From assembly GCA_001179505.1 (NCBI GenBank), contig CDMY01000708.1:1-64000 (forward strand): a DNA stretch of 64,000 nt. The letters are read 5' to 3'. Of this stretch, positions 1 through 64,000 are shown piece after piece. The notes under the pieces are model-generated. The model had not been told where the DNA came from. It saw only the letters and a list, made by a program, of their open reading frames with translations, and ran no database searches. The first letter of the stretch is position 1. Each line of letters starts with the position of its first letter. The DNA is from Vitrella brassicaformis CCMP3155. Its lineage: Eukaryota > Protista > Chromerida. The position numbers and the translations under genes were made by a program.

Positions 1-225
1 GTCTTTATGCGGTGCCCACCTGGATATGAGAGGCCCGGCCATGTTGTTCGTCTATGGAAGGCATTGTATGGCCTCAAGGAAGCCCCGCGCGCATGGAACA
101 TCACCCTCTACAACCAACTATACGACAGAGGGTTCGTTCGCCACCCTCAGGAGCCCTGTGTGTACCTGCATAAGGACAACAACATCCTTCTTGTGGTGTT
201 CGTCGACGACATTCTCATCGTCAGC
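1..225 (+). mobile_element. Ty1/copia LTR-retrotransposon reverse transcriptase (RVT_2) fragment; runs off the window at the left and stops right after the catalytic motif
   Basis: Frame +1 reads VFMRCPPGYE...VVRLWKALYGLKEAPRAWN...EPCVY...LLVVFVDDILIVS, matching the copia consensus (VYMxQPxG...LxKSLYGLKQAPRAW...YVDD). Similarity ends at about nt 225. No LTR, RNase H or integrase is visible. Confidence 0.9.
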
Positions 226-668
226 TGGCCACACATCCGCAGTTTGTCAAGAAGTACCAGGCCAGCACCAAGATCGCGCCAGAGCGCCCACAGTTCGCCA
301 ACCCAATCACAATCGTCACTTCGGCCGAGGGGCAACCCGACAATGTCATGCCGCCGGCCGTCTCTCCCCCCGCAATGAAGCGCATAGCAACCGACGAGCA
401 GAAGAAGCGTGTAAGCGTGTTCTCAAGCGCCGCTGACTACTACCAGCGGCAACAGGATGGAGACGTGAGTGCGGCGCAGCATGACGTGGACGACGAAAAC
501 GATGAGGAAGTAGGCGAGGAGAGCCCTGTGACGGTCAACAAGGTGTCGCGGCGCATCCACACGTACGATGTCTTTGGGGAGCCGCCGTCCCCATTGGCGG
601 TGCGCGCGCGACGAGGGAGCAGGGCCGATAGCCTCATCAACGACAACATTGACAAACTCCTGCGGTAG
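226..668 (+). CDS. Probable terminal exon of a hypothetical protein
   Basis: Frame +3 is open from the stop at 171-173 to TAG 666-668 (LATHPQFVKKYQASTKIAPERPQFANPITIV...DSLINDNIDKLLR*) with coding-like GC3. Candidate AG acceptors are cgtcag (224-225) or ccgcag. Microsatellite-rich 3' DNA follows. Confidence 0.5.
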
Positions 669-745
669 GTAACCACACGACACAAACAAGACACGCCACA
701 CGCACAGACAGAAGGGTCGTGGGATGACAGCAGTCACTGTTTCGG

Positions 746-781
<36 letters not shown>

Positions 782-999
782 TGTATGTGTGTGTCTGTGG
801 CGGACGGGTCTGTCTGTCTGTATGTATGGGGGCTGGGCTGTCTCGTCATTCTCTCAGGGAAAGGGCAAACGCACTCGAGAAGGTACGGGGGGAAAGACCC
901 ACGCCTACTCACGCACCAACAGGGCGCGAGACATACATTGCTGGCTGGCTGGCTGGCTGGCTGGATGTGTGTGTGTGTGTGTGATAGGAGCTGGCCAAA

Positions 1000-3900
1000 A
1001 CACACGACCTGATCAAGCGCCATAGCCAAGAAAATTCTCCCACAGGGCGCTCTACGTAGCCAGCCGTGGCCCTTCCTCTGCTTTCTTCGTTCGTGTCTCG
1101 ATTCATGTCACGCCTAATTGTCCTGCGTGGGATGTCCGTGTGCGTCGACACCATGTGCACCACGGCGCAGACAAGATACATACCATACACACACGGATTT
1201 TTCTCCACACTGTGAGTGGTCAGGCGTTGCTGTCTTGTTTGTGTGCATTCATCCTGGTCCGCCGACGCAGTTAGAGAGACCGACTGAGGAGTCGCCTTAT
1301 TGGTTTGTGTCTAGGTGCGGGTCTTTCGCCACTATTGGGTTTGGGTTCTTGGGACTTTCTAGTGATCAGTCAATCGCATGTAGGTGTTGCGCCTGTGCGT
1401 CTGTGTGTGTGTGGGTGGGTGGGTGTGTGTATCGGTGTGTATGGCTGGGGGAGAGAAGAGACGACACACACGCCATGGCTTCGTCCCTCCCTCCCTCCCT
1501 CGCTCGAGCTCATCATCTTCATGCAGTGAGTGGGCGATGGATGGACATGACTGCCATATGACATGACAGAAGTGCCTGAGTGTCCCAGACACACACACAG
1601 GGAGGGCATGGAAAATGGGTGTGTGTGGCGGGAGCCCTCCCATGTGCCTTTGATGGGACTGTGTGTGAGGGGAGCATGGAAGGTTCGTTGCACAGAGACG
1701 GATAAGTCGCCCCAACCGGCGAACGGAAGCCTGTAACTAGGTGTAGGTACCGCAACCAAGAAGCCAACACAGCCGTCGACATGACAGAGCCAAGGCCGGC
1801 CCGCACACAGCAACATGCACACAGTAACAACAATCTATCAACATAGATCCATCGGTCTCGCCGTCGGTCGGTCGACCGGCCGGTGAGTCAGTCACCATCT
1901 CCTTGAGGCATGCGTCAAGCGGTCCCCCGCCGTCGATGGACCTGACGCAGATACACAAGGAATCAATGAATGACACAGACAGACACACACAGATGGAGGG
2001 ATGGATGGATGGATGAGCGGCCACGTGTGTGTGTGTGTGTGTGTGTGTGCCCCTGTTTGGACCTTGGATGGACTGCCACGTGTCAAGAAGCAGGTGGCAG
2101 GACGACAGGGCCAACACACTGTGGTCGGTTGTGCTGCTCACGGGTGCATCTGCTCTCATCAGCAATGGCACCATGTGCCTGCACCAAACACACACACACA
2201 CACACAACGGACCGCAATGTGTCCCCTCCCTCCCTCCCTCCCTCCGTCTCGGCCTGACTGACTGACTGACCAGTATGCCATGAGTGCCGTCTCCATCTGT
2301 GACCGGTGTCTTGCCATCGCCGGTGGTCCCCTCTCCCTCTCCCTCGTCCTTGACACCCACACACGCCACAGCCACCCCAGCCAGCCACACACACGGCCAG
2401 CGCCCCCCGGTCGCTTCGAGCTGAGCACCACAGCATACGCCAGGCACAGATTGGCCAGCACCAAGTCATCGTCACGCGGCAACACGGCCACGTAACCACC
2501 GTCGTGCAGCTGGTGGGCCAGCCGGTCGAATGAAGCCAGGTGGGTGAGGTCGAGCCTTGCAAGCGACGAGATGAGCAGCACGTGGTTATGTGTGGAGGGG
2601 CGGTGTGCGGGGCCGAGGGACAGCAGGCGGTGTGCGAGCTGGTCCATGGCGTCGGGGAGGAAGAGGTGGAAGTGGCTCAGCGTGTTGGATGTGACCCCAA
2701 CCTTACAGTGCAGGGCAGTGAGTGCAGTGTATGAGCAGACAGAACAGACAGATGAATCTGCCTGAGTGTCGGTGTGTGTGTGTGTGTGTGTGTGTGTACC
2801 TCGATGGCATTGAAGGTGGGTATTCGGCCAGGCAGCTGGCGCAGCACGCCCTGAAGCACCAACTGAACAGACAGACAGACAGATCATAAAGGCAGACACT
2901 CGTGTCTGTCAGTTCAGTCAGAAGCACCCACCCCGCTCAACTCAATGCTCCCGGCCGGTCGGCCCGTGGCCGACTGCCTTCCTTACCTCGTAGGTGGGGT
3001 ATCTGCTCATGAGTGGAGCCGGGTGGGTGGCCTGCCGCAGGACGTTGCACAGCACACCCACGTCATGGTTGTTGAGCGACTCGTAGCGATGCAGCAAAGT
3101 CGTCACTGCAGCGTCACACACACATACACACACATTAAATGCATTACAAGTTAGTCTGTCTGTCCCCTCTTTCCCTCTCTCTGTGTGTGTGCAGGTCAGT
3201 CAGGTCACTCACGCAGCCGTGTGAGCGTCGGGTCTTCCAGGTTGCCCCGATAGCCCTCATCATCTTCTATGTACTGCGCACCAACAACACAAATCAGACA
3301 GACATGGCCGCGCAGGCCCCTCCCTCTGTCAGTCCTCCCGGCCCACCATCTGCATGGGCGATGGCGGGCTGTCATCGGGCGGTGGTGTGAGCTTCAGCAG
3401 GGCCCTCGCGTAGCCCAAGACGACACGAGGCGTCAGGTGGCTGAGCGACCGGTGGGAGCATGCCTCGATGGACGAGCGGAACAGACTGGCCAGAGGCAGT
3501 GAGTGACAGGCAGCGAGATAAATAAAGCGTGTGTGAGGTGGGTGGCTAGCTAGCTGTGCATATACATCCCATCCGCACCTCCCTACCGAATGAGCTCTTG
3601 ATGCTCGACATTGAGCTGCGCGTACGTCTGCAGCAGCTTCATGTGCAGTGTCAGATCCAACTCTGAAACAAATTAATGACCAAGACGAAAAAAAAGCACA
3701 AATCATCCCACCCATTTTTCCATCTCACCACCTTGCTGCTGATGTCCCTTTCCATCCGCCGTTGCCAGTTGCTGGCACATGTAGTCGCCAATCTGTGTGA
3801 GGACCTCCCGAGCACACGGCAGCCGGCTGTGCGACGCGCAGGGTCTGGCGGCGAAGGCAAGGGCCACCTCTGGCAGCGTGCAGACGGGCAGACGACCACC

Positions 3901-3935
<35 letters not shown>

Positions 3936-4218
3936 AGCATAGAGGGAGAGCGAGATGAATTGAATGCACTCGCGAGCACGGTTTGACCGAGATCTCCCTT
4001 CCTGCTGGTCCGTACCTTACCTTCATCAGGGGACGGACTACGTTGATCCAGCATTCCTCCATGAGTGGCTCTGGCGCCTTGTTGCACCTCCATTGCGCCA
4101 GCCATGTGCTCAGGAAGGGTTCGTTGTACTTGTCGTGCGGCTGCAGCCACTGATGAGAGTCGGCGGGGAAGGGCAGATCTTTCACAACTGTCCACCGTGA
4201 GAAAGCGCGATGGCTCAT
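1000..4218 (-). CDS. Multi-exon hypothetical protein, probably alpha-helical (possible organellar helical-repeat protein); 3' end approximate
   Basis: Exon-like peptides separated by GT-AG microsatellite introns: MSHRAFSRWTVVKDLPF...; GGRLPVCTLPEVALAFAARPC...; LFRSSIEACSHRSLSHLTPRVVLGYARALLKL; GAQYIEDDEGYRG; YESLNNHDVGVLCNVLRQ; TLSHFHLFLPDAMDQLAHRLL...; RWIYVDRLLLLC. No family could be recognised. Confidence 0.55.
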
Positions 4219-4440
4219 AGAGCTCGTAGATCAGGTGTCTGGTCGTCCATCTGACCTGGCTCATGCAAGAGACGAAAAAAGGGCCTCCGTGAAACGCGCC
4301 CTTGAACGCAAGTTCTGGCGTTCGTTCATTTCCCCATCTCCCGCACTTTCACTCCCCGTTCTGTTGTTCCCATCCACCCGTAGCCTTTCTCCCATAGCCA
4401 TCCACCCGTTCCCCAGACTCAGTTCACCTCGCTCTCGATA

Positions 4441-5126
4441 ATGCCGATGCACATGAAGGTGGTGGCTGCCATCGTTGCTGCCCTCGCCCTTCTCTCCCTG
4501 CTGCCCCAGGCCAAGGCTCAAAGCGCCAAGAGTACGACTGCACAGGGGGGCGGGAAAAGACCAGCGAAAGGCCGCCCGCTTTCCATCCTGGCCGGTTCGA
4601 GCTCTTTGTACGCATGATCTGTGGTTGGGATGAGTGCAGGTTTCCTCAACATCCACCCTCCCACCGAGAAGCACCAGAAGGATCCCTTCTTGAGCCCTCT
4701 CCGCATCGAGGAGGCCCGAGAGGGGATGCCCGAGGTGACCTCCAACACCAAGCTCAAGCAATTCATCGACAACGTCCTCATACACGCATCCACCAATGAG
4801 GGCGGCACCGATTCTGCATGCAAAAGGTTTGGGTGATGGATTTTCTGTGGCGTAGATCTGGCCATTGGTGTGCCCTCTGTGTGGCGTGTGGCGTCTGTTG
4901 TGTGTGGGTGCAGGTGCCCCTGAACTGCATGGTGGCCAGTGACGAGGTGGAGGGGCTGGGGTGCTGTGAGATCGAGAAGCTCCATGGCGTCATGAAGAAC
5001 ACTCACTTTCACTTCTGCCTGACCAAGGACATCTGCAGCTTCTTCGACTCGCCGCAGATCACCCAGGAGCCTGGCCGAGGCGGATTCCAGCAGTACACAA
5101 TGACCAACTTCAAGGAGTTCGAATGA
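4441..5126 (+). CDS. Small secreted Cys-containing hypothetical protein (3 exons)
   Basis: Signal peptide MPMHMKVVAAIVAALALLSLLPQAKA-Q; exon 2 FLNIHPPTEKHQKDPF...DSACK; exon 3 ...DEVEGLGCCEIEKLHGVMKNTHFHFCLTKDICSFF...FKEFE*. The exon 2/3 junction phase is ambiguous. Confidence 0.65.
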
Positions 5127-5446
5127 AAATGACCCGGTCGAGAAGAAGGGCCCAGGAGGGGGCGGGGTGAGGGGGTACCACGCCGGTTTCTTTTCTTTTC
5201 CTTTCGTTCTTGTGTCGGTTCGGCTGGACGGTTTGATTTCACGGATGGATGGATGGATGGGGGATTTCTTTTGGCTTCACGAATGCAACGGACACATGAC
5301 CACCGGTTGGTTCCTTTCAAGCTCTTAGAGTCGGACATCAGCAATCGTCACACCCAATGTCACACACAGCGTCGCGCAATGTCACACGTTCACACCTGCC
5401 GACACCACACACACAGCTGCCATAGATCCCCCCGCTCACTCACGCC

Positions 5447-6770
5447 TCATGTTTCCTGTGTAGAGTCGTCAAAGCTGTCCCAGCTCTCGCCCCAGCTGCC
5501 GTCATCAGAGAAGCTATCGGAGACAGGCACGGTCTCTGTGAGCGCTTCAGTTGCCACCGGGGTGCTGGCCGTCATCTCGCCGGTCTCACATCGCCTTGCT
5601 ATATACACCAACAACTCACGAGACACAAGTGACTCGGTGTGTGTGTTTTCGTGTGTGTGTGTGTGTGTGTGTGTGTCCTTTGTTAGGATGCAGCTCCCGC
5701 TCCCTCACCAAAGTCAAAGGCCCCTGCGAACCGGTCATACAGCCAGGCTTCCATCCCGCCCTCCTGCAGATCTTTCCAGGCTGCTAAATTCCAGCTTTTT
5801 GAGATGGGCTTGCCCTCTTGGCCCTCGGTCAGAAACGAGTTCCCCGGACACACCCTGAAGGGATTCTTGCTGATATCTTTCAGCGTCGTGGGTGGCTCCG
5901 CACAGGCCTCGTCGAGCGGCTCGTTGGTTTGTGTCTGTGTCTCGCCTTCAGGGATCCTCCATGCGTACTCGTTGGCTATACACACGCCCCACCTGACAAT
6001 GCTATGACGGCCGGCAAAAAGAGATTTGTAGGCCTCGAAGCCGCGCTGCTTTTTGCGGTCACCGGGCTTTTGGTACTCGCATGTCTTGTCTTTGCAGAAG
6101 GTCGCCATGATCTCTTCGTTGCTAAGGTCGTCCATCATTGTGCTGGCCCAAATGGGGACATTCTGCGGTAAGGGGCTCTGTCTGCTCGTCCAATGGTAGC
6201 CGACACCTGTGTGTGTGCATGAGCAGAGGGATTTGGTCGTTGGGCTGGGCTGCTACGCGTCTTTCCCTCCATCTTCCTTGCTTACGTACATGTGAAGTGA
6301 GGATCACATTTGCTTTCCCTTGTCGGAGGCAGGAACTGCAGCGTCCCCTTCCTCCCTCCTTGCTCTGTCCCGGCGTAGAAGGCACAAAGCTGGCCCTCGG
6401 TCTTTATCTCGCCACAGCCGGGTACATGTACACCTTTCTCCCCGGCTTTTCCCTTCTCGGTCTTTCCTTTCTGCGGCTTCAGCTTTGCGAGTGCATTCAT
6501 GACTTTGCTTTTTCCGGCTTTGTCTGAGGGAGGTTTTGTTGGCGGCAAGGGTGGCGGCCTCTTCGTCGCAGTCGACCGCTGTTTTGTTGGCGGCGAGGGT
6601 GCCTGCCTTTTCTTCCCAGTCGACGGCTGCTGCACCTGCCCCTGATGAGGCTGCTTTGCGCCTTGTGGGGCTGGAGCTTGGCCGCCTTGGGGGCTGGTGC
6701 CACTGACTCTGTTGTCTTCTTGGGCGCGATGTGTTTTTCAGCAGCAGCAGCCCCTGCTGCTTCTGGGGCC
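5447..6770 (-). CDS. Cys-repeat-domain protein (one copy of the LCAFY/CVGY/WGVC domain) behind a P/K/A-rich stalk; 5' end not resolved
   Basis: ...PGCGEIKTEGQLCAFYAG...SKCDPHFT[C, phase-1 intron 6288-6207]VGYHWTS...PIWASTMMDDL...IVRWGVCIANEY...EACAEPP...FRVC...FDF | ARRCETGEM...DDSTQET* (TGA 5447-5449). Same motif order as the + strand paralogue at 7940-11334. Confidence 0.65.
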
Positions 6771-7939
6771 TGAGAGAGAGGAAGGAGAGAACCGACCCTC
6801 AGGGGTGCGTCAATCGAGCGTGGGTTTGTTCCCGCAGACCTTGCGTCTCCTCTCGTCTCTCCTGGGGCGGGGTGGTGCCGTTGGCACTTCTTCAGCGGGC
6901 TCTCCCGGACCTGCATGGTGGTGAGAAACGTGTCAGAGCAGAGAAGTCGCATGTTCGTATGGACGGCCGTGGATACCTTCGCCGGCGCCGTCGGGCTGTG
7001 TCGAAGTTTGTGGCGGCCGTGCTGATGGGTTGATGGCCTGGATCATCTTTCGACGTTGTTCCAAGTCTGGCGCTTGTGCTGGCGGGAGAAGGGCCTGCAT
7101 CACACCACACGACATCAGGAGGGAAAACCCCCGGGTGGAGAAAACAGACATGCAGCGACCGATTGGAGAGTCGTTTTCGGACTCACTGACCTTGCCTTTC
7201 TTCGGCGGGCTGTGGTCAGGTGGTGGGGAGGAAGGCTGATGGTGATGCAATGCGACCAGGGGCTTTCGCCATGCCCATCTGCAACCAATCAAAAAACACC
7301 ACAGGTTCGTCGTGCCGGCACTGCAAATTGCGGTGATGCATCAGAATCTATGCACTTGGAGGCGGTCGCGCCCTTTGCCGTCCGCCACGCAAGGCATGGG
7401 TGCAATGAGATGGTCAGCAGGAAGAGCCGCAGCATTAGGATGGCAGAGTGGTGGCAAGTAGTAGTTCTCCCTGCTTCTGGAGTTCTCCCTGCTTCTTCTG
7501 GATTCTGCTTCTTCTGTGACTGCCCCAGCCTTGCCCCCAGTCTGCATGCAATCGATCCACTGCATGCAGACTGGGCAAGTGGCGAATCCGTCTTATGCTT
7601 CCTAGCGAAGCCCGTTGCTGATCGGCATTGTTCAAGTCATCGGCAGCAGCTCTCCTCGCGGCAGTTTGCGGCAAAATGCGCGTGTCACAATGCCACAAAT
7701 TGCTGCCAGTGGCCATTGCATTTGTGGCAGCGGCACTTCCGCTGGCCAGCGGGAGAGTGCCCTTTGCTTCCCTTGATCGCAGGGCTCTGAATGAGACCTC
7801 GACAGTCGTCGCTGAGGGTGAGTCGCCCGGCGGTCTTTCTGCCATCGGCTTCTTTGCATGGCCAATGGGTGCATTGTTTGTTGTTTGCTGTCCCGTTTAT
7901 GTCCTGCCCAGAGACAGCCCAGCCGCAGTGGCGCAACCG

Positions 7940-10900
7940 CTACGCCCTCTGTGCCTTCTATGACCCCGAGGTAGGTATCATGCTGTGCTAATAGGAATCA
8001 TCCAGTGGCACCGATTTATGTGCTCGTGCGCAGGCCAAGGGGCACAGAGTGCCGACAGAGGCCGTCTCGTGCACCGCTGGCGGAGGGAAAACCCCATAAA
8101 CGCGGGACCCGGCCACATGTGAGAGGCCCACTTACCCATCAGTGCACATGGCATTGCAGAGACCAACCGTCTCCGTCTCGGCGTCTCTGTCCATCTGGCC
8201 TAGGTGTGGGTTACCGCTACACTTTGCCGGCGCACGGCCCCAAGTGGGTCAACGAAGTCATGCAGGCGATCCAAGCCAACACCCACAAGGGCCAGACCAT
8301 CCTGCACCGGGCCTTCATCACGGGCATCAAGGACAAGATCATCTACTGGGGCGTGTGCATGCCGTCCGAAGAGACGTCGACCAACACCTACTGCAAAGAG
8401 CCGCCCGCCAAGATGAAGGTGACCAAGGAGGGCACGGCCATCAGCGAGATGGTGGGAGAAAAAGGTCCGGTTCAGGGAGCGGATCCCATGGAGGCGACTT
8501 ACTGCATTGGCAAGGAGAAAGACTTCCCGCCAGACAAGGAGGGCAAGCTCGAGAAGTCGCTCAAAGAGGCCGCCGAAGACGAAGGCTTCATAATCCGGGG
8601 TTGGCTACCACACCACACACGTGTCTACTTGTCTACCTGTTCCCGCATCTCTGTGTGTGTGTGTGTGTGTGTGTGTGTCAGAGGAGCTGCAGGTGCAGAA
8701 ACTGGCGAGGCGAGAAAAAGAGCAGCTGTGTGCCTTCTACGATCCTGAGGCGAAGGACGACAAAGGGAAGGACCTTGTCCTCAAGAGCCCCAGACTCGCA
8801 TGCCAAGCCGGCCTCACGTGTATGTGTGTGTGTGCCTCCCGATCGATGGATCGATCATCGGAAAGAAGTCCACACGAGGCAGCAATGTCTCCTCCTCTCC
8901 TCTCTGTGTGTCTGTGTCAGGTGTGGGCGGTCCCACACCGTGGGCCGCCGAGGGCATCGAGGCCATCAAACGCAACAACAACAGAGAAGTCGGCCTCCTC
9001 CTCTTCGGCTTCACCACTCCCGATCACGCAAAGCATGTCTTCTGGGGCGTCTGCCGCCCGAAAGAAGAGGCGACCAACAAGGAGTGCGCTGGAAAGCCTG
9101 AAGACGTGTTCGTGACGACCTACAAGTACCATGAGACGCTCAAAGACAATAACCTCGCACCAAGGTGACCACGGAACTGACGGTGCTGGAGGGATCCACG
9201 TACTGCAAGGGCAAAAACGGCATGGACGGAGAATGGATGAATGGATGGATGGATGGTCTGTTAACTGAGTGAACGTTGGTTGCTCTGCTTTCAGATGCCG
9301 AGTTGAAAGAGCCCTTCAATGCAGCCGTGACGAGCGAGGGCTTCGTCATCGGGAGTAAGCCACATACCTGACCGAGAGAACTCAGCCATCCTCTGTCGAC
9401 TCGACTCAGGCAAGACCACAACGATCTCGGCCTACGGCAAGAGGGGCAGAGAGGAGCTGTGCGCCTTCTACGGCGAGGGCAAACCTGGTCTCCTCCAGAA
9501 GACCGACGCCTACACATGCAAAGAGAACACCAAATGTGCGTACGGACAGACGCACAGCCGCTCAGCCGACGCAACCATGGCTTTCTGCGTGTCGATCTGC
9601 AGGTGTGGGCTACAAGCTCTACTCCTTCTTCTTAAAACAGAAGGGCCCCTACACGTGGGCCGAGTTGGCCGAGGAGTCCATCAAGATGGGCAATAAGGAC
9701 GCCATCATCACCCTCGCCTTTGGGGACCAGGCCACCGACGAGGACCACATGTACTTCGGCGTGTGCATGCCCGAACCGGCCGACAAGTACTGCGGCAAGC
9801 CGATGAAGGCCCCTGTCAAGCCGCGCGGAAAAAAGGAGGGCACGGTGGACGTGTGTGAGGGCATTGAGGCTTCCGTCGATCCCAAAGACGGTGAGCAGTA
9901 GAGAGGGGAGGCAGGGAGACAGCAAATCTCCGTGTCTGTGTGTGGTTATGCAGTCTCTGCAGATGAGGAGGAGCTGAAGACGGCGCTCGAGAACGCCATC
10001 AAGGCAGTGGGGTTCAGGCTGAAAAGTGAGTATGTATGGGTGTTGTTCTCATGTATCCATCCATCCATGCATCCATGTTGGCTTGCAGCGATCCGCAAAG
10101 TCGGGACAACAAACTTCCCCATCGTGGAGCCTAGTAACCACACTTCCAAACCCACACTCACACCCACACCCGCACAGAGAGATGGCTGTATTCCGCAAAG
10201 GAGATAGATTCTCCTGAATGGTCTTGGCCACAGCCAACCGACGCTTGTGCCACTTGCAGGCGAGAAGAAGGAGAAGAAAGAGAAGGAGCCGATCGACACT
10301 GGCGTGAATGTGAACGACCGCAGGGCACAGTTCAACAAGGAAGGAGAAAGTACAGACACCGCCAAAAAGGCCATACGAGACACACACAGCACAACACACA
10401 AGACATGCACACATGCCTTCCTCTGTCTGTCTGTCTGTCTGTCTGGCTGTGGTGTCTCTGTCCATTACAGCACCCAAGATGCCCCACCAGCACCAGAAGA
10501 GGGAGGGAATCAAACCTGTTATCAAACCAGGTATCCGACCCAGCCATGCCATCATCTCTCTCTCTCTCTCTCTCTGTCCCTCTGTGTGTGTGGCTCTGTT
10601 GGCCCTGTGCAGCCTCCAACCTCGGCCCCGAGGCCAAGTACAAGCATGGCGGCAGTTCCAGATACCAGGGAGAGCGCCGCGGCCAGGCCAAACCCATCAA
10701 GGGCTACGAATCCCGGACCGGCAAGTACGAGGGCGGCAGTTCCAGATACCAGGGACAGCGGCCCGGCCAGGCCCCACCCATCAAGGGCTACGAATCCCGG
10801 ACCGGCAAGTACGTGAGCGGCGGGTCCAAATACGAGGGACAGCGGCCCGGCCAGGCCAAACCCACGGAGGGCTACGAATCCAGCACCGGCAAGTACAAGG

Positions 10901-11334
10901 GCGTCAAGTCCGAATACCAGGGACAGCGGCCCGGCCTCTCACGGACGAGAGAGGCCCGGTCAAGCCAGCGTCCCACGGCTTGGGGTACGGCAAGTACACC
11001 CACAAGGGCGGCGCAGAGTTCAACAAAGGGGCTGGCGGAGGGGAAGGTGAGTGACCATGTCAACGTGTGTTCGGAGGGAAGGGAGGGGGGGGCACAGACT
11101 GGCGGAGATACGAAGCCTGTCGATCCATCCATGGATACACACTGCACTGCACTGCCCTCTGCTTTGCTGCGCATGTGTGTGCAGCCCCCAAGGGAGAGGC
11201 TGGATTGCCGGCTGCAGCAGAAGACGAGACCAGTGGGACCGATGAGGGCGGTGAAGGGACCCCCACAGAGACCAAGGAAGAGCCGCATCCCCCCATCGTC
11301 GCCGATAAGGGGGACGACGTCAGCGGAGACACCA
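7940..11334 (+). CDS. Multi-exon protein with three tandem Cys-patterned domains and a Gly/Tyr/Lys-rich repeat tail; apparently disrupted (possible pseudogene or assembly errors); both ends uncertain
   Basis: Repeated LCAFY (about 7947, 8725, 9457), CVG (8204, 8921, 9603), [WF]GVC, C-x2-3-P, [YV]C and GF motifs, with GT-AG introns at equivalent positions. In-frame TAA at 8097-8099; frame changes near 9135-9165 and near 10935. Confidence 0.6.
10636..10935 (+). repeat. Coding tandem repeat, about 3.5 copies of an 84-nt (28 aa) unit
   Basis: AAGTAC anchors at 10636, 10723, 10807 and 10891 (spacing 87, 84, 84). The unit is about KYEGGSSRYQGQRPGQAPPIKGYESRTG. Confidence 0.9.
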
Positions 11335-12657
11335 GTGAGTGACCTACCTTTAAGACTGGCTGCCTGGCTGAGAGTGTGTGTGTGTGTGTGTGTAAGCTGA
11401 GGGAGAGAAGGTCCTCGTTGAGGATGAGGAACTTCGAGAGGAGGAGGTGAAACCCTCCAAACCTGGACGCATCAGCAGACGACGTAACCAACCAGTCAAA
11501 GACAGACAGACAGACAGGCGGAGAGACGTGCTCTTTCTCTGTGCGTGTGTGTGTGCGAGAGCACATACCTATGTATGCCATCAGTTCCGGGATGCTTCAT
11601 CCAATGGGCACCATTGCGGAAGGTGAGGGACAAGCTCGGCCGGCCGGACCACACTGCAAATGGTCATTTCCGTGACAATCTCTCTTGTGTGTGTGTGTGT
11701 GTGTGACGCCAGCCACGGACCGCCTGAACGACGAGGGCCCGCACGGTGGGAGCCAAAGCACGACAGAGAGAGAGACACAGAAAGACAGAGAGACGGAGAC
11801 TTGATTGATACGATCCGTGTCGGTGTGTGCAGAGTCCTTCATTACCATGGCCGACGACAGTGGGAGAGCACACCAAACAGACACATACACACCGAGAAGG
11901 ACGACAGCATGGGTGCGTGTGATATCTTGTGTGCGTTGCGTCAGAGTCTGTGCACCGCCACCTGCCGCCCTCGCACTCCACTCGCCGCCACACCCACTAC
12001 ACCGGCAACCACAGTGAGAGCACACTCACGAACACATCTAACGACACTCTCCTACCGGCATGTGTGTGTGTGTGTGTGTGTGTGATGGCCGGTGTGCAGG
12101 TGACTGACTGAGTCAGACTGACCGACCGAAAATTGAAGGAAGCAGGCAGCGAATGAGTCCACTCAGGAGAGAGAGGAGAGGAGAGGAGATACAGATGGAT
12201 GGATGGATGGCCTGACCGATCGAAGGATTCATGAGATGGATGAATGATGGCATGCGGCAGTCTGAGTGAGTGGCTGACTGACTGAGTGTCTGAGTGCTGC
12301 AAGAAACGAAAGCCAGCTGAGTGAGTGAGGGACAAGAGACGCACAGCGATGGATGGATGGATGGATGTGGGAGGGTGTGTGGACGGTCGGACGATCGACA
12401 CTCTCCAAAGTGGCTTGCAGCACGGCACACGTGCAGATGTCCATCGCTATCCAGCAAACCACACATCACACGCACGCGGTGCACCACATGCGGCGCGGCC
12501 CGCAAGGCTACCACCCAGCTGTGAACCGTCCGTCCACCTGGCTGGCTGTGGGTGTCTTCTGTTTGATGGTCCCATGACGGGACAGCGATGTTCATGGGCA
12601 CTGACTGATGCCCATGGCAACACCGTCCCGTCGTGCAACAGACCAGAAGCTGCCTCT

Positions 12658-15400
12658 TCACGCCAGTGCCTCAGCAGCAGTGGCCTTGGTGTGCATCGCC
12701 ACCTGCTGGCCTCTCCTGTCCTGTGTGGCTGAGGGGGAAGGGCCGGGGGGCGGTGGGGGTGTGCTGGTGCGCTTGACGCGCAGCAGATATGCCCGCACCT
12801 CATCCGCATCCACGGGCAAAGCGTCGAGGAATGACTGATGCACACGTAAGTAAACGAATGAATGGCATGGCCACACACAACACAACACACAGAGGTGGAA
12901 AGGGGAACCGCTTTCGCATGGTGCCATGGTGCCATGGGGTGTGCATACCTCAGTCACATAGCGCAGTGGCACATGGACAGCTGCTCGCCCAGCACGCCTG
13001 AGGGCAGCAGGCAGCACACACACACACAGAAGCGCCATTCGGCGTTCGTCCCATCAATCGTGTCTCACCCTCACCCATCACACACATACCGTGCAATAGT
13101 GGCGAGGCATCCCACGGCCTGTCCCCTGAGTGGGTCGCCGTAGCTGACCTCCTCTATCAAAATGGAGCACACCATCAGCATGTGAGCCAACACACGCTCG
13201 CTCAACCCAAGAGACGCCAGGGAGCACTGCTCCTCAGCCTGGACCAGGAAATCAGCCAGGCTCTGCGTTGCCTTCAGCTGACCAACCACATGGACGGACG
13301 ACACGACCACACACACTTCCACTTCATCTTTTCGTTCAGTTCAGACAAGGGGCTTCCTTCCGACATATTTACTTACCAGCAGCAGCTGCATCTCCCGCCT
13401 CAGGCCGTGTTTGCGCAGCACGTCCAGTGTCTTGAGCAGGATGTGGGCGATGCTGGACGCCTCAAGAGGCGGCGGGGCCGACGCCGACGGGCCGTCTTGG
13501 ACGCTCAGACGGTAGCACAGTAGCTCGCAATAACCGCTGATCGCCTGCCGAGGCACACACAGAGAGGGTGGGGCGGCTGTGGTTGATTCTCTATCTTGCT
13601 GGGGCTCACTCACCTCGGCAGTGTTGGGTTCCATTCTGCGGATGGTGTTTGTGAGCCGCCTGACCTGCTCGTCGGTCATCATTTCGACAGCCCTCTCCTC
13701 CATAAGCCCCTTGACACGCCCATGCAGCGCATCGGCATCGGCCGCAGAGTACCCCAACTGCGTCAAGTTGGCCACCGCCAGAGCCAGAGACGTCAGGTCG
13801 TCCATGTCGAAGGCCCCGAGCCGCTCGGCAGTCGGGTGTGGGCCGCCCCCCACGACCCTGTCAATGTGCTCCCCCACTACCTTGACCGTCTTGTGCTGTC
13901 GCGGCAAACGCAGCTCGCTCAGTGACAGCATCAGCTGGGCGAACTCCTTGGCCATCAGTGCCTTGTGGCCGCCACTCGCACCCTCCCTTTCTCTCTCCCG
14001 CGCCACTCTCTGTCCTTCCGGCGATGCGGCGCTGGCCGGGGCTTCCTGTGGACCCTGTGACGCCGCGTTCGTCAGCCGGGGTAGCTGCGCCGTCACCTTG
14101 AAGGCAATGGCCTCGCTGACGTCCTTGACGAGGCCCTCCTGCTCCTTCTGGTGGTTGGCCGACGACAATGCACAGCCGTCGACGACGGCGATCAGGCCCG
14201 GGATGGGCAGACTCAGACACGTGCTGAGCAGGTGGTGGGCGAGCCGGTGGCTGCCGCTCTCCGTGTCGCCTCCCTCTCCAGACGATAGGCTGCTGCTGCT
14301 GCCGCCGGAGGATGGTGCTGAATCGTCCTCCGACTGCTTGTCGAACTGCAGGAGGGCCGCCCGTCTGTTGAGAGAGAAGAGATCCCGCCCACTCCACTGG
14401 CCGACAGACAGGCCCGTCAACACGCTCGATAGCAGCCGGTTGAACAGCTCCGGGTCTCGCGAGCCGATGGCATGCATGGCGGAGGGAAAAAGCTTCAGCT
14501 CGCTCATGTCCATTGCCGGCAGTGCGTCGACGAGGTGTTTCTTGAGGGTGTTGCGTGTTGCGAAATCCAGCTGGTCGAGGTGGGCGGCCGCGTGGATGGC
14601 GCGGCAGATGAGGGCATCGGATGGGGCGAGCGAGGGAGAGGGGGAGGGAGAGGGGCTGGTCAGCTGTTTGTTGTCCTTGGCGAGAGCCGCAATGTCAGGC
14701 ATCCTCTGGATGATCTGTCGGCTGATTCTGTGTGGGAGGTTCTCCGTCTGCCACGTCTTGTCCCACAGCTGCAGATTCTTCGCCGCCTTTGCCTGCATCC
14801 ATCGCATTGCATTGCGCCCCATCCGCACACACACAATGACTTCCGTGTATGGTGTGCGGCACTCATTGTCAGTCAGACCTTGAGCAGTGCGTATGAGGCC
14901 CCGATGTCCACGAGAGCAGGAAGGTCCAGCCCCGTCAGCCGTGCAGACACCTCGGGATTGAACACCGCCTGCATCTCCTTGGTGAACCGCCGCGAATACA
15001 CCAGCACCGACACTGCTGCAGCCAACTCGCTCCCTGACAGGGACCGCGCAGACGTCCGCAGCTTGCTCATCAGATTGGCCATCTCGCCTGTGTCCTCCAG
15101 CAGGACGTCCCGCCTCACTGCAGCGATGGAGGCGCACACACGGACGGCCTGTGAGGGGCTCAGCGAGGCCGCCAGGCCGTCCAGCCGATGAGCTATCACC
15201 CTCCAGGTCTGGCGGGAGTCATGCCGGTCGGCCGTCAGCCGCTCCACGAGGGCGAGAAAGGGGGATGCGTCCAGCTGAGGGATCTGCAGCACATCAAGCG
15301 CCCGGGTAGTGGATGAAGCGAAGTGACGGCCATGAGTGAAGGGCAGTGGGATGAGAGCCGGGAGCGCAGGAGGTCTCAGTGGGCGATAGATAGACGCCAT
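12658..15400 (-). CDS. Probable mitochondrion-targeted alpha-helical repeat protein (HPR/FASTK-like character, family unassigned)
   Basis: N-terminus MASIYRPLRPPALPALIPLPFTHGRHFASSTT is presequence-like (RHF/AS). It has a large exon of about 1.2 kb (AKAAKNLQLWDK...RRMEPNTAE) and later exons LLCYRLSVQD..., GQLKATQSLADFL..., QSFLDALPVDADEVRAYLL...EALA*. Leu/Ala-rich helical composition. Confidence 0.7.
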
Positions 15401-15435
15401 CTGAGGCAGGAGAACGGGGAGATCAAACTGGCGCT

Positions 15436-15444
15436 AAGCTCGCA
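15436..15444 (+). promoter_or_regulatory. Candidate promoter element AAGCTCGCA in the 102-bp head-to-head spacer
   Basis: CTAAGCTCGCA at 15434-15444 plus the variant GAGCTCGCG at 15450-15458. The same 9-mer recurs upstream of many genes in this window. Confidence 0.5.
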
Positions 15445-15502
15445 ATGGCGAGCTCGCGATTTTTGACGTTCGCGTTCGACGGGAGAGGAGGGAGGTTCAC
15501 AA

Positions 15503-17286
15503 ATGATGGCATCAGCGACTCTGGCGGACGAGCTGTCGCCGCTGCCACATGGCACATCAGAGAACAACTCGTCGCCTTCCTTGGCGACAGCTCCATCGCT
15601 CTCGCCCACCAGCAAGAAGTCCTTCTACTTCGACACGCCGGAGGAAGCCAAGGTGGGCAGAGATGGCGAGGCGATTGTTGCCTGAAGATGGACGCCTTGA
15701 TGTGTGTGTGTCTGTTTGTCAGTCTGAAGCCCTCCGTCTGGCTGAGCTGCACCGCACGGGCGATGCGGCCGAGGTGTTGGCCTTCATGAGGCACACTTTC
15801 GGCCAAGAGTCCGTCGTGGACGACCCTGTGCTCGCGGCCATTGCGCAGAGGAAACAGGTACATGACATGACCCGGAGAAAGACAGACAACACAGAGGCGG
15901 TATATAGTTTAGTGCCTGGTATGGTATCTGTCTGCCAGGAGGTGGACGATTTCTGTTCGACGATCGACTCGCGTGAGGGGTGGATCTGCCATCTCGACAA
16001 CGGGGAGAAGCTGCGGGTGCTCTACAAGGGGACGGAGGGCTGCAGCGCCGCCACACTGAGGTGCGAGGGGCTCGTGGACGCGCCGCTGATCGACATACTC
16101 AGCGTCCTCAACGAGATCGACCTTTTTAAAATGTGGGTGCCTTACTTCACCATTCCCATAAAGTGAGCGACCGACAGGGAGAGGAGGGAGGGAGGGAGGG
16201 TGACGGCATGGAGGCACCCGGCCATCCTCTCTGTGTGTTTGTGCGTCTTCTGGTCAGGCTGGGTTTGCGTGACTCGTTGAATCTGTGGCGCAACGGGCGA
16301 ATCGATCAGATCGACATATTCAAGTCAGCCCATACTCGCAGACAGAGGCACACACATGCCAGGCCAAGCTGGGAGTACGCGCGTGTGTGTCTGTGTGTGT
16401 GTGTGTGTGTGTGTGTTGTGGTCGATAGAGTGGACATGCCGTGGCCGTTCAGCAACAGGGAGACCTGCCTGTTCATATTTGCCGTCGACGAGCTCGAGTC
16501 GGCCAGGCCGCGCATCGTCGCCCGCATGTACGACACCGACCACAACACCGATAAGATGCCACGGGTATGTTTGACGCATGGCCGCCATGACCACATACAC
16601 ACACACGAGTATCTGTGTGTGTGTGTGCGTGTGTCTGCCGTCCTGCCACAGGATGGTCTGCGGTGTATCCCCGCGGTGGAGGATGGCGCGTGTCGTTTGG
16701 GTGTAGACGGCGGCATCGCCCTCTACCCCAAGAGCGCCAACCTCTGCTACCTCCAGGCCTCATGGACAGTCGACTTCAAGGTCGACATCCCGGGATGGCT
16801 AATCACGTTCATCTGCAGGTCAGTGCAGTGGAGTGGAGCTCCCCTTCCTCCCCTTCCTCACCGCGGCCGGCCATCTGTCTGTGTGTCTGTTGCAGGCAGT
16901 TCGCGTGGTTTGCCTGGCGGGCGTTGAAGCACATCTGCCGCAGCGCGTCCAAGAGCCCGACGCACATGTCCCGCCGCGCCCACAACCGAGCCCTCTACGG
17001 CTTCATCGAGAGCAGGCTCAAGGAGACCAAGCTCCTAGTGCCCCCCGCAGTCACCCCCCTCCCCGACGCCATGCTCGCCGACGAGGATGACGAAAACAAC
17101 GCCGAGGAATACGACGAGAGCTCGCCGCATGACGAGTATTACAACCACGCTCGGACGCCGCACCACGACAGCGAGGCGATTTTACACAAGGTGGCGGCTG
17201 AGAGGCAGCAGTGGGAGTCCACACACCCGACTGCTGGGGGCGAGAGGAAGGATACTGGGTGGAGGGCATGGCTCCTCGGTGCGTAG
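15503..17286 (+). CDS. START-domain (lipid-binding/transfer, SRPBCC fold) protein
   Basis: W...G.KLRVLYK...ATLRCEGLVDAPLIDILSVLNEIDLFKMWVP...VDMPWPFSNRETCLF...VDFKVDIPGWLITFI, with the START hallmarks PWPFSNR and the C-terminal IPGWL helix. Stop TAG at 17284-17286. Confidence 0.9.
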
Positions 17287-17314
17287 CTGGAGGGAGGGAG
17301 GGGGGCGGGGGAGG

Positions 17315-17614
17315 NNNNNNNNNNNNNNNNNNNNNNNNNNNNNNNNNNNNNNNNNNNNNNNNNNNNNNNNNNNNNNNNNNNNNNNNNNNNNNNNNNNNNN
17401 NNNNNNNNNNNNNNNNNNNNNNNNNNNNNNNNNNNNNNNNNNNNNNNNNNNNNNNNNNNNNNNNNNNNNNNNNNNNNNNNNNNNNNNNNNNNNNNNNNNN
17501 NNNNNNNNNNNNNNNNNNNNNNNNNNNNNNNNNNNNNNNNNNNNNNNNNNNNNNNNNNNNNNNNNNNNNNNNNNNNNNNNNNNNNNNNNNNNNNNNNNNN
17601 NNNNNNNNNNNNNN
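17315..17614. other. Assembly gap (300 N)
   Basis: Run of N flanked on both sides by G-rich tracts. Confidence 1.
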
Positions 17615-20000
17615 GGGGGGCGGGGGGGGGGGGGAGGGAGGGAGGGAGAGAGGATGGGAGCCCTTTTCGATTTTCGTTGTGGGCATCTTTGTCTTTGTCT
17701 TTGTGTGCGCATGAGTGTGTGTGTGTGTCCCAACTGGGGGGCTGGCGGGTGCCTGGGAGAGTTAGAGTCACTCACTTACATGTCAATGTGATGTGTGCGA
17801 ATCTCACATACTATCATGTCATGGTGGACCCATACATGGCGGACACACAGGGACGGACGGTTGGCCATCCATCCATCCATCCATCCCTGGGGCAGCATAT
17901 ATGAATTTTTCGCCTCCTCTGCCTGCAGCTGAGGCTCGGGCTGGGCTGGGCTGGGTGGCTGGCATGGCACACCACCCACCCACCCCACACATGCGAAACG
18001 AAGGAGGTGGGGCGGTTTCATCCGTGCCTTCTGCAGGCAGGCAGGCATGCCTTCATTCTTCATTGCTTCCTTCATTCATTCATTCATTCACTCATTCATG
18101 GAGTGCTCTAGTGGTCGGATGGGTAGCTAGCGCTCACAAGGGAGAGGGAGGTGTACAGCGGCAGGCAGGGAGGGAGGGACCGAGAGGCAGTTCAAGGACT
18201 GAGTGAGAGATGAGCGAGTGTGTAGTCGACTGACTGACTGACTGACTGTGGTTTGGTTAAAGCAACACAAGACACGGCAGCCGTCAGAAAGACGAATGGC
18301 TGGCTGGCTGGATGGATGGACGATTCACCGACGGACACAGACAGACAGACAGACAGAGAAGGGCACGCGGCGCATTGTTCTCGTCTGTCACTCACTCACC
18401 TACTGCACCTGCTCAGATGAGGAGGAGAGTGAATTTTCCGGGGCCGTGTGTGTTGGGTTCACTCACTGGACACTTGCTTACTTTGCTCAACCATCTAATG
18501 GTGCCTGAATGACGCGACAAGAGAGAGCGGGCGAGGGAGGTGAGTCCAAGTTACTGCCTGCCTGCCTGTCCGTCTGTCTGTCTGTCTGTCTGTTTGTCCG
18601 TCTGTTTGTTTGCCCAACACAATGACTGGTGCGTGTGGCTATGCATTGCACTGCATTGCGTGTGTTGAAGATCCATCGACTCGAGAGGGGGGGAGGAAGG
18701 GAGGGAGGGAACTGGCTGCATAGATATGTAACTGATATGTAACTGTATAACCTGGTATAAGATGACCTGCGCTGCTCTGAACCATCCAATCCATCCATCC
18801 AACCGTGGCCCATCTGCTGCTCGATACCATACCATAGCATAGCATACAATTGCCTGCTGTGGCTGTGCCTGCACACATACACATCCTGTCTGTCTCTGCA
18901 CTGCCATGGCTCTTTTGCTGCCTGCCTGCCTGCCATGTTTTGCGCTGCCTTGTGTTGTGGTGCGTTGGCTGTCTGTACGTGTGTATGTGTGTATGTGTGT
19001 ATGTGTCACATAGACACACACACACTCATTGTTCATTCCTTCATTCCACTCACATATCCATTCCATTTTCCCTTTTTCGTTGAATACTGGGCTGGGCTGC
19101 CCCCACTCATTTCGCACATACATAACATTCACTTAGTCATTCCATTCCATTCCACAGACAGTCTGATCGACCACTCTTTTTCGCATTTGTCTTGGCTGTG
19201 TGTGTGCCTGCCTGGGTCCCATTGATTGCGTGCGTGTGCAAAGCGAGCGGGGGCATAGTTTTGTTGAATTCACAGCGAGCGAGCAACCCAATTGACTGAC
19301 TACCCACCCCCACACGTGTACAACGCCCGTGTACCCGCATACATTAGGTGTGCGTTGGTTGGTTCTCATAATTCATTTTTCTCCTTCGGCCTGTGTGTGG
19401 TGTGGTGTGGTGTGGTGTGGGTAAGAGTGTGTGTGACGCACCGCACGCAGTGTGTGTGGCGTGTGCCAGGCCTACCGCGTGCGGTGCGTGTGTAAGCAAA
19501 GCAAGGCAAGGTGGTGTCTATCTATCTTATCTAGCTGGAGCTCAGTCATTACATAACATCAGTGAGTGGGTGCGTGTAGAATAATGGCTGGCATGAGAGG
19601 GGGGAGGGGAGGGAGGGGGTGGGGCGAGAGAGAAAGACACGGAGGGAAGAGGGGAGGGCAGGTGATACTGTCGATGGACCTTCTATCGCGATGTGAGTGA
19701 TCTTCTGGTCTGTTTGATCGGTGTTGGATGGAACGGCCATGTCATGGTCATGCCATGCATTCCTGGCTCGCCATGAATGACATCGCCGTACGTACCGACA
19801 CCCTCTGGACGGACAGACAGACACGCCGTACTAACGAACTGTACACATGTATACAATACGCCTTGCTGCACAAAGCTTTAGCACTCGTATGATTCACACG
19901 TGCAGTGCATGCAGCTCCAGAACGATGCAGTGCAGAGGGAGGACATCGTGTATACGTAAAACAATGACGTATGCGATGAATTCAATCGCTCAACATCTCG

Positions 20001-20009
20001 AAGCTCGCA
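20001..20009 (+). promoter_or_regulatory. Candidate promoter element AAGCTCGCA, 11 nt before the kinase ATG
   Basis: Exact 9-mer; predicted ATG at 20021. Confidence 0.5.
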
Positions 20010-20020
20010 GTCTTTCTTTC

Positions 20021-23000
20021 ATGGATTCCGTAGCCTTAACCATCCGTCGTGCCCGTAGATGTGGTGACCCTTCACTAGATCTCAGCAACAAAGGTGAGAA
20101 ATCAGCCCTGGAAGGCCACAAAGATAGCATCTCTGTGCACCCCAGGTCTTGAGGCGCTCCCGGATGAGCTATTTCGCCTTGGCGGTCTCACACACCTCAA
20201 CTTATCCGGCAACAAGGTAGGTCACACATTTGATTGGTGAAGAATCGCGTTTCTCCCCTTCGATATGCCGGCGTGCTGCCGTCCCATCAGCTGCACAGTT
20301 TGGATGGTCGTCTGGCGCAGCTGAGCGGGCTGAAGGTCCTGCTGGTCGACGACAACCAGCTCACACACCTGGATGAGCCCCTGGTATGTCATCGATGCGG
20401 TGCACACCGGATACACTGCACCCCTACTTCTTTGCTTGTGACGAATGTGTCAATCAATGCAGTTGAGGCCGCTGCCGTGTCTGCAGCGTGTGTCGGCCCG
20501 CGGCAATCCGCTGGACGATGCCTCACAGCAGCTGCTGACCCAGCTGGGCTATAGCACCGTTGTCGATAGCGATACAGTAGAAGAGCTGGTGGAGTTGCCG
20601 CTGCCCGCCTCAAGACCTGTGCCGCCCATGTCCGCCCCGGTGAGTGGTGTGGGTGGGTGGGCGAATGTGTGCTGGCTGGAATGCATCTATGCATCTGAAT
20701 CTCTCAGATGCATGGCATGGATGGATGCATTTGTGTGCCGCTGTGGTGTGGTGTCTTCAGGGGGGTCGGCGGGCGCGCCCCGTGGCAGACTCTAAGCCGC
20801 TGGGCCTCATGGTGGACGATCGCATTGACATCGATCGTTCGAGCCCCCTGCAGCCGTCCCTCCACCACCACCAGCAGCACCACCACCAGCCGCCCACCTC
20901 CTCCCCACCCCCCCTATGGCTGCAATCCACACCCCCAGCGGGAGGAGACGGCGCGACCACCAGCAACAGTGGCGGCGATAGAGGCAAGCAGCTTGGCGGC
21001 CGTGTTGGTGTAGGTGGTGGGCTGGTGATGGACGAGTCGCCGCGGATGAAGGAGCTGGAGCAGCAGCTCGAGGTACCGTCGGTGGACAGGAGGGAGGGCA
21101 CATGCGTGGTGATGGTCGTCATCTGATGGATGTGTGGGTGTTGTTGGTCAGGACGAGCGGCGGAAGAACAAGCGCCTCACACAGGGTAGGTAATGGGCGG
21201 GGGCGTGTTGATCGTATGGACGCATCCCTATTGCAAGCAGAGATAAAGCGGCTGACGGAGCGTCTCCGGGAGCAGGACACATCAGGCTTGGTCGGTATAG
21301 CACACAATACATACCTCAGCACCCCAGACGAACACACAGAGGACAATCGATGTTTGCGAACACACAGGGGGGCATTTCCTCCTTCACCTTTTCCGAGGTC
21401 ACCCTGGGCAAAGTGAGTACAACACGGCTGGCACAATGAGCAGAAAGACCCGGACGATTGTGCGTATCAGGTGGTGGCTCAGGGTGCGTTTAGCACTGTC
21501 CACGAGGGCGAGTGGATGGGTGCGAGGGTAGCAGTAAAGAAGATATTCGACCCCAGCGGATCCCAGGACGTCCGAGACGAACTGGTGGGGGTGGGGCGAA
21601 TGGCCACACACACACACACACACACATACACACGCAAACACACACGTGTGTGTGGGGGGTTTTGTGTACAGACGACAGAGGTGGATGTGTTGAGCCGCGT
21701 CCGGCACCCGCACATCGTGCAGCTGATGGTAGGGTGCGCAGCCAGCCAGCCAGCCAGCCAGCCATAGATGGTATGCGTGGATGCATTTGTGGCTGCAGGC
21801 GTCGTGTTTGCAGTCCCCCACGGTGGGTCTAGTCATGGAGCTCGTCGAGGCGGGATCGCTCTACGACGCCATACACACAAATCGGTTGGTACACATTGAC
21901 ACACACACACTCACGAGAGAGAGAGAGAGAGAGAGGAGAGAGAGTGAGGGTGAGAGTCGGCCAAGTACATTCTCCCTCTCTCTCTCTCTCGCCCCCCGTC
22001 CCCCCGTCACTCCCCGCCCCGCCCGCAGGCATCCTGCGTTGCGTGAGGTGAGTGTCCGTCTGCGCGTGGCGTTGGAGGTGGCATCCGCCCTGGCCTACCT
22101 GCACCACAGAGGGGTCGTCCACAAGTCAGTCCACCAAGGGAGACAGACAGACGGACGGCTGGCTGGGATGATGCACTGGTGTGTGTCGTGCTGTTGTGTG
22201 GGTCACTCTCATCTCAGGGACGTCAAGAGCTTCAACGTGCTGCTGACCCAGGGTAACTAAGTCCGGAACATGCCATTTGTCCATTGGATCTCTCCCCCCT
22301 GTGTGCCTTTGCGCAGACTTTCACGCCAAGCTCTGCGACTTTGGGCTAGCCAGACTGAAGGTCACACACACGCACACACGCCCGCCGATCCATTCATTAC
22401 ATGAGCACTCCTCTCTCTATGTGTGCCTGTCTGTCTGTCTGTGTGTGTGTGTTGTATCAGTCGACGCTCAACACGGGCCGTCTGCAGCACGCCGGCACGC
22501 CAGCCTACATGGCCCCCGAGCTGTTTAGACAGGGACACTACACCGAGAAGGTCGACGTCTTCGCCTTCGCCGTCCTGCTGTGGGAGGTACGGCACGCGCG
22601 GCATGGCATCCATGGCATCCATCCATCCATCCATTGTGTGATCAATCGTGTGGATGTCATGCCATGCGACACATGGCATGGGGGCGTTGGTGTCGGTCCT
22701 TTTTTCCTCGATGGTTGGTTCAGTTGTTGACGCTCGAGGTGCCGTTTGATGGGCTGGACGCCCTGCTGATAAGGCCCAAGGTCGAGTCGGGGGCGCCGCT
22801 GCACGTGCCTTCAGCAGGTGGGTTTCGGGGGTGGGGGGAGGGCGGGGAGCCAGCACACACACACACACACACACATTTCCTGTGCGGGTCGTGTGGGGTG
22901 CGGATGTGTGTATCTTCAATCAAATCAGGCTGTCCGCCTGACATCCGGCAGCTGCTGCACGAGTGCTGGTAAAGTTGCAAAGCGGTGGATGTGTGTGTAT

Positions 23001-23153
23001 TGCACTGCCCCCACTCCCTATCTACTCTACTTGCTTGCACATGTGTGGTGTGTATGTCTGTGTCTGTGTCTCTCTGTCAGGTCGGTTGACGGCGACCAGC
23101 GCCCCCCGATGGCCCATGTAGTCGAGACGCTCAAGCGGTGCGTCCAGCAGTGA
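20021..23153 (+). CDS. LRR + coiled-coil + tyrosine-kinase-like (Raf/MAPKKK-type) protein kinase
   Basis: LRRs: LDLSNK|GLEALPDELFRLGGLTHLNLSGNK|LHSLDGRLAQLSGLKVLLVDDNQL. Kinase motifs: GAFSTVHEGEWMGARVAVKK, HPHIVQL, VH|RDVKSFNVLL, KLCDFGLAR, GTPAYMAPE, KVDVFAFAVLLWE, CW|SVDGDQRP. Stop TGA at 23151-23153. Confidence 0.93.
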
Positions 23154-23647
23154 ATGAATGAATCCATGCCATCAATCAGACTCGTTCGCCATTGCGTATG
23201 ACTTCCGTTTCTGGTCTGCTTGGTTTGCCTTTCGGCGGTCTGTCCATGGGATGTCTCTCACGGTCATTCATCCCTTGTTTCCTTCCTGGCCATGAATGAC
23301 ATCGCCATGCCGACAGACACGCGGCCGAATAGACAGACAGACAGACAGAAGACACACACATACAGCGGATTGGACTGAACGCCTCACGGACGGCTGCATG
23401 AATTCACTGCATTCACTCACTGCATGTGGTCCACAACGAGCAAACAAATAAATACACTGATGAAAAGTACAGTGTAGTCAGTGACATATTATAAACAGGG
23501 AGGGTAGTAAAGACACATACAAACATGCAGCAAACGCCCCGCCCTTGCCACACGGATCACAGACAGACACACACACACACAGATGCACGACAAACGCGGG
23601 TCGCACGCAGCCACTACTGGACGGAAACCGCTGTCTCGGTGTGCTAC

Positions 23648-26600
23648 TCACTGTCTGCCAGTCAGCCTGCCGCCCCAGCTACCCAACCGGGGCGCCCTAC
23701 TCACACCACCACCACCACCAGCATACAGCCCGTTGTCCTGCGGGACAGACCCCCTCCCCACCGATGCAACACTCGCTGTATGCTGCTGCTGCTGCTGCTG
23801 TTGTTGTTGTTCTCGCTGTGGCTGTGGCCTTTGTTGCGTCGTCATGGTGGGGGTGGGATGCACCAGCGACCCGGGGAGGCTGACAATCGGAGGCGAGAAC
23901 CCCAGTGCCTCAATGTGGGCGTGGGAGGCCCCCACCTTGCTCCCTGCTGCCAGGTCGTCACGGTCATTTTCAGAGTTGTCTGCACCGTCTCTTCTCGGCG
24001 ATGGGGCTGAGGGGTGGTTGTTCCTCTCGGACGGTGTGACGCGCGTCTGGGAGCCCTGGCGGTCGCCGAGAGTAGAGCGGCCCCGGAAGCGTGTGAAGGA
24101 CCGCTGCCTGCACACGGAGAGGAAGGGGGACGGGGTGAGAGTGGAGGGCGTGTGTCCGCTGCGTACCTGGTGTATGGGTTTGCGCCCGAGATGGCGGCCT
24201 CCAGGCTGTCAATTCCCTGCATGAACGCGTCAAAGGTCTCCGTCACCTTGGTCAGCCGCTTCAACGCGCTCCGGGCCTGCAGACAGGCACACACTCGGTC
24301 TCTCTCTCTCTCTCTCTCTCTCCCCGTCTCTCCTCCCTCCCTCTATGTGTCTGTCTCTGCGTACCATGACAAAGGTGTGGATGGCGTCCTTGGTCCGAAC
24401 GTCCCTTTTGACCTTCAGGATGCCGCCCACGAACTCGCTCACCGACAGCATGCCGTCGCCGTCCCTGTCGAGCATGTGGAAGAGCTGCTCGACCTCGTCG
24501 GCAGGCAGGTGCAGCTGGTGCAGCCGACGGCGGATGAGCCCGTCCTTGAGGGCCTCGCGGAACTCCTCCTGGGTGAGATGGCCGTCGTTGCTGACGTCGA
24601 CACGGCTGAACAGCTGATGCAGGGACGCTGGATGGATGGATGGACAGAGGAGAGGGAGGGTGGGGGGTGGNNNNNNNNNNNNNNNNNNNNNNNNNNNNNN
24701 NNNNNNNNNNNNNNNNNNNNNNNNNNNNNNNNNNNNNNNNNNNNNNNNNNNNNNNNNNNNNNNNNNNNNNNNNNNNNNNNNNNNNNNNNNNNNNNNNNNN
24801 NNNNNNNNNNNNNNNNNNNNNNNNNNNNNNNNNNNNNNNNNNNNNNNNNNNNNNNNNNNNNNNNNNNNNNNNNNNNNNNNNNNNNNNNNNNNNNNNNNNN
24901 NNNNNNNNNNNNNNNNNNNNNNNNNNNNNNNNNNNNNNNNNNNNNNNNNNNNNNNNNNNNNNNNNNNNNNGGGGTGGGGTGGGGTGAGGGTGGGGGGTGG
25001 GGTGGGGTGAGGTGGCTCGCTGAGTCGCGTACCGACCGAGTATCCTCTGCTCCTCCTTCTCTGCGCGTTTTCTCAGTGTCTCCTCGTTGCCCTTGGAAAG
25101 GGTCAATGTGTTCTGCATGGCATGGCGGTGTGGAAGAAAGAAACACCCACATGGACCTGAGTGAGTGGTGCATCCCTCTGTGTGTCTCTCTGTATGTGTG
25201 TGTGTGTGTGTCTGTGTGGTACCTCAACGATGACACCGACCACAATGTTGAGAAGGCCGAATGTGGTGACCATGAGGAAGAAAATGAAAAAGAGGGAGAA
25301 CAGCGGGTCCTTCTCCATCACGGGACGCTGCGCACATCCATCCATCCATCCGGATCCACACACAACACAACACACCTAACTAACCAACACACGTGTCAGT
25401 CAGTCAGCTCACTGAGATGTCGTTGCTCCATCCGTCAAGCGTGAGGGCCGTGAACAGCGTGAACATGCTGCGGGGAACTGCAGAGAGAGATGCGTCACAC
25501 ACACCAACAGGCATCGCATGCAAGGAGGCCACGCACACACAGACACACACACATTGCTGACTGACTGACTGACCGTATCCGAAGAGGTCGTCCAGGTAGG
25601 CGTTGTTGCTCTCCCTGGCAGGCTGGCCCAGCTGATGGATGCATGGATGGATGGATGGAGGGAGGGCAACCACACACACACACAGAGACACATCTTACCA
25701 TCATTGTGGTCAATATAGCGCAGATGTAGATGAAGAGGAACAGCAGCAGCGTCACCCTGACCCGTTCATTCACAACAGAGGGAACAGAGGCACAAGACAC
25801 CAATGCCGGCCGGCATCACACAAGCATCCCTCGTCTGTCTGACCATCCGAGCGTCGACAACGACTTGACAAACCCCTCCACAATCAGCCCTGCACCCTCG
25901 CACACACACACGTGTCCACCAACACACACACACACACATCCCCCTTCCCCTCTCTCCTCGCCGCCTACACAGCTCTTTGAAGACCCGCAGCAGCCGCACC
26001 AGCCTCACCAGCCGCAGCATCCTCGCGATTCTCAATGTGCTCAAGAGACGCAGGTTGACCTTGCCCCCCTCCTCTGAGCTGTTCACCGCCCGCACCGTCT
26101 CCATCACCCAAGTGTCCAGCACGGCCAGGGTGACCAGAGTGAAGTCCAAGAGGTTCCAGCCGTCCTGGAAGTAACTCATTCTCTCGAAGTAGAGGCGGGA
26201 ACACATCTCGAAGACATAGACGAGGAGGAAGCAGTTCTGCAGACAGACAGAGAGACATACAGACAGGCAGAGAGGGGCGATGGATCGATCATTCAGAGGG
26301 CCGCTTACCTCGATGAAGTACCACTCTAGTCTGTCCTGGAGCTTCACGTTCTCGGGCATGTAGTCTGCAATGATGCAGGCACACACACACACGCACAAGC
26401 GACCTGGCATGGCCCTCGTGCGTGTCTCTCTCTCTCGACTGGCTGACCAATCTGTACGCCCATGAAGATGGCATTCAACAGGATGACGCCGCCGATGCAC
26501 TGACCGACCAATGCAATGGACACACACACATCGCATCACACATTATTACGTTCACGGCACTCATCAATGTCCCCCCACTCCCTCACTCACCAGCTTGAAG

Positions 26601-26896
26601 CGTGTCGTGTGCACAAAGGGCACATCCACTGCAATCAGTGAAGCATCATCGCCATGCCAATGGCATTATGTAATTGCGTGGCATGTGTGTGCTCGCCCTC
26701 CCCTCCCCTCCCACCATCACCCACTCAGTGACACTCACCTTTGAGTGACTCGCTGGATTTGAGCGAGAGCGCCTGAGATTGTTCCTCATCCCCACGTCTG
26801 AGTTTGCTCTCGCTCCACTGCCTCTGCAGACGGTGCTGCACCGCTGCTCCACTGCCTCTGCAGACGGTGCTGCACCGCTGCACTGCGCACAAACAT
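23648..26896 (-). CDS. Single-domain (1x6TM) voltage-gated cation channel with C-terminal EF-hands
   Basis: S1 CIGGVILLNAIFMGV; S2 FLLVYVFEMCSRL; S3 DGWNLLDFTLV; S4 LRIARMLRLVRLVRLLRVFK; S5 LLLFLFIYICAIL; filter TLDGWSND (25419-25442); S6 FFIFFLMVTTFGLLNIVVGVIVE; EF loops DVSNDGHLTQEE and DRDGDGMLSVSE. An N gap lies inside one intron and the start codon is ambiguous (see findings). Confidence 0.9.
24671..24970. other. Assembly gap (300 N) inside the channel gene
   Basis: Run of N flanked by GGGT/G-rich tracts; it could hide an exon between S6/coiled-coil and the EF-hands. Confidence 1.
26813..26880. repeat. Perfect 34-nt tandem duplication
   Basis: CTCCACTGCCTCTGCAGACGGTGCTGCACCGCTG at 26813-26846 and 26847-26880. 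Confidence 0.95.
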
Positions 26897-27005
26897 ACTG
26901 CTTGCGTTCGTTGAGCAAGGGAAACTCCACCTCGCCTTGAAGTGCCCGTTTGGCGAGTTCCGGGAGCTCGCTCTACCTCACACCCACCCACTAGCATCAG
27001 CCGTC

Positions 27006-29081
27006 ATGCTTTCCTTTGTGCGTCAGGGAGCGTTGCAGGCGCGTCGGCAGGCAGCGACCTGCCTGCCCGCATCGCGGCTGCTGGCTCCAGTGGCTGTGGC
27101 GACTCGTGGCATGGCCGACCACGGCCCCACAGAGAAGATGAACCTCTTCACAGCCGTCAACGGGGCGCTGCACATCGCCATGGAGACCGACCCCACGTAG
27201 GCGACGACAACACAGCGAGAAAAGGGTGCATTTGTTGGTCATTTGTGTGTTCGTGTGTGTGTTGTCTGTCTGTGTGTGGGGTGCAGGGCGTGTGTGTTTG
27301 GAGAGGACGTGGCCTTTGGCGGGGTGTTTCGGTGTTCCATTGACTTGAGGGAGAAGTTCGGCCCACACAGAGTCTTCAACACGCCGCTCTCAGAACAGGT
27401 AGGTGTGAAGTGAAATGTACTCTCTGTGTGTGTGATGCTTACTTAGACTGCCTCACCACGGGTGTGCGTCTGTGTGTGTGCTGCAGGGTATAGCGGGGTT
27501 TGCGATAGGGATGGCTGCCGTCGGCCACACGGCCATCGCCGAGATGCAGTTCGCCGACTACATCTTCCCAGCATTCGACCAGGTGAGAGTGACTGATATG
27601 CTCATCCGTCCATCCATCTTGGTCTCTCTCTCTCTCTGCGTGTGCCAACGTATATATATGTGTGTGTGTGTGTGTGTGTAGCTGGTGAATGAGGCGGCCA
27701 AGTTCCGTTACCGTGCTGGTGGTGTGTGGGACTGCGGCGGCCTGACCGTCAGATCGGCATGGGGCGCCGTCGGCCACGGAGGGCACTACCACTCACAAGT
27801 ACATCTAATCAGCTATGGAGGGACGTGCCCGTATGTCGTGTCCGTGTGTATCCCTGTGTCACTCAGTGTCCCGAGGCCTACTTCGCCCACACGCCAGGTC
27901 TCAAGGTGGTGGTGCCCCGCGGGCCCTACCAGGCCAAAGGACTCCTCCTCTCATGCATCAGAGGTAGGTACCTACCCACCTACCTGGCTGAGCTGCCTCA
28001 ATCAACCACTCACTCACTCAACGACTCTCTCTAGACAAGACACCCACCTGTGGCTGTGTGGCTGTGTGGCTGTGCTGTGTGGGTGTGTTGGTGGCATCCA
28101 TCGATGCATCGTCCTATCTGATCAGACCGCAATCCCTGTGTGTTCTTCGAGCCGAAGGCGTTGTATCGCGCGGCGGTCGACCAGGTGCCTGTGGGCGACT
28201 ACAACCTGCCGCTCTCAAAGGCCGATGTCGTCCAGGAGGGAGACGACGTAAGCGCGCAAGCCGCACAGACAGACAGACAGACACGCACCGGAGAATGGAT
28301 GGATGGATGGATGTGTGTGTGTGTGTCAGATAACCTGTGTGGGGTGGGGCACCCAGGTGCACCGAATGCTCAAGGCTGCTGAGATGGCCAAGGAGGAGGG
28401 CATCAGCTGCGAAATCATCGACCTGCAAACCATACTGCCATGGGACGTGGTACGCACACATCTCTGTCTGTCTGTCTGTCTGTATGCCACCGTGGCCATT
28501 CACACACACTGACACCATGTCGCCATTTTGTTGGTTGGTTGGTTCAGCACACGATAGAGGAGTCCGTCAAGAAGACCGGCCGCCTTCTCGTCACGCATGA
28601 GGCGCCGGTGAGTGCGTTCGTGCAGGAGTGAGAGAGATGCGCACGCTCAGCTGTTGATTCGCTGCGCTTCTATGTGACCGAATCGATCGATCAGCTGACA
28701 CAGGGTTTCGGGGCTGAGATCGCCGCGAGCATCACGGAGCGGTGCTTCTTCAGCCTGGTGGGTGTGGGGTGTGGTGTCCACGCTCAGCTCGTCCCTCCCT
28801 CCCTGGCTGCGCACGTGGCGGGACTGTCTGTCTGTCTGTCTGTCTGGTGTGTGTGCAGGAGGCGCCGATCAAGCGCGTGTGCGGTTACGACGTGCCCTTT
28901 CCCCTGATATACGAGAAGGTAGGTCAGCGGCTGACTGCATCGCACGCACAGACACGGACACAGCCGCCGCCAAAACAGTGCACTCGCAACGCACACACAC
29001 GTGTGTGTCAATGTGTGACGTCAGTTCTACCTGCCTGACGAGTACAAGATCTTTGAGGGCATCAAGGAGGTCTGTGCGTGA
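27006..29081 (+). CDS. BCKDHB: Branched-chain 2-oxoacid dehydrogenase E1 beta subunit, mitochondrial
   Basis: Presequence [14 protein letters not shown]...; [35 protein letters not shown]|[20 protein letters not shown]|[23 protein letters not shown]|[70 protein letters not shown]. About 11 exons. Confidence 0.97.
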
Positions 29082-29162
29082 CTGACTGACTGCTGACACC
29101 CCGACTGCTGGCATACATGCCGATGACATACTTACTGGCTCAAGACAGTGCGAGAGGGAGGG

Positions 29163-29462
29163 NNNNNNNNNNNNNNNNNNNNNNNNNNNNNNNNNNNNNN
29201 NNNNNNNNNNNNNNNNNNNNNNNNNNNNNNNNNNNNNNNNNNNNNNNNNNNNNNNNNNNNNNNNNNNNNNNNNNNNNNNNNNNNNNNNNNNNNNNNNNNN
29301 NNNNNNNNNNNNNNNNNNNNNNNNNNNNNNNNNNNNNNNNNNNNNNNNNNNNNNNNNNNNNNNNNNNNNNNNNNNNNNNNNNNNNNNNNNNNNNNNNNNN
29401 NNNNNNNNNNNNNNNNNNNNNNNNNNNNNNNNNNNNNNNNNNNNNNNNNNNNNNNNNNNNNN
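29163..29462. other. Assembly gap (300 N)
   Basis: Run of N flanked by G tracts. Confidence 1.
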
Positions 29463-29856
29463 GGGGGGGGGGGGCTGAGTGAGTCAAAGGGTGCACTGGC
29501 ACGGTGTGTGGGAGTGGGGGTGTGTGTGGTGTGGTGTGGTGTGGTGTGGTGTGGGGGTGTCCGTGGTTTAACCTGCCTGCCTGCGGGGTGCACACAGTCA
29601 TGATGGCAAGATACCTAGGTAGACATATAGATCCGTTCGTCGAATCGATGTTATTGCAATATTGTGGATGGATGGATGGACACCAGAGCAAATGGGTGCA
29701 CTCTCTCTCTCTCTCTGTGTGAGTGAGTGTGTGACTGAAGATCACTGCCGAACACTCCATGACTTTACCATATCAGACAATATTCCGTTCCATTTTTCCG
29801 TCCCATCACCCACACACACACACACACACGCCACTGTACCGTCGGCCGTTGGTCAG

Positions 29857-32519
29857 TCACATTTCATCCTTGACGTTGCTGTCGTCCATTGATGTGTCGC
29901 CCAGCAGCGGCTCGTCGTCATCGACAGGGAAGCCAGGCGGCGGGTCGGGGTCGAACCGAACTGTCGCCTGGATGACCACCACCAAACAGACACAGGCACA
30001 GACACAGACACGCACACACACGATTGGTCAGTCAGTGAAATGTGTGTGCTGTGTGCTGTGCGTCCTTACCTGTCTCTGGAGGAACATGAGCATGTCGTCG
30101 TAGTTTCTAGTGCCGGAGTACTCGACCGGCCGGCGCTTGGCGTCCCTCTTGAACAGTATCAGCGACGGGTACCCCTCTGCACACACACACATGGTTGCGC
30201 TTTGCGTGTCTGTCTCTTTGTCTGTTCTCCCCAGTGCGTTCCGTTCATCCATCCATCCATCCATACCGATTTCGATGCCCTCGAGCTCGTTCCTCGTTGC
30301 GTCGATGCGCGCGAACCGAATGTCACGCACATGCCGCAGCTGACGGGCCAACTGCACACACACACACACACATAGGCAGAGAGAGAGGTTCGATGCTTCT
30401 CTCTGCCGTGGGGAGCTTCAGACCCACCCGTTTGAAGTCAGGTTCCATTTTCCTGCAGTGTCCGCACCAGGGCGCCTCGAACTTGACAAACACGTCGTAC
30501 GGCACATCCAGCACCTGAGACACGAACGTCCGCCCGACGACCGTCATCACATTGCCTGCACGACGTTAACACACATCCATCCATCCACCCCAGCACCCAT
30601 GTGTGTGCCTCTGTGTGTCCACTGTACTGGTGACGAGAATGTTGTCGTCGGGGACAGCTTCGCTCTTGAGGAAGGGCTTAATGCGGCCGTTGCTGACGTC
30701 AGCTATGAACCGCAGGAGGGCTGCCTTGGTTATCGTGCCCTGGAGCTTCCACTTGAGTGCGGGGTAGTAGTGCTCATCGCCGCCCGGGTTCATGGCCACC
30801 ATCATCACCACAGGCAGCTCGTCCTCGATGTTGTCCACTCCTGTCAGCTCTGCCAATCACACATACCATACCGCAGCTGTCATGGTGATGGTGGACGGAT
30901 GGGTACCCATGAGCCTCCGCTCGTGTGCCTCGTTGGCGCCAGTGATTGCCCAGAGAGGCGAGACGTCCGTGTAGGCCGCACGCGTCTTGCGAAATGCCGC
31001 ATTTGCACACAAGACACAGACGTAGAGAGAGAAAGACAGAGAGGAGACGGTGTGGTGATGCCTTCAGTTGTGACGGACCGGCTTTCCAGCTGGCGTCGGA
31101 GTAGTCCTTGAACAGAAAGATGATCGGCCGCCCATCTGGGAACACCTTCGCCCCGCTGCATGGCATGAACGATCCATCCATCCATCCACCGACGCCATCA
31201 ATCACCATCAATCATTCAACTGAATGAGAGATGACTTTTTACAGCAGGGGTGGGGCGTACGTGTCTTGCGTGAAGTTGCTGATTGCGGGGAGCTTGTGGC
31301 GCTTGACGAAGAGGTCAAGTCCGTTGAGGTCATTGAGGTAGCCGGCAAACACGGCCATCTTCTCGTCGTGGGGCTTGAAAATGATGACCGACGGCAGCTG
31401 ATGTCGCACACACACAAGGAGAGGGGGGGTGGTGTGTGTGTGTGTGTGTGTGTGTCCTACTTTGACGTCCAGTTGGTATGTCTTCTTGATGAAGTCGATG
31501 ACGTCCTCATGGGCCTCGTCGACGTGGCCAAACAGCACTGTGTCGTGATGCTGCAAGAAACAAAAATCCGCCCATCCATCCATCCATCCCGATGCCATTC
31601 CATAGAATCAATCAATCGCACCCGTGAGACGTGTTGGAAAGGCCTGACGAGGTGTCTGTGCTCGTCGGCGTGGAACAGCCCCACCACAGTGACATCCTCA
31701 CTGCCGTGCCGAGGGTCGTGCAGAAAATGCTCCAGCTCTGATGCACCCTGCAACACGTGATCCTACACACACGCGCACCCACCCACACATACACACACAA
31801 TCTCTCTCTCTCCCTCTCTCTGTCTTGGTGTGTGGATGTCCTGCGTGTGGACCCTGTCGATGTGTCTGTTGACCCAGACGACCAGCGAGTTCGGGGCCCG
31901 GGAGCCCTGATAGTTGTTCTCGAACCGCTCGCCGTCCAGAAACAATGACACTGTGGGATACTCACGGATGTCATACCTGCCACACACACACACACACACA
32001 CACACAAAACAAATGAAAGGCGTTTGTATGTGGATGAGGCGGGAGTACTATGGTACTTGTCTGCAATGGCTCGTTGCCGTACGGCGTCCACCATGACACT
32101 CACCACCGGCGGCTCGTGCAGCCGGAGCTTCAACGCAGCTATCGCAAACGCTGCAGGCAGGACCCGCCGGCCACACTACTGTACACCGTCCTATGTGTGT
32201 GGTGTGCTGTGTCCTCCGCACCTCCCATAAAAAAAAACTTGTGACCAGTAGCACCACGGCGCGTAGAAGAACACCAAAACGAACGGCTCCCGCTTGATCA
32301 GCGCATCAAACTCCGACGCATCTCTGCAACAAACACCACCATGCACACACACATCCATCCCATGCACACGCGCCGGCCTCCTGCCAGTGTTTTCTGTGGC
32401 CGGCCTTACACGTTCTGTATGCTCCCAACGAGGTCCAGCGCAGCCAATGGGTGCACAGCAGCCAACCAAAACAGCACCACAAGTAAAGCCATCCATCTCC
32501 GTCCGCACCGCAACTGCAT
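29857..32519 (-). CDS. Protein disulfide isomerase family protein (a-b-b'-a'), ER-resident
   Basis: Signal peptide MALLVVLFWLAAVHPLAA; a-domain FYAPWCYWSQ...VDA...YPT; a'-domain FEAPWCGHCRKMEP...RIDATRNE...GYPSLILFK...YSGTRNYDDM; C-terminus SNVKDEM* (KDEL-like). Start may be 32519 or 32492. Confidence 0.93.
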
Positions 32520-32680
32520 CTCTGCACGGGACGGGCTGGCTACCGGGCCGAAAGCATCTGAAGGTGGCTTCTGCAATGAAACTGCTGCATGAGCTGCGGA
32601 CTGAAAGAGTCGTGGATGTTTGTGAAGGGCTTTGTGAAGGGCGCCGGGAGAAGATTCGCGATCCACTTCTTCCCGCCTCT

Positions 32681-32689
32681 AAGCTCGCA
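32681..32689 (+). promoter_or_regulatory. Candidate promoter element AAGCTCGCA in the PDI/methyltransferase divergent spacer
   Basis: CTAAGCTCGCA at 32679-32689, 16 nt before ATG 32706. Confidence 0.5.
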
Positions 32690-32705
32690 TGCAACTGGCC
32701 TTTCA

Positions 32706-35154
32706 ATGAAAGCGACGAAAGAGACTTTCGACCCTCCCTTCTTCATCGGCGATGTCTTCCACGGCGACAGCGACAGCGAACAAGACCAACCCGATGGAAC
32801 CAATCCCACACACACAAACACACAGCAGGAAGATCAGCAGCACCAGATCCAGATCCGCGTGTTCCAGATGCCCGCAGCCATCTCTCTGTGCATCCGCGAG
32901 TACGCCTTCCACCCGCTGAATGCCAATATCGTCTGGCATGGCAACCAGGAGATGGCCGAGTGGCTGCTGGGGAGGGCGAGGGCGGGGCTGTTTGACGGCG
33001 AGAGGGTGCTGGAGCTCGGCTGTGGGACGGGCATCTTGACGGCATTCATGGCCAAGCTCGGAATCAGTGTGACGGGGAGCGACTATGAAGATGACACGGT
33101 ATGTGAGTGAGGGGGCAGGTGAGGTGGCATGGCTGTCGGTGGGCATCGTTTGCTTTGCTGTGTTGCATACGTCAGATTGGGGAGAATTTCAGGCACAACA
33201 TGCAGCTTAACGATGTACGCAACGATCAGAGAACACACGCACGACGGCATTCGTTGATCGGTAATCATGCCTGCAGCTCTCGGATGACAGGGTGCCCTTC
33301 CTCCCCCACACATGGGGCACCCCCCTGCCCCCCGCCGAGCCGCCCTCCTCCGTTGCCATCGGTTGTGACATCCTCCTGTACGTCAACCAGCACCCTGCAC
33401 TGCTCAACACCCTCATGCAGCTGGCCCATCGGTGCCACCACGCCCATCAGCGGCCCCTGCAGATCTTTCTCGGATGGAACAGGCAGACCAAGCTCCACGA
33501 GGAGTTCTTCGCACTGGCGAAGACGCAGGGCTTCGATGTGACGAAAGGTACGTGTGGGCTCTCATCCTATGATTGATCACCGCCTTTGTGTGGTGTGGTT
33601 TGTTCGTTCGTTCGTTCCTCAGTGGCTCGCCGTGTGTGGCAGCTGACGCCGCCCTCCCCCGCCCCCACACCGGCAGACATTGCCACACTCACAGTTAAGC
33701 AGGGGCGACTGGCAGATGCTGCCGCGAAGAGCCGCCATCGGCAGGAGAGGAGCAAGACCGACAGACGAGGGCAGCAGCAGCAGGAAAAGGGTCCAGCAAC
33801 GGAGCGTAATGGATGTCAGGATGACGGTGAGGGTGGTGAGGAGCGGCGGCTGTTCCAGTTGGGAGAGCACTATGCCTGGGTCAGCCATCAGACCACATTC
33901 AGGTCAAGTGATCGTCTTGCCTCGGGTCCATCAGCTCATGGGTTCCTCCTACGTATCGTTCCATTTTGTGTTGCGCATGTGTGTTCTCTTCAGAGGGGCC
34001 TTCCTCGACGGGGATCGCGGCATTGACCGCACGGGTGTGATGCCCCCATGGCCAGGCGCATACCTCCTTACAGAGGCCATCTTTGCCCACAGGTCTGCAC
34101 AAACGCACGAGCACAGTAGAGAACCAGTGCCCCTCTTCGCATGTCTGTCATTCATGACCCTTCAGGCGCCGTTTGTGTGGGAGGGTGGTTGTGGAGCTGG
34201 GTGCTGGTGCAGCGCTGCCAGGACTCCTCGCCGCCAACTTTGCCAGCCACACAGTGAGCCGACCGCACTCACACACATGTGTCTGTGTGTATTCCGCCTC
34301 CCCTCCCTCTGTGTCAGATCCTCACTGATTGCGACCCGGCCGTGTTATCCCGCTGGCAGCGGCAGAAAAGGGAAGGTCTCTCCGTCCCTATGGCTGACGA
34401 GGTGGCCAGTGCTCGCAGCCTGTCGTCGGAGAACGTGTCGTTCACGAGGCTGGAGTGGGGCGACAGGGGGGATGAGCAGGGGCTGGTGCGGCTCTTGGGT
34501 GAGAATGGGCAGGACCAGGAGAGGATGCTCATCATTGGGGCTGACCTGGTGTACCCTGCGACTAGCAGAGAGGTGCGGTGCGTGCGTGCATTTCTGTATA
34601 TGTGTGTGGAGAGAGATGGGGGCATCCATCATGCGTGTGTTCCTTTCTTTCATTCAGACGTTGGGCGACCTGTTTGGGACGGTGGGGAGGCTGCTGCAGC
34701 CGAACCGTCGGAGTGTGGGGTCTGATGCTAATGGTGATCCGGCAGCGTGTCTCGACAGGCCATGCTTCATGCTCTCATTCATCCCCAGGGGCAACGATCC
34801 GCAGGTCAGCAACACAACACAACACAGCTCATCCATGCATTCCCACAGCCTTCTGTGTGCGTGTGTGATGTGTGTGCTCCTTCGCAGGGGCTTCTGGCAA
34901 ATGCCATCGACGCGGCACACCAAGTAGGAATCAACGATTGATCTCTGTACAGACACACGCGCACGCAATCAATGTGCCGTCTCTCCTTCTCTCTCTGGCC
35001 GCAGGAGGGTTTGGTGCATGAGGAGGTGCCTGTGGAATCCCCCTCCGACCCAGCAGCAAGGTTCGGCCCCTCGTGGCCACATGAGTCGACTGCATCATGG
35101 GGAGGGATGGTCCTGGTTTTCTACCATGGCTGGCTGATGCTGGTAGATAGATAG
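32706..35154 (+). CDS. Protein with two tandem class I SAM-dependent methyltransferase domains (METTL21/Methyltransf_16-like)
   Basis: Domain 1: NIVWHG...VLELGCGTG (33006)...VTGSDY...PHTWG...IGCDILLY. Linker TK|VARRVW...HQTTFR. Domain 2: TGVMPPWPGAYLL...VVELGAGAALPGL (34191)|ILTDCD...LEWGD...IIGADLVY. All junctions are GT-AG and in phase. Confidence 0.85.
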
Positions 35155-35492
35155 GCTCTTTGTCATATCCGCGTGTCGAGGACCTTCATGGCAGATTGAT
35201 TGACGATGGACGTTCGGATTTTCGTCATGATAACTGCCCTTGACTCCGTCGAAGTCACATACATGCCATGTGCCATGCACAGAGCATCTTCATTATCTAT
35301 CCACAGCATCGACCGCATATATCATCCTCCATCTCTCTCTTCCTCCAATCAAAAATCTCTCACAAGCAGTCTCACTCTCGCCCCCCTTTCATCCACCACC
35401 CACAGCACAGCACAGCACGACTCGACACGACACGCAAAGACCCTCGTCACAAAGTCAATCTCTCATCTCCTCTCAATCTCTCGTCTAGATCT

Positions 35493-36523
35493 TCATTGCC
35501 TGACGGCTTCGAACAGCCGTGAGAAGTAGAAGTTGGTGGCCGTCATGTGGTCCCTCCTGACGGTGAAGCCCGCCTTGGCCAGTGCCGCCTTGACGCGGCC
35601 CTCCTCGTGCAGGTACGCCCGGGTGGTCTTGGAGGGGCCGGGGAAGAACTCGCCGACCTTCTTGAGCAGCGAATAGTACCTGTGAGGGAGGGATACGATA
35701 CGGGGGATGGATGGATGGACAGAGGGAGGGAAGGGATGTGTGGCTGACTGACCATGTGTCTGGCGCGAAGGAGATGATGAGCCTCCTGTCAGCCAGGGAG
35801 GCCAGCTTCATGACCATCTCCTCCATCTGGCGACACACACCACACACACACACACATCCAAGCAGACACCCTCCCTCCCTTCCTCCCTCCCTCTCCCCCC
35901 TCACCCACCTTCTCAGTAGGGTAGTGAATCATGACATCGATGCACATGACCGTGTCATAGCTCCCACCCAAGCTCTCCAGATCCTTCGTCTCAAACCGCC
36001 CTCTCCGATGGCCACCATTCACCAGCAAGCTCTTGGCGCGTGCCTCGGCCTCCTCGACCATAGCGGCTGATATGTCGGTCGCATACACACTCGCCCCCCT
36101 CTCCAAAAGTGGAAGGCTGAGCGAGCCCACCCCACAGCCGGCGTCACACACTGACTCGGTGAGAGGTTTGCCCGCCCTGTCCTGGTCGAGCCACTGCAGC
36201 ACCCTGTCGACGGTCTGCTGGTGGCCCTCTCGGATGTCCAGCTGCACCTTGTTGACCTCTGTGCTCTCGCTGTAGATCTTGTTCCACCTGTCGAAGCCGA
36301 CCGTGTTGAAGTACTCGGCAACCTCGGCCTTGTCGTCCTTGGTCTGCTGCTCGATAAGGGTGGGCGTCTGCATCCGCAGCAGCATGTTGGACGACGGCCG
36401 CCTGTTCTGGGCAGGGGTGCGCAGACGGCTGAGAGAGGCTGGGCGGAGGGAGGGGAGGGATGAGGGGCGGAAGGCGCTTGCCGCACCGATGAGGAGGGAC
36501 AGAATGGGGAACGTTGATCTCAT
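35493..36523 (-). CDS. chlM: Mg-protoporphyrin IX methyltransferase, plastid-targeted
   Basis: Bipartite leader MRSTFPILSLLIGAASA-FRPSSLPSLR; DDKAEVAEYFNTVGFDRWNKIY, VNKVQLDIREGHQQTVD, VCDAGCGVGSL, DTVMCIDVMIHYP, LIISFAPDTW|YYSLLKKVGEFFPGPSKTTRAYLH, TNFYFSRLFEA. Confidence 0.97.
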
Positions 36524-36619
36524 CGCCGTCCTTTCCCTGCAGCTTGATACGACTCAATTGACGTGAGATGAGCGGTTCTGAAGCACCTTAAGCAGCAGAT
36601 CTATTCATCCCCTCAAGCT

Positions 36620-36641
36620 GAGCTCGCAACATGAGCTCGCA
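36620..36641 (+). promoter_or_regulatory. Two tandem GAGCTCGCA elements plus repeated AGATCT in the chlM divergent promoter
   Basis: GAGCTCGCA at 36620-36628 and 36633-36641; AGATCTATTCAT occurs twice (about 36597 and 36714). Confidence 0.5.
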
Positions 36642-36762
36642 CTTCTCCTCCACGAAGGCGACGTTTTTGCGAAAGGAGGGCTTCACGAGGACTGCCTTCT
36701 TCGCCAAGTGACAGATCTATTCATTAATTTGCCAAGAAGCGCCTCCAGATCTACCTCGTGGG

Positions 36763-38819
36763 ATGCAGCAGCTCCGTCACGTCACGCGTCACATGCGCAC
36801 CAGCAGGAGCAGCACCGGCAGGCGCGCGATGCCCCAGCTGATGCACCGGTCCACGGCCATCCCTGTGCATAGGGTGAGGTCGAGGTGCATGAGCACAGCC
36901 GCTGTGCATCAGGCGGCAGAGAGGGCTGCGGGCGCATCGTCAACTGAGGGCGGGAAGGATCCCGAGAAGGACCCCGATGCTACTGCAAAGGTACGGCCCG
37001 AGATGAGATCAGGTCACCCACATGACCTTGATGTGTGTTTGTGTGTGTGGTCAGGCCGCCCCTGCCACCCCTCCCCCCTCCACACCCGCCACTGGGGCTT
37101 CCTCCAGCAGCGGGGCCTCGGCCTCTCCCACTTCCCCTCCCACACCGGCAGCCGGCTCGGCGTCGTCAGAGAGTTCCTCCGCCCAGCCACAGGGAGGCAA
37201 GAAGAAGCACTGGGGTCCGTTCAAGTGGCTCATGGCCATCGGTGGCGCGGCGGCGGCAGCAACATTTGCATACTTCTTGCATAAAGCCAGTGAGAGAGGA
37301 TTGATGAGTCGTTGACCGGATGGGCGGAGGGGATGTGTCTGGCTGGTTGTCTGTGTGTGTGTATGTGTCAGACTACAACGTTGCTTTGGCTGAGCTGCTG
37401 TTTATGCAGTGGATAAAGGACACGTTCGATCCGCCACGGATACCGCAAAACGTGACCAATGCCAAGTTCCAGGTCAGGCGGATCCACGCACATACACACC
37501 GCACACGCACAGCGGTCCATTTGTGCTCTGTGTGTGAGTGTGTGTGTGTGTGTGTGTCTGCCATAGGTGGCCCTTCACCCCGACCTCCAACACGAGCTGG
37601 GCACCTACTTCCTGCAGCTGGACCTCGATAAGGGTACGTCCACACACGCTCTACACAAGCGCCTGTTGGCCAATGCCTGCAGAGAACGGTGTCCGGCGGA
37701 CCGACGCGCTCGCACTGGTCGAGAAGGTAAGAAATATGGACAGAGAAAGAGAGAGAGAATGGCGGCCAATGAAGCAATGCATGGAGGTGCGATGGACATG
37801 TACCTTACTTATGTCAGTTGGGCTTCCCGTCTGCGAAGGAGTATGACGAGACGGTCGACACCTGGCTGCGGAGGGGGCGGAAGCAGGAAAGCGTAAGGAA
37901 TTCCGCACACAAACAGACGCTATGAGGGAAGGAGGGAGGGAGGGACATGTATGTCTATCTGTCGGTCTGCCGGTCGTTGGTTTGTGCCTTCAGGACAAGA
38001 AGAAGCTGATGGGCTGCTGCCTGCAGGAGGTGGCGGAGCTGGTCGAGAGCCTCATACTGCTGGAAGAGAAAAGCGCAACCAACCAGGGAATCGACAGCGG
38101 CGCTTCTTCATTTGCCGCTCAGCAGCTGGACTCAGGGACCGCCCCATCCCATCAGGATGCCACCACAGCGAGCAGCAGCAGCGCCGGTGCCGCGGCTGCT
38201 CCGACGCCCATGTCGTCCTCCCAGCAGCGCGTGTACGAGCGGCTCAAGGAGCTCAACCCCACTCCTACACCCTCACTCTTACCCCCATTCATCGCACGAC
38301 CCAAATACCACCCGTAAGCAAGAGGGACAGATACACAGACACACAGACACACGGAGGCCGTTGGTCGGTTGGTCTACTGGTCCATGAATCAGGCGTCCCG
38401 TGATGGGGTCGCCGCCGCACCGTGAGGAGGAAGAGAAGACGCAAGACGTACGCCAGCCACACCACCCACCCGGCCACTGGGTGTGTGCACGACAGCCATG
38501 GTGACGTGTGTGGGGGGGGCGTGTGTTGCTTGCTGCAGGCCGAGGAGCTGGACATGTATGAGTTGGAGCTGGCGCAGCTCAAACGACTCGAAGCCGAAAT
38601 CATCCAGAGGAAAACAAGGTAGGTCAGCCGGCAATCAGACACCACACACCAGAGAGGCGGGAGATATGTTCTTTCTTGTCTTCTTTAAGGCGTGGTTTGA
38701 GTGAGGTGGAGTCGGCGCGTCTGGGTGACATCCGAGCTGACATTGCTGAGACGCAGCGTCGGATACGGACACTCAAGAACAAAGGCACGCTCTTCGGATG
38801 GGGCATCGGCAAGTACTGA
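36763..38819 (+). CDS. Probable mitochondrion-targeted single-pass membrane protein with C-terminal coiled coil (hypothetical)
   Basis: Arg/Ser/Thr-rich presequence (...RVRSRCMSTAAV); TM KWLMAIGGAAAAATFAYFL; exons DYNVALAELLF..., ALHPDLQHELGTYFLQLD..., AEELDMYELELAQLKRLE..., ...RRIRTLKNKGTLFGWGIGKY*. Confidence 0.7.
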
Positions 38820-39371
38820 ATTGATTAACGGAGAGGCAGCACGAATGTCCAGCAGTTAGTGTGCTTTGATGTTTCCGTGGACGGCCGAGTGCAGTGCAGT
38901 GCACTCCTCTGTGTGCTTGGTGTCCATGACATGCGCCAGCTGACACGAACAGACAAGACAGCTTGAGTAACGACAGACCGACCACATCAGTTCTGTGCAT
39001 GGTTCAGTCTGTCGGTGCTGTTGTGTCTGACGCGTGGTGGACGTGTGACGGGATCTCCTGGCGTGTGGGATGCCGTCTCACGTCTACTGCATCGCGTCAT
39101 GCGGGACAACAGACAGACAGACAGACAGGCAGACAGAAGGGGGCTGGTTGAGATCTGAGGGATCAATCAATGTGTTGGACGCTCTCTGTGGAGGGGTGGA
39201 GGGATGGAAGTATTGAACTCGTACACACCGAGAGCATGTACTGTCTGTACATCACTTAGTCACTGCATTCATGTCTCTCACTCAAACACTACCTACGCAT
39301 CTCGTCGGCCATTCTTATCGACAGCTACCGCACTGAGCTCCTTCATGACAATCAGTCCATCCATCCATCCA

Positions 39372-40578
39372 TCAGACGATTTGTCGGTTGGCGTCCAGCT
39401 GGGCGAGCACCTTGGACAGGTGGTGCATGGGCAGGCCCATGACGTTGAAGTAGCACCCCTCTATCGACTCCACAAACATGCCACCCTGACAACAACACGC
39501 AATACACACACACACACACACACACGACACCAGCCACACAACACACATAAAGACCCTCACGCACACGCGGTTATGTGGGCTACCAGTCCCTGTATGCCGT
39601 ATCCGCCGGCCTTGTCCATTGGCTCCCCGCTCGCCACGTAAGAATCGATCTCACTCCGACTCAGCGGCGCAAACTTCACCTGCACAAATAAGAGAGGGGA
39701 ACCCAATTCCAATCCACACCGCTCGTGTGTTCTTCGCCTACGTGAGCACCTTTGTGGATTCAACGAAATGTGCAACAGGCTCAGCGGGCCCGGCTCGCCT
39801 CGTGAAAATCGCCACCCCGGTGTGCACAGCGTGGCACCGCCCACTCATCCGCGACAGCATCGACACCGCATCGTCATGATTTGCGGGCTTCTCGAGAATC
39901 ACGCCGTCGAGGTCGACAATGGTGTCTGCACCGATGACCACATCAGCGGCAGGAGGGCATGTCGATGACTCGTCATCACCGCCCGCTCCCAGGGCGCCGC
40001 GGGCCACCTCGGCGGCCTTATGAGCCGCATTGGCCGCTGCATAGCTTTGTGGCGACGAGAAGGCGCCGTGGTCGAGGTCCTCAGCGAATGTTGAGGGGTA
40101 CACGGTGACGTCCAGACCCATCAAACCGCAGATCTCTCTGCACACAGAGAGGGAAACAAGCACAGCACATGCATGGACGGAGAGCGCACGGGACGCGTGT
40201 GTAGGTAGGTACTTTCTTCTGGGGCTCTTGCTGGCGAGGATGACGCGCAGGCAGTCGCCAGCAGATGGGTAAAAGCAAGAGCCCAAGATGCTGGTGGAGG
40301 TCGCGGAGAGAGAGCTGCTGCGGGACTCCCTGCACGCACAACGCACAGCACATCATTCATGATGCAGCCAGTGCGCCAGCCAGATGCCTGTATCTTCTCT
40401 CACACCCGTTCGTTTTGTCCATCGTCGAGGCGCTGAAGAACTGTCTTCTTCTCAGCGACAGCCTGAGGGTGCTGCTGCTGCTGCTGAAGGCCTCGCAGCG
40501 CAGTGCCAGGCAGCTGAGCGCCAAGAGGTTCAGCAGAGCGGCTGATGGTGAGACTGACGCACCATGACCAAAACGCAT
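39372..40578 (-). CDS. Maf-family nucleoside triphosphate pyrophosphatase with predicted bipartite (plastid) leader
   Basis: [82 protein letters not shown]. Leader ...[28 protein letters not shown]. Confidence 0.92.
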
Positions 40579-40667
40579 CAGCTCTTCATGCCCTTCTTGA
40601 GATGCGCTGTGGATGCACCACTCACCGCGCCGCCTGCCGCAGATCCACCTCGCGACTCAGAATCCGC

Positions 40668-40676
40668 TGCGAGCTT
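40668..40676 (-). promoter_or_regulatory. Candidate promoter element (TGCGAGCTT = reverse AAGCTCGCA) in the Maf divergent spacer
   Basis: Exact reverse-complement 9-mer between ATGs 40578(-) and 40838(+). Confidence 0.45.
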
Positions 40677-40837
40677 GCTAGTAGCGGCACGTCACCCCTC
40701 TCGTGTTTTTGAGCTTCCCGGAAGCTCTGTTCGACACACTGTTACTGCTTCGGTCAGTTCTTCGCCCAGGAACTCGCCCCTACCGCTGTTTCTTCCGAGC
40801 CCCATTTGAGAGTCACTGACAGCGTCTGGCGAGTCCC

Positions 40838-41125
40838 ATGGCGGAGGAAGACAGCGGGCCCCGCCGTCGGCGTCGTCGCAACGAGGAGGACCTGGACAAC
40901 CCTCTGTGGGCCATGACCAAGACGGCCGTCAAGGGGACGGTGGACACGGCAGCCTTCATCGGCAAGGGGTTCATGACTGTGGCGCGCGGCATCGGGTATG
41001 CGGTGCAGGAGGCGGCCTACCCTGTCAAGGAGTGCATCGTGACGAGCTACGACCGGGCGGACAGACACGTCAACCCCTACAAGGCCAGAGGACCTCAGGC
41101 ACCCGTGCCGCAGTTCGAGTACTGA
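40838..41125 (+). CDS. Small intronless hypothetical protein (95 aa)
   Basis: ATG...TGA ORF with strong GC3 bias and no microsatellite content; head-to-head with Maf. Confidence 0.7.
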   Translation: MAEEDSGPRRRRRRNEEDLDNPLWAMTKTAVKGTVDTAAFIGKGFMTVARGIGYAVQEAAYPVKECIVTSYDRADRHVNPYKARGPQAPVPQFEY

Positions 41126-41626
41126 CGCTGAATGTGGGCTGGGGAATGGGCAGTGGGGAGGAGTCATGTGCTGTGCAGTGATGATAGTTGTTTCTCTTTT
41201 TCTCGTATTGTGGTCACGTGTGTGGGGTGGGAGTGGGGGGCTGTGCTGTGCTCGCCTTTGGTGGTGTGTTGATGTGGGTGGACAGGGGGGCGTGTACACA
41301 CTGCCAGCTTGGCTCTCTCGACCAACCAACCAACACTGTGTGACGTCTGTCTGTGCGGACATGACATTTGTCCGCGTTCAGCCAGCCAGACTCTCTTGCG
41401 GATCCACACGGAAGGCACGCATATCGCACACCACAACAGATAGACAGACAGATGTCATTCGTCTTCCTCTTCCTCCTCCTCCTCCAGCTGCGCACGAACC
41501 AGCTTAATCAACTTCACACACACACACACACACACACACAGGCACACAGACAAAGACACAGACACAGACAGACAGGCACTGATTGTGAGAGTGAGGATTG
41601 TGTGTGTGTGTGTGTGTGTGTCCAGG

Positions 41627-43238
41627 CTATGCTAAGGCCTTCCTTACCAGGAGGTTGAGGGAGAAGAGGAAGGTCGCCAGGCCCACTTGGATGAGCATGC
41701 TCTGACACACACAAGTACGCGCGTTGCAAGTTGCGCTGATGAATGGCCGACCTGACACGACCGACATCTGTGCGTCCCTCCCTCCCTCCCTCCCTGACTG
41801 CCTCACTCACCCACCCACGCCCCACCTGGTAGGACACAGACTTGAGGATCTTCATGCGGTCGCATGGCTCACACAAACCCTTCAGAAAAACAGACAGACA
41901 GACAGACAGACAAACAGATGGATGAGTGAGTGGATGGAACCAATCAGATCAGGTCAATCAACATGAGCCTCCCTCCCTCCCTCTCTCTCTGTCGGCCTTA
42001 CCTGTATCCTGGATTGGCATCTCCTGACAAGCGACAGCGAGACCAGTGGGCTAGTCAAGGCCTGAACCAGGGCTGCACAAACACACACACTCACATACAT
42101 ACACACATCAAGGCATACAGGGGGCGGGTGAGTGACGGAGTGAGTACCTGAGACGCAGCCCTTGAGCGATCCGATTTCATTCGGATCAAGGTGATAGCTC
42201 GACGCCACGCGCCGGAACAGACAGCCAGCCTGACACACACACACACACACACACACAAGCGAACCAAGACACTTACACACATGAGCCCGTGGCCTGTATG
42301 TCTGTGGGCTGGTTCCTTCCTTGCTGTGCTGCCTTCCTCTTTTTGGTCGTTGAGTCACTCACAAGGTCATCGCTGGCTGAGTTGGCGAGGTATGGCCCCA
42401 GGCCGGCAAAAAAGGCCATCCAGCCATCCTCGCGAAGTGTCAACGTCACACACTCCAGAAAGTCTGCACACACACACATATACATACCGATTGATTCGTT
42501 GCCCGACACTGACCCAGACGTACCCACCGAATGTGGTCAGCGGCCCCTCATAAGCGATGACCCGTGTGGTCGACACGAGCAGCGGGTAGCACACCACATC
42601 ACTCAAATACTTGACCGTCCACTGGGCCGAGTCGGCCGGCCACGCTCCGCTCGTCGCCTTGCCCGACGACGTAGGCGGCCTCTCCCTCGTTGCCAGCCGT
42701 CGCTCGGCCGCCGGTGCTGCTGCCAGTGGTGGGGCGGCGCCCTCAGCTACCCTGAGGGGCTGCTGCTGCTGGTCGCCAGATGGGCGGCCTGGGGGAAGGG
42801 GGAGAGGGAAACGAGGGAAGCCATGTGTGTGTGGGGTGTGTTGTGTTGTGATGGAACGACTCACTGACTGGCTCACCCCATGGCCACATATTGAGTATTG
42901 CCCTCCAGAGTCGTTGCAGGCGGTCGTGCAGCAGCCACTCGAGGGAATACCTCAAACCATCACTGACAAGGCAGGCACACACAGACACACAGACAGACAG
43001 AAAGGCAGACAGGGAGAGGCTGGGCGTGGGTGTGCGTGAGAGTGTGTCCATGGCGTACACTATGCACAGGTGGACAACGTGAAGATGGAAGCCTTTGTAC
43101 AGACCCGTTACACCCTCGTGACCATAGATCTGAATGAACCACACCAACCAACACACACACACCACACACCACCGGATGGCCCACCAGGCCCCTTGTCCCG
43201 TCTGTCTGTCTGTCTGTGTGTCTGTCTGTCTGTCTGTC

Positions 43239-43275
<37 letters not shown>

Positions 43276-43827
43276 ACGTGTTGTGTGTGAGTGTGTTGGT
43301 GCACCTACCCAGTTGAGCCCTCTGTATACACTGCGTATGAGATCGTTGGGCAGTGGCGGCTGCACCTGCGACAAAAAGTGCTTCTGCTGCACTCGCTGGA
43401 ACTTCTGAGTCAACGCACGATAGTTCATCTGAATGAACAACCACCATACCATACCACACCACCCACGACAGACAGGCAAGTGGCCACATCTGATGTGTGC
43501 ATTGATTTGCGTGCATCTCCCTCCTTCAATGGCCTCCCTCCCTCCCTCAATGGCCTCCCTCCCGCCCGCCAGCCTCTCTCAATCCATGGCTGACCGCGGT
43601 GAGTGGGTATGAGACCACGTAGAAAGACGAGAGGCTCATCCTGAACTCGGCCTTGTGCGGGAGGCCGGCAGGCGCGCCTGATGCGGGAGGCCCGAGTGAC
43701 GATGGACCGCCATCGCCTGCACACACAACACATGCACGCACATTCCGCACACAGCACAGGCGACGGATAGAAGCGGGCGGCAGATCTACCCCTGCCCTGA
43801 CTGACCTGTGTGAGGCGTGATGTCCAT
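41627..43827 (-). CDS. Degenerate mitochondrial-carrier-fold protein (MTCH/SLC25A46/Ugo1-like candidate)
   Basis: Three carrier-like segments: SYPLTA|IQMNY...|IYGHEGVTGLYKGF; CYPLLVSTTRVIA...|LREDGWMAFFAGL; TSPLVSLSLVRRCQ. The canonical Px[DE]xx[KR] lacks the acidic residue each time. Ends ...NLLVRKALA*. Confidence 0.7.
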
Positions 43828-43913
43828 CGTTGCAGCTGTCGGTTGCTCGAACGGCGCACACAAAGGGGGAGGGGGAGAGGGAGAGGGAGTGTTTTCGTGA
43901 AAGCCGCAGCGTT

Positions 43914-43922
43914 TGCGAGCTT
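43914..43922 (-). promoter_or_regulatory. Candidate promoter element (reverse CTAAGCTCGCA) upstream of the carrier-fold gene
   Basis: TGCGAGCTTAG at 43914-43924, about 90 nt upstream of ATG 43827(-). Confidence 0.5.
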
Positions 43923-44394
43923 AGAGTGGCGGAGGAGCTGCGATGGTGACCTATTCCTGTGAAGGCCAGCGTCCTCTCCTGAGCGTTCACATGCCGCAGA
44001 TCTGCCGGGTCGCGCCAGCAAGATCTCAATCGCATTGCATGTGTTGCTTCTCGCCATCAATCGCCAGCAAGAAGCCAAATGGTTTGAGTGGTCCCATCTG
44101 TGTATGTCATGTCATGTGCACTGACAGATCCCGCCCATTCGTCATGCCATGACTGACTGCGGCCTGAGGCCGGTAGGCTTACTGACTGCCACACACACAC
44201 ACACACACGTCAATCAACCAAGCAAGCAGCCAACCGACCAACCAGCCAAGACCCAGCAGCAACCACCCAACCACCACAACCACATCAACAACAGCAAGTG
44301 TGCTGTACCAGGAAAAACACGCCATCCATTTCCCTCCCTCCCTCCCTCCCTCCCTCCCTCCACGCGCAACGCGACAATCCACCCCATCCCTCGC

Positions 44395-44877
44395 TCAGAG
44401 CACGCGAGGCTTCCTCATCATCGGAATGTCGTCCGCATCCGACCCGAGGCTCTCCTCGGGATCAACAATCTTGATCCGCCTGAACCACACAGCAACAAAC
44501 GAATCACATGCACCGATCTCGCCTGTCAGTCGGGTGGGTCGGGTCGGCAACTCTGCTTACTGAGGCGGCCTCTCGGGCAGGCCCATCTGCTGTCGTCGCA
44601 GCTTGTAGAGGAACTCTCTGTACGCCTCGGTCCTTGCGTACGCGCCGCTCGAGGCCGCCTCGGGCAGCCGCTCAACATATCCCCTGGCGAACTTCTCGTA
44701 GTTGTTGCTCTGGTAGTTGTCGAACCAGTCCGCAGACACATAGGAAAAGAAGACGCCGATCCCGAGGAGCGTGCTCATTATCCACATGGTCTGCTTCGGC
44801 GTGCGTGGAGCGCCGAGGAAGTTGGGGAAGAAGCGGTAGCTGGGACGCTCGGGATCAAACTTGCGCCACGAGTCCAT
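44395..44877 (-). CDS. Small single-TM hypothetical protein (2 exons)
   Basis: MDSWRKFDPERPSYRFFPNFLG...TM MWIMSTLLGIGVFFSYVSA...YREFLYKLRRQQMGLPERPPQ|RIKIVDPEE...RKPRVL*; phase-2 GT-AG intron. Confidence 0.75.
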
Positions 44878-44977
44878 CTTGGCGGCTGGGCGAAGCCGCC
44901 AGGAACTCAGGCGGTGGCAGTCTTCGGTGGTGGTGGTTAAGGGTAAGATTTGGCAGTCTTCTGGCACGCCAGACGAA

Positions 44978-44986
44978 AAGCTCGCA
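44978..44986 (+). promoter_or_regulatory. Candidate promoter element AAGCTCGCA in the 44877(-)/45143(+) divergent spacer
   Basis: Exact 9-mer. Confidence 0.45.
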
Positions 44987-45142
44987 AGAGAAGGTCGTGA
45001 GCTTGCACTTCTGAAATCGCTTTCCTCGAAGGATTCGCCTCTTCCTCTGTCGGCTTCTCTACGCAGCAAGAAATAGGGGGTGCCAATCTTCCGCCCTCGT
45101 AGACGTCTCGGCCCTGAGATCTTTCACCACCACTAGTCAGCG

Positions 45143-45603
45143 ATGTCGGTCCAAGAGCAGCCTCCCGCGGCCTCGGGCGAGACGCGCGGTCCGTCCACGA
45201 GTCCGACGAGCTCACCCCGCCACATGAACACCTTCGAGCGAATGCTGTCGGGCATCGCGGACGCGCTCACGTTCGCCGGCCACGTAGTTCTGCCTCCTAC
45301 ACCCAAGCACGCGTAAGCAGCGGCAGAGAGAGGCGGGAAGGGACGCAAAAAGGCTCAAACGACGCGCAGATGTGTCTTGTTCTTCTCGCCTGCAGGAAGG
45401 ACAAGAGCAAGAAGTATGTGCGTCCGCCTCGCCGGCTGCCTCCCGTGAGCACCAGCCTGGTGCTGGACGACGACGAGCCCTCCCCGCCCCCTGTGAGGGC
45501 CACCGACGCACGCACCGTGACGCGCACCGGCACCAAGGACGCCAAAACTGCCGCCCCGGCCATAGCAGACAGGAGGACCACTGCAGCCACGGATGTGCCG
45601 TAG
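45143..45603 (+). CDS. Small Pro/Thr-rich hypothetical protein (2 exons)
   Basis: MSVQEQPPAASGETRG...FERMLSGIADALTF...PKHA|KDKSKKYVRPP...TDVP*; GTAAGC...CTGCAG intron. Confidence 0.6.
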
Positions 45604-45629
45604 GAGGGATAGGGTGATGGGTGGGTGGG

Positions 45630-45929
45630 NNNNNNNNNNNNNNNNNNNNNNNNNNNNNNNNNNNNNNNNNNNNNNNNNNNNNNNNNNNNNNNNNNNNNNN
45701 NNNNNNNNNNNNNNNNNNNNNNNNNNNNNNNNNNNNNNNNNNNNNNNNNNNNNNNNNNNNNNNNNNNNNNNNNNNNNNNNNNNNNNNNNNNNNNNNNNNN
45801 NNNNNNNNNNNNNNNNNNNNNNNNNNNNNNNNNNNNNNNNNNNNNNNNNNNNNNNNNNNNNNNNNNNNNNNNNNNNNNNNNNNNNNNNNNNNNNNNNNNN
45901 NNNNNNNNNNNNNNNNNNNNNNNNNNNNN
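45630..45929. other. Assembly gap (300 N), probably spurious
   Basis: The identical 30-mer GTAGGAGGGATAGGGTGATGGGTGGGTGGG lies at 45600-45629 and 45930-45959. Confidence 0.95.
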
Positions 45930-47351
45930 GTAGGAGGGATAGGGTGATGGGTGGGTGGGTGGGGGTGGGGGTGGATAATTTGTTGACGGTCGGCCTTTTT
46001 TGGTTTATAGGATGGATGCTTAGCGATGCGGTGGCGGGTGGGAGGGAGGGAGGGGAGGGGGGTAGTGCTGGCATATCGCCTAGTGTGTATCAATCAATGT
46101 GTGTAACACGGGGGTTTTGGCTGCTCGCTGGTCCTTGATTGCTGTGCGTGGACGTATGGATGTGTGTGTGCGTCCGTCTGTCTGTGTGGATTGGATTGTT
46201 AGTGAGCGGCTCTGATGCCCCCTTCCACCCTCGCCCTCGCCCTCCCCTCCCCCGTGTTTGGTGCCCGTCCATCGAGAGATCAGATGGACAGGGGCGGGAG
46301 GGAGTGCGGGGGTGGAAGAAAGGAAGGCGGACGATCGCATGATGATGACGATGATGGCGATGATGGTGATGATGGCATTTTTTGTGTTCATTTTGTTTCC
46401 TTGTGCGCCCCCACTGCTTGTAAATGACGACTGACTGCTCCTGCTCTCTGAAACAGAGGGCGGGACATGTTGATATGTAGCCGTAGCGATGACACGCAAC
46501 GGGACGGAACGGACGACGGGTCCTGGGCCGATCCGTCGACATGCCGATGAGGAGCACTCTCTGTTCTTTTTCTTACCTTTTTCCTTTGTCCTTTCAGTCT
46601 GCCTGCCTGTTTCCTGTCTGCCGATCACAGGGTGCCTGTTTCGCTGTGGTTTCATGTCGACTACCTCTTCGTGTCGGCTGGACGGGACGTGTCGTGACAC
46701 TGCCCTGTCCTCCCGACACGCAGACAAGGCTGACGTGGCCTCAGCTGGGCGGCACACTTGAGTTTGCGGCCAAGAGAAGAGAGTGGTGTGTTTCGCCGAG
46801 TCGATATGATCTTATGATCTTTTTGCTTGCCCGTCGGTGTGTCGTTGTGTGCCTCGCTCGCGTTGTGGTGGGCGGGATGATTTGGGTGCTTGGTCATCAG
46901 CAATCGAGCACTTATTTCATGTCGTCGTCCTCTTCGGAAGCGAGCACACTCCCGGTCGTTTCATGAGACTGACCCTCTTGGTGCACATCAACGGGATTTC
47001 GATGTGAAGCAACAAAGGCCATGTGAAATGCGATGTGCTCACAACATCACTCAGATGCACACAGACGCACACACAGAGACAGTTACTTGTCACTTGTGTC
47101 ACTTTTCACGGCGGATCTCCCACTTCGCCATGAGCCCATGCCTCTGCCCCCCTCCTCGCCTTCCCGCAACGGCGCCGCAGATCCATTTCCATCACTTTCC
47201 ACTTCGTGACCGCGCGATCGTCTCGCGCCAAGGGTCTGAGATCTTTCGCAGCGAATTCGCCTCTTTCGCTTGTTCGAGCGAAAGAGCCTCTCTCTAGCAT
47301 AGCCCACGTGCCTACAGCCTCTCCCTGCTCCTCCTGTGATCCGCCAGCGCC

Positions 47352-47527
47352 ATGAAGATCAACGACGAAAGCACACCGAAGAGAAACACCCGCGAATTTG
47401 TCGACGCCGTCACAGGCAACGACAGGGAAAGCAAGCAGATCCTCAATGTCCTCAAGGTTGGCAGGGCAACCACACGCACACACACGGCGGGACGTCACAA
47501 GGACGCTCGCGCATGAGTGAGGGGCGG

Positions 47528-47559
<32 letters not shown>

Positions 47560-48846
47560 GGTGCCTGCAGGGTATGGATAAGGACGCCGACGGCAAGTAC
47601 GACCTCCACGACGTTGTCGCCGCTGCCAAACAGGTGCGCAGCGCATGCAAGGGACCGGCACAAAGAGGCGGGGGTGCGTGTGTGGGGGGGTGCTATCGCG
47701 TGTGTGCTCTGCAGGTGGTTAATTCGCAGAACTCCGTCAAGAGGATGCGGTGTCTCGTGGTGGCGATAATCATCCTGTGGGTCGCCACGGTGCTTGTCAT
47801 GTTCGGCCTGACTGCCGCGGCGGTCAAGCTCCTCGACGACATCAGGGTTAGACACAACAACGGCCTGCTCGAGACATCCGACGGCAGCATCTCCATCCGT
47901 AAGCACACCACAGTGCCACACGCACACACAGATAGGGAGAGAGAGGGTGTGTGTGTGTGTGTGCGTGTGCGCCTCTTTGTGATGTGTCGTGTGTCGTGTG
48001 TTCTGTCAGGCACTCATCCCAACTTTGCCGACACGAACCTCCTGGACCCGGCGAGCGGCGACATGACAATCCGCGACTACGACACTGTTAACACGGTGCG
48101 CCACACACACACACACACACACACAAGGAATGCCACCCTTCCATCCATGTGTGTGTCCGTCTCCAGTTCGCGCACACGCTGAGCAGCGGCAAGGAGATGC
48201 TCTTTCGCGTCGACTGGATGGAGCAGGACCCGGGCAAGTCCATCACCCTACACATGGCCGGCGGCTTCACCATCATGGCTGACAAAGGTGCGCTCCTTCC
48301 CTCCACCCCTCCCTCCTCTGTGCATCTCTCCATCTATCGGCCGTCGGTGTGTTGTGTGATGGTCAGAGGGTGTCAAGCTGACCGGCCCCGACGAGGAGGA
48401 GATCGACTTTGTGTCACGCGACGCCACCAACAGCACCGGCCGCCGTCTGCAGACAGCGGACAACGCAACGCCGCAATGCCTCGGCAACCCAGAGGTCTGC
48501 TGTGCTCGCGTTGGGGGCGGATCGTGCCTCTCCGGTAGGTACCACCACACAAGGAACTACAGCACACGTGGATCGACAGACCTGGGCGGCCATATTGGTG
48601 GATGTATCGGTCATGTGTGGTGTGGTGTGTGGTGCAGGTTACCGGAAGCAGGCGGGGCTGTATTCCAAGACGCTCAAGACCAACCTCGGCAAAGTGAGGC
48701 AGGCCGCCACACACACAGGCACACACACACACACACACGGACGCCACCATCTCTTTGGGTGGCTCTCAATGTTTGTATGTGTCGCTGTATGTCTGTCTTG
48801 TGTGCAGGATAACCAGCTCAAGAAGGTTGTGAGCAGCATGTGGTAG
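47352..48846 (+). CDS. Type II-like membrane protein with an N-terminal EF-hand-like loop (hypothetical)
   Basis: MKINDEST...|MDKDADGKYDLHDVV (EF loop DxDxDGx)|...RCLVVAIIILWVATVLVMFGLTAAAVKLL (TM)...|FRVDWMEQDPG...|...GRRLQ...|DNQLKKVVSSMW*. Confidence 0.75.
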
Positions 48847-50322
48847 GGAGGCTGATCGATGCAGCCATCCAGCCTTTTGTAGTCGGTGGGGGGCGCTTGT
48901 GTGTATGCGTGTGTGTGTGTGTATGTGTGTGTGTGTGTGTGTGTGTGTACATGAGCCTTTATGGCTCATAAATACCTACCTGCCTTCTCACTTGGTTGGT
49001 CGGTTGGTGTCCTCCTGGGCACGCAGCCGTCAATGACATCAATGGGGGCGGTGTGCTCTTTTCATCCCTTGATCGATTCATTGATTGAGCGAGGAGTGCT
49101 TCCGTCGTCTGCCTGCCTGCCTACTGTCTCCCTGCCCTTGATCGCTTCCTCCCTATATCTCTCGCAATCTCGTTTCTTCGTTCGTGCCGAATGACGTGTG
49201 CCGCCAATTGTATTAGTTGCCCACTTTTGTGGCCTCCTCCGGTCAGTTTGCTGCCTTGCTGGGGTATCATGTCCTCTGCCGCTACCATGATCGGCAAGGC
49301 CGTCAAACGTCTTTGCCGGTCAGCGTTGCGGCGGGTGGTGCTGATGCACTGGCATGGCACAAGCTGCTGGTGTTGAGAGCAGAGAAGAGAAGACCAGAGA
49401 ACAATTGGCTGTCTGTGGGCTGTGGGTGAGTGGCCGTCTGTTTGGTGGTGTTTTGCACCGTACCGTCCCGTGCTGACCTCTCATCTGATAACGTCTGTCT
49501 GCCTATCGGTCTGTGGGTCCGCTTCTGTGTGTGTGTGAGTGGCTGTCACCCCAGACGTCAGGGGGCCCCTCGTGCAGCAACCAACTGTGTCTTCACCGAA
49601 CACAGCTGGTTTCTTGCAAAGGAGGCCCTGAGGCCTGGGAGGCACCGCAAACACACGCACGGACAGAAAGAATGGCTAGAAAGATGTCTGCCTGCAATGT
49701 CAGCTACACACGCGCACGAATGGATTGATTGGGGAATGGTGGATGTGTTTCTAATCTCTTCGCTGGTGCCTGTGTTTGGTCGAGGAGGCGGACCGGGGGG
49801 GATGTGCGTGAGAGCGTTGGTGGTACGCACTGCCGCTGTGCCGACCAGAGCTCTCAGGCTGTGCGTACCAACCAGAGCTCTCAGCCTCGTCCTCTTCCTC
49901 TGTGTCTGCCCCCAATCGATCACCAGCCTCCAGCGTGGCGACAAGTGACAATGCAAGCGCTGATGGTTGAGGCCTACATGCCTTCGGTGGTGTTTTTTCG
50001 CCACTCTGGGGAAGTGAGTGGCGGTCTCAGCCATCAGCAAACAGTAGGGTAGTTGCGTGCGTCCTGTACGTCCATGCATTCAGGTTTTTTCGACCTGCGT
50101 CTTTGCTTGTGTGTGTACGTAGCTCTATAGCTATCTTCATTCGGCTGGTGACACGAAGCCGCTGAGAGCCTTAGTTTAATGATGGTCAGCCTGTGTTCCA
50201 CGCTTAAGATGATTCATTCATGGAGATCTCCATAAAGAGAATGATGGTGCAGAGCAGCTGCAACAGAGAGGGCTCACAGACCTGACACACAGCCAGAGGA
50301 AAACAGCTGTTGCCTTTGTGCA

Positions 50323-50359
50323 GAGCTAAGCTCGCAAACGGCATCTGCGAGCTTAGCTC
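50323..50359. promoter_or_regulatory. Perfect 14-bp inverted repeat containing two opposed AAGCTCGCA elements, about 105 nt upstream of ATG 50465
   Basis: GAGCTAAGCTCGCA (50323-50336), 9-nt spacer, TGCGAGCTTAGCTC (50346-50359). Confidence 0.65.
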
Positions 50360-50464
50360 AAAGGGAAAGGGAGATCTGTCCTTTCCCCCCGGATGTAGCG
50401 TGCAGGCAAGAGTCTCTGCTCACATGCATCCATTATCACTCATTAACACGACGCATCCCTGAGA

Positions 50465-53400
50465 ATGAAGCTCATCTCTACCCTGCACATACTCCTGCTG
50501 CTGCTGCTCGTTTCCATCCACAATGTCCCAGCCACAGCCTTCCATCTCCCCTCAGCCACCTCGTTCCTTCTCCGTCGGCCCTCTCTGCGGACGTCTGCGC
50601 GTGCCGCCACACAGCGGACGACAAGCGATGAGTCCCATCAATCCACTCAGTCGAATCTCGGCCTGGCTGACAAGTACGAGCGGCCAAAGCCAGCCATCGA
50701 CATCCGCCACTTTGCCGGCTGGAGCAGCGACCCGCCTGAGGTGCCGGTGGACGCGTACAAGCTGCTGGCCTACCTGGACGAGGAGCGGCTGCCGCCATTG
50801 CTCGAGGGCGTGACGGGCGTCAAGGGGTTGGACGTGCGGGTGCTCAATGTGGCGGAGAACCAGCTCAGATCTGCACTGCTTGACGTCACCAGAAGGCGGC
50901 AGAAACAGGTGGGAGTGCATATGCGGACGGAGAGCTGAGGGAGCCACGTCTGGTGTGTGTTGACTGACAGTTTTCGGATGAGGACTCGGTGCAGTGGTTC
51001 TCTTCCCGGCACAACGTGACGAGCCGCGTATTCGGCAAGGTGAGGCGGCGGCTGGCCCAGCGGCACCCTCACGGACACGCCACCAGCCCCCTGGAGGACC
51101 TGGCGTACCCCGCCATGGACTCCATTGAGGACAGCAACAGAGAGGAGGCCTTCAGCATGTACTATGAGTACTTCAGGCAAAGGTGCCTTCTTACTCGTGG
51201 CTGTATGGCATGGTAGTGTCATGTGCATGGATTCGATGGGTGCATCTGTTGTCTGCCTGTCTGCCGTGCAGGTGTTTTTCGGATGGTGCGTCATCGGAGG
51301 ATGAGGCTGGTGAAGAGAGCAACCGGAATGGTGACGGCGGTGGCGATGGTGATGGCCCGTTAGGTCTGCCCCCCGCCTCTCAGCTGAGTGTGGTGTGGGA
51401 CCCCTCCCCCAGTTACCTCCACGAGTGGGAGGTGTCGCGGCGGCTCGAGTACCCCACTCTCAGGCTGCACGCTGGCATCAACGCATCACCACTTTTCGGG
51501 TAGGGAGGACGACACACATGCCCCTTGCTTGATGGATGGATGCATGTGTGGCGGGCGTGTTGTGGTATATACTTCTGTGTGTGGATCAGGTGCACGGTCT
51601 TGAGCGCGATGCTTGAGCTGTTCGCCCTGGTCAACTCCCCCTCTCACGCCTACCACTCCACCCCAATCGTCACCCCTCCCACCGACGCAGAGAGCGAGGG
51701 AGAAGATCTGTCCGATTTATCCGTCGACTTCGATTTCCCCCCACCGCCGCCCTTTCATGAGAGCGAGCTGGACGACACCTCCCGCCCGCGGCCGAACGTG
51801 CACAGCGTCCTCTACAAGCAGAAGGAGCTTGAGTGCTACGAGTTCGTTGAGGGGCCGGAGGGTGACGACGAGGGGCTGGACTTCAACCTGTTCTTCGGAC
51901 AGACGGGCGACTACGGCATGAGCAGCGAGGAGGAGTGGCGGTACGTGGAGAGCACGAAGGACAAGAGCTCCTTTGACCTTTACAACTCGCTGATTGAGAG
52001 CGGTGTGGCGCCTGAACGAGCCATCGAGATATGCACCAACTCTGCCAGGTGGGTCGGTCACCGACACAGCACAGCACAGCACAGCACAGCACACGACGCA
52101 TGTAATGTCCGACCAACAGGCGCCGAGAGTCATCCGCCCTATGGCAGTCCGGCCGGCTGCCGGTTCGCGAGCTCACTGGCCGCATGCTGGGCTACGGTCT
52201 CGAGGAGACGGCCAAGCTGCTCACGGGCGGGGCGCAGCTGCTGCAGAGGCTGGGCAGGCGACAACTCGACTTCACCGAAAACTGCCTCGCCTATGTATGC
52301 AGAGGCCACACACAAATTCTTCAGACACACGGATGGCTGGCTGGCTGGCTGGATGGATGGATGGAGCGTGTCGTTGGTTGTCTTGTCTGTCAGGGGTGTG
52401 AGCAGTACATGGGAGTCTCGCAGCACGAGGCGTTGCGGTACGCCGACGCGGCGCACAGCCAGCAGGCCTCGCTGCTGTACATGCAGTCGCTCATCATCGT
52501 CCACGAGCTGCTCAACCGCATCCGCACCGCCAGGGGCTTCCCGCTGCCGACAAAGTATGACGTGGGCGTGCTGGAGGAGAGCGGCAAACGGGGCTATCGG
52601 CCCGAAAACAAGACGGAGGAAGACATTGTCGACTTTATGCGTATGTTGGCAACACAGAGATGGGGGCAAAGGGGAGGATATCAGGGAGGGGTGTGTGTGT
52701 GTGTGTAGTGGGATTCCCGTCAGAAGGGCTGGACTTGACGAACCGGACGCAGGCGGCCATGTTTCTTTATGAGTTCTTCAACCAGGCTTGCTTCGACGGC
52801 ACCCTGCTCAAGGTGCCCATCGACATAGACGACCACATGCACAGCCTGGGTAGGTAGGACGGACAACAAACGCATCACCCACAACATGTGGGTGTGCTGT
52901 GCATATCTTTGTATGTGCAGGGTATACCCATTACGTGTTGGACCGCCCTCGGCCGCCCCGGATAAGGCTGAGCGGCCGGCTCTTCGCCGACGACAAGTAC
53001 ATCCCCCTCCTCGCCCACACCCTCCTCGAACAGATGCTCACCGTATGGGAGCTCTCCACTGTCCACTTCCTTGACCCACAGGTGCCCTCTCCCCCCCTAC
53101 ACACAGACACGCACACACACGCATCGCTTGTGTGTGTCAGATGGGCATCGGGCAGAGCGCCGTGTCGCTGTTCGAGCCGACTCGGTTCGGCATCAAGCGT
53201 CAGGAGCTGCGCGAGAAGGCCGAGATCAACGACTGGCCGTTCCACTTCGACTGGAGCGCCGATCTCACTTTGCTGATGAACGACACCGAGCTGGCGGCGT
53301 ATGAGAGAGAGGAGGACCAGGACGACGAGGAGACTGCTGACGTGGGCAAGGGATGTGGGGAGGGCGGGAGGTGTGCTGATGGGGTGGGGTGTGTCTGTGC

Positions 53401-53958
53401 TGTGTGTATTGTTTGGTCAGTGGTACCTGAGTCTCATTGCCAAGGGGTTTCCCGCCGACCGTGCGCTTGACATCATCAACGAAGCCGTCAGGTCAGCCCA
53501 CACCCACACCCACGCCCCCAACCGCGCATCCATCCAGCGCACTCTCTCTGTGTGTCATCAATCCATCCATGCATCAGGCGGCACGACCCCCGAGAGGCGT
53601 GGCGATTCCTGCCTGATGCGCAAGAGCAAGAGCAAGAGCAGGAGAAAGACGACGAGGAGGACAGACCCGGAGCCCCCCGTCGGTACCTGAAGCCCTTTCT
53701 CGGCATGACGCTGCCGGTCCGCGAGCTGGCGGCGGCTTTGGTGGCGGAGTGCCCCATCGAGGCTGAGAGGCTCATGTACACGGGTCTGCCGAGCATGCTG
53801 TACTTGGCTGAGGCGTTTGCTGTGGAGCAGGAGGGCCTGGCGGGGAGGGAGCTGTCGGAGGGGGAGCGGTACAATGCCAGCATGAAGATGATCGCCTTCA
53901 TGGAAAACGCATTCAAACAGGTAGGGCTTAGCTCGGTAGGACTGACTGTCGCCATGCA

Positions 53959-53992
<34 letters not shown>

Positions 53993-55570
53993 TGTGTAGG
54001 CGTGTGTGAAGGCATGGTACGACCTGACCATAGAAAGCGCCATCGACGACAAAGAGCTCAAGCGTCAGTTCCTGGAGAACACCTTCATGGTCGAGCAGGT
54101 CTTCGACGACCTCCGGAACATCATGCTCACCACAGCCATCGCCAAAGGGCAGCAACCCCCGTCACACGCCGACACAAACGCGGAGCTCGCTGACCTCGGG
54201 GTGGCCGGCTATGGTGACCAGGATGGCGCTGTCGACCAGAGGAAGAGAGATGCCGCCAGAAAACTGCCGAGGAAGAAGGATTTCGGGCAGCTTGGGGCTG
54301 GGAATCGAGACGCCGTGGTGCGGGGGATGTATGGCGTGTTGAACGAGGTCTTGTTTGACGGTGCGCTGCCGTGGGTGCCCGTCGAGTGGCGACCCGACCT
54401 CAAGGGCCTATCGGACGTCAGGATCCAAGTCGGCAAAACCAACATCAGCTCCATCTGGGTACGAGAACACTGAACACCCCCCGCCACACACACGCACACA
54501 GATGCACCTCTCTCTCTCTCTCTCTCTGCACAGCTGAACCCGGTTGTGGCTGACTACGGTCTGCTGGCGTACCTGCTGATCCGCGAGATGACGCACCTGT
54601 GGAACTACTACCGGCCCTACACCGTGGGCACGGCGATGCACGCCCTCTACGGCGAGCAGTTCGTGCCGGCCTGGCGGCCATTCGGCGACGACACATTCGA
54701 TGAGGACATGAAAAGGCAGCTGAGGGAGATGGGCGTCTCCAACACCACACTGCAGGTACGCGAGCAGGCCACCGAGGCACATGGAGGGATGGATGACACA
54801 CGCCATTCGTGGGTGTGGGTGTGGGTGTGGATGTGGGTGTGGGTGTGTGTGGGTGGGTGTGATGGCATGGTAGGCGTTGGAGCCTGGTTCCGCTGTGGAG
54901 CGTGCCGAGACTCAGTTCGACTGGGACGAGGAGAGGGGGTTCAGCCCGGAGGACCTCATGGCAAAACGCATGGACACCAAACGATGCCAAATCGAGCGGG
55001 TCGGACAGACACTGACAGACAGACAGCACCGACACACCGACACACCGACCGACGCACAGAGACATCCACTGCTGTATGTGTGTGTGTGTGTGTGTCCCTC
55101 ACTCAGGTAGTGCTGGATGAGGAGTCGTGGCAGTTTGTGGCTGAGAGTGACGCATACATGTTCGAGTGCGGCGTCACCAAACCAGAACTCAACAAGTAAG
55201 TAAATGAGCAGCCATCCAGCCATCCACCTTTCCCCCTGTGTGTGTCAGGGTGTCCGAGTACTTGGCCTTGCGGTCCGAGGGTCCCGTCAACATCTACCGC
55301 GACCTCGTCGACTCAGCCGCAGCCTCAAAAACAAGAGCTGCAGAAATCACCGTAACAACCCACACACCCACACCACGACACCTCTCTCTCAATCAATCCT
55401 CTGTTTCCTTCTCAGGCCCAGGCGGTCAGCAAGAAGCGCTCCGGAACCGTCGAGACCCGGCAAGCAGCCGACGACCTCCGCACACAAGGCGGCACACTCC
55501 TCACCACAGACCGCAATCTCGTTGCGGCCAGCGGAGACGCCGAGAAGGCGTCTATCGCACGATTAGGTGA
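50465..55570 (+). CDS. Large plastid-targeted protein with an internal duplication and two degenerate SprT-like domains
   Basis: Leader MKLISTLHILLLLLLVSIHNVPATA-FHLPSATSFLLRRPSLRTSAR; about 16 exons. SprT-like segments LYEFFNQACFDGTL...RIRLSGRL...LAHTLLEQMLT and MYGVLNEVLFDGAL...W|LNP...LAYLLIREMTH. Confidence 0.75.
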
Positions 55571-56424
55571 CACTGCTGGTACTGGTGCTGGTGCTGATAG
55601 TGAGGTTGAAGACTCAGGTTTGGATGAGGATGGTCCCAGCAACAGGGAGGGGCGGCGGCGGGCTGAGCGGGAGAGGGAGAGGGGGAGGGCTAAGGCTAAG
55701 GCGCTGAGGGGGTTCGGGGGGACGGAATAATGAGACGTGAGATGAGATGTGTGTGGCGTGTGAGATGGTGGGTGGATGGATGGATGGATACACACACACA
55801 TACACATACAAGCGCATTCTAGGATCGTCGATCATCGACACACACGCAGAGTCTTTTCCATGTCATGTGCTCTACAAGGGTCACTGTGTGGGTGAGGTGA
55901 CTGTATACCCACAGCACGGCAGAGCACGGCACGGCTGGCTACATCACCAGCCAGCCCGCCGCCCATCCATCCACTCTACAATGCCTACCGTCTCTGAGGT
56001 TACTTACACTTACACAAACAGACAGACAGACAGACGGGCAGACATCGATCGCCCAGAAGCGAGGGCGCGGCGCGCCCGCCGCTCCTTCGTCGTCACCTGC
56101 TGGTACCTGCACACACACATCCACATCAACAGAGACGACAACAGCCATCAATCAGAGAGAGGGGAGGCACAAAACACCATCACACACCACACATAGCACA
56201 GTCCACACCATCAACAGTTAGTTGTGCAGATATGTTAGCGGCTAACACATGCATGGCATGCTGCCGTGCCGGTCTCATGCTACGCACGCCGCAGGTCGCC
56301 CCCTCCCTCCCCCTCATCGGTTGCCCCCCAATTGCCGTGTGTGGTGTGAGTGCTGTGCCGTTCGGTCGTTCGTTCGTTCTACAGGCGTCTTCCGGTTGTT
56401 CCATCACACACAGACACCACACCA

Positions 56425-59400
56425 TCAACAACGACACGCCCGGTCGGTGGTCTGTTGACCTTGTTGGCTGTCAGATGACGCCGACGGCGCCAAAGCATGC
56501 CGCTGGCCGGGCGGGCTCGACGACGGCTGCACCACACGCCCCATGGTGGCCATGGGTATAACAGGGGGGAATGGAATGGTCGACATCGGCTGCCATGGCA
56601 CGTGGGACGGCACGGGGTCCGCAAAGGGGTGTGGCCGGGTCGGGGGATGCACCCATGGCAGGTGCAGGTGCAGCTGTGGCTGGGGCTGCGGCTGTGGCTG
56701 TGGCGGCACTGTTGGCACGTAATCCACCACCATCATGCTGCTGCTGGTGCTGCTGGTGGTGTCCCCCCAAGCGGACCCCCCATGTGGCAATGGTGTGGGT
56801 GTGGAGGTGGAAGGGGTGGGTGCGGATGATGATGTGGATGTGTCAGGGGGTGGGTGGGGGCCGCCCAGGCACGGTACGGCCAGGGGTGTGCAGTACTCAC
56901 CGTTGGACAGGTGTGGGGGGCTGCCGTGGTCGGCGGTGCCGTTGGCCTGCTGCAGCCCTCGGGATGATGCCGATGCGGCCGCAGCGCCACTGCTGCCGTT
57001 GAGGAGGTCCATGGCTGCAGGGGGGAGGGGCTTTAGACCGAGAGTCGCCTCGATCGTCGCTGCATACATTCACACCACACATGAGGGATCGATTGTTATT
57101 TCCTCGTGTGTCGTTTCGTGTTGGCTGTGCTGGCTGACGCTTGGTGCTCCAGACTCTGAGGGTCTGGTCGTCCGACGCCGTCAACATCCTGAAACCACAC
57201 ACAAAGCCGCAACAACACGCCCATTCTCACTCTCTCGCTCTGTCTCTCTGCGTGTGTGTCCACCGAACCAACCAAGGGCTGTTGGGTGGCCAGGCAATAC
57301 AGTTGACGGTGGCAGCGTGTCCCTGCAGGACCTCCAGCAGCGAGCCGAAGTGTCGGTGCCAGATGTACACCTGGGTGTCCTCCGACCCGCTGATGACGTA
57401 CGTCTCCTGCGGACCGCCGAAACACGACCTCACCACAAACCGCCCCTGATAGTGGCCACGATACCGCTAAACACACACACGCACAGAGAAAGAAAGAGAG
57501 AGAGAGAGAGAATGAATAAATGAATTCCATCCACTGTGGTGCCCCACACCCACCCCACAGGCACACGATAGTAGGCACCTGGACAATTCTCCTTTCTGTG
57601 AGGTCCCAGAGGCGAATGACTGGCGTCTGGTGGGAGATGTTGACCAGCACCTGGTCAGCTATCGACGAGACCGTCACGGACGTCACGGGATCCGACTCGG
57701 GCAGACTAAATGGATGGCCACACACACACACACACACACGCGGATGGATGGATGGATGGCTGGATGAGTCCCACCCACATCAGCTACACCTGAAGAGTTC
57801 CCTCTTGGAGTGCAGGTCGATGACTTTGATGCTCTTCTCCGACGTCACCACGAGCATCTTCTTGCCGTCGCCTGACGGACGGAAGAAAGCATTGCATGGA
57901 CAGACACAATGAATGAATGGCAAATGAATGCACCACTCGTGCGTGACGTGGCACGATGTGCCTGCCTACTTGTGACGGCTACGTCCTGGATGCGCGATGA
58001 GAACATCCACTGCTGCTCCTGACCAATCGGTGGATGGATGGATGGATGGATCAGCACACACACACCGATGCGTGTCGGCTGGTTGCTCTGCCCACTCACT
58101 TCGGTGGGGTCATTGAGGTTCCACATGTAGATGCACTTGTCGATGCCGGCAGACACGAACCGCTCGTTGTCTTGCAGCCAACACACGCTCGCCACAGACT
58201 CTGTCGGACACACGCATCGCATCCACACAACCATCCGGACCTCACACACACACACACACACACACGGGCTTGCGGGCTCATGTCATGTATGGCTTCACCT
58301 GTGTGTTTGGTGATGACCCTGACGCACTTGGCAGTGTCGGAGGCCCACACCCTGACGGTCTTGTCGTTTGACGCGGTGGCGATGTGCGCGTCGTCGGGGG
58401 ACCAGGCTATGAAGCTGCTGGCGTCGCTGTGGCCGATAAGGTGCTGAACCTGATCGCATCGACAGGCACATGGATCACACGACACAGACAGCACAGCACA
58501 GCACAGGACGGCGCACAGTGGGTGTGTCGTTCTGTGTCTTTGGGTGTGGGTGCATCCCGCCAGACCTTTGTGAATGCGGTGCCCTGGCATTCCCAGATGA
58601 TGACGGTCTTGTCCTTGGACGACGACGCTGATGAAATCACACACACACACACACACACAGACACTCAGATACATTGATGGGTCCCTCCTCCGCCCACCAA
58701 TGTATCGGCCGTTGTGAGAGATGGCGACGAACCACACCTGCACACACACACACACACACACAGACATGCATCAGACACACTACGCTCGCCGGTATTGTTA
58801 GGGCATGTGTGTGTGATGTGTGACCTCGTCTGTGTGTTCGTCCAGCGTGGCCACACAGTGGGTGGGCAAAGTGCCCTGCGGACAGGTGTGGTCCTGACAC
58901 AGAGTCAATCAAGGCCACACCACCAACCAAATGAATGAATGGATCAGGTGTCTGTCTGTCTGCCTGTCTGTCTGCCTGTGTGCCTGTCTGGCTGGCTGGC
59001 TAGCTTACCTGCAGTAGGCTGAAAGAGCTGGTGTTCCTGTTGTGGTACACACAGTGCATCTGGCAACACAACCAACGCACACCACACACACAAATGCAGC
59101 TGCACACACAATCCCAAGCCCAAGCCGGAGCCCAAGCCCGAGCCCCACCTCTTGCAGCTTCCACGCTTGATGGAGCAGCACCTGACCAACACACACCACA
59201 CCCCCACACCATGAGCAGGATCGTCTGCCCTTCCTTGTCCTGCTCTGTCCTACGGCGAGCCTCCTCGGCGGAACGACCACTTCGGGCGGGATGAGGTCCA
59301 CCATCCGCTGCCACAGCAGCTCACGAGAACCCTACAGCAGCCACACAACACACACGACAGACACACACACGATGATAGCGCGCACCATTTCTGCCCATGC

Positions 59401-60726
59401 CGATGCATATGCTGGATGTCAGCTCCTTACCTTGTAGGTCCACTCTGCCCTCCCCTGCAGGTCATCTGGATCCTGACACATCAGGTAACTGACATGACAC
59501 ACCACGCCACGCAACGCAATGCAGCCAACACATCACACGACAGTGGTTCACACGCGACGCGGGCCGTTCCGTTAGTCACCTACCTGCTGCACTTGTGGAG
59601 GCGGTCGGTCGACTCGGCGTCGAAACACGCATCAGCCAACTCACCTGCACACAACACATCACAACACAACACAACACAGCACAACACAGCACAGCACAGA
59701 ACAACGGACCGTCTCGGTATCCTCCAGCCCGGCATGTAATGGTTGGTTCTCACTCACTTCTGAGGCAGTCGAGGGCGTCAAAAATCTGCTTGTCGTAGAG
59801 CAGCTCTGATTCACACACACACACACCCCAATCCCTCATCGCCCGTCCGCCACCCCCATCTGCACACACACACACACACACACACACGTACCTAAGTACT
59901 TCTGCTCCAGGACAAGGAAGTGACACGCCTGAACACACAAACCACCAACCACATCACTCTCCCTCCCTCTTTCTCTCTGTGGGCGTGTGTGTGTGTGTGT
60001 GCGCCATTCCCTCCCTCCCTCCCACCTGTCCGACGGGGTCCTGGAAGTTGAGTTTGCTGAGTGCCTCCCTCACGCCTCGCCAGTTGCCCTTGAGCACCGA
60101 CTCGTGCAGGCTCTTGACGTCCACACCCTCCAACACCATACCAGACTCACTCTCCAGCACATCCATCGCATTCCTGACACAGCACACAAACCACCACCAC
60201 CACACACGGGGCGTGTGTGTGTGTGGTTGGCTGGGTGAGGCTTTCACAGCGCACCTACCTGTAGCCGAGTGCGTCGAGTGTTTGAAGTATGAGTAGGATG
60301 AGCTCTCGTCGCGGCAGCCCCTCCCAGTGGTCTGGGGCGTTGCGCGAGTAGGGCAGCCCGCTGCCATCCCGCGGCGAGGAAGACGCAGCACCGTTGGGAA
60401 GCGCCATAGGAAGAACCTATGAATAGCAGCAACACACACAACACAACACAACACGAAGCCCATGTTCGACACATGACAAGACTGATGAATAAGACGTCTG
60501 TTTGTTTCTGCCTGCAGCCCATCCATCCATCAGCAGAGGCCTGGCCTCTTCCTCTCTGTGTGTGATCTGCCTGTCTGTCTGGTTGGCTGTGTGTGTGTGT
60601 GTGTTTCCTCCCTCCCCCCCTCTCTCTCTCTCTGACCTTGTGACGTTTGATCCCGTCAGCCTGTCCGTCCTCTCCTTCCTCGGACTTGCGCTTGCCGGGG
60701 CTATTGGAGAATGAGGAGCATCTCAT
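56425..60726 (-). CDS. WDR26: WD40-repeat protein with LisH/CTLH, WDR26/GID7-like; C-terminal end uncertain
   Basis: LisH RELILLILQTLDALGY; CTLH ESVLKGNWRGV; IPPEVVVPPRRL...LLHQAW; WD repeats LDEHTDE|VWFVAISHNG, SSSKDKTVIIW, LIGHSDASSFIAWSPDD, SVCWLQDNERFVSAG, YRGHYQGRFVVRSCFGG...SGSEDTQVYIWHR...LQGHAATVNCIAW. Confidence 0.88.
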
Positions 60727-60792
60727 GTAGATTGACTGACGAATCAACACCCCGACCCGACACAACCACTACCCAAACAGCCACACGAGGGA

Positions 60793-61821
60793 TGGAGCAA
60801 ACTCGCGACTCGACTGTCACATCGGGAGGCTCCTGTGGGGCTGCTTGCACTGCGCTCGCAGTTCCTGCCAAGTGGTTTTAGGCTCGCAAGACCTGAGGGG
60901 TTTGTGTGTCCGTGTGAAGGCTCTTCTGTCGACGTTGTATGCCTCGCGGATGCAGTACCGTAGAAGGGAGAAAAGTTGAGGCTTGAACCAGTCAGTCATT
61001 CGAGTGGTTGGTTCGCTCGATGTCCCGTTGTCAGGGTGAGAGGGAGGGGCGCAAGAAAAGAGCCATCGCCGCCCTCAACACCCTCCCACCAGACGAGAGG
61101 AACCGATTCAGGCAGGGAAAACAGGGAGGAAAACACGACGCCATCAACTTACACAAGCTGATCAGATCTGCCCTTGTTTGTGTTTGTTCTCCTGCATGTC
61201 TGTTGCTTCCTTCCCTTCTGCAGGGCGAGTTTCGATGGCGGCATGCCGGTGTTGGAGGCCATTGACGCCATATCGTTGCCGCTGCCGTCCGATGACAACA
61301 AGAGGCAACTGGAACAGACGAGGGAGAAGAAGCTCAAGTGGACCCTCAAAGCCGCAGGTGGGATGGGTGTCCACTTCTTAAGAGTGTCCCCCACCACATC
61401 CATCCATCCATCCATCCATCCATCCAAGCTCTCTGCGCTGCGCGTTTCCTATGATGTAGGTAAATCGCTTCTGACAGAGATCCTGACGGGCGAGCCGCAG
61501 CCTGTGGTGACGAAGGCCATGAAGTACCGAATTCGCAAGGCGGCCCGCAGGCGGGCCGGGGATGGTGATGCGGGTGACCGTGACCATGACGAGTCGATGG
61601 AGGCATCAGAGGAGGGCAATCCTGCTGCCGTCCTGCAGCAGCAAGAGAACCAGCAGCAGCAGCAGCAGCAGCAAGACGCCAGAGGGCTGAAGAGGGGCAG
61701 GGAGGAGGAGGTAGATCGGGATGAGGGTGGGTGGGGCATGGCGGCCTCGTCGGGTCACGGTGATGACGGCAAGAGGTGGAAACAGGAAGGACAAGGCCGA
61801 CAGGACGGGATTGTGTCATGA
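60793..61821 (+). CDS. Hypothetical basic, possibly nuclear protein; 5' end uncertain
   Basis: Exon-like peptides GEREGRKKRAIAALN...LHKLIR, RASFDGGMPVLEAID...KLKWTLKAA, KSLLTEILTGEPQPVVTKAMKYRIRKAARRR...GLKRGREEE...DGIVS*. Confidence 0.5.
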
Positions 61822-62787
61822 CCGTGGTGTGGGGAAAGCTTCTCTAGAGTGAGTGGTAGTGGTGTTAAAGATGTATGTGTGTGTGTGTGTGTGCCGCGGT
61901 TGGTCATGTTGACGGGTTTAGGTGATCGACGCACACACAGACACACACACATAGGTACCTACATGCAGGTGTGTAAATACTATGAACAACGGCTGATAAA
62001 TGAATGAATGCCTCACTCACTCATCCAAAACATCCATCGATCACGTCGTCTGTCTGTCCCTCTGGCATGACATGTCTGAGTGATCATTCAACAACACGCA
62101 CGCACCATGGAACATGTAACATAACATCAACCTGTCTGTCCTATATATGGCACATCAAAAATGACTGCAACCGACGCGTCTGTAGCCATTACAAAATACC
62201 ACCCCACCCCACCACCCTGCCCCAACGCCCGCTCGTTCAATTGAGTGACACGCATGGAAGCGCCTACATACGCACACAGACACACAGACACAAAGATGGA
62301 TAGATAGGGAGATAGATAGGTGCCGACCTGAGATGACCTGCACAAACATGCGGCGATATTATATAATATTATGATGCAATGATGCAATGATGAAAAGGTA
62401 TAAAAACCCAGACAAGCAGACAGGCACATAGACAGACAGACGGACAGACAGACAGGCAGACAGACGAGAACAGTGCCGCACCGCACCACATACCCAGCCG
62501 GATCGACGGGGCGGCCGGACTAACTAACCCACCCACAAAACCCGCCATTAGAGCTGTCTATCGGGTGGGCAAAAGGAATACATAATTGCAGACAGGCACA
62601 TCGAATCGAAATAGATGGATGGATGCACTGGCCGACTACGTAAACCCCCCCTACCCTCCCCTTCCCCACCCACAACCCATCTTCATTACTGACCTGCCTG
62701 CCTGCGTAAATGGATCAACATGTGACTGACCAACACACCCCTTCGACCGCAAAAAGCCTCACACAGACAGCCCCCCTCCATGCTCGT

Positions 62788-64000
62788 CTACCTTTCTGGT
62801 TCTGGCTCTGGCCGCGCCGCCACGAGAGACTCCAGCACTGTGCTCAGCCGACTCACCAAGTCGCTCGCCTCCTCCGCACTGGACGACTCAGTAGTCTCGG
62901 CGGCATCCGATGAAGCCGACGTGTCGACGTCCACCAAAACCTCCTCGATGAGCGTCCGCAGCGTCTCAGCACGGGCAGCCACCTCCTCCTCACTCTCCGC
63001 CTCCAGCAGCTGCTCAAACCGCTCGTTCAACACGGCGAGCGTCGTTTCGTTGGATGAGGTGTCGTTGGCATAGGGCGAGAAGAGTGCCCCGAACAGTGCG
63101 ATGCTCTGGGGGTCGACATCGTCGGATGCGGGTGAGTCGACTGCCTCCTCGATAGAGGCGTTGAGCGCCTGGATCTCCCGCCAGAAGAGCTGCAGCTGCC
63201 TGCCGAGCAGAGACAGGTTCGCGTTGGTGACGTCCTGGGCGATCTGGTCGGTCTCGCCACGGTCGGGTAGAAAGCTCACATTGGCCGACGGCGAGAAGTC
63301 CACTGCGAACGGGCTGCCCGTCGCGTTGCCCGTCTCCTCCTGGAGCAGCGCATTCATCCGATCGACCACCTCGGGATACCGCTGCTGGAACTCGTCAAGT
63401 AGCATGTTCAGACGGTCGACGGTCGCAGCGTCCTCAGCGTCCGTGTCGAGCGGGATCCGCTGTGCCGGGAAGCGCCCGTTGAAGTCCTCCAGCAGCTGTT
63501 CAAGCCGCACCAGCTCCGAAGCGGCGTCACTTGACTCCTCATTGTCTTCATCGGCTTCGGATGCGGCTTCGGATTCAGGCCTGCCGCGGGCCTCTGCGCG
63601 GGCAGAGACGGAGGTCGGACTCTCTCCATCCCCCTCCCCCTCTCCCTCTCCCTGTCCCTCTCCCTCTCCCTGTCTATCGGTCTCGACCTCGTCGAGGATG
63701 TCCTCCAGCCGCTGGACGATCTCGTCCCCCTCGGGACCGGTGAGGTCGGCTGCCGTGGAGCCATTGCGTTGCCTCACGTCCGTCAGCAGATTCAGCACTC
63801 GAGTGAGACGCGCGTCGAGGGAGAGGCCGGCGTCTGCGTTAGCGTCTGTGCCATTGCCCCTGGCAGAGGTCGTGGGCTGTTCCTGCTCCTCATCGTCATT
63901 GGCACCAGAGGGGGCCTCAGTGCTGCTGGTGGTGGTGCTGGTGCTGGCGGTAGTGTCTTCTCCCTCCTCGGTTGCCGGCGGTGAGGTGGCTTCTGCCGGC
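62788..64000 (-). CDS. 3' part of a highly acidic, sequon-rich (probably secreted) protein; runs off the right edge
   Basis: Frame open from the window end (PAEATSPPATEEGED...) to 62788. Many N-x-S/T sequons (NGT, NGS, NAT, NVS, NLS, NAS, NDT, NET). The apparent stop (AGG TAG) could instead be an AG|GT donor. Confidence 0.7.
   Translation of the reverse strand, partial: PAEATSPPATEEGEDTTASTSTTTSSTEAPSGANDDEEQEQPTTSARGNGTDANADAGLSLDARLTRVLNLLTDVRQRNGSTAADLTGPEGDEIVQRLEDILDEVETDRQGEGEGQGEGEGEGDGESPTSVSARAEARGRPESEAASEADEDNEESSDAASELVRLEQLLEDFNGRFPAQRIPLDTDAEDAATVDRLNMLLDEFQQRYPEVVDRMNALLQEETGNATGSPFAVDFSPSANVSFLPDRGETDQIAQDVTNANLSLLGRQLQLFWREIQALNASIEEAVDSPASDDVDPQSIALFGALFSPYANDTSSNETTLAVLNERFEQLLEAESEEEVAARAETLRTLIEEVLVDVDTSASSDAAETTESSSAEEASDLVSRLSTVLESLVAARPEPEPER

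What the first reader, a model, noticed from the sequence alone, without database searches (positions are those of the whole stretch)
5447..10027. Unrecognised Cys-patterned repeat domain in four copies across two divergently oriented paralogues, possibly a PAN/apple-like adhesin family
The same motif order recurs: [EQA]LCAFY-x(n)-C-x5-CVG[YG]-x-W-x(n)-[WF]GVC-x-C-x2-3-P-x(n)-C-x-GF. It appears three times on + (QLCAFYDPE...ACQAGLTCVGG; ELCAFYGE...TCKENTKCVGYK; YWGVCMP, FWGVCRP, YFGVCMP) and once on - (QLCAFYAG...KCDPHFTCVGYHW...RWGVCIA...EACAEPP). Every copy has a phase-1 intron splitting the TGT of the CVG cysteine (donors 8119, 8820, 9536 and 6289 on -), which strongly supports exon-based duplication. 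The eeC...C-x5-C-x-G[FY]...C spacing resembles PAN/apple domains (as in apicomplexan micronemal adhesins such as MIC4) with a long insertion; the fold call is inference.
Basis: partly seen in the sequence, partly recalled or inferred. Interest (0 to 1): 0.75.

Follow-up and report, generated by a model that had tools for sequence, protein, structure and literature searches.

The report
Orphan cysteine-rich repeat module in Vitrella
Two head-to-head genes of the alga Vitrella brassicaformis carry four copies of a probably secreted, six-cysteine module of about 160-180 residues that has no detectable relatives anywhere, does not test as a PAN/apple domain, and is partly mis-annotated and partly broken.

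Summary
LCAFY occurs four times in the 64-kb window, all in this locus. Each copy is followed by C-x5-C, a phase-1 intron splitting the TGT codon (T|gt...ag|GTGT), then VG[YG], [WF]GVC and two more cysteines. Each copy ends in a helix-like "GF" tail followed by another phase-1 donor. Three modules lie in tandem in a + gene (GenBank protein CEM30840.1) and one in a divergent - gene (CEM30824.1) of Vitrella brassicaformis CCMP3155. The two start codons are 240 bp apart.

The PAN/apple reading is not supported. Pfam finds no family. PAN_1 gives at least 144 six-frame matches in this genome but none here. Profile-profile probability against Vitrella PAN domains is 0.06%. The PAN cysteine spacing and size do not fit.

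A profile search of 1.84 billion protein representatives returned only the two Vitrella proteins plus two spurious bacterial repeat proteins. Both AlphaFold2 runs failed (pLDDT 33-38), so the fold is unknown.

New points:
- Both genes have signal-peptide-like first exons.
- The deposited models omit half of two modules.
- The + gene carries an in-frame TAA (8097-8099) and a 1-nt frame break (9151-9163).

Most likely this is a lineage-restricted secreted module family expanded by duplication of an exon cassette. Its function is unknown.

The parts
7676..7817 (+). Exon 1 of the + gene. It starts at an ATG and has a signal-peptide-like N-terminus (MRVSQCHK-LLPVAIAFVAAALPL-ASG). It ends in phase 1 and is not part of the deposited CDS.
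   Evidence: maximum Kyte-Doolittle (KD) hydropathy over a 15-residue window is 2.45 at residues 9-23, and the donor reads G|gtgagt.
7912..7970 (+). Module A, N-exon part 1 (..RYALCAFYDPE), with a phase-0 donor gtaggt. An alternative phase-1 donor lies 4 nt downstream, at 7975.
8034..8118 (+). Module A, N-exon part 2. It carries C-x15-C instead of C-x5-C and an in-frame TAA at 8097-8099. It ends T|gt.
   Evidence: one stop in the coding frame. No AG occurs between the TAA and the donor, so canonical splicing cannot remove the stop while keeping this junction.
8204..8599 (+). Module A, main and tail exon (VGYRY..YWGVCMP..YCKEPP..TYCIGK..EDEGFIIR|G). It ends in phase 1. The deposited CDS starts inside it, at ATG 8260.
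8682..8819 (+). Module B, N-exon (..EQLCAFYDPE..ACQAGLT C). It ends T|gt.
8921..9255 (+). Module B, main exon (VGGPTPW..FWGVCRP..ECAGKP..// KVTTELTVLEGSTYCKGKNG). The reading frame breaks by 1 nt within 9151-9163. The deposited model avoids the break by splicing 9164 to 9335, which deletes the sixth Cys.
   Evidence: the exons of unit B sum to 533 nt, which is 2 mod 3, whereas units A and C sum to 0 mod 3.
9295..9354 (+). Module B, tail exon (DAELKEPFNAAVTSEGFVIG|S), with a phase-1 donor gtaagc.
9410..9535 (+). Module C, N-exon (..REELCAFYGEG..TCKENTK C). It ends T|gt.
9603..9890 (+). Module C, main exon (VGYKLY..YFGVCMP..YCGKP..DVCEG..). It ends in phase 1.
9963..10025 (+). Module C, tail exon (EEELKTALENAIKAVGFRLK), with a phase-1 donor gtgagt. 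The deposited model uses an acceptor 9 nt upstream.
10089..12045 (+). Remaining exons of the deposited + CDS. They encode a Lys/Glu-rich linker, 3.4 tandem 28-residue Tyr/Gly/Lys/Gln-rich units (84-nt repeat, 10648-10936) and an Arg/Pro/Ser-rich end. There is no hydrophobic anchor.
7436..7675 (.). The 240-bp stretch between the two divergent start codons, presumably a shared promoter region. It holds a 20+20-nt palindrome (7536-7575) containing two TGCATGCA octamers, and a 16-nt direct repeat.
7355..7435 (-). Exon 1 of the - gene, with an ATG and a short signal-peptide-like start (MLRLFLLTISLHPCLAW).
6638..7277 (-). Span covering exons 2-5 of the deposited - CDS: 7277-7191, 7094-6975, 6908-6840 and 6769-6638. 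They encode a Pro/Lys/Ala-rich linker. All three frames are open over about 6500-6770, so the link to the LCAFY exon is unresolved.
6290..6440 (-). Minus-strand module, N-exon (..GQLCAFYAGTEQ..KCDPHFT C). It ends T|gt at 6290/6289. Its 5' boundary is unknown, but the frame is open up to about 6737. The deposited model treats it as intron.
5709..6206 (-). Minus-strand module, main and tail exon (VGYHW..RWGVCIA..ACAEPP..RVCPG..FAGAFDF|G). It has a phase-1 donor gtgagg at 5708. The deposited model enters it only at 6144 and reads through the donor to a stop at 5683.
5447..5598 (-). Predicted last exon of the - gene (A RRCETGEMT...SWGESWDSFDDSTQET, stop TGA 5449-5447). It is in frame with the phase-1 donor at 5709/5708. 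This exon is inferred, not annotated.

Best explanation
The locus is a head-to-head pair of nuclear, intron-bearing genes of Vitrella brassicaformis. Both encode a taxonomically restricted cysteine-rich module of about 160-180 residues.

The module reads: LCAFY, then 21-27 residues, then C-x5-C, VG[YG], W plus a helix, [WF]GVC, 9-25 residues, then C-x2-4-P, one more Cys, and an amphipathic 'ELK...GF' tail. It has six conserved Cys, so probably three disulfides.

Each module is a cassette bounded by phase-1 introns, with an internal phase-1 intron in the third Cys codon. The + gene grew to three modules by tandem duplication of this cassette. The single-module - gene is an older inverted paralogue that shares a 240-bp promoter region.

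Both genes start with signal-peptide-like exons and have no membrane anchor. The products are therefore most likely soluble secreted or cell-wall/matrix proteins. This is inferred. A structural or adhesive role is a further guess, based on the low-complexity Lys/Pro linkers and the Tyr/Gly/Lys-rich 28-residue tandem repeats.

The + gene is damaged in modules A (TAA) and B (1-nt frame break). It is either recently decaying or rescued by alternative splicing.

Shown here: the repeats, the intron phases, the lesions, and the absence of detectable relatives and of PAN similarity. Inferred: secretion, disulfides and function.
For: - Four copies with a shared motif order and shared intron positions.
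- Unit lengths of 540, 533 and 477 nt between phase-1 boundaries.
- The deposited CDS confirms the Cys-codon introns of B and C.
- Identity: CEM30840.1/A0A0G4GL96 and CEM30824.1/A0A0G4GL78 of V. brassicaformis CCMP3155.
- Only this locus matches in the whole genome.
- Only these two proteins are credible hits among 1.84 billion representatives. Word searches were blank, and Pfam and PDB sequence searches were blank.
- Hydrophobic N-terminal exons and no other hydrophobic segment.
- The coding frames of the remaining exons carry no stops over 19-131 codons, while most alternative frames have 1-3.
Against: - Exon use, expression and the signal-peptide link are therefore unverified.
- The deposited models leave out the signal exon of the + gene and the LCAFY exon of the - gene.
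- The + gene has a stop and a frame break, so its product may not be made as modelled.
- No phase-compatible splice path from the 5' exons of the - gene to its LCAFY exon has been proven; all three frames are open there.
- The structure predictions were useless (pLDDT 33.5 and 37.9), so 'new fold' and 'three disulfides' are untested.
- The profile covered only the main exon, and unannotated genes in other alveolates cannot be seen in protein libraries.
Confidence: 0.7

Rival explanations
1. The module is a very divergent PAN/apple domain with a long insertion, making these proteins apicomplexan-style adhesins.
For: There is a C-x5-C followed by an aromatic residue two positions later (C-V-G-Y). 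This loosely recalls the PAN core C-x5-C-x-x-F-x-Y seen in Vitrella PAN domains. Vitrella is rich in PAN proteins.
Against: - No PAN family matches at E<=1.
- None of the 144 or more PF00024 matches in the genome lies in this locus.
- hhalign probability is 0.05-0.06%.
- The C-x3-C partner and the C-x-L strand about 11 residues after the third Cys are both missing.
- The unit is two to three times the PAN length.
Confidence: 0.06
2. The + gene, and possibly the whole locus, is a decaying pseudogene. On this view the repeats are relics of a once-functional family and no protein with this module is made from the + strand today.
For: - An in-frame TAA at 8097-8099 separates the signal exon from the rest.
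- Canonical splicing cannot remove the TAA while keeping the conserved junction.
- There is a 1-nt frame break in module B.
- Gene predictors had to start at an internal ATG and skip conserved sequence.
Against: - All other exons stay open in the homologous frame over 19-131 codons, while most alternative frames have 1-3 stops. Any decay must therefore be very recent.
- Module C and the minus-strand module are intact.
- An in-frame bypass of the TAA exon exists on paper: donor 7975 to acceptor 8203, giving a 459-nt unit.
- Sequence or assembly error has not been excluded.
Confidence: 0.35
3. The module is a remote relative of the double-psi beta-barrel (expansin/RlpA/barwin-like) domains. The suggestion rests on the resemblance of LCAFYG...C-V-G-Y to the ATFYG...A-C-G-Y signature, which is recalled from memory only.
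For: Only the motif resemblance. No tool result supports it.
Against: Pfam gave no DPBB, barwin or cerato-platanin hit on the exons or on the spliced proteins. PF03330 found nothing anywhere in the genome. The fold could not be tested.
Confidence: 0.04

Closest known systems
PAN/apple domains (Pfam PF00024 PAN_1, PF14295 PAN_4), e.g. in apicomplexan micronemal adhesins and many Vitrella secreted proteins
   Same: Both are cysteine-patterned modules that occur in tandem and sit behind signal-peptide-like N-termini. Both contain a C-x5-C followed closely by an aromatic residue.
   Different: - No HMM or profile-profile similarity.
- The PAN C-x3-C-x5-C...C-x-L spacing is absent.
- The unit is 159-180 codons against about 70-90 residues for PAN.
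- The fold is untested.
Taxonomically restricted (orphan) secreted cysteine-rich repeat proteins of protists in general
   Same: - No relatives outside one species.
- Signal-peptide-like start.
- An even number of conserved Cys per module.
- Expansion by tandem duplication of phase-symmetric exons.
- Low-complexity linkers.
   Different: This is a descriptive class and not a family. This particular module (LCAFY / C-x5-C-VGY / WGVC) is not in Pfam, and its proteins are unnamed in GenBank and UniProt. No paper cites their accession numbers.
Bacterial CARDB and SprB-type repeat proteins (the two non-Vitrella hits of the profile search)
   Same: They share a short motif, Y-[YW]-G-[VA]-C followed by 8-12 residues and then N-x-C, or T-x-T-Y-C-x-x-x-P. 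It recurs in each of their repeats.
   Different: The matches span only about 30 profile positions. They reach their E-values by summing 4-7 weak repeats. The proteins belong to unrelated, well-defined families (CARDB PF07705, SprB PF13573). I treat them as chance or convergent motif matches.

Membership tests
PAN/apple (Pfam PF00024 and relatives) | Match to a PAN family HMM at or near its curated cut-off | tested here: not met
   hmmscan of six exon translations and of the spliced database proteins P0001 and P0002 found no PAN family at E<=1. A six-frame PF00024 search of the whole genome gave at least 144 matches over cut-off, none of them on contig C708 at 5.4-10 kb.
PAN/apple (Pfam PF00024 and relatives) | Core cysteine spacing C-x3-C-x5-C-x2-[FY]-x-[YF], then about 6 residues and C-x-L, within about 70-90 residues | tested here: not met
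   Six Vitrella PAN domains show invariant C23, C27, C33, C45 and L47. The module has only the C-x5-C. The preceding Cys lies 21-27 residues upstream and the next one 45-70 residues downstream. Unit length is 159-180 codons.
PAN/apple (Pfam PF00024 and relatives) | Profile-profile similarity to bona fide PAN domains | tested here: not met
   hhalign of P0001, and of the main-exon alignment A1, against the Vitrella PAN alignment A4 gave probability 0.06% and 0.05% with one aligned column.
PAN/apple (Pfam PF00024 and relatives) | Fold: five-stranded antiparallel sheet packed on one helix, locked by the conserved disulfides | tested here: inconclusive
   AlphaFold2 on P0001 gave pLDDT 33.5, and on the main-exon alignment 37.9. 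The ESM Atlas models have pLDDT 0.34-0.37. No meaningful fold search was possible.
Double-psi beta-barrel (DPBB_1 PF03330, expansin/RlpA-like) | Match to the family HMM | tested here: not met
   No hit at E<=1 on the exons or on P0001/P0002. PF03330 found no match anywhere in the genome, although it rang in 4 control genomes.
Secreted protein (classical signal peptide) | N-terminal positively charged, hydrophobic and small-residue cleavage regions, joined in frame to the mature protein | tested here: inconclusive
   Both genes have such first exons. In the + gene, however, an in-frame TAA lies between that exon and the modules. In the - gene the splice path to the LCAFY exon is unresolved. No signal-peptide predictor or transcript data were available.

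The most novel reading that the evidence does not exclude
The LCAFY/CVGY/WGVC module is a previously undescribed disulfide-stabilised extracellular fold confined to Vitrella, or to a narrow chromerid lineage. It would be caught at an early stage of its evolution: four copies at a single locus, expanded by duplication of a phase-1 exon cassette, with some copies already being lost.
Probability: 0.35. Interest if true: 0.45.

Novelty: new variant of a known kind. Interest (0 to 1): 0.3.

Why it matters
If real and expressed, this is a clean small example of how a lineage-restricted extracellular module arises and multiplies. It involves one locus, four copies, phase-symmetric exons and a shared divergent promoter, in the closest free-living relatives of apicomplexan parasites.

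It also shows two practical things. Automated gene models (CEM30840.1 and CEM30824.1) can cut a repeated module in half. Comparing paralogous exons recovers signal-peptide exons and missing domain halves.

It does not add a new member to the PAN/apple adhesin repertoire. Orphan cysteine-rich proteins are common in protist genomes, so the biological surprise is modest.

Tried and rejected
1. PAN/apple membership was rejected on HMM, spacing, size and profile-profile tests.
2. The DPBB/expansin-like idea came from a remembered motif and has no support.
3. Structure-based identification failed. AlphaFold2 on the spliced database protein P0001 and on the four-row main-exon alignment gave pLDDT 33.5 and 37.9. 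I ran no fold search because matches to such models are meaningless. The ESM Atlas rows all have TM<=0.35 on models of pLDDT about 0.35 and were discarded.
4. More paralogues were sought in the genome with the main-exon profile, the N-exon profile and single exons. None lies outside this locus.
5. Relatives were sought elsewhere, all without credible result:
   - The word search with exon A and with P0001 was blank.
   - The profile search of 1.84 billion representatives gave only the two Vitrella proteins plus a CARDB and a SprB repeat protein, judged spurious.
   - The metagenome contig scan found nothing.
   - PDB sequence searches were blank.
The 90% clusters of both proteins have one member each.
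7. A splicing escape for the frame break in module B that keeps homology does not exist. The window between the flanking stops is 13 nt and has no usable GT-AG pair (reading).
8. Rfam found no RNA family in 4000-13000.
9. Pfam found nothing on three neighbouring ORFs.


Full report
**What is there**

The window is scaffold C708 of a 72.7-Mb, 1064-scaffold genome. The two database proteins encoded here are CEM30840.1/A0A0G4GL96 (743 aa, + strand) and CEM30824.1/A0A0G4GL78 (316 aa, - strand) of Vitrella brassicaformis CCMP3155. Both are 'unnamed/uncharacterized'. According to that paper, the gene models came from Augustus with RNA-seq intron hints.

**The observation**

A six-frame scan finds LCAFY four times in 64 kb (7947, 8726, 9457 on +; 6389 on -). 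Each is followed 400-600 nt later by [WF]GVC.

I found a second shared intron. After the tail motif (EGFIIR|G, EGFVIG|S, VGFRLK|x, GAFDF|G) every copy has a phase-1 GT donor, at 8599/8600, 9354/9355, 10025/10026 and 5709/5708 on -. The module is therefore a cassette bounded by phase-1 introns. The exon lengths sum to 540 nt (A) and 477 nt (C), both multiples of three.

Pairwise scores of the main exons against 500 shuffles:

| Pair | z |
|---|---|
| A-B | 15.9 |
| B-C | 13.0 |
| A-M | 8.3 |
| A-C | 7.1 |

The N-exons give z=3.3-11.3. The repeat is real, and six cysteines are conserved.

**Gene anatomy**

The + gene has an upstream exon (7676-7817) that starts with ATG and reads MRVSQCHKLLPVAIAFVAAALPLASG, a signal-peptide-like start. 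It ends in phase 1 and joins module A. The - gene starts at 7435 with MLRLFLLTISLHPCLAW. The two ATGs are 240 bp apart, head to head.

Neither protein has another hydrophobic segment. Downstream of the three modules the + protein carries:
- a Lys/Glu linker;
- 3.4 tandem 28-residue Tyr/Gly/Lys/Gln-rich units (84-nt repeat, 10648-10936);
- an Arg/Pro/Ser-rich end.

**Disagreements with the deposited models**

1. CEM30840.1 starts at an internal ATG (8260) inside module A. It omits the signal exon and both N-exons of A.
2. CEM30840.1 splices 9164 to 9335 in module B, which removes the sixth cysteine and most of the tail.
3. CEM30824.1 splices 6638 to 6144. This treats the LCAFY exon and the first 20 codons of the main exon as intron. 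It also reads through the conserved phase-1 donor at 5709 to a stop at 5683. Splicing at that donor would instead reach an in-frame exon at 5598-5447 encoding an acidic tail.

Points 1 and 2 have visible causes:
- Module A's second N-exon has an in-frame TAA at 8097-8099. No AG lies between it and the donor, so canonical splicing cannot remove it while keeping the conserved junction.
- Module B's frame breaks by one base inside a 13-nt window (9151-9163) bounded by stops in the two frames. Its unit length is 533 nt, which is 2 mod 3.

A bypass of the TAA exon is possible on paper: donor 7975 to acceptor 8203 gives a 459-nt unit lacking the C-x5-C pair. It is untested. In the - gene all three frames are open between about 6500 and 6770, so I could not fix the splice path from the linker exons to the LCAFY exon.

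**Relatives**

- Pfam finds nothing credible on six exon translations or on the two spliced proteins.
- Searches of the whole genome with exon A, the minus-strand exon, the main-exon profile and the N-exon profile return only this locus.
- The word search with exon A and with the 743-aa protein is blank.
- The main-exon profile, run by HMMER over 1.84 billion representatives, returns the two Vitrella proteins (E 1e-105 and 2e-38). It also returns two bacterial repeat proteins (E 4e-8 and 1e-4) that match about 30 profile positions in each of 4-7 repeats. These are SprB-type and CARDB proteins, and I regard them as motif noise.
- PDB sequence searches and a metagenome contig scan are blank.
- No paper cites the accession numbers.

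The profile covered only the main exon, and unannotated genes in other alveolates would be invisible. 'No relatives' therefore means none among predicted proteins at this sensitivity.

**PAN/apple test**

PF00024 finds at least 144 six-frame matches over its cut-off in this genome, so the model works well on Vitrella exons. None of the matches is in this locus.

Six of those PAN domains align with invariant C-x3-C-x5-C, then about 11 residues, then C-x-L. The module here has only the C-x5-C, and its other cysteines are far away. hhalign of the spliced protein and of the family alignment against the PAN alignment gives 0.06% and 0.05%. Membership is therefore not supported.

The fold could not be judged:
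- AlphaFold2 gave pLDDT 33.5 for the whole spliced protein.
- It gave 37.9 for the main exon with its three paralogues as the alignment.
- The ESM Atlas models are equally poor.

I ran no fold search on such models. A remembered resemblance to the expansin/RlpA double-psi-barrel signature also has no support.

All searches of my models were done exon by exon, by reference. The only spliced sequences used were the database's own P0001 and P0002.

**Reading**

Most likely (about 0.7) this is a Vitrella-restricted family of secreted, disulfide-bonded modules, expanded by tandem duplication of a phase-1 exon cassette and encoded by two divergent genes with a shared promoter region. Secretion, three disulfides and a wall/matrix or adhesive role are inferences from the first exons, the even cysteine count and the low-complexity tails.

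The + gene is either recently decaying (about 0.35) or rescued by alternative splicing or sequence error. The intactness of every other exon says any decay is young.

The find is a tidy example of a young orphan module and of annotation repair by paralogue comparison. Orphan cysteine-rich proteins are common in protists, hence the modest score.

Noticed in passing
window 7536-7575: A 20+20-nt palindrome (90% complementary, no spacer) holds two TGCATGCA octamers and sits in the middle of the 240-bp stretch between the two divergent start codons. The octamer is not enriched in the window overall (4 found, 3.1 expected), but two of the four are here. From memory, TGCATGCA is a known apicomplexan promoter motif; I did not verify that for chromerids.
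   Followed up: partly
window 7463-7516: Two short direct repeats lie in the 5' region of the - gene: AGTTCTCCCTGCTTCT twice at 18-nt spacing, and CTGCTTCTTCTG twice.
   Followed up: no
window 10648-10936: An 84-nt tandem repeat (3.4 copies, 87% matches) encodes 28-residue Tyr/Gly/Lys/Gln/Arg-rich units (..GYESRTGKYEGGSSRYQGQRPGQAKPIK..) in the C-terminal tail of the + protein. Its composition recalls cross-linkable structural or adhesive proteins; that comparison is inference only.
   Followed up: partly
window 6500-6770 (- strand): All three reading frames of the minus strand are open for about 270 nt across a GC-rich low-complexity stretch that contains a 48-nt x2 repeat (6533-6629). The frame used by the deposited model cannot be checked by ORF logic alone.
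   Followed up: partly
window 9225-9257, 5244-5262, 10050-10075: (GGAT)n microsatellite tracts recur in the locus. One of them is translated as ..EWMNGWMDG.. and supplies the donor of module B's main exon. (GT)n/(TG)n tracts sit in introns at 5637-5676 and 8652-8678.
   Followed up: no
genome-wide (e.g. L010 = C618:29393-32602, L011 = C291:117506-120706): The Vitrella genome holds at least 144 six-frame PAN_1 matches over the Pfam cut-off, often several in tandem on one scaffold (C347, C573, C248, C324). This is a very large PAN repertoire for a free-living alga.
   Followed up: partly
window 13341-15137 (- strand): A 598-codon uninterrupted ORF has no Pfam match. It is unusually long for a single exon in this intron-rich genome.
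   Followed up: partly

What the first reader, a model, noticed from the sequence alone, without database searches (positions are those of the whole stretch)
50465..55570. Plastid-targeted protein made of a duplicated module ending in catalytically dead SprT-like domains
Two halves align by eye: YNSLIESGVAPERAIEI / YLSLIAKGFPADRALDI (about 51980 / 53423); LPVRELTGRML / LPVRELAAALV (about 52155 / 53711); then SprT/Spartan-like cores, LYEFFNQACFDGTL...RIRLS..L...LAHTLL-EQMLT (53028-53042) and MYGVLNEVLFDGAL...WLN...LAYLLI-REMTH (54582-54596). The SprT consensus (YxxxNxxxFxxxL...IxLS...LxxTLxHEMxH) needs HExxH for Zn catalysis (established). Here it is EQxxT and RExxH, so both domains look like pseudoproteases. 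Active SprT proteins are DNA-dependent proteases for DNA-protein crosslinks. A bipartite-leader (ATA-F) tandem pseudo-SprT suggests a repurposed nucleoid-, RNA- or protein-binding scaffold in the plastid, which I know of no description for (inference).
Basis: partly seen in the sequence, partly recalled or inferred. Interest (0 to 1): 0.75.

Follow-up and report, generated by a model that had tools for sequence, protein, structure and literature searches.

The report
Triple dead SprT-like plastid protein
An expressed 17-exon gene of the alga Vitrella brassicaformis encodes a 1331-residue, probably plastid-targeted protein that carries three (not two) very diverged copies of a SprT/Spartan-type metalloprotease fold, all lacking the zinc site, so it is a new pseudo-protease family whose role is unknown.

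Summary
The motifs sit at the stated coordinates. Spliced transcript contigs show one gene of 17 exons (50465-55730), and its product equals database protein P0001 (CEM30941.1, Vitrella brassicaformis, 1331 aa). The two halves are homologous (Smith-Waterman z 10.3) and share two intron positions and phases. I also found a third degenerate core near the N-terminus (aa 196-310) and a single-module paralogue elsewhere in the genome (P0003).

Pfam, NCBIfam and PHROGs do not recognise any SprT domain. Three other lines do:
- A profile of the four Vitrella cores ranks human Spartan first and second in the PDB.
- An AlphaFold model of core B, built from Vitrella rows only (pLDDT 73.6), has Spartan as top hit by Foldseek and by an unbiased VIA-align search (Z 8.0).
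- All 30 nearest ESM Atlas models are SprT-like.

The zinc site reads RExxH(+15 H) in B, EQxxT in A, SAMLE in core 0 and REMLN in P0003.

The leader fits a chromerid bipartite plastid signal (ATA|F). The nucleoid/RNA-binding idea is not supported, because the mature protein is very acidic and has no zinc-binding or basic DNA-binding appendage. No relatives were found outside Vitrella.

The parts
50465..55730 (+). Coding region of one gene, 17 exons: 50465-50908, 50971-51182, 51272-51499, 51590-52048, 52120-52294, 52394-52640, 52709-52849, 52921-53081, 53141-53341, 53421-53491, 53578-53920, 54000-54458, 54534-54755, 54874-54999, 55107-55195, 55249-55351, 55416-55730 (stop 55728-55730). Product is 1331 aa = P0001 (CEM30941.1 / A0A0G4GLE1).
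   Evidence: Spliced contigs of runs X6 and X7 (4475 and 3989 nt) span the locus; all introns are GT..AG. The model is identical to P0001.
50465..50539 (+). Signal-peptide-like segment, aa 1-25 (hydrophobic run HILLLLLLVSI, then ATA before a likely cleavage site).
   Evidence: Read directly from the sequence. First in-frame ATG after a stop. Transcript contigs start at 50363. No predictor was available.
50540..50644 (+). Phe at +1, followed by a transit-peptide-like stretch (aa 26-60).
   Evidence: In aa 24-63 there are 15 S/T, 5 R/K and 2 D/E. Chromerid plastid proteins carry a signal peptide plus transit peptide with Phe after the cleavage site (PMC6668581).
51112..51635 (+). Core 0, aa 196-310: a third, most decayed SprT-like core, crossing two introns. 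It has NREEAFSMYYEYFRQRCFSDG, an acidic insert, then LRLHAGINASPLFGCTVLSAMLELF. The HExxH position reads SAMLE (51603-51617).
   Evidence: Core 0 against core A gives z 7.5, 0 of 1000 shuffles; against the P0003 core, z 3.4. Alignment A4. The four-core profile hits both exons in the genome scan (but core 0 is one of the rows the profile was built from, so this match is by construction).
51903..53341 (+). Module A, aa 400-756: start motif YNSLIESGVAPERAIEI (51981-52031), LPVREL (52157-52174), helical part, core A, FDW (53246-53254), acidic linker.
   Evidence: Colinear alignment with module B and P0003; z 10.3.
52732..53143 (+). Core A, aa 597-690: SprT-like core with EQMLT (53028-53042) in place of HExxH. 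Both His are gone and Glu is replaced by Gln.
   Evidence: Core A against core B z 7.9; against the P0003 core z 10.8. Alignment A4. The E112Q change inactivates Spartan (PMC7534798).
53421..55112 (+). Module B, aa 757-1165: start motif YLSLIAKGFPADRALDI (53424-53474), acidic insert, LPVREL (53711-53728), helical part, core B, FDW (54916-54924).
   Evidence: Intron positions and phases shared with module A.
54306..54692 (+). Core B, aa 997-1100: best-preserved SprT-like zincin core. REMTH at 54582-54596 (Arg1064 codon CGC); His1083 at 54639-54641, 15 residues after His1068.
   Evidence: AF2 model with pLDDT 73.6 and order helix, three strands, helix. Spartan 6mdx/6mdw are top by Foldseek (E 0.034, prob 0.99) and by VIA-align (Z 8.0). 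All 30 nearest Atlas models are PF10263. Language-model features point to SprT-like. Codons.
55119..55348 (+). Possible start of a further, truncated module, aa 1168-1226 (EESWQFVAES ... IYRDLVDSAAASKTRAAEI).
   Evidence: Weak: z 3.5, 5 of 500 shuffles, against the start of module A.
55416..55730 (+). Low-complexity C-terminal tail, aa 1228-1331, and the stop codon.

Best explanation
Shown: the locus is a single expressed Vitrella brassicaformis gene. Its product has an N-terminal signal peptide, then Phe and a transit-peptide-like stretch, followed by three tandem modules. Each module ends in a highly diverged SprT/Spartan-type zincin domain (helix, three-stranded sheet, 'active-site' helix). 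The modules arose by tandem duplication of genomic DNA, introns included. A single-module paralogue, P0003, lies on another contig.

Shown: none of the four cores has a complete HExxH...H zinc site. Core B and P0003 share Arg at the first His. Core A has the classic inactivating Glu-to-Gln change. Core 0 has nothing left.

Inferred: the protein is imported into the plastid stroma through the ER/bipartite route. There it acts without classical zinc proteolysis, most likely as a multivalent peptide- or protein-binding scaffold or regulator. It would use the retained zincin cleft (edge strand plus helix), as other pseudo-metallopeptidases do, for example the chloroplast FtsHi proteins.

Inferred: a DNA/RNA-binding role is unlikely, because the protein is strongly acidic and lacks the zinc-binding and basic appendages through which Spartan binds DNA.
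For: - Gene and expression.
- Duplication.
- Paralogue: (E 3.2e-5 genome-wide).
- SprT-like by profile: the four-core profile ranks Spartan 6mdw/6mdx first and second of 177,635 PDB sequences, colinear over profile positions 17-90, with llREMle aligned on LLHEMIH. The three-module profile also lists Spartan.
- SprT-like by enrichment: the four-core HMM puts six zincins at the top of 878 bacterial ORFs.
- Related zincins: BLASTP of core B against YgjP-like zincins gives E 7e-5 to 1e-3.
- SprT-like by structure: AF2 model from Vitrella rows only, pLDDT 73.6. Foldseek top two are Spartan. VIA-align Z 8.0, rank 1 of 48,161 chains, with nearly all of the top 50 being zincin peptidases. All 30 nearest Atlas models are PF10263, TM 0.58/0.64, rmsd 2.5 A over 84 residues.
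- SprT-like by language-model features: core B and P0003.
- Lost zinc site, acidity, no Cys/His cluster.
- Leader: and PMC6668581.
- Precedent: plastid pseudo-metallopeptidases, including FtsHi4 with REAAV (PMC11266112).
Against: - No curated profile sees the domain. Pfam, NCBIfam and PHROGs are blank at E up to 10, on single exons and on the whole protein, and the six-frame scans with PF10263 and PF01863 miss the locus.
- Each supporting score is weak on its own: PDB profile E about 0.8, Foldseek E 0.03, VIA Z 8 (the tool warns this is a middling value), hhalign P 0.004-0.07.
- Only core B was modelled with confidence. Cores A and 0 are SprT-like only through their homology to B and P0003.
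- The whole-module model was poor (pLDDT 41.8), so the helical parts are unexplained.
- Core B keeps Glu and two His, so residual or altered catalysis is not excluded.
- Localisation and binding function are untested.
- There are no orthologues, so selection on the family could not be measured.
Confidence: 0.6

Rival explanations
1. Core B is still a hydrolase. Glu1065, His1068 and His1083 (at the Spartan-like +15 spacing) would hold a metal or an activated water, with Arg1064 taking a new role such as oxyanion or phosphate binding. The protein would then be an unusual active enzyme with two dead sister domains, as carboxypeptidase D has active and inactive tandem domains.
For: REMTH followed by His at +15. 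Arg-Glu-Met is shared by core B and P0003, so the change is old and kept. YgjP-like relatives, which give the best pairwise BLAST hits, are annotated as nucleotide hydrolases (own knowledge). Carboxypeptidase D is a precedent for mixed tandem domains (PMC11266112).
Against: Arg cannot bind zinc, and zincins need three protein ligands. P0003 has also lost the second His (REMLN). His1083 lies in the low-confidence part of the model (residues 92-99 have pLDDT under 50). No activity data exist.
Confidence: 0.12
2. One reading: a nucleoid-, DNA- or RNA-binding scaffold in the plastid, derived from a DNA-dependent protease.
For: The nearest known fold is Spartan, a DNA-dependent protease. The C-terminal tail has a short Arg/Lys-rich stretch (RRRAERERERGRAKAK).
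Against: The mature protein has 218 D+E against 143 K+R. There are 0-2 Cys after each core, so no zinc ribbon or zinc-binding domain. Spartan binds DNA through its zinc-binding domain and basic region, not through the protease core (PMC7534798). The tail as a whole is neutral (19 K+R, 19 D+E).
Confidence: 0.07
3. The domain belongs to the YgjP-like (DUF45, PF01863) branch of the zincin clan rather than to SprT-like.
For: The best pairwise BLASTP hits of core B are YgjP-like ORFs: L116 at 6.8e-5, L112 at 9.6e-5, then L135, L117 and L137. Smith-Waterman z is 8.5-9.2, with shared IWLN...L.Y.L.(H/R)E..HL...F.P.WR.
Against: The WGSC motif of that family is absent. The N-terminal helix motif Y/F-x3-N-x3-F-D/G-G-x-L is SprT-type and aligns with Spartan and with SprT-like L108. 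All 30 nearest Atlas models are PF10263. A YgjP HMM scores core B at only 2.2 bits. The PF01863 six-frame scan misses the locus. Both families sit in the same clan, so the difference is one of branch only.
Confidence: 0.12
4. The protein is not plastidial. The N-terminus is only an ER signal peptide or anchor, and the protein is secreted, stays in the endomembrane system, or stops in the periplastidial compartment.
For: No predictor was run and there is no localisation data. Phe at +1 is less conserved in Vitrella than in Chromera (PMC6668581). The paralogue P0003 has a signal peptide without Phe (AQSA|GQP).
Against: ATA|F followed by a stretch of 40 residues with 15 S/T and only 2 acidic residues is the expected pattern for a stromal protein in red-lineage complex plastids.
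Confidence: 0.2
5. The SprT likeness is chance or convergence, and the repeats are a lineage-specific fold of their own.
For: All curated HMM libraries are blank. The individual E-values and Z-scores are marginal.
Against: Independent methods all single out the same, pre-stated family: rank 1-2 of 177,635 PDB sequences, rank 1 of 48,161 structures, all 30 of the nearest Atlas models, and the top six of 878 ORFs. The register places R/E-E/Q-M on H-E-M every time.
Confidence: 0.05

Closest known systems
SprT-like domain of Spartan/SPRTN (Pfam PF10263; PDB 6mdx, 6mdw), with Wss1 and GCNA as kin
   Same: Same core fold order: helix, three strands, active-site helix. Same N-terminal helix motif (aromatic-x3-N-x3-F-x-G-x-L), same 'I-x-L-N/S' strand and the 'LL-x-E-M-x-H' helix in the same register. 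His at +15 in core B. Top structural and PDB-profile hit.
   Different: Below every curated profile threshold. The first zinc His is replaced (Arg in B and P0003, Glu in A). The catalytic Glu is lost in A and in core 0. There is no zinc-binding domain, zinc ribbon or basic DNA-binding region. Three copies sit in one chain, each preceded by an unexplained helical region of about 170-230 residues. The protein is predicted to be plastidial, not nuclear.
YgjP-like / DUF45 zincins (Pfam PF01863) of bacteria
   Same: Best pairwise sequence similarity to core B, about 30 bits and 29-32% identity over 70-80 residues, covering the last strand, the active-site helix and the downstream F-x-P-x-W-R.
   Different: No WGSC motif, no profile match, and a different N-terminal half. 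The bacterial proteins have an intact HExxH.
Chloroplast pseudo-metallopeptidases FtsHi1-5 (M41) and EGY3 (S2P-like)
   Same: Plastid proteins that keep a metallopeptidase fold without the zinc site. FtsHi4 reads REAAV, with Arg at the first His as in core B and P0003 (PMC11266112; PMC9355673, listed).
   Different: Unrelated families and architectures (AAA+ or membrane proteins). They are conserved across plants, whereas this family was found only in Vitrella. This is a functional analogy, not homology.
Carboxypeptidase D (three tandem M14 domains, the third inactive)
   Same: A signal peptide followed by three tandem metallopeptidase-fold domains that have lost active-site residues to different degrees (PMC11266112).
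   Different: A different fold family. Two of its domains are active. It is a membrane-anchored animal protein.

Membership tests
SprT-like (Pfam PF10263) | Match to the family profile at or above its gathering score | tested here: not met
   No PF10263 hit at E up to 10 on single exons, on domain pieces or on whole P0001 and P0003. The six-frame genome scan finds three other loci but not this one. NCBIfam SprT models and PHROGs are blank, while E. coli SprT as a control scores 288 bits.
SprT-like (Pfam PF10263) | Zincin metalloprotease-subdomain fold closest to solved or predicted SprT domains | tested here: met
   Core B only. AF2 pLDDT 73.6 from a four-row Vitrella-only alignment. Foldseek top two are Spartan, prob 0.99 and 0.97. 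VIA-align Z 8.0, rank 1 of 48,161. All 30 nearest Atlas models are PF10263, TM 0.58/0.64.
SprT-like (Pfam PF10263) | Family sequence motifs in order: N-terminal helix (aromatic-x3-N-x3-F-x-G-x-L), I-x-L-N/S strand, L-L-H-E-M-x-H helix | tested here: met
   Colinear alignment of the four-core profile with Spartan (positions 17-90 to chain residues 26-102) and with bacterial SprT-like L108 (15-87). The only exceptions are the catalytic residues.
SprT-like (Pfam PF10263) | HExxH plus a third His that bind zinc, with Glu as general base | tested here: not met
   Core B has REMTH plus His1083. Core A has EQMLT. Core 0 has SAMLE. P0003 has REMLN. RNA contigs show no differing letter at these sites.
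SprT-like (Pfam PF10263) | DNA-binding appendage (zinc-binding domain, zinc ribbon or basic region), as in Spartan and bacterial SprT | tested here: not met
   There are 0-2 Cys and 0-4 His in the 66-100 residues after each core. The mature protein has a net charge of about -75.
YgjP-like (Pfam PF01863) | Match to the family profile; WGSC motif before the I-x-L-N strand | tested here: not met
   No Pfam hit. The six-frame scan misses the locus. My own YgjP HMM scores 2.2 bits. The motif position reads VGKTN. Only pairwise BLASTP is positive.
Bipartite plastid-targeting signal of chromerids | N-terminal signal peptide followed by Phe at +1 and an S/T-rich, acid-poor transit peptide | tested here: inconclusive
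   The sequence fits by inspection: hydrophobic core, ATA|F, then 15 S/T and 2 D/E in 40 residues, matching the description in PMC6668581. SignalP, ASAFind and HECTAR were not available.
Bipartite plastid-targeting signal of chromerids | Demonstrated plastid localisation | not testable with these tools
   Needs tagging, immunolocalisation or organelle proteomics.
Pseudo-enzyme (pseudo-metallopeptidase) | Enzyme fold kept, catalytic residues lost, gene expressed and intact | tested here: met
   Fold. Residues. Fully spliced transcript with an open 1331-codon frame. Lack of activity itself was not tested.

The most novel reading that the evidence does not exclude
A Vitrella-specific family of SprT-derived pseudo-zincins in which Arg has replaced the first zinc His. 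Its three-domain member would work inside the plastid as a multivalent client- or peptide-binding adaptor in protein import or quality control, as the FtsHi pseudo-proteases do. Alternatively, core B would use its Arg-Glu...His...His site for a new, non-zincin chemistry.
Probability: 0.15. Interest if true: 0.7.

Novelty: new variant of a known kind. Interest (0 to 1): 0.5.

Why it matters
SprT, Spartan and Wss1 are known as active proteases that repair DNA-protein crosslinks. A recent review of inactive metallopeptidases does not mention any SprT-type pseudo-protease (PMC11266112), and I found no paper on a plastid SprT-like protein.

This locus shows the fold re-used without its zinc site, triplicated, and apparently sent to a complex plastid in the closest photosynthetic relatives of apicomplexan parasites. 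It adds a case to the list of plastid pseudo-proteases. It is also a worked example of a domain that curated profile libraries miss and that paralogue-based profiles plus structure prediction recover.

Its weight is limited. The family was found in one species only, and the function is unknown.

Tried and rejected
- Curated libraries. Pfam on 14 exon pieces, on whole P0001 and on its domain pieces gave no relevant family. PHROGs and NCBIfam gave none either.
- Genome scans. Six-frame scans of the genome with PF10263 and PF01863 hit other loci only.
- PDB by sequence. Single cores found nothing.
- Relatives elsewhere. The exhaustive phmmer search with exon 12 found only P0001 itself plus a spurious repeat protein, P0002. 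Word searches with region 400-1200 and with the three-module profile found only the two Vitrella proteins. The metagenome scan with the profile gave 212 pattern hits, none confirmed.
- Phages. A tblastn against phages gave a chance hit that turned out to be a YfcE-like phosphoesterase.
- Whole-module fold. AF2 of module B from a two-row alignment gave pLDDT 41.8, and its Foldseek list was meaningless.
- Bacterial profiles. hhalign of the cores against bacterial SprT and YgjP alignments gave only the strand-plus-helix segment, P 0.004-0.07. An E. coli-type SprT HMM scored no better than shuffles.
- More copies. The N-terminal 56-200 region against the module N-parts was not significant. A marginal extra genome hit on contig C189 is not a credible protein.

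Full report
**Source and gene model**

The window is contig C708 of a 72.7-Mb, 1064-contig genome. The protein found below is recorded as Vitrella brassicaformis CCMP3155.

On the + strand the locus is broken into many short open frames. Contigs of public runs were laid on 50300-55700. Two runs, X6 and X7, hold long spliced contigs of 4475 and 3989 nt that cover the whole locus. Twelve GT..AG junctions were listed directly. The remaining four I placed from the contig lengths and the GT..AG sites.

The result is 17 exons, from 50465 to 55730, with one open frame of 1331 codons.

The joined sequence was built only inside scripts, for local self-comparison. It was never typed into a search tool, so that joined-search step was left out. 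It was not needed, because the exhaustive phmmer search with exon 12 returned a database protein, P0001. P0001 has 1331 aa and is letter-for-letter identical to my model. Its accessions are CEM30941.1 and UniProt A0A0G4GLE1, 'unnamed protein product'. All later work used P0001 by id.

Its end (55570) is a stop in another frame of the last exon; the real stop is at 55728-55730. The cDNA test that could have split the locus does not split it.

**The observation**

All quoted motifs lie at the stated coordinates. The two halves are homologous:
- BLASTP of aa 1-756 against 757-1331 gives one colinear alignment of 322 columns, E 3e-5.
- Smith-Waterman of 401-756 against 757-1200 gives z 10.3. The N-parts alone give z 7.9 and the cores alone z 7.1, and no shuffle reached the observed score.
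- Introns 4 and 10 fall in the same alignment column with phase 2. Introns 5 and 11 fall in the same column with phase 0. The duplication therefore copied genomic DNA with its introns.

Searching the genome with P0001 gave one extra match on contig C365 (E 3.2e-5, aa 993-1079). It belongs to P0003, a 386-aa Vitrella protein. P0003 has a signal peptide, LPLREF, a helical part and a core reading REMLN.

The N-terminal region of P0001 holds a third, decayed core at aa 196-310. It has NREEAFSMYYEYFRQRCFSDG, an acidic insert, and then LRLHAGINASPLFGCTVLSAMLELF.

Pairwise z-scores between the cores:

| Pair | z |
|---|---|
| core 0 vs core A | 7.5 |
| core A vs core B | 7.9 |
| core A vs P0003 core | 10.8 |
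| core B vs P0003 core | 19.1 |

The tail (aa 1168-1226) weakly resembles a module start (z 3.5). A profile of the four cores finds no further credible member in the genome.

**Is the core SprT-like? Evidence against**

- Pfam, NCBIfam and PHROGs give nothing at E up to 10.
- Six-frame scans with PF10263 and PF01863 hit other Vitrella loci but not this one.
- Single-sequence PDB searches are blank.

**Is the core SprT-like? Evidence for**

1. Language-model features of aa 985-1170 gave 30 of 30 hits in SprT-like clusters, with a top score of 0.90. For P0003, 24 of 30 feature hits and all listed structure neighbours carry PF10263.
2. An HMM of the four Vitrella cores (alignment A4) searched against 177,635 distinct PDB sequences returned four hits. 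The top two are the human Spartan SprT domain (6mdw, 6mdx; E 0.8-0.9). They are colinear over profile positions 17-90, with llREMle lying on LLHEMIH. The three-module profile also lists Spartan.
3. The same HMM, run against 878 ORFs from bacterial loci that I fetched with PF10263 and PF01863, put six zincins in the top six places. Only 60 of the 878 ORFs are zincins. The best is a SprT-like ORF aligned over the whole core.
4. BLASTP of core B against the same zincin set gave E 7e-5 to 1e-3 for five YgjP-like members.
5. AlphaFold2 of core B, from an alignment holding only the four Vitrella cores, gave pLDDT 73.6 and pTM 0.65. Residues 1-90 score 74-94, and the order is helix, three strands, long helix.
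   - Foldseek ranks Spartan 6mdx and 6mdw first and second (E 0.034 and 0.09; prob 0.99 and 0.97). Other zincins follow: MATCAP, selecase, abylysin, TTHA0227, IrrE.
   - VIA-align gives Z 8.0 for Spartan (87 residues aligned), level with selecase at Z 8.1.
   - An unbiased VIA-align search of 48,161 chains puts Spartan first, and almost every one of the top 50 is a zincin peptidase, Wss1 and ArdC among them.
   - In the ESM Atlas, all 30 nearest models belong to one family set, PF10263 (TM 0.58/0.64, rmsd 2.5 A over 84 residues).

Each score is marginal alone. The methods are partly independent, though, and all pick the family that was named beforehand, always in the same register. I take core B as a true but very diverged SprT-like zincin domain. 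Cores A and 0 and the P0003 core follow by homology to it. It is not a member by Pfam's own threshold.

The pairwise similarity to YgjP-like proteins shows closeness to that sister family in the same clan. The N-terminal helix motif and the structural neighbours favour SprT-like.

**The catalytic site**

Aligned on H-E-x-x-H:

| Core | Reads | Notes |
|---|---|---|
| B | R-E-M-T-H | Arg1064 codon is CGC, one transition from His; a further His at +15 (His1083), the spacing of the third zinc ligand in Spartan (own knowledge) |
| P0003 | R-E-M-L-N | second His also lost |
| A | E-Q-M-L-T | both His lost; Glu replaced by Gln |
| 0 | S-A-M-L-E | nothing left |

RNA contigs show no differing letters, so these are not editing sites or errors. 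Glu-to-Gln at this position is the standard inactivating mutation of Spartan (PMC7534798). The Arg shared by B and P0003 suggests that the zinc site was already lost before these two copies separated (inference). Core B is therefore 'two-thirds' intact, and residual or altered chemistry cannot be excluded.

**Targeting**

The first 25 residues form a hydrophobic signal-peptide-like segment ending in ATA. Phe follows. The next 40 residues hold 15 S/T, 5 R/K and only 2 acidic residues. Chromerid plastid proteins use such a bipartite signal with Phe after the cleavage site, although Phe is less conserved in Vitrella (PMC6668581). This is a prediction by inspection, since no predictor was available. 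P0003 has a signal peptide without Phe (AQSA|GQP) and may go elsewhere.

**Function**

The mature protein is very acidic (218 D+E, 143 K+R). No Cys/His cluster or basic region follows any core. Spartan binds DNA through such appendages.

The best-supported reading is a non-catalytic, multivalent zincin-fold protein that binds peptides or proteins. This follows what is known of pseudo-metallopeptidases in general. It also has plastid precedents in FtsHi1-5, where FtsHi4 reads REAAV, and in EGY3 (PMC11266112; PMC9355673). This step is inference.

The helical 170-230-residue part before each core, with its invariant LP(V/L)RE(L/F), could not be modelled (pLDDT 41.8) and matches nothing known.

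**Range and novelty**

No relative outside Vitrella was found by any of these:
- the exhaustive search with exon 12;
- two word searches;
- a metagenome scan.

These searches are not very sensitive for so diverged a family. The exon-12 search did not even list P0003. The right wording is therefore 'not found', not 'absent'.

No paper mentions the protein or a plastid or inactive SprT-like protein.

I rate the locus a new variant of a known kind: the known fold and family, with the zinc site lost, a new tandem architecture and a new predicted compartment.

Noticed in passing
G000:C365:44730-45119 (-), locus L161:3449-4600 (-); protein P0003: A single-module paralogue of the window protein (386 aa). 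It has a signal peptide without Phe at +1, LPLREF, a helical part and a pseudo-zincin core reading REMLN. It is almost intron-free, unlike the window gene, and its database sources include a transcriptome collection (MMETSP).
   Followed up: partly
G000:C340:107081-107530 (+), C334:17102-17254 (+), C288:125909-126058 (-); loci L001-L004: The genome has three ordinary SprT-like (PF10263) loci above the Pfam cut-off. At least one has an intact HExxH-type helix (LLHECCHVAQ in L002). The organism therefore keeps canonical SprT proteases beside the dead family.
   Followed up: no
window 50909-55415 (introns): Introns are short (53-118 nt). Many carry GT/CA dinucleotide runs next to the splice sites, which read as THTHTH or CVCVCV in the wrong frames. 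The read tool skipped several of these as repeats, which hid four junctions.
   Followed up: partly
window 53517->55665 and 55665-55669: One X7 contig shows a non-canonical joint (CC..CT, 21-letter side) that skips 2147 nt. Several contigs have loose ends at 55665/55669, inside the GA-rich low-complexity part of the last exon. These are probably assembly artefacts at a repeat.
   Followed up: no
window 56425-57069 (-): A 214-aa open frame on the minus strand, rich in Pro, Ser and Thr, lies just downstream of the gene's 3' UTR. It may be a neighbouring gene.
   Followed up: no
P0002 (database protein, not in the window): The only other hit of the exhaustive exon-12 search is a 902-aa protein made of about eight near-identical repeats (KAQEAYYSKKEGGVSPLRRDAFRRSPVKARLG...). 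The match is to a basic low-complexity stretch and looks spurious.
   Followed up: no
ESM Atlas neighbours of P0003: The nearest feature clusters of P0003 are Ascomycota 'hypothetical proteins' of 280-430 aa, of which only 11-12% of members carry PF10263. This may be another very diverged, possibly inactive, SprT-like family in fungi.
   Followed up: no
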